Translations under genes and position numbers: made by a program | Assembly (NCBI GenBank): GCA_011390245.1 | Contig: JAABSR010000060.1 | Location: 1-10,147 of the forward strand | DNA from: Campylobacterales bacterium | GTDB taxonomy: Bacteria; Campylobacterota; Campylobacteria; Campylobacterales; JAABSR01 | Direction: 5' to 3' | DNA length: 10,147 nt | Notes under the pieces: model-generated | What the model was told of the DNA's origin: nothing | Database searches by the model: none | Seen by the model: only the letters and a program-made list of their open reading frames with translations | In this document: in pieces, positions 1-10,147 of the stretch | Position numbering within the stretch: the stretch's first letter is position 1 | Layout of the letters: every line of letters begins with the position of its first letter

Positions 1-2
1 AA

Positions 3-290
3 GGAAAAACCAAAGGCTTGATGTATATGATAAATCCAAAAATATTTTTATCTATAAAGCATGGAATGAAGCCTAGCCTAAAAACGATGGAAGAGCCACA
101 TCTCAAAGCACTTATAAAAGAGGATTTGAAACTTCACCCCAAAAGCAGAATCTCTGAAATTCACAGTAGGATGGATGATATAGATATTAGCTATTTAAGA
201 AAAGTTGTCTATAAGATGGTTGAAAATGGTGAGCTTTCAAGAGAGGGTGAAAAGAAAAATATGGTCTATTTTTTGGCAAATAAAAAATAA
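3..290 (+). CDS. 3' part of a gene running in from upstream. It encodes a C-terminal winged-helix DNA-binding domain typical of AlbA_2/HATPase_c_4 (RecG-C-terminal-like) putative transcriptional regulators
   Basis: Frame 3 is open from base 3, with no stop before the first Met at 18. The tail ...HPKSRISEIHSRMDDIDISYLRKVVYKMVENGELSREGEKKNMVYFL fits a wHTH pattern (helix, recognition helix, G..R.G...Y.L wing). Stop at 288-290. Confidence 0.4.
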   Translation, partial: GKTKGLMYMINPKIFLSIKHGMKPSLKTMEEPHLKALIKEDLKLHPKSRISEIHSRMDDIDISYLRKVVYKMVENGELSREGEKKNMVYFLANKK

Positions 291-325
291 AAAAAAACAA
301 ATTCAAAAACAAATTTTCACAAAGC
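272..325 (+). repeat. Copy A of a ~30-nt direct repeat (tttggcaaataaa ... caaattttcacaaagc), interrupted by an A-rich 25-nt insertion
   Basis: The 13-mer tttggcaaataaa (272-284) and the 16-mer caaattttcacaaagc (310-325) recur, adjacent to each other, at 576-605 (tttggcaaataaatcaaattttcacgaagc). There is 1 mismatch in the 16-mer. Confidence 0.6.
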
Positions 326-399
326 CCCTTGCAGTGGGACTTTTGAGAGATGGTTTTTGTTTTTTGTAAAAACAAAATTTAAGAGAAATAGCCTCGTAG

Positions 400-428
400 G
401 TCGTAGTGACCCACTACGACATATTTTG
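400..428 (+). terminator. Candidate rho-independent terminator hairpin downstream of the first gene
   Basis: gtcgtagtg-acc-cactacgac forms a perfect 9-bp stem with a 3-nt loop. It is followed by atattttg. Confidence 0.3.
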
Positions 429-453
429 ATAAGCAAACATCAAGAAAGAGATA

Positions 454-609
454 ATGACAATAGACGAAAAAGACTCTTCAATGCGATACGAAAACAGCAC
501 TATTGAATATAAAATCTCAAAAAAAGCTATTGGCAAAAGTGCAGAGTTGAAAGATTTGGCTAAGACTTTTGTGTGTTTGGCAAATAAATCAAATTTTCAC
601 GAAGCTTAG
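454..609 (+). pseudogene. Truncated remnant (51 codons) of the N-terminal AlbA_2-type domain of a paralogous regulator gene
   Basis: The ORF product is MTIDEKDSSMRYENSTIEYKISKKAIGKSAELKDLAKTFVCLANKSNFHEA*. Its motifs E.STIEYK...L.KTFVCLAN match the start of AlbA_2 domains (E..lEfK ... vvAfaN-GG). The ORF ends immediately at the conserved ANxxGG position. It is bracketed by the direct repeat described below. Confidence 0.35.
576..605 (+). repeat. Copy B of the ~30-nt direct repeat. It lies at the truncation point of the AlbA_2 gene remnant
   Basis: See copy A. Copy B lies in-frame over the codons ...CLANKSNFHEA* of the remnant ORF. Confidence 0.6.
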
Positions 610-652
610 TCCTATAAGCAGAGATGCCTACACCACAGAAAGCAGCAACTAA

Positions 653-1537
653 CTAATCATTTATATTATTATAATTTTTTAACATTTTTTGAGCCAATAG
701 CTCTTTTATTATTATTTCTGTTAGGTCACTTTGCAGTTGAAATTCATGTCGTATATCCATCACATACGCTTTTATCTTCATCTCCAAATATGGTTTTTGC
801 TCATTCATTTTGTTTGAAAAAAGAACAACTATAGGCTTATTGAGATATATATATTTTGAAACTTGTGCTGATTCTATAGCAATATTTCGAGCTTTTTCTA
901 TAGAGACATCTATAGGAAGTATAATTTTTGCAACCACTTGACAACTTAACTCTCCTGAGTTTGAATTGGAGAGATTGCTATTCATGATCTCCATATTTGG
1001 AATATGAACAATTGTATCATCAGGTGTTACTATTTGAGTGGCACGAAGTCCTACATTGATGACCTCTCCATAGTGTTCTGCTACTTTTATTTTATCCCCC
1101 ACTTTAAAAGGACGCTCAAAAAGGAGCATCATGCCACCAAATATATTTTTTAGCAAATCTTGTGTCGCAAACCCAACTGCAATAGCCACTGAAGCTAAAG
1201 CACCTATGATCATCTCTTTTGGTGGATGATATATCTCTTTGATAACAATAAATATAAATACAATCCAAAGAAATATTCTTATTATAGGGATGAGTCCTTT
1301 TAGTGATATTCGAAGTTGTGAGCTTTTTTCTGCAAAAAAAGTAAGTGCTTTTGTAAAAAAAGATATAAACAAATAAGCAATAATAAAGAAAAATATTGTC
1401 CATAAGATTTTAGTAAAAGATAGAATACTCAGCAAACTTGCTGGATCTACTTTTGATAAATTATTATCTTGTGAGATATCTACACCAAAGAGTGATTGAG
1501 CCAAGATAGGAGCAAAAAGCAAGTATAGAGTTTTCAT
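653..1537 (-). CDS. MscS-family small-conductance mechanosensitive channel
   Basis: N-terminal signal/TM segments plus three TM helices. The conserved MscS beta-domain is ERPFKVGDKIKVAEHYGEVINVGLRATQIVTPDDTIVHIPNMEIMNSN (compare E. coli MscS FRVGD..G.V..IGLRST.IRT.DGT...IPNSEI). ATG at 1535-1537, 10 nt after the stop of the upstream gene. Confidence 0.85.
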   Translation of the reverse strand: MKTLYLLFAPILAQSLFGVDISQDNNLSKVDPASLLSILSFTKILWTIFFFIIAYLFISFFTKALTFFAEKSSQLRISLKGLIPIIRIFLWIVFIFIVIKEIYHPPKEMIIGALASVAIAVGFATQDLLKNIFGGMMLLFERPFKVGDKIKVAEHYGEVINVGLRATQIVTPDDTIVHIPNMEIMNSNLSNSNSGELSCQVVAKIILPIDVSIEKARNIAIESAQVSKYIYLNKPIVVLFSNKMNEQKPYLEMKIKAYVMDIRHEFQLQSDLTEIIIKELLAQKMLKNYNNIND

Positions 1538-1547
1538 ATCATTAGCC

Positions 1548-2741
1548 CTAGTGGATATAGTTTTTAGATGAAAGATAGTTATGTATTTGATTGTAAATGA
1601 TTGGATTGATATTATATTTTTGTTTTGGTTGAATTAGAAGCCCTTTTTCAAGCATTGGCATAAAAGTATTTCTACACTTATGATTTGACTCACTAGTCAC
1701 AAAAGAGTAATCATGTAAAGTCAGCCCATCATGGATGATTAAAGTCTGTAAAACAAAAAGAACCTCTATAGAAAGATTTTCAATAAAAGATTTATCAAGC
1801 TCATCGATCTGATTTAAGTAAATTTTATTATTTTCTATTTTTTTGATAGATCTAACCCAATATAACAAAGCAAGAGATATATTTCCGCTAGAAAGTTTAT
1901 AAAGCTGTTTGAAGAAATGCTCCTCTAGAGATTCTTGCTCTTTTTCATCGCTATCTTCTTGTAAAAATAGAACCTCAAGAGCTGCAGATTTGTTACGCTT
2001 ATGTATAGTCTCTTTTATATCTTCAAGCTTTAGTAGTTCTACATTAACTTCACTTGTAAAGTAATTTGATATAGAGATTGTTTTATCAAGATATTTCCAA
2101 GATTCTGGTGTAAAAGTACCAACCCAAAGAACTTTTTTAGAAGTATAAGATATAAGCTCAAAGAGTAGTTCTATGGCTTCAAAACCACCAACTTTTTTTA
2201 AAAACATGTGCTGCAAGTTTTCTAAAATTATAATTTTACTATTTTTACTATTGTTGAGATAGTTGATAAAATCTTTATTCGTACGCAAATCTTCTGTTTG
2301 AAGCAAAGAGTTGAAATATCTAAAATATTTCTCTTTTGTGTAGATTTTTTTATCTAGCTCTTCTCTTATGATCTCCATTTCTATATGAGTTTTTAGGAAA
2401 ATATTAAGCATTGATGTAACCCCTGCGCCTTTTTGGGCAACTATTGCACAGCTCACAAACCTATCTTTTTTCCAGTTCTCATAACTGTTTTTTAGTTTTT
2501 CAAGCTCTTTTTTTCTGTTGATGAAAAAATCTGTTTCACATGGGGTGAGTTCATAAAGTTTTTTATACTCATCTGGAAGTTGCTCAAAAGAGTTAGTGAC
2601 ATCTTGCATGAATTCGGAAATTTCAAAAGATATAGGTGTTGTTTTATCAACAACACCTAAAAATATTTTAAGTCTATTAAGTCTTTTTTTAAGGGATTTA
2701 AAAAGAGTATCATTTTTTGAATTCTCTCGTTTTTCAAGCAC
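1548..2741 (-). CDS. 397-aa encapsulin-operon protein with a P-loop NTPase-like (Arch_ATPase/AAA_16-like) fold signature but degenerate Walker A and B motifs. Predicted pseudo-ATPase
   Basis: FINRKKELEKLKNSYENWKKDRFVSCAIVAQKGAGVTSMLNIFL fits the F.gRe.EL..L ... hhhhG..G.GKTsLl pattern of Arch_ATPase/ORC-like NTPases. The Walker A is AQKGAGVTS (Lys replaced by Val). The putative Walker B is KIIILENLQ (hhhhDE changed to ILEN). GTG start at 2741, 17 nt after the encapsulin stop, with AAGG 10 nt upstream. No stop in 397 codons. Confidence 0.55.
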   Translation of the reverse strand: MLEKRENSKNDTLFKSLKKRLNRLKIFLGVVDKTTPISFEISEFMQDVTNSFEQLPDEYKKLYELTPCETDFFINRKKELEKLKNSYENWKKDRFVSCAIVAQKGAGVTSMLNIFLKTHIEMEIIREELDKKIYTKEKYFRYFNSLLQTEDLRTNKDFINYLNNSKNSKIIILENLQHMFLKKVGGFEAIELLFELISYTSKKVLWVGTFTPESWKYLDKTISISNYFTSEVNVELLKLEDIKETIHKRNKSAALEVLFLQEDSDEKEQESLEEHFFKQLYKLSSGNISLALLYWVRSIKKIENNKIYLNQIDELDKSFIENLSIEVLFVLQTLIIHDGLTLHDYSFVTSESNHKCRNTFMPMLEKGLLIQPKQKYNINPIIYNQIHNYLSSKNYIH

Positions 2742-2758
2742 AATCTCTGCCTTATTTT

Positions 2759-3562
2759 TTACTTAAAGTTAAAAATAATAGCTGCTTCAGGACCTAAGAT
2801 TCTCAAAGCACATGTTTGAATCAAAAACAACTCTACGCTATCTTTGTTTATCTTTTCAAACCCAATTGAGACATCCAATCCACTACAAAACTCAAAATCT
2901 CCACCTCTTTGTGAAATAATCATCGCACTGTTGTCACCAATATCTTCACTAGCAACTATTTGATTTTCACCTAATATATCATCTAGCTTTGTTTTTAAGC
3001 TTATACCATCAAAAAACTCAGTGTAAAGCTTTGTCAATGTTGCACTTGAGACCACAAGTTTAAAGCCACCATCAACAAACTCATTGCGAAAAACTCCCAA
3101 GGATTTTGCAACGCTACTAAGAATATCTTTAGTAGATTTTACTTCCATACTCACGACATCTGGATGGTTTATGATTCCTGTGAAACTTGCTTCTTTAAGT
3201 CCTTGAAGTATCATGTTATTTTCTATAGTGGCAAACTCATTTGCAGCATTTGCAAACTCTTCATCATTAAAGTCTTCTATTCCTCTTTTGATGTGCTCAA
3301 TTGCTTCATTGCTGATTGTGAAAGTTTTTTTAATCTCTACCATTTTGATAGGCTCTCTTGTAGAGATTGTAAGACCTTTATCACTACTTACTTTTTTTAT
3401 TCTTTTTGTGAAAACTGCATCAGTTTCAAAGCTATAGTGATCTTTGAAATCAATAAGTGTTCTTAAGCTGAGCCTTTTTGACAAAAACTCAGACATTGTT
3501 TCATCTATCACATTCCAAACCGCACTTGAAAAAGGTGCACTTGTTCTATTGAGTATTTCCAT
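2759..3562 (-). CDS. Family 1 encapsulin shell protein (Linocin M18-like, HK97 fold)
   Basis: 267 aa, alignable along its full length to the T. maritima encapsulin from memory. Start MEILNRTSAPFS versus MEFLKRSFAPLT. C-terminal block SQRGGDFEFCSGLDVSIGFEKINKDSVELFLIQTCALRILGPEAAIIFNFK versus [50 protein letters not shown]. RBS aagga 8 nt upstream of the ATG. Confidence 0.9.
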   Translation of the reverse strand: MEILNRTSAPFSSAVWNVIDETMSEFLSKRLSLRTLIDFKDHYSFETDAVFTKRIKKVSSDKGLTISTREPIKMVEIKKTFTISNEAIEHIKRGIEDFNDEEFANAANEFATIENNMILQGLKEASFTGIINHPDVVSMEVKSTKDILSSVAKSLGVFRNEFVDGGFKLVVSSATLTKLYTEFFDGISLKTKLDDILGENQIVASEDIGDNSAMIISQRGGDFEFCSGLDVSIGFEKINKDSVELFLIQTCALRILGPEAAIIFNFK

Positions 3563-3573
3563 ATTTGTATCCT

Positions 3574-3939
3574 TTATTTCCTATTTTTTCCAATATTAAG
3601 AGTATTTGATGAACTAGAATCAGTAGACTCTTCTTCTCCCATCATCGCTTCTTCATTTCCTACGATATCTCCATCTTTAAACAAAAACTCTCTAAGCATC
3701 TTATCCCAAGTGGGAGAGTTTTTTCTAAGCCACTCTATCCCCATACAAGCATGCTCTATCTCTTCATCACGGTTATGTTCCATGATAGCCTTTGCTTCAG
3801 GGTCGCTTGCACACTCTGCTCTTTGATTGTACCAATCAATCGCTTCAAGCTCTTCCATGGTGCTTTGTATGATTCTATGGTAATCTTTTGCAAAATCTGA
3901 TAACTCTTTTGGATCTTCATGAAACCCTTCATGTGCCAT
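3574..3939 (-). CDS. Encapsulated ferritin-like cargo protein (EncFtn) with C-terminal encapsulin targeting peptide
   Basis: 121 aa. The ferritin-like ExxH di-iron motifs are MEELEAIDWY and HNRDEEIEHA. An acidic/Ser-rich linker is followed by the tail SSSSNTLNIGKNRK, which resembles Family-1 targeting peptides (..L.IGSLK). The gene sits 11 nt upstream of the shell gene. RBS aaggag. Confidence 0.85.
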   Translation of the reverse strand: MAHEGFHEDPKELSDFAKDYHRIIQSTMEELEAIDWYNQRAECASDPEAKAIMEHNRDEEIEHACMGIEWLRKNSPTWDKMLREFLFKDGDIVGNEEAMMGEEESTDSSSSNTLNIGKNRK

Positions 3940-4085
3940 ATCTTGCTCCTTGTTAAATTTTGGTATCCAAAGATAATATCCAATTTATAATTATGTTTGT
4001 ATTACTTCAATAAATTTGGTATTAAGTTTATAAAAGATATCTTATTCATGAGGCTTAGGCTTTAAAAATATTCAAAGGAGAAATC
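3940..4085. promoter_or_regulatory. Divergent promoter region shared by the encapsulin operon (minus) and the coiled-coil gene pair (plus). It holds AT-rich direct repeats and a Fur/PerR-like half-site
   Basis: 146 bp, with no ORF. aaatttt-ggtat (~3955-3966) recurs as aaattt-ggtat (~4012-4022). tttataattatgttt (~3985-3999) matches one half of the 7-1-7 TTATAAT-n-ATTATAA / TGATAAT-n-ATTATCA boxes. There are multiple TATAAT-like hexamers on both strands. Confidence 0.35.
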
Positions 4086-4376
4086 ATGGGAATGAAAGAA
4101 GCATATGAAAAAAAACTGCAAGCTCAGCTAGATGAGTGGGGTGCACAAATAGATACTCTAAAAGCAAAAGCAGATAAAGCTGAAGCAGATGTGCAACTTG
4201 AATATTATAAAGAGATAGAAGAGCTAAGAGCAATGCAAAATGAAGCAAACAAAAAAATTGTAGAGCTCAAAAATGCTAGCGATGATGCATGGGAAGATCT
4301 AAAAGCAGGCATGGATAGTGCTTGGGATTCTCTAAGTATTGCAGTAAAATCAGCAACTTCACGATTTAGTTCATAA
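4086..4376 (+). CDS. Small cytoplasmic coiled-coil protein (uncharacterized conserved family), paralog 1
   Basis: Strong RBS aaaggag 7 nt upstream. 96 aa, predicted all-helical, with heptad-rich EKKLQAQLDEWGAQIDTLKAKADKAEA. The C-terminal motif DDAWEDLKAGMDSAWDSLSIAV is shared with the next gene. Confidence 0.6.
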   Translation: MGMKEAYEKKLQAQLDEWGAQIDTLKAKADKAEADVQLEYYKEIEELRAMQNEANKKIVELKNASDDAWEDLKAGMDSAWDSLSIAVKSATSRFSS

Positions 4377-4382
4377 AGAGGG

Positions 4383-4844
4383 ATGCTGATGAAACTACAT
4401 ATATCTTCAGCTGTATTAGCAGCACTATTGGGAATGAGTACAATGGCTTTTGCAGATGGGCACAAGGGTTCAGCCTCTGCTCAAGATGTAAAAAAAGAGA
4501 CTAAAGAGCTACTTCAAACTATCAATTCATACGGTAGTGATAAAAAAGATGAAGTTCTAGAAAAATCTAAAAAAACTCTTGAAAAATTAGATTCTCAAAT
4601 TGATCAATTAGAATCCAAAGTTGATAATAATTGGGATGAAATGAGTAAAGAGGCAAGAAAAGAAGCTAGAGAAAATCTTAGAGATCTTAGAAAACAAAGA
4701 AATGAAGTCGCACAGTGGTATGGAAGCATGAAAAGTAGTTCTGCTGATGCTTGGGAACATGTAAAAAAAGGTTTTACAGACTCTTATAATGCACTTCAAA
4801 ATGCTTGGGAAAAAGCACAAAAAGAATTTGACGATAAGAAATAA
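4383..4844 (+). CDS. Secreted/periplasmic coiled-coil protein, paralog 2 of the upstream gene
   Basis: Signal peptide MLMKLHISSAVLAALLGMSTMAFA|DG. RBS agaggga. The shared motifs NNWDEMSKEARKEARENLRDLRKQRNE and ADAWEHVKKGFTDSYNALQNAWEKA align to paralog 1. It starts 6 nt after the paralog 1 stop. Confidence 0.65.
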   Translation: MLMKLHISSAVLAALLGMSTMAFADGHKGSASAQDVKKETKELLQTINSYGSDKKDEVLEKSKKTLEKLDSQIDQLESKVDNNWDEMSKEARKEARENLRDLRKQRNEVAQWYGSMKSSSADAWEHVKKGFTDSYNALQNAWEKAQKEFDDKK

Positions 4845-4853
4845 CCTATTGTT

Positions 4854-4892
4854 TGTGCAAGCTATGTAGGATAATCCTACATAGCTTGCACA
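4854..4892. terminator. 39-bp perfect palindrome (19-bp arms around a single central A). Probable bidirectional terminator hairpin or protein-binding site
   Basis: tgtgcaagctatgtaggat-a-atcctacatagcttgcaca lies 9 nt after the stop of the 153-aa gene. There is no U-tract on either side. Confidence 0.4.
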
Positions 4893-4958
4893 TAGGATTG
4901 TTAATCACTTTTTAGTATAATTGGGATAACCAAAAAGATATTGTGGATAGATACTGAG

Positions 4959-5885
4959 ATGATTGACTTTTCCAAAAACCCCCTATTTTTAGCTCCGCTT
5001 GCTGGCTTTAGCGATCTTCCATTTAGATCTGTTGTGAAAAAGTTTGGTGCAGATGTGAGCGTTAGTGAGATGATAAGCTCAAACGCACTAATGTACAAAA
5101 ATAAAAAAACACTAAAGATGATAAAAAAAGCATCTAACGAATCCCCCTATGCTGTGCAGATTGTAGGTGGTGAAGTAGAGCCTATAAAAAAAGCTGTAGA
5201 GTTTTTGAATGAGATTGAGGGGATAGATATTATTGATCTAAACTGTGGTTGTCCAGCACCAAAAGTGGCAAACAACAATCAAGGAAGCTCACTTCTTAAA
5301 GATCTTGATAGGCTAAAAAAGCTTTTAGAGACAATCAAAAAGCACTCAAACAAAAAATATACCTCAGCAAAAGTTCGTATCGGATATGACCAAAAGACTC
5401 CAGTAGATATTGCCAAAGCTGTTGAAGATGCTGGAGCTGATTTCATAGTCGTACATGGCAGAACAAAAAAAGATGGATATAAAAAAGATAGGATTGATTA
5501 TGACTCTATAGCTCTTATGAAAAAGAGCGTAAAGATTCCAGTTATTGCAAATGGAGAGATAGATTCTTTAAGTAGTGCTTTGAGCGTTTTGGAGATTACA
5601 GGTGCTGATGGGCTTATGATAGGTAGAGGGGCTATAGGCAATCCATGGATTTTCCACCAGCTCAAAAGTGGTGAAATGGATGTAAGTAGTGAGTTAAAAA
5701 AAGAGATAATCTTAGAGCATTTCTACAAGATGGTGGAGCATTATGGTGAGTTTGGAGTTGTTATTTTCCGTAAGCATCTACATACATACTCAAAAGGGTA
5801 TAATAGTGCATCACTTTTTAGGGATAATGTAAACTCTATATCTAAAGAGAAAGAGATGGAAGATTTGATAATATCGTTTTTTTAA
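4959..5885 (+). CDS. dus: tRNA-dihydrouridine synthase (Dus family, DusB-like)
   Basis: The motifs NPLFLAPLAGFSDLPFR, LNCGCPAPKV, VHGRTKKDGY and MIGRGAIGNPWIF are Dus/TIM-barrel FMN motifs. The ORF track opens at an alternative TTG (4941). The ATG at 4959 (MIDFSKNPLFLAPLAG) matches the usual Dus N-terminus. A TATAAT lies ~4916-4921. Confidence 0.85.
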   Translation: MIDFSKNPLFLAPLAGFSDLPFRSVVKKFGADVSVSEMISSNALMYKNKKTLKMIKKASNESPYAVQIVGGEVEPIKKAVEFLNEIEGIDIIDLNCGCPAPKVANNNQGSSLLKDLDRLKKLLETIKKHSNKKYTSAKVRIGYDQKTPVDIAKAVEDAGADFIVVHGRTKKDGYKKDRIDYDSIALMKKSVKIPVIANGEIDSLSSALSVLEITGADGLMIGRGAIGNPWIFHQLKSGEMDVSSELKKEIILEHFYKMVEHYGEFGVVIFRKHLHTYSKGYNSASLFRDNVNSISKEKEMEDLIISFF

Positions 5886-5899
5886 ATTAGGAGAGAGAG

Positions 5900-6730
5900 A
5901 TGAAGATTTTATTGAGTATATTTTTGATAGTTGCTGTACTAGAAGCCAAAACGATGATAAATGGTATAGCATTTTTTGTAAATGAAGAGCCAATCACACT
6001 ATATAGACTCTACAAAAAGATAAATGATGAGAAGGTCTCAAGAGATGATGCGATGGAGATTTTGATAAAAGAGAAGCTCCATGAGATTTCTTACAAAAAG
6101 CACAATATAAAAGTAGATGATATTGAAGTAGAGAATCAAGCAAAAGAGATAGCAGATAAAAATAATATGACACTTTTTGAGTTGAGGGGAGATATTATAA
6201 ATAGCGGAATTAGCTGGGGTGAGTATATAGAAAGATTGAGAAGTGAGATGAAAAAAGAGAGGCTATATAATGAGATAGTCTCTGCAAAACTAAGAATCGC
6301 AGATGAAGATGAGCTAAAAAACTACTATGATAAAAATAGAGCTGAATTTGAGATACCCTCAACCATAGATACCATAAAATATTTTTCAAATAGCAAAAAT
6401 GCCCTAGAAGAGACCATAAAAAATCCACTTCTAGCCTCTCAAGATGTAGTAAGAGAGAAGGAAGTAATAGATATAAAAAGTATAAGCAAATCCCTAAGAG
6501 ATATCTTTTTTAGAACTAGGTCGGGAAATTTTACGCCTATATTGCCAATCCAAAATCTTTTTGTGAGCTTCTATATTGTAGAGAAGAGAGGTGTAGAGCT
6601 TTTAGGATATGAAGAGATCAAAGATATGATATTTGCCAAAGTGATGAGCGATAGAGAGAGTGAGCTAATAGATGAGCATTTTAATAGATTGAGGGCAACA
6701 GCAAAAGTAAAAGTTCTAAGACTAGAGTAG
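5900..6730 (+). CDS. SurA-like periplasmic chaperone (SurA N-terminal-domain protein, Cj1289-type)
   Basis: Signal peptide MKILLSIFLIVAVLEA. INGIAFFVNEEPITLYRL matches the SurA N-domain opening (I.AvVN...It..el). DEDELKNYYDKNRAEFEIP is typical of the SurA/PpiD chaperone module. Strong RBS aggagag 14 nt after the dus stop, suggesting an operon. Confidence 0.6.
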   Translation: MKILLSIFLIVAVLEAKTMINGIAFFVNEEPITLYRLYKKINDEKVSRDDAMEILIKEKLHEISYKKHNIKVDDIEVENQAKEIADKNNMTLFELRGDIINSGISWGEYIERLRSEMKKERLYNEIVSAKLRIADEDELKNYYDKNRAEFEIPSTIDTIKYFSNSKNALEETIKNPLLASQDVVREKEVIDIKSISKSLRDIFFRTRSGNFTPILPIQNLFVSFYIVEKRGVELLGYEEIKDMIFAKVMSDRESELIDEHFNRLRATAKVKVLRLE

Positions 6731-6735
6731 TGAAC

Positions 6736-7959
6736 TCAAGGTGTTACTATAAAGCTTTCACTAAAGTTGGCTGAGTGGAAGATGGTAACTCCATACTTTT
6801 TTGCGTAGTATTTCATCAAGATTTTTTGTAGTGTTGGCTCGATGGATGGATAAAACCATGCATTGTTGCTTATTGCAACTATGTATTTTACACCTTTGTC
6901 GTAAATCTTTTCGCTTGTGGCTTCATAACAGATAGCATTGCGAAATTTTATGCCCTTTATCTCAAAATCTGTAGGCTCTTTTGCTCCATCATAATCTTTT
7001 GCTCCATCAAAAAATAGGTCATTTATGATATCGCTTATAAACTTTGGAAGAGGGTTTCTCTCTCCAAAAGGGACAAGTACGACCTTGTCTGCTATATCTA
7101 TCTTTTTGCCATCAAAGTGAAAAGATGAGTTGTATAACTCTCCATTTTTGACCTGTAAGGCTCCTGTAACTATATCTATCTTTTTACTCTTCTCTAGTAG
7201 CTCATTGCTCACCTCATCACCATGCACCAAAAAGAGGGGAAAGGCACTCTCTGGTAAGACTATAAGATCATAGCCATCTTTTATCGCATTATCTATTTTT
7301 TTGAAGTTGGATTCTATGGTTTTTGGTATATTTGCTTTGCTCCATTTGTAGCCTTGTGTGAGTTGTGTGTGAGCTAGTTTGATTTTTAGCTCTGGCTCTT
7401 GTATCTCTTTTGGGATATAAAAAGCCAACAGCAGAGGCAACATGATAAAAAACGATCTTTTTTTGAGGTGGATATAGAGTGCAATAGTTGCTAAGATAAT
7501 AGCAAATTGCCACTTTTCAACCCCAAAGTAGCTATTTACAAAGATAAGCTCTGGCTTGAACCAATCAAATCCAAATGGATGAATATAGCTAACCCCTAAA
7601 AGTGCAATTGCTTTGATAAAAGGCACTTTTAGTGCTCCTATGACCAAGAAGAGAAGAGAGAAAACTAGGGCAATGCCTAGTACTATGAGTGGGGCTAGAT
7701 TTTCAAACCCATAATACTTAAAACTCATAGATATCCAATAAAACCAAACTCCCCCAACCACTAGACCAAAGAGAGCTGATTGGAATCTATCAAGTTTTAG
7801 CAAAAAGTAGAGCGACAAAATCCCAGCAAATGAGTTGAGGAGATAAAACTCATATCCAAAATGGGCAGTATAGATAAATTGTGAAAAGAGAAGAGCGACT
7901 ATTATCGCCCATGAGAATCTACTCAATACTTTAGAGAAGTTACTACCTGTAGTTTTCAA
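6736..7959 (-). CDS. lnt: Apolipoprotein N-acyltransferase (Lnt)
   Basis: Polytopic N-terminal membrane domain plus a C-terminal CN-hydrolase domain with catalytic motifs DLIVLPESAF (Glu) and RNAICYEATSE (Cys). Apparent TTG start immediately after an in-frame stop, overlapping the yajQ 3' end by 17 nt. The start call is uncertain because there is no clear SD. Confidence 0.8.
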   Translation of the reverse strand: MKTTGSNFSKVLSRFSWAIIVALLFSQFIYTAHFGYEFYLLNSFAGILSLYFLLKLDRFQSALFGLVVGGVWFYWISMSFKYYGFENLAPLIVLGIALVFSLLFLVIGALKVPFIKAIALLGVSYIHPFGFDWFKPELIFVNSYFGVEKWQFAIILATIALYIHLKKRSFFIMLPLLLAFYIPKEIQEPELKIKLAHTQLTQGYKWSKANIPKTIESNFKKIDNAIKDGYDLIVLPESAFPLFLVHGDEVSNELLEKSKKIDIVTGALQVKNGELYNSSFHFDGKKIDIADKVVLVPFGERNPLPKFISDIINDLFFDGAKDYDGAKEPTDFEIKGIKFRNAICYEATSEKIYDKGVKYIVAISNNAWFYPSIEPTLQKILMKYYAKKYGVTIFHSANFSESFIVTP

Positions 7960-8443
7960 ATTTTATAGGTATATCAAGTTCTAGTGATTTTACAAGAGAT
8001 ATGATATTTTGTAAATCATCAAGGGATTTTCCTTTTACTCTTATCTCTTCGCCTTGTATTGAGGCTTGTACTTTTATCTTGGAGTTTTTAATCTCTGTGG
8101 TTATCTTTTTGGCATTTTCAGAATCTATCACATCTTTGATACCAAAAGTCACTTTTATGTTTCCACCACTAACTCCCTCCCTTTTTAGCTCTTTTATGGA
8201 TTTTGGGGAGAGTTCTCTTTTTATGATTTTTGATTTAAGTATATCTATAATTGCATCGGCTTTGTTGTCAGTTGTTGCAGTTATGGTAATTATCTTTTGA
8301 CTCTCGTTTAGCTCTATATCTTTTACTTTATCGCTTTTGAAATCAAACCTATTTCCAACCTCTCTTTGTGATTGGTCTATAGCATTTTTCATCTCTTGCA
8401 TATCAACTTTTGCGGTGATATCAAATGAGTTCTCTTTTGGCAT
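7943..8443 (-). CDS. yajQ: YajQ-family (UPF0234) nucleotide-binding protein
   Basis: 166 aa. MPKENSFDITAKVDMQEMKNAIDQSQREVGNRFDFK... aligns with E. coli YajQ [33 protein letters not shown]. The C-terminal KVQASIQGEEIRVKGKSLDDLQ matches [22 protein letters not shown]. RBS aaggag. Confidence 0.9.
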   Translation of the reverse strand: MPKENSFDITAKVDMQEMKNAIDQSQREVGNRFDFKSDKVKDIELNESQKIITITATTDNKADAIIDILKSKIIKRELSPKSIKELKREGVSGGNIKVTFGIKDVIDSENAKKITTEIKNSKIKVQASIQGEEIRVKGKSLDDLQNIISLVKSLELDIPIKFENYR

Positions 8444-8568
8444 ATATATCTCCTTGCTTATTTTGCTAACATTGTACCAAAAAATTTTAGCTCTTTTTTA
8501 GTACAATGATAGCAAAAGAAGTAAAAGAGGAAGTTTTAAAATATCCGATTAAGGGATTTTGTAGATAT
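8444..8568. promoter_or_regulatory. Divergent yajQ/cvpA promoter region with an 8-bp inverted repeat (cattgtac ... gtacaatg) flanking an A/T palindromic spacer
   Basis: cattgtac lies at ~8470-8477 and gtacaatg at ~8501-8508. The spacer caaaaaattttagctctttttta is itself quasi-palindromic. Confidence 0.25.
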
Positions 8569-9156
8569 ATGGATAATTTTAATTATATAGATATTGTTGT
8601 TTTAGCACTAGTCGGTATTTTAGGATTCAAAGGGCTTTTCAATGGACTTGTCAAGGAGTTTTTTGGGCTTTTTGGTATTATTGGCGGTGTATTTGTAGCT
8701 AGTAGGTATTCACTTGAGCTTGGAGTTTTTATAAGTGAAAATCTTTACTATATAGAGAACAGATCAGCTATAAATCTAGTAGGTTTTATAGCCATTTTGC
8801 TATCTTTTTGGATAGCTTCTATCGTTGTTGGAAGATTTGTATCAAAACTGGTGAAACTAAGTGCTTTAGAGTTGATAGATAGAATTTTTGGTTTTATTTT
8901 TGGGGCTGGGAAGATATTTTTGATATTTGCAATTATCACTTACACTATCTCAAATATAGAGATAGTGAAAAAAAATATCTCCTCATTTACCGAAAATAGT
9001 ATCACATATCCTATACTTTTGGAGGCTGGGAGTCTTATCATCAGGCTTGATGGTGAGACTTTTGATCTAATGCCTTCAACTGTAAAAGAGCAATCACAAG
9101 AAGTGAACAGAGAAGAGAATAGCAGTGAAGATAATAAGAGTAAAGTAGAGGAGTAG
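8569..9156 (+). CDS. cvpA: CvpA-family membrane protein (colicin V production protein homolog)
   Basis: [44 protein letters not shown] matches the CvpA N-terminus (M..iDi.i..l...s...G..rGf..e...L.g...a..vA). Four predicted TM helices and an acidic C-tail. The ORF is open from 8506, but the ATG at 8569 has an aaggga SD and matches the conserved start. Confidence 0.7.
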
Positions 9157-9158
9157 AT

Positions 9159-10147
9159 TTGTTTGAAGAGTACTTAGAAAACCAATATGTAAAAGAGAGA
9201 ATCAAAAAGGCACAAGAGCTACGAGATGAGGGTAAAAATCCCTATGCCAATAATGCGTCAAAAGAGATAAAAAATAGTGAGTTCATAAAAGAGTTTGAGT
9301 ATGTAAAAGAGCTAGAATCTACAAGAGATGAGAACAAAGAGAGAAGTATAGCTGGGAGAGTAAAATTTTTGCGACTTATGGGCAAAGCCGCATTTGCAAA
9401 GATAGAGGATGAGAGCGGAATAGTTCAGATATATTATTCAAAAAATGAGCTAGGCGAAGAGGAGTTTAAATCGATAAAGAGAAATATCGAAGTGGGCGAT
9501 ATAATCATCGCCAAAGGATTTCCCTTTGCTACAAAAACAGGCGAGCTAAGCCTGCATGTAAAAGAGCTACAAATCCTCACAAAATCAATAATCCCACTTC
9601 CAGAAAAATATCATGGTTTGCAAGATATAGAGGCTCGTTATCGCCAAAGATATCTAGATCTTATCATGAATCCAGATGTCAAAAAGACATTTCTTTTGCG
9701 TAGTAAAGTAGTCTCTATAATTAGAAGGTTTTTTGAAAAAAATGGATTTTTAGAGGTTGAGACTCCTATGATGCACCCAATCCCAGGAGGTGCAAATGCA
9801 CGCCCTTTTGTGACACACCATAATGCTTTGGGAGTGGATAGATATCTGCGAATCGCTCCAGAGCTGTATCTAAAAAGATTGATAGTTGGTGGATTTGAAG
9901 CAGTTTTTGAGATAAATAGAAACTTTAGAAACGAGGGGATGGACCACTCACACAATCCAGAGTTTACTATGATAGAGTTCTATTGGGCATACAAAAGATA
10001 TGAGGATTTGATGGATTTGAGTGAGCAGCTTTTTGAGGTGATATTTGAAGAGTTAAATCTGCCAAAAAAACTAGCACATGACGACTATGAGATCAACTTC
10101 TCATCTCCTTTTAAGAGGATAAAATATATTGATGCTATTGTTGAGAT
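9159..10147 (+). CDS. lysS: Lysine--tRNA ligase (class II LysRS). 5' part only, continuing beyond the window
   Basis: TTG start 3 nt after the cvpA stop, with agaggag SD 7 nt upstream. [29 protein letters not shown] matches the LysS N-terminus. Class II motifs are present: [21 protein letters not shown] (motif 1/2 region) and [29 protein letters not shown]. Confidence 0.9.

Follow-up and report, generated by a model that had tools for sequence, protein, structure and literature searches.

Obligate pairing of a degenerate AAA+-like protein family with an MscS-like channel in several bacterial phyla

Bacterial MscS-family channels have, to our knowledge and in the literature that was searched, been described as self-contained tension sensors that are regulated through fused domains. 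Other ion channels, as with the RCK rings of KtrA/TrkA and the cNMP-binding domains in bCNG MscS-like channels, have their gating tuned without hydrolysis by a soluble module that has a nucleotide-binding fold and is either encoded together with the channel or fused to it. Here, a 10,147-nucleotide stretch of DNA from a Campylobacterales bacterium (contig JAABSR010000060.1), referred to throughout as the window, was analysed. A gene on its reverse strand at positions 1548–2741 (GTG start, stop codon included in the span) encodes a 397-aa degenerate AAA+-like protein, designated PL, which is a short-form member of a large family that has no name. The gene lies immediately upstream of, and co-oriented with, a gene for a 294-aa MscS-like channel protein (653–1537, reverse strand), with 10 nt between them, which is the arrangement that defines the PL-MscS pair. 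Together, the two genes most likely represent an undescribed two-gene channel module.

Upstream of the pair in the window are genes for a Family-1 encapsulin shell protein (2759–3562, reverse strand; PF04454, NF041155) and an EncFtn cargo protein (3574–3939, reverse strand; PF22277, TIGR04535), both of which are context and fall outside the conserved module. These identifications, and that of the MscS-family protein (PF00924), agree with a preliminary description of the locus, as do the distances between genes when examined at the sequence level. The encapsulin stop codon (TAA, 2761–2759) is followed by 17 nt (aaaataaggcagagatt, with AAGG within) and then by the PL GTG codon at 2741, with which the ATG starts of the two closest relatives align exactly. 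The PL stop codon (TAG) occupies 1550–1548 and, 10 nt further on, the MscS-like gene begins with ATG at 1537. Neither the 17-nt nor the 10-nt gap contains a terminator-like site, and the co-transcription that had been proposed is plausible: EncFtn, encapsulin, PL and mscS probably form a single transcript in this organism. A terminator-like hairpin at 2633–2659, within the PL coding region, was considered as an attenuator and rejected as incidental, because it is formed by the codons of VVDKTTP and is not common to the relatives.

The fold of PL was settled by structure prediction as opposed to comparison of its profile with PDB sequences, in which Cdc6 was matched with an E-value of only 0.3. 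In the AF2 model of window PL (pLDDT 85.4, pTM 0.82), an AAA+-type alpha/beta nucleotide-binding core with a helical lid (about residues 73–297; 1851–2525, reverse strand) is followed by a C-terminal winged-helix domain (about residues 318–397; 1551–1790, reverse strand), the latter assigned from the order of helices and strands in the model and from Foldseek; a long-form relative, when modelled, has the same fold. Residues H337, L340, R357 and N379 of the winged helix are invariant, and D338 and G339 nearly so (motif LxHDGL). Foldseek aligned approximately 400 columns across the AAA+, lid and winged-helix domains of Orc1/Cdc6 proteins, and NLR, CED-4 and Avs4 were among the structural matches of the family. 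Pfam matches of family members were to AAA_22, AAA_16, nSTAND1 and ATPase_2, the best E-values among the 30 members scanned (set A1) being 1.2e-07 for AAA_22 and 2.8e-08 for AAA_16; the best AAA_22 score among the seven long-form relatives with scores shown was 26.5 bits (P0079), below the cutoff of 27 bits. Window PL itself matched no Pfam model at E≤1, PF01637 included, and Pfam, NCBIfam and PADLOC returned no usable match for it. The sole NCBIfam line, to CofG, was dismissed as noise (E 0.014; 14 bits where the cutoff is 209), and in the profile comparison with PDB sequences the N-terminal linker gave a spurious match to a coiled coil of MORC2 (E 0.008). No TM segment was predicted in PL. 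As modelled, then, PL is a soluble, AAA+-derived protein with an Orc1/Cdc6/STAND-like core, a lid and a winged helix.

Sequence identity between PL and the Orc1/Cdc6 AAA+ initiators (7jgr_G, 2qby_A, 1fnn_B) is 10–14%. Unlike these, PL is bacterial, has no replication context, lacks the Walker A lysine and the Walker B DE pair and has a membrane channel gene as its obligate neighbour, and most members of its family add a 600-aa N-terminal helical domain. The ATPase_2 proteins with a DUF234-type winged helix (PF01637, 'Arch_ATPase', the model left unmatched by window PL), of which SSO1545 (2fna) and PAB2304 (2qen) are examples, retain canonical Walker A and B motifs and are not known to accompany MscS genes. 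Inactive AAA+ subunits of the type represented by the Sir3 AAA+-like domain (3te6) and clamp-loader delta' show no specific sequence relationship to PL, and have partners in chromatin and clamp loading whereas that of PL is a membrane channel. The module comprising NBD, helical domain and winged helix is common to PL and the STAND NTPases (NLR/Apaf-1/MalT/Avs), as are weak nSTAND1 and AAA_16 matches in the family, and H337 with D338-G339 may recall the STAND MHD/LHD motif, although the positions differ. PL differs from STAND proteins in having a disabled nucleotide switch, no repeat-type sensor domains and no match in PADLOC.

The segment FINRKKELEKL...CAIVAQKGAGVTSMLNIFL, which corresponds to residues 73–116, includes a P-loop remnant, A102-Q-K104-G-A-G107-V108-T-S110 (2412–2438, reverse strand), in which the canonical Walker A lysine is replaced by V108; the Walker B remnant, where hhhhDE is canonical, is I170-I-I-L-E174-N175 (2217–2234, reverse strand). 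Window PL thus has AQKGAGVTS and IIILEN in place of Walker A GxxxxGK[ST] and Walker B hhhhDE, respectively. Among 227 family proteins the lysine position is occupied by V in 75, I in 43, A in 30, T in 25, L in 16, S and K in 10 each and M in 5, and the Walker B pair is EN in 164, ED in 41 and EG in 8, with DE in none. The degenerate motifs are consequently a trait of the family and not a matter of chance. The preliminary description had placed both remnants correctly, and its call of an ORC/Arch_ATPase/AAA_16-like fold is borne out by AF2, Foldseek and the Pfam matches of the family. Its prediction of a hydrolysis-dead P-loop also agrees with the motifs, the lysine being absent from 217 of the 227 proteins. 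With the lysine kept in the other ten, nucleotide binding may persist in some relatives, and 'pseudo' is perhaps too strong a term family-wide. Elsewhere in the pocket, there is no variation at G105, N175 and G107 (226 of 227 rows, the last being a gap in a fragment), and conservation is 90% or higher at K104, S110 and E174; in the census of 227 proteins, K occupies the third P-loop position in 194. The best-conserved residues of the family thus include the P-loop glycines, the relocated K104, S110 and E174-N175, while the canonical Walker A lysine and the catalytic glutamate are missing, a pattern that indicates a nucleotide pocket that is remodelled, not decayed.

The neighbouring channel gene is a clear member of the MscS family. 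The encoded protein has three hydrophobic/TM segments, and its beta-domain, which lies after the TM helices, the pore helix among them, matches PF00924 with an E-value of 2.4e-21 and a score of 76 bits, well over the cutoff of 20.2; solved PDB structures matched include MscS, YnaI, MscM and MscK. It scores under every NCBIfam equivalog cutoff, and therefore represents a distinct subfamily. This gene had previously been taken as a mere downstream boundary of the PL gene, whereby an invariant neighbour was missed. Loci of 46 PL homologs from Campylobacterota, Bacteroidota, Ignavibacteriota and Desulfobacterota were compared, gathered by means of conserved peptide patterns, such that the sample is biased to well-conserved members. 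In 44 of these loci the next gene, in the same orientation, encodes an MscS ortholog (41–68% identical to the window's protein), and in the remaining two the contig ends. Conversely, when metagenome loci were collected with MscS as the seed, all 73 that had room upstream carried a PL homolog immediately before the channel gene. The ORF-to-ORF gaps are mostly 9–23 nt or overlaps, and no other neighbour of the pair is conserved across lineages. Pairwise identities of PL and MscS proteins are correlated (r=0.83, Mantel p=0.001, 95 pairs), and the MscS partner is unusually conserved between phyla, with a mean identity of 59% that extends to the C-terminal cytoplasmic domain. In 10 Sulfurimonas-type loci the pair follows cobU-cobS-cobC, a stable chromosomal position. 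No PL-MscS fusion was present among 150 listed representatives. PL and mscS are obligately paired, and probably constitute a horizontally mobile module; the pair is widespread in these four phyla.

The family comprises 1,414 cluster representatives (50%-identity clusters, E≤1e-30), and most members, unlike window PL, are approximately 1,000 aa in length and have the added N-terminal helical domain. No separate gene for this domain was found near short-form PL genes: when the long-form N-terminus was turned into an HMM, its only matches were long-form or split genes. Short-form PL may therefore work differently from the long form, or only partially. Every named record sampled is annotated as 'hypothetical', an exact look-up of window PL returned no record, cluster look-ups returned no names, and neither Pfam nor NCBIfam has a model for the family. 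Informative Pfam matches were likewise absent for a 157-aa ORF described below, a 266-aa ORF of Cecembia and a 336-aa ORF of S. denitrificans. Literature searches for MscS/AAA+ pairing, Suden_0109/0110 and encapsulin in Sulfurimonas returned nothing relevant.

The explanation that best accommodates these observations, to which we assign a probability of roughly one half, is that PL has no catalytic activity and serves in the cytoplasm as partner or regulator of an MscS-like channel dedicated to it. PL would be synthesised alongside the channel from a single transcript, on which the two genes are tightly spaced and probably coupled in translation; it would bind the highly conserved cytoplasmic domain of the channel and would act as its regulatory or gating subunit, possibly as a switch that binds a ligand without hydrolysing ATP. 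In this respect PL would functionally resemble the rings that KtrA/TrkA form on K+ channels, or the cNMP domains in bCNG channels, although neither the Rossmann fold of RCK nor the beta-roll of cNMP domains is related to the AAA+ fold of PL. A more specific proposal, which we advance tentatively, is that the family is an unrecognised class of channel subunit, in which an AAA+/Orc1-like protein with dead nucleotide chemistry would attach to the cytoplasmic cage that the MscS-like heptamer forms, giving a two-component, signal-gated channel instead of one that is purely tension-gated. The remodelled pocket, with K104, the invariant G105, G107 and N175, and the largely conserved E174, would then serve as the ligand sensor, and in most lineages the docked protein would bear the 600-aa helical arm.

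The lack of a fusion protein among the listed representatives counts against a channel partner, and so does the possibility that the target of the Orc1/Cdc6-like winged helix is DNA, a long-form relative having a basic C-terminal module. Indeed, PL could feasibly be a transcription factor akin to Orc1/Cdc6 or to the large ATP-binding regulators, one that would bind DNA through its winged helix and autoregulate the PL-mscS operon without contacting the channel, and we consider this unlikely but worthy of attention. The architecture of core, lid and winged helix is like that of DNA-binding Orc1/Cdc6 over the approximately 400 aligned columns, and R357 is invariant in the putative recognition helix; STAND and ORC winged helices, however, often make protein contacts. 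Similarly, while the C-terminal module of a long-form relative has a pI of 9.2, the winged-helix region of window PL is neutral (pI 7.1). A first-gene regulator with a single target in one operon is a common layout, but the short gaps and overlaps maintained across phyla suggest coupled, stoichiometric synthesis of the kind typical for subunits of a complex, and a protein of some 1,000 aa with a 600-aa helical domain appears too big for a one-gene regulator.

It is improbable that PL stabilises this particular channel or acts as a chaperone for its assembly or membrane insertion, being required for building the heptamer and not for gating. The proposal draws on the same pairing evidence as the channel-partner reading, and assembly factors are often AAA+-derived, with the non-catalytic state of PL suggesting a scaffold; against this, other MscS-family channels are not known to need help in assembling, and classical chaperoning by AAA+ proteins requires the ATP hydrolysis that PL has lost. 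Longer odds still attach to a conflict or anti-phage system, in which a STAND-like PL sensor would open the MscS-like effector and thereby abort infection. The nSTAND1 and AAA_16 similarities, the NLR, CED-4 and Avs4 structural matches and the known defence layout of sensor-NTPase with membrane effector are consistent with such a system, but the NTPase switch that STAND sensors need is disabled in PL, and PADLOC (PADLOC-DB 2.0) matched none of PL, the long forms, the Cecembia PL, the MscS partner and the 157-aa ORF. The occurrence of the cassette in distant phyla with differing flanks fits horizontal transfer; conversely, its position beside cobalamin genes is syntenic and stable in the 10 Sulfurimonas-type genomes, the channel is highly conserved where defence genes evolve fast, and nothing to this effect was found in the literature.

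The preliminary description had drawn attention to the adjacent shell gene, and suggested that PL may be an accessory factor of the encapsulin or, more speculatively, a second cargo, its N-terminus bearing a weak resemblance to a targeting peptide. Using tblastn, the window's encapsulin and EncFtn had no matches in the 46 PL homolog loci and were absent from 79 of 80 MscS-seeded loci, with a match in the remaining one. Across the approximately 126 homolog loci examined, encapsulin is upstream of PL only in the window and in three contigs (L047, L048, L051) of a single narrow clade, in which PL is 64–71% identical to that of the window and a 132- or 157-aa ORF intervenes between the shell gene and PL. 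In L050, the nearest relative at 72% identity, a patatin gene precedes PL and the available 1.4 kb of upstream sequence contains no encapsulin gene, and in L049 the upstream gene is DUF2391, to which the 157-aa ORF shows no similarity; approximately 600 bp containing that ORF are present in L047 and L050 and missing from the window. PL and encapsulin accordingly lack conserved linkage. The preliminary description had itself named this outcome as fatal to its proposal, and it is essentially what was observed, the conserved partner being MscS and not encapsulin. The targeting peptide fares no better: residues 1–17 are modelled with pLDDT below 50, the segment is an internal linker in the long form, and the N-termini of the encapsulin-linked relatives diverge (NDTLFKSLKKRL, SNTLLKFVKNSI, ESGFFESTKNII) and contain nothing like the EncFtn tail, which ends TLNIGKNRK in the window and is conserved as TLNIG(K/N)N(K/R)K in relatives. 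A role for PL in encapsulin loading, anchoring or regulation, or as a second cargo, is hence extremely improbable and largely refuted because synteny is not conserved, notwithstanding the probable co-transcription across the 17-nt gap and the encapsulin pair in the three close relatives, and a 397-aa protein from a family with a norm of 1,000 aa is in any case unlike typical cargo. The encapsulin-PL junction is recent, lineage-specific and secondary, with no sign of shared function. For encapsulin biology this is a negative result: the locus does not add to the accessories of the shell, and annotations should not carry the adjacency forward.

With regard to the family itself, a large group of 'hypothetical' proteins is strictly coupled to one subfamily of MscS-like channels in at least four phyla, and offers a clean natural case of an AAA+ fold in which the pocket appears to have been remodelled instead of discarded. 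If the channel-partner reading is true, a separately encoded, dedicated cytoplasmic partner would represent a new regulatory layout for MscS-family channels.

The 397-aa ORF (1548-2741, GTG start; here termed PL, as is its protein family) is the third of four co-directional genes on the minus strand of the window, the others encoding EncFtn (3574-3939; PF22277, TIGR04535), a Family-1 encapsulin (2759-3562; PF04454, NF041155) and an MscS-family channel, the MscS partner (653-1537; PF00924). The encapsulin TAA is separated from the PL GTG by 17 nt, with AAGG upstream of the GTG, and the PL TAG from the mscS ATG by 10 nt, exactly as given in the preliminary description; when aligned, the two closest relatives begin with ATG at the position of this GTG. 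Neither junction contains a terminator-like site. A hairpin with an 11-bp stem, TAGGTGTTGTTGATAAAACAACACCTA, plus a T-rich tract is present at 2633-2659 (both strands), within the PL coding region ~80 nt past the start. Since the VVDKTTP codons that encode it are not common to relatives (IVDKKAP and similar), this hairpin is probably incidental rather than an attenuator. A GC-rich hairpin with a 9-bp stem, GTCGTAGTGACCCACTACGAC, lies at 400-420, between a plus-strand 90-aa ORF (18-290) and the end of mscS (653), and is plausibly a bidirectional terminator closing the minus-strand operon.

Window PL had no matches in Pfam, NCBIfam or PADLOC. Its relatives (n=30, E≤1) gave weak but consistent matches to AAA_22 (27/30), AAA_16 (22/30), nSTAND1 (14/30) and ATPase_2 (12/30). 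The AlphaFold2 model of window PL, for which a 30-sequence alignment served as input, was confident (pLDDT 85.4, pTM 0.82) and poor in residues 1-17 and 27-38 only, while ~400 columns of a long-form relative (~1,000 aa, with an extra N-terminal helical domain) were aligned by Foldseek with Orc1/Cdc6, spanning core, lid and winged helix. Together, these data indicate that the NTPase fold originally assigned to PL is correct.

The motifs quoted in the preliminary description are present as AQKGAGVTS (residues 102-110) and IIILEN (residues 170-175), and their degeneracy proved to be real and conserved in the family. Among 227 family proteins aligned to the family HMM, the canonical Walker A lysine position is occupied by V (75), I (43), A (30), T (25), L (16), S (10), K (10) or M (5), within a P-loop consensus of G-E-K-G-[SC]-G-x-[TS]-[ST] whose third position is lysine in 194 proteins and arginine in 10. 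G107 is found in 226 of the 227 rows, the last having a gap from a fragment, and the Walker B pair includes E-N (164), E-D (41) and E-G (8) but never D-E. Since ten members retain GE[KN]GSGK[TS]T, the ancestral P-loop was probably canonical, with the lysine lost in most of the family. Pocket residues rank among the most conserved of PL in the 30-sequence alignment, G105, G107 and N175 being invariant and K104, S110 and E174 at least 90% conserved; the nucleotide site has been remodelled under selection and is not in decay. The prediction that PL is hydrolysis-dead is well supported, although this need not mean that the pocket binds nothing.

PL has, then, an Orc1/Cdc6-like fold without catalytic residues. 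In structure it comes closest to Orc1/Cdc6 and to archaeal ATPases of the PF01637/DUF234 type. Compared with active AAA+ ATPases, however, it is without the Walker A lysine, its Walker B is not DE, and window PL and the seven long-form relatives with scores shown fall below Pfam cutoffs. The closest functional likeness is to inactive AAA+ scaffolds such as Sir3 and clamp-loader delta'.

A profile search against 1.84 billion cluster representatives returned 3,730 matches at E≤1e-3, 2,852 at E≤1e-10 and 1,414 at E≤1e-30. The best were mostly ~1,000-aa long forms, the C-terminal 400 residues of which correspond to the entire window PL; these carry the same degenerate motifs, also have MscS downstream of their genes, and bear the name 'hypothetical protein' wherever a source record gives them one. 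Most family members are long forms, which are found at homolog loci L025-L046 and at many among L053-L130 (one example being L027 3147-6185). No Pfam/NCBIfam family was found for their N-terminal 600 residues. In an AF2 model of one long form (pLDDT 87.1), residues 1-622 comprise very long helices arranged as a bundle, the length of one being 84 residues, followed by a linker and then the AAA+/lid/winged-helix module; fold searches with this model gave AAA+ matches only, with nothing informative for the bundle. This comparison, and the failure to find a separate gene for the helical domain near short forms, identify window PL as a short form, typical of Campylobacterota.

The genomic context of PL homologs was examined by several approaches. 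Exact-protein look-up covered Suden_0109 of S. denitrificans, a Cecembia lonarensis protein and three proteins from metagenomes with identities down to 30%, all of them divergent homologs; it revealed an MscS (PF00924) gene immediately downstream of each of the five, and encapsulin near none. Pattern searches across GTDB species, each represented by a single genome, yielded 37 PL loci: in Sulfurimonas, Helicobacteraceae and Arcobacter; in Bacteroidales, Rikenellaceae, Prolixibacteraceae, Paludibacter, Lentimicrobiaceae, Sphingobacteriia and Cecembia; and in Ignavibacteriales and Desulfobacteraceae. When the four window proteins were compared by tblastn with all 46 homolog loci, 44 had as their next gene downstream, in the same orientation, a homolog of the window's MscS (41-68% identity), the remaining two stopping at a contig edge; encapsulin and EncFtn gave no matches in the 46. 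At the ORF level MscS is the sole neighbour conserved across lineages, at intergenic distances from PL of mostly 9-23 nt or overlapping. Conversely, in 80 metagenome loci fetched with an alignment of MscS partners, a PL homolog was directly upstream in 73/73 with enough upstream sequence, the other seven having no upstream room, and encapsulin was present in just one (L051). When loci are compared in pairs, the identity of PL correlates with that of MscS (r=0.83, Mantel p=0.001, 95 pairs), with PL evolving faster (mean identity 36% versus 59% for the channel). The PL and MscS genes form an obligate pair, closely spaced and inherited together, which in ten Sulfurimonas-type genomes has a stable position after cobU-cobS-cobC.

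The cobU-cobS-cobC (His_Phos_1) genes are 0.02-1.3 kb upstream of the pair in L001, L010, L011, L013-L018 and L022. A conserved 336-352-aa ORF follows ~0.9 kb downstream in typical Sulfurimonas, its place being taken in the window's subclade (L047, L049, L051) by an AI-2E-family transporter after MscS. A second MscS-family paralog adjoins the pair in several loci (L005 2972-3874, minus strand; L008 5138-5977; L041; and L042/L043/L045, ~1 kb downstream), lying upstream, divergent or downstream by locus. Frameshifts or stops, from assembly errors or pseudogenisation, break PL into two or three ORFs on a small number of MAG contigs (L005 4023-7062, L014 5001-6218, L019 5001-6221, L045 3121-6159).

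It is very probable (about 0.9) that PL has a function linked with the MscS-like channel and not with encapsulin; that PL is a regulatory subunit of the channel has roughly even odds. PL is soluble and the MscS partner has three TM segments. PL would be a stoichiometric cytoplasmic partner bound to the conserved cytoplasmic domain of the channel, regulating its gating or stability, and may sense a ligand in the remodelled pocket; the likeness to cytoplasmic channel regulators (KtrA/TrkA, bCNG domains) is by analogy only. An Orc1-like DNA-binding autoregulator is unlikely, and a role for PL as an assembly factor distinctly more so. A STAND-like sensor with the channel as effector in defence is marginally less credible again, the nSTAND1 matches of relatives notwithstanding, as defence models matched neither PL nor its MscS partner. 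Least of all is PL likely to be an accessory or second cargo of encapsulin, as the preliminary description proposed: by the synteny test suggested there this is refuted, MscS and not encapsulin being conserved beside PL.

The encapsulin junction itself varies among close relatives. Upstream of PL are a patatin gene and a 157-aa membrane ORF in L050 (72% identity), a two-component system and DUF2391 in L049 (64%), and EncFtn-Enc in L047, L048 (70%) and L051 (64%), where a 157-aa or 132-aa ORF separates the shell gene from PL. The 157-aa hydrophobic ORF (L047 2262-2735, L048 350-823, L050 925-1398; without Pfam match) and the 132-133-aa ORF (L051 1205-1603; L049 4376-4777, annotated DUF2391 in L049) are each directly upstream of PL and have no detectable relationship. 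DNA alignment revealed that a ~600-bp segment with the intervening ORF is missing from the window, which has lost it; the 17-nt spacing is therefore a junction that arose recently, in a single lineage. The putative N-terminal targeting peptide of PL is neither conserved among encapsulin-linked relatives nor similar to the EncFtn tail TLNIG(K/N)N(K/R)K; its counterpart in the long form is an internal, low-confidence linker. The conserved EncFtn C-terminal tail, ...S(V/N)TLNIG(K/N)N(K/R)K (window near 3577-3610, L047 1259-1342, L051 300-383), is presumably the encapsulin targeting peptide of the window's clade. Divergent beside the EncFtn-Enc pair, 4086-4376 and 4383-4844 (plus strand) encode two small coiled-coil proteins, one of 96 aa and one of 153 aa whose N-terminus is signal-like; this pair is conserved in L047 and present also in L010 and L014.

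A search of literature available without subscription found no description of a dedicated AAA+-like partner for an MscS channel. The module combines already known kinds of component, an AAA+ fold and an MscS channel. PL belongs to a large, unnamed family that makes up, together with an MscS-like channel, a conserved module of two genes, a pairing that is worth attention because it is strict, widespread and experimentally tractable.

Follow-up and report, generated by a model that had tools for sequence, protein, structure and literature searches.

A cargo and shell gene pair that very probably forms a canonical family-1 encapsulin operon in an uncultured Sulfurimonas-like Campylobacterota bacterium

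The window analysed here is a stretch of 10,147 nucleotides (contig JAABSR010000060.1 of assembly GCA_011390245.1) from a Sulfurimonas-like uncultured Campylobacterota bacterium. In the list of its open reading frames, the minus strand carries a dedicated EncFtn cargo gene with a putative C-terminal targeting peptide, followed on the same strand by the gene for a family-1 encapsulin shell protein (Table 1). Both open reading frames, of 121 and 267 aa, had been located by the first-pass annotation, to which we add the strand. That annotation had also regarded the 11-nt spacing and the cargo-then-shell order as the canonical two-gene EncFtn system, and this holds: the gap is exactly 11 nt long and the same layout is found at 13 other Campylobacterota loci, mostly with different flanks. 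Spacers in these related loci measure 10-18 nt and contain an AGGA- or AGGAG-type site, and most of the loci have AAGGAG or AAAGGAG at the position matching the ribosome-binding site of the cargo gene. Cargo followed by encapsulin is the arrangement of native systems (PMC7925596).

Table 1 Features of the EncFtn/encapsulin locus, in window coordinates
Feature	Position	Strand	Details and basis
Putative -10 element, GATATTAT	3973..3980	-	TATTAT end 33 nt before the cargo ATG; inferred only
Cargo-gene ribosome-binding site, AAGGAG	3946..3951	-	6 nt upstream of the ATG; direct sequence reading
Cargo gene (EncFtn)	3574..3939	-	121 aa ORF; profile, PDB, AF2 and Foldseek support
Catalytic half-ferritin domain, residues 6-89	3673..3924	-	alignment to R. 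rubrum EncFtn; model
Ferroxidase-centre residues E30, E60, H63	3850-3852, 3760-3762, 3751-3753	-	R. rubrum alignment
Entry-site residues E29, E32, W36	within 3673..3924	-	R. rubrum alignment
Flexible linker, residues about 102-112	3604..3636	-	variable in sequence; low pLDDT, variable alignment columns
Putative C-terminal targeting peptide TLNIGKNRK, residues 113-121	3577..3603	-	conservation and motif fit
Intergenic spacer, 11 nt, AGGATACAAAT on coding strand	3563..3573	-	direct sequence reading
Shell-gene ribosome-binding site, AGGA, inside spacer	3570-3573	-	direct sequence reading
Shell gene, family-1 encapsulin	2759..3562, stop codon included	-	267 aa; HK97-type fold; probably T=1

The product of the second gene matched the Pfam family PF04454 Linocin_M18 (174.4 bits, cut-off 24.3, profile positions 1-251 of 253) as well as the NCBIfam equivalog model NF041155 encap_f1 (167.9 bits, cut-off 100, profile positions 1-260 of 261). 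The profile E-value of 3e-51 lies far beyond the level of the curated cut-offs, so that a chance match can be dismissed. Comparison with PDB sequences aligned residues 1-266 with residues 1-265 of the T. maritima encapsulin (E about 2e-30), and residues 4-262 aligned with B. linens Linocin-M18 (E 8e-32), which bears out the end-to-end match to Linocin M18/T. maritima-type encapsulins recorded in the first-pass annotation. The significant profile match and the HK97 fold which that annotation had predicted were both found. The AF2 model (pLDDT 91.9, pTM 0.85) has an encapsulin HK97-type fold, and its top Foldseek matches were the encapsulins of T. maritima, H. ochraceum, M. tuberculosis and B. 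linens (TM 0.85-0.91). At 267 aa, the protein is a single HK97-type protomer (A-domain, P-domain, E-loop) within the range of about 265-290 aa typical of the family, covered by the profile over its whole length and free of extra fused domains. Alignments to solved T=1 encapsulins spanned about 266-271 columns, the best T=1 shells reached TM 0.89-0.91, and T=3 and T=4 shells were ranked below. To judge by the length of the protomer and by how the fold matches of the monomer rank, the shell is probably of the T=1 type, and by homology it would self-assemble into an icosahedral 60-mer.

The HK97 fold is common to encapsulins and phage capsids, and the protein also gave a very weak, sub-threshold match to TIGR01554 (phage major capsid protein, HK97 type; 15 bits, cut-off 27.5). 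It might accordingly be read as a prophage or phage-remnant major capsid protein, with the ferritin-like gene as an unrelated neighbour. We consider this extremely improbable, since the score was 168 bits with encap_f1 and 15 with the HK97 phage model, all of the best 50 fold matches were encapsulins, and a PHROGs search returned no family at E <= 1e-3. In addition, the ferritin-like gene was linked to the shell gene in 13 of 13 other loci, and no phage genes (portal, protease, terminase, integrase) were found within the 10-kb contig, where all neighbours with family matches are housekeeping genes (MscS, DusB, Lnt, YajQ, CvpA and LysS). The cassette is also flanked in the window by an sll1863-family pair and by an ATPase-like 397-aa ORF without family match.

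Names in databases offer another reading of the shell protein. NCBI annotates close homologues as 'family 1 encapsulin nanocompartment shell protein' and 'encapsulin-associated ferritin-like protein', and some shell homologues are labelled 'bacteriocin family protein'; this label and the legacy name Linocin_M18 of PF04454 are the only points in favour of the idea, taken from the historical Pfam name, that the shell protein is secreted as a bacteriocin ('Linocin M18'). There is next to no probability in this reading, because all family members with a solved structure form icosahedral shells and the Pfam description of PF04454 is itself 'Encapsulating protein for peroxidase'. Moreover, no immunity or export genes were identified adjacent to the shell gene, whose neighbours either belong to housekeeping families or, in the case of the 397-aa ORF, have no match.

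Flavin binding by the encapsulin shell was considered separately. The flavin-stacking Trp of the T. maritima encapsulin is W90 (PMC8610991), and it aligns to Glu86 of the window shell, in a column that holds S, D, E, N, A or T and zero aromatic residues in 50 clade members. Because Glu replaces the key Trp and the clade column is devoid of aromatics, flavin binding in the T. maritima manner is unlikely, and a flavin-binding shell of this style was rejected.

The 121-aa product of the first gene matched the profiles PF22277 EncFtn-like (130 bits, cut-off 27, profile positions 2-85 of 85) and TIGR04535 (142.7 bits, cut-off 125, profile positions 1-112 of 114), both above their curated thresholds as the first-pass annotation had anticipated, and the E-value of 3e-38 again lies so far beyond the cut-off level that the match is not one of chance. 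Its PDB sequence matches were the EncFtn proteins of R. rubrum, H. ochraceum and N. europaea (E 1e-25 to 1e-27). Alignment with R. rubrum EncFtn ran without gaps at an offset of +2, so that R. rubrum E32, E62 and H65 correspond to E30, E60 and H63 of the cargo, and E31, E34 and W38 to E29, E32 and W36; PDB entries for the mutants E32A, E62A, H65A, E31A and E34A confirm this numbering. The ExxH half-ferritin signature attributed to this protein is present as E60-I-E-H63. E29, E30, W36, E60 and H63 do not vary among 44 cargo homologues, and conservation of E32 is at least 90%. Cys65, two residues past the iron ligand H63, is likewise at least 90% conserved in the clade.

The AF2 model of the cargo consists of two long antiparallel helices (15-43 and 47-74) and a short C-terminal helix (76-86), all with pLDDT 96-98, which is the half-ferritin fold. 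Foldseek superposed it on 5da5, 5l8b, 3k6c and 5n5f with TM 0.92-0.95 on target and rmsd values of 1.0-1.4 Å. The monomer model thus has the two-long-helix half-ferritin architecture of R. rubrum EncFtn (rmsd about 1.2 Å, about 50% identity). At this level of identity to the R. rubrum protein, the cargo would be expected to form a D5 decamer and to have ferroxidase activity.

Cargo proteins of the FLP type are made of a domain of about 100 aa and a disordered C-terminus of 10-40 aa that ends in a targeting peptide (PMC11202242). The C-terminal end of the window cargo reads ...SSSNTLNIGKNRK, and residues 102-121 were modelled with pLDDT < 50 (AF2) and are predicted to be disordered. Within this segment, the linker columns vary in sequence and length across the alignments of homologues, whereas the tail does not drift: all 44 cargo homologues share I116, and conservation is at least 90% at L114, G117 and N119, giving the consensus L-x-I-G-x-N-(K/R). 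A tail of the form ...LNIG[KNS]N[KRS][KR] was also present at 12 further loci, and one outlier among the homologues (P0268) ends in LNIGSLKR.

Published criteria for such tails comprise disorder and the minimal targeting motif L-X-I(L)-X (PMC11202242, PMC7925596). The full FLP consensus is L(F)-X1-V(I)-X2-X3-L(I), with G, T or S at X1, although targeting-peptide sequences vary (PMC11202242); binding in T. maritima is governed by the L-G-I anchors and Lys of its native tail DLGIRK (PMC7925596). The T. maritima targeting peptide, too, departs from the full FLP consensus. The window cargo contains the minimal L-x-I motif (L114-N-I116-G, followed by basic residues), but its L-N-I-G-K-N deviates from the full consensus by Asn at X1 and at the final, hydrophobic position. 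The description of TLNIGKNRK as targeting-peptide-like therefore stands as regards the minimal motif, the basic residues and the conservation of the tail, and fails where the full FLP consensus has Leu or Ile and the tail has Asn. On sequence grounds, we read the tail as a lineage variant of the canonical LxIGSLK targeting peptide, and the membership of the protein in EncFtn stands despite the consensus mismatch. Because Asn replaces the hydrophobic residue and also occupies X1, we infer binding of the tail to the shell with some uncertainty; by homology, the cargo would be loaded into the shell.

The same two substitutions would suit a case in which both genes are as identified but the variant tail no longer binds, leaving a free EncFtn decamer and a shell that is empty or filled with other cargo. 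Short FLPs without apparent targeting peptide do exist, such as N. europaea NE0167 (3k6c), and with the view limited to a 10-kb contig another cargo could be encoded elsewhere in the genome. Nevertheless, an unencapsulated cargo seems very unlikely to us. Strong purifying selection acts on the tail, whereas the linker before it drifts freely, a contrast that would be difficult to account for if the tail had no binding partner. The L-x-I anchors and the basic residues at the C-terminus, which provide the interactions that govern binding in T. maritima, are retained in the tail, and the native T. maritima tail DLGIRK is likewise without the 'GSL' portion of the consensus. The two genes have also remained tightly paired. 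When the other ORFs of the window were scanned for targeting-peptide-like tails, the EncFtn was the only genuine match; the sole other one came from a spurious 56-aa overlapping frame, and additional cargo in the window was therefore rejected.

We are thus highly confident that the cargo and shell genes constitute a canonical two-gene family-1 encapsulin operon, and we found no evidence contradicting the encapsulin/EncFtn assignment. The identities of the genes, their folds, the catalytic residues, the conservation of the tail and the architecture of the operon are established by the present analysis.

As for expression signals, the putative -10 element is the sole block near the cargo gene that is conserved between the window and its close relative L019, and several relatives have an extended -10, TGnTAC[TC]AT, 32-33 nt before the cargo ATG. 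A sigma-70 scan did not call the element because no -35 match was present. A Fur/PerR-type operator shared upstream of the cargo gene was also sought by k-mer comparison of 13 upstream regions, which returned AT-rich low-complexity words only; the TTGGATA repeats of the window have no conserved counterpart in L019. With nothing convincing found and the -10-like element alone conserved, a shared operator was rejected. A terminator-like hairpin at 2633-2659 was likewise rejected as the operon terminator, as its position falls within the sequence that encodes the conserved N-terminus (LGVVDKxxPISFE) of the 397-aa protein, and read-through into the 397-aa gene is therefore possible.

This ATPase-like downstream ORF was itself considered as a third component of the system and rejected, its proximity being synteny within one lineage: it adjoins the cassette only in the window and in L019, where a 157-aa ORF intervenes, and is missing beside the cassette in loci L001, L003/L004, L005 and L007. 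A defence-system context was dismissed as well, PADLOC giving no match for the shell, the 397-aa ORF or the 5' ORF. No signature of horizontal transfer was seen across the window, where GC is flat at about 0.30-0.37, and tRNA and Rfam searches of the window gave no matches. Elsewhere in the group, in one Sulfurimonas MAG, the cassette sits within a [NiFe]-hydrogenase maturation (hyp) cluster.

Based on homology to characterised systems, we propose that the first gene directs the synthesis of a 121-aa EncFtn whose two-helix monomers would pair as four-helix-bundle-like dimers, with a di-iron ferroxidase centre (E30, E60, H63) at each dimer interface, and that five such dimers would form a D5 decamer ring. 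The disordered linker of about 11 residues would present TLNIGKNRK, whose Leu and Ile could anchor in a hydrophobic pocket of the shell protomer that faces the interior while its basic residues contact an acidic patch. The second gene would be translated from its own ribosome-binding site within the 11-nt gap, and the 267-aa HK97-fold protomer would most likely self-assemble around the cargo as a 60-subunit T=1 shell. Fe(II) entering via shell pores would be oxidised by the EncFtn and the Fe(III) mineral would stay inside the shell, so that iron would be stored and the toxicity of Fe(II) and oxidants kept in check. Ferroxidase activity, the oligomeric states and the mineralisation behind the first-pass description of an iron-mineralising organelle are all expected here by homology.

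The pair is a well-known system, already recognised by standard annotation profiles. With this locus, a class of bacterial protein organelles that has been studied in depth gains one more member, itself uncharacterised, and the understanding of encapsulin function is left unchanged. In practical terms, a contig whose proteins are unnamed in the protein collection searched receives a correct annotation, and the EncFtn-encapsulin cassette is shown to be widespread among Campylobacterota of the Sulfurimonas/Arcobacter type. More speculatively, the LNIGxNK variant targeting peptide could serve as an orthogonal loading tag in encapsulin engineering. A bolder idea, to which we give only a small chance, is that the Campylobacterota pairs are a sub-lineage with a rewired cargo-shell interface (L-N-I-G-x-N-K), in which the ferroxidase might be redox-gated by Cys65. 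Loading or activity could then vary with the swings in oxidant and sulfide that these sulfur-oxidising microaerophiles encounter, which would fit the stress-gene flanks (the sll1863-family pair in the window; hemerythrin, DnaJ and GroESL in Arcobacter), and the hyp-cluster cassette of the Sulfurimonas MAG would further hint at an iron-donor role in metallocentre assembly.

A search of the literature on encapsulin in Sulfurimonas or Campylobacterota found nothing relevant. The locus can be compared with systems from other hosts and with annotated loci of the phylum. The R. rubrum EncFtn/encapsulin system (Rru_A0973-Rru_A0974; PDB 5da5) has the same cargo-then-shell order. Its EncFtn is about 50% identical to the window cargo over residues 6-95 without gaps, has identical ferroxidase-centre and entry-site residues, and similarly has a disordered C-terminus ending in a targeting peptide. 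However, the R. rubrum tail SLGIGSLK(R) differs from TLNIGKNRK, in which Gly is replaced by Asn at X1 and Leu by Asn at the last anchor, and Cys65, at least 90% conserved in the window clade, is Ala in R. rubrum and N. europaea. The hosts also differ, R. rubrum being an alphaproteobacterium and the window host a low-GC member of the Campylobacterota.

The T. maritima encapsulin with its ferritin-like cargo (PDB 3dkt, 7kq5) is the best fold match for the shell (TM 0.89); the window protomer is of the same length and probably of the same T=1 type, and DLGIRK shares with the window LNIGK the logic of L-x-I plus Lys, although the T. maritima shell is only about 25% identical to that of the window. 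The highest TM-score for the shell model (0.90-0.91) was obtained with the encapsulin:EncFtn system of H. ochraceum (PDB 7oe2, 7odw, 5n5f), whose EncFtn matches the window cargo over residues 1-111 (E 1.5e-25). That system is a T=1 shell with decameric EncFtn, as the window system would be by homology; the H. ochraceum targeting peptide SLGIGSLK stands against TLNIGKNRK, and shell identity is again about 25%. Much closer are the Campylobacterota loci already annotated by NCBI, such as the pair of Arcobacter sp. FWKO B (CP041403), with the same cassette, spacing and LNIGxNK(R) tail as the window, and with a shell 55% and a cargo 79% identical. The two loci differ in their flanks, which are DnaJ, hemerythrin and GroESL in Arcobacter sp. 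FWKO B and the sll1863-family pair, the ATPase-like ORF and MscS in the window.

The 267-aa protein had been read on first pass as a family-1 encapsulin shell aligning end-to-end with Linocin M18 and the T. maritima encapsulin, and this identity was borne out by profiles, alignments and structure prediction. It scored 174.4 bits against Pfam PF04454 (Linocin_M18, whose entry reads 'Encapsulating protein for peroxidase'; cut-off 24.3), covering 251 of 253 profile positions, and 167.9 bits against NCBIfam NF041155 (cut-off 100), an equivalog model for 'family 1 encapsulin nanocompartment shell protein'. Among PDB sequences, B. linens Linocin-M18 aligned end-to-end (E 8e-32), residues 1-266 matched T. 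maritima encapsulin 1-265 (E about 2e-30), and further end-to-end alignments were obtained with the H. ochraceum, mycobacterial and other family-1 shells. An AlphaFold2 model computed from 50 homologues (mean pLDDT 91.9, pTM 0.85) was compared with the PDB using Foldseek; the best 50 matches were encapsulins (50/50), with TM of 0.89-0.91 to T. maritima (7kq5) and H. ochraceum (7oe2, 7odw), and no fold other than the expected HK97 emerged. T=3 and T=4 shells (M. xanthus, Q. thermotolerans) ranked clearly below the T=1 matches; judging from this ranking and the protomer length, the shell would most likely assemble as a T=1 60-mer.

The 121-aa protein, annotated as an encapsulated ferritin (EncFtn) cargo, exceeded the cut-offs of both relevant profiles, PF22277 EncFtn-like (130 bits, cut-off 27) and TIGR04535 'encapsulin-associated ferritin-like protein' (142.7 bits, cut-off 125), and its reported ExxH signature was located at E60-I-E-H63. 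As residues 6-95 align without gaps to residues 8-97 of R. rubrum EncFtn (5da5), the active site could be mapped directly: the ferroxidase-centre residues E32/E62/H65, known from experiment, correspond to cargo E30/E60/H63 and the entry-site residues E31/E34/W38 to E29/E32/W36, all of which are kept. None of E29, E30, W36, E60 and H63 varies across 44 homologues, and conservation of E32 is at least 90%. The cargo model (helices 15-43, 47-74 and 76-86; pLDDT 96-98) superposed on R. rubrum, N. europaea and H. ochraceum EncFtn with rmsd of 1.0-1.4 Å and target-normalised TM of 0.92-0.95. Cys65, in the motif EIEHACM, is at least 90% conserved among these 44 Campylobacterota-type homologues; the equivalent residue in the EncFtn of R. 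rubrum and of N. europaea is Ala. When both proteins were compared between the same genomes (alignments A2 and A3), identities were 79% (cargo) and 55% (shell) to Arcobacter sp. FWKO B, and 82% and 77% to a Sulfurimonas sp. MAG (GCA_041642615.1). The cargo is thus much more conserved than the shell, which places the ferroxidase under the tighter constraint.

The two consecutive open reading frames and their 11-nt spacing were found as first described, the strand (minus) being the one element that the first-pass annotation had left unstated; all its factual elements held. The cargo ATG is preceded by an AAGGAG site 6 nt 5' of it, as read from the sequence.

Features of the window, which is the entire 10,147-bp NCBI contig
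Feature	Position	Strand	Details
Cargo ORF	3939..3574	-	121 aa
Cargo Cys65 codon	3745-3747	-	two residues past iron ligand H63
Intergenic spacer	3563-3573	-	exactly 11 nt; coding strand AGGATACAAAT; contains AGGA ribosome-binding site
Shell ORF	3562..2759	-	267 aa
Terminator-like hairpin	2633-2659	both	11-bp stem, TAGGTGTTGTT...AACAACACCTA
397-aa ORF	1548-2741	-	17 nt downstream of shell gene, same strand
First sll1863-family protein	4086-4376	+	NF052504, 124.5 bits
Second sll1863-family protein	4383-4844	+	NF052504, 52.4 bits; hydrophobic, signal-peptide-like N-terminus
95-aa open frame	3-290	+	truncated by contig 5' end
51-aa ORF	454-609	+	separate from 95-aa frame

The cargo terminates in ...SSSNTLNIGKNRK, the tail previously proposed as targeting-peptide-like. 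Residues 102-121 are predicted to be disordered (pLDDT < 50). Alignments of 9 and of 44 homologues show a nearly invariant catalytic domain and a linker (about residues 97-112) of variable sequence and length, before conservation returns at the C-terminus as L-x-I-G-x-N-(K/R); among the 44, I116 never changes, and conservation is at least 90% at L114, G117 and N119. All of 12 further genomic loci end in ...LNIG[KNS]N[KRS][KR]. This layout agrees with the published architecture of ferritin-like protein (FLP) cargo, in which a ~100-aa structured domain precedes a disordered tail of 10-40 aa that has a targeting peptide at its end (PMC11202242). The window tail, L-N-I-G-K-N-R-K, fits the minimal T. 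maritima L-x-I motif plus a C-terminal Lys. It departs from the fuller FLP consensus L(F)-X1-V(I)-X2-X3-L(I), where X1 is G/T/S, in having Asn at X1 and at the final position. The classical ending, LNIGSLKR, occurs in one more distantly related homologue (P0268), so the Asn form represents a lineage variant of this motif.

By homology with known systems we infer how the proteins oligomerise, the T number of the shell, and that cargo loading, catalysis and mineral storage take place. Based on those of R. rubrum, H. ochraceum and T. maritima, EncFtn monomers would dimerise to create di-iron ferroxidase centres and the dimers would form D5 decamers, the flexible tails of which would dock into a hydrophobic pocket on the inner face of the shell as it assembles around them. 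Fe(II) entering via the shell pores would be oxidised, and the Fe(III) mineral retained inside. A flavin-mediated electron route is unlikely, since the T. maritima flavin-stacking Trp (W90) aligns with Glu86 of the window shell and no aligned clade member has an aromatic residue in this column; the T. maritima W90E mutant loses flavin (PMC8610991). As W90 is found in only 35% of FLP-loaded encapsulins (PMC8610991), its absence is not unusual.

No operator-like motif common to 13 cargo upstream regions was found. In several relatives an extended -10, TGnTAC[TC]AT, is located 32-33 nt upstream of the cargo ATG, and TATTAT in the window (3973-3978) lies at the same distance, making it a plausible promoter element. 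The sole block near the cargo gene conserved between the window and L019, a Logan contig, is GATATTAT. Three TTGGTAT/TTGGATA repeats (two direct, one inverted; 3956-4034) in the divergent intergenic region partially overlap the putative -10; as L019 does not conserve them, they are probably due to chance in AT-rich DNA. No credible terminator was found 3' of the shell gene, and read-through into the 397-aa ORF is therefore possible. The hairpin was rejected as a terminator, as it sits within the sequence coding for the conserved N-terminus (LGVVDKTTPIS) of that ORF.

The window copy of the 397-aa ORF had no match in Pfam, NCBIfam, PHROGs or PADLOC. Its family comprises conserved 'hypothetical/ATP-binding', Suden_0109-like proteins, some matching PF13401 (AAA_22), which occur throughout Sulfurimonas and also in Cecembia lonarensis (43% identity), a non-Campylobacterota genus by name. 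Their P-loop-like motif, G-x-K-G-x-G-V/I-T/S-S, lacks the canonical Walker A lysine, so the protein may be a degenerate ATPase. Among the loci compared, it showed no encapsulin linkage beyond the window's immediate lineage. The tandem sll1863-family genes diverge from the encapsulin operon; L019 has at the equivalent position a divergent ORF pair of similar size (96 and 168 aa, no Pfam match on record), and keeps the block AAGCCTAAGC (+ strand, about 4051-4064) found 5' of the first gene. The 95-aa frame (no family match in Pfam, as 90-aa ORF 18-290, NCBIfam, PHROGs or PADLOC) and the 51-aa ORF (none in Pfam, the sole database tried) may be gene fragments.

The full-length relatives recovered were all from Campylobacterota (Sulfurimonas, Arcobacteraceae and Helicobacteraceae MAGs), the closest shells being those of L019 (84% identity) and L007, a Campylobacterales MAG (81%). 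Every locus examined has the cargo gene followed by the shell gene with a 10-18 nt gap. The window flanks encode an MscS-type channel, an uncharacterised ATPase-like protein, two sll1863-family stress proteins and DusB, together with a SurA-like chaperone, Lnt, YajQ, CvpA and LysS. These neighbours recur in L019 only (divergent sll1863-family pair, EncFtn, shell, an extra 157-aa ORF, ATPase-like gene, MscS), and flanks are dissimilar in nearly all loci, for example TenI and DJ-1 in L003/L004. With the cassette constant and its flanks changing, the pair behaves as a self-contained two-gene unit. GC content is uniform across the window, and searches for phage, defence, tRNA and Rfam signals were all negative.

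In the Sulfurimonas sp. MAG (896-7138), the cassette lies within a [NiFe]-hydrogenase maturation (hyp) cluster, in the order HypB-like, HypC, HypD, two other genes, EncFtn, shell, HypE, HypA, a candidate for a possible link between encapsulated iron and metallocentre assembly. In Arcobacter sp. FWKO B (CP041403, 3349-9099), dnaJ lies upstream and a convergent hemerythrin-domain gene immediately downstream, followed by groEL-groES, a stress and oxygen-sensing neighbourhood.

The reading of the locus as an encapsulin shell with EncFtn cargo is supported in full, with gene identities, folds, catalytic residues, tail conservation and operon structure established. NCBI already labels several relatives as family-1 encapsulin and encapsulin-associated ferritin-like protein. 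The locus is an unstudied addition to the known encapsulin/EncFtn systems; it is canonical, with both genes unambiguous by standard profiles, and departs from them solely in its lineage-specific targeting-peptide variant and the highly conserved Cys near the iron ligand.
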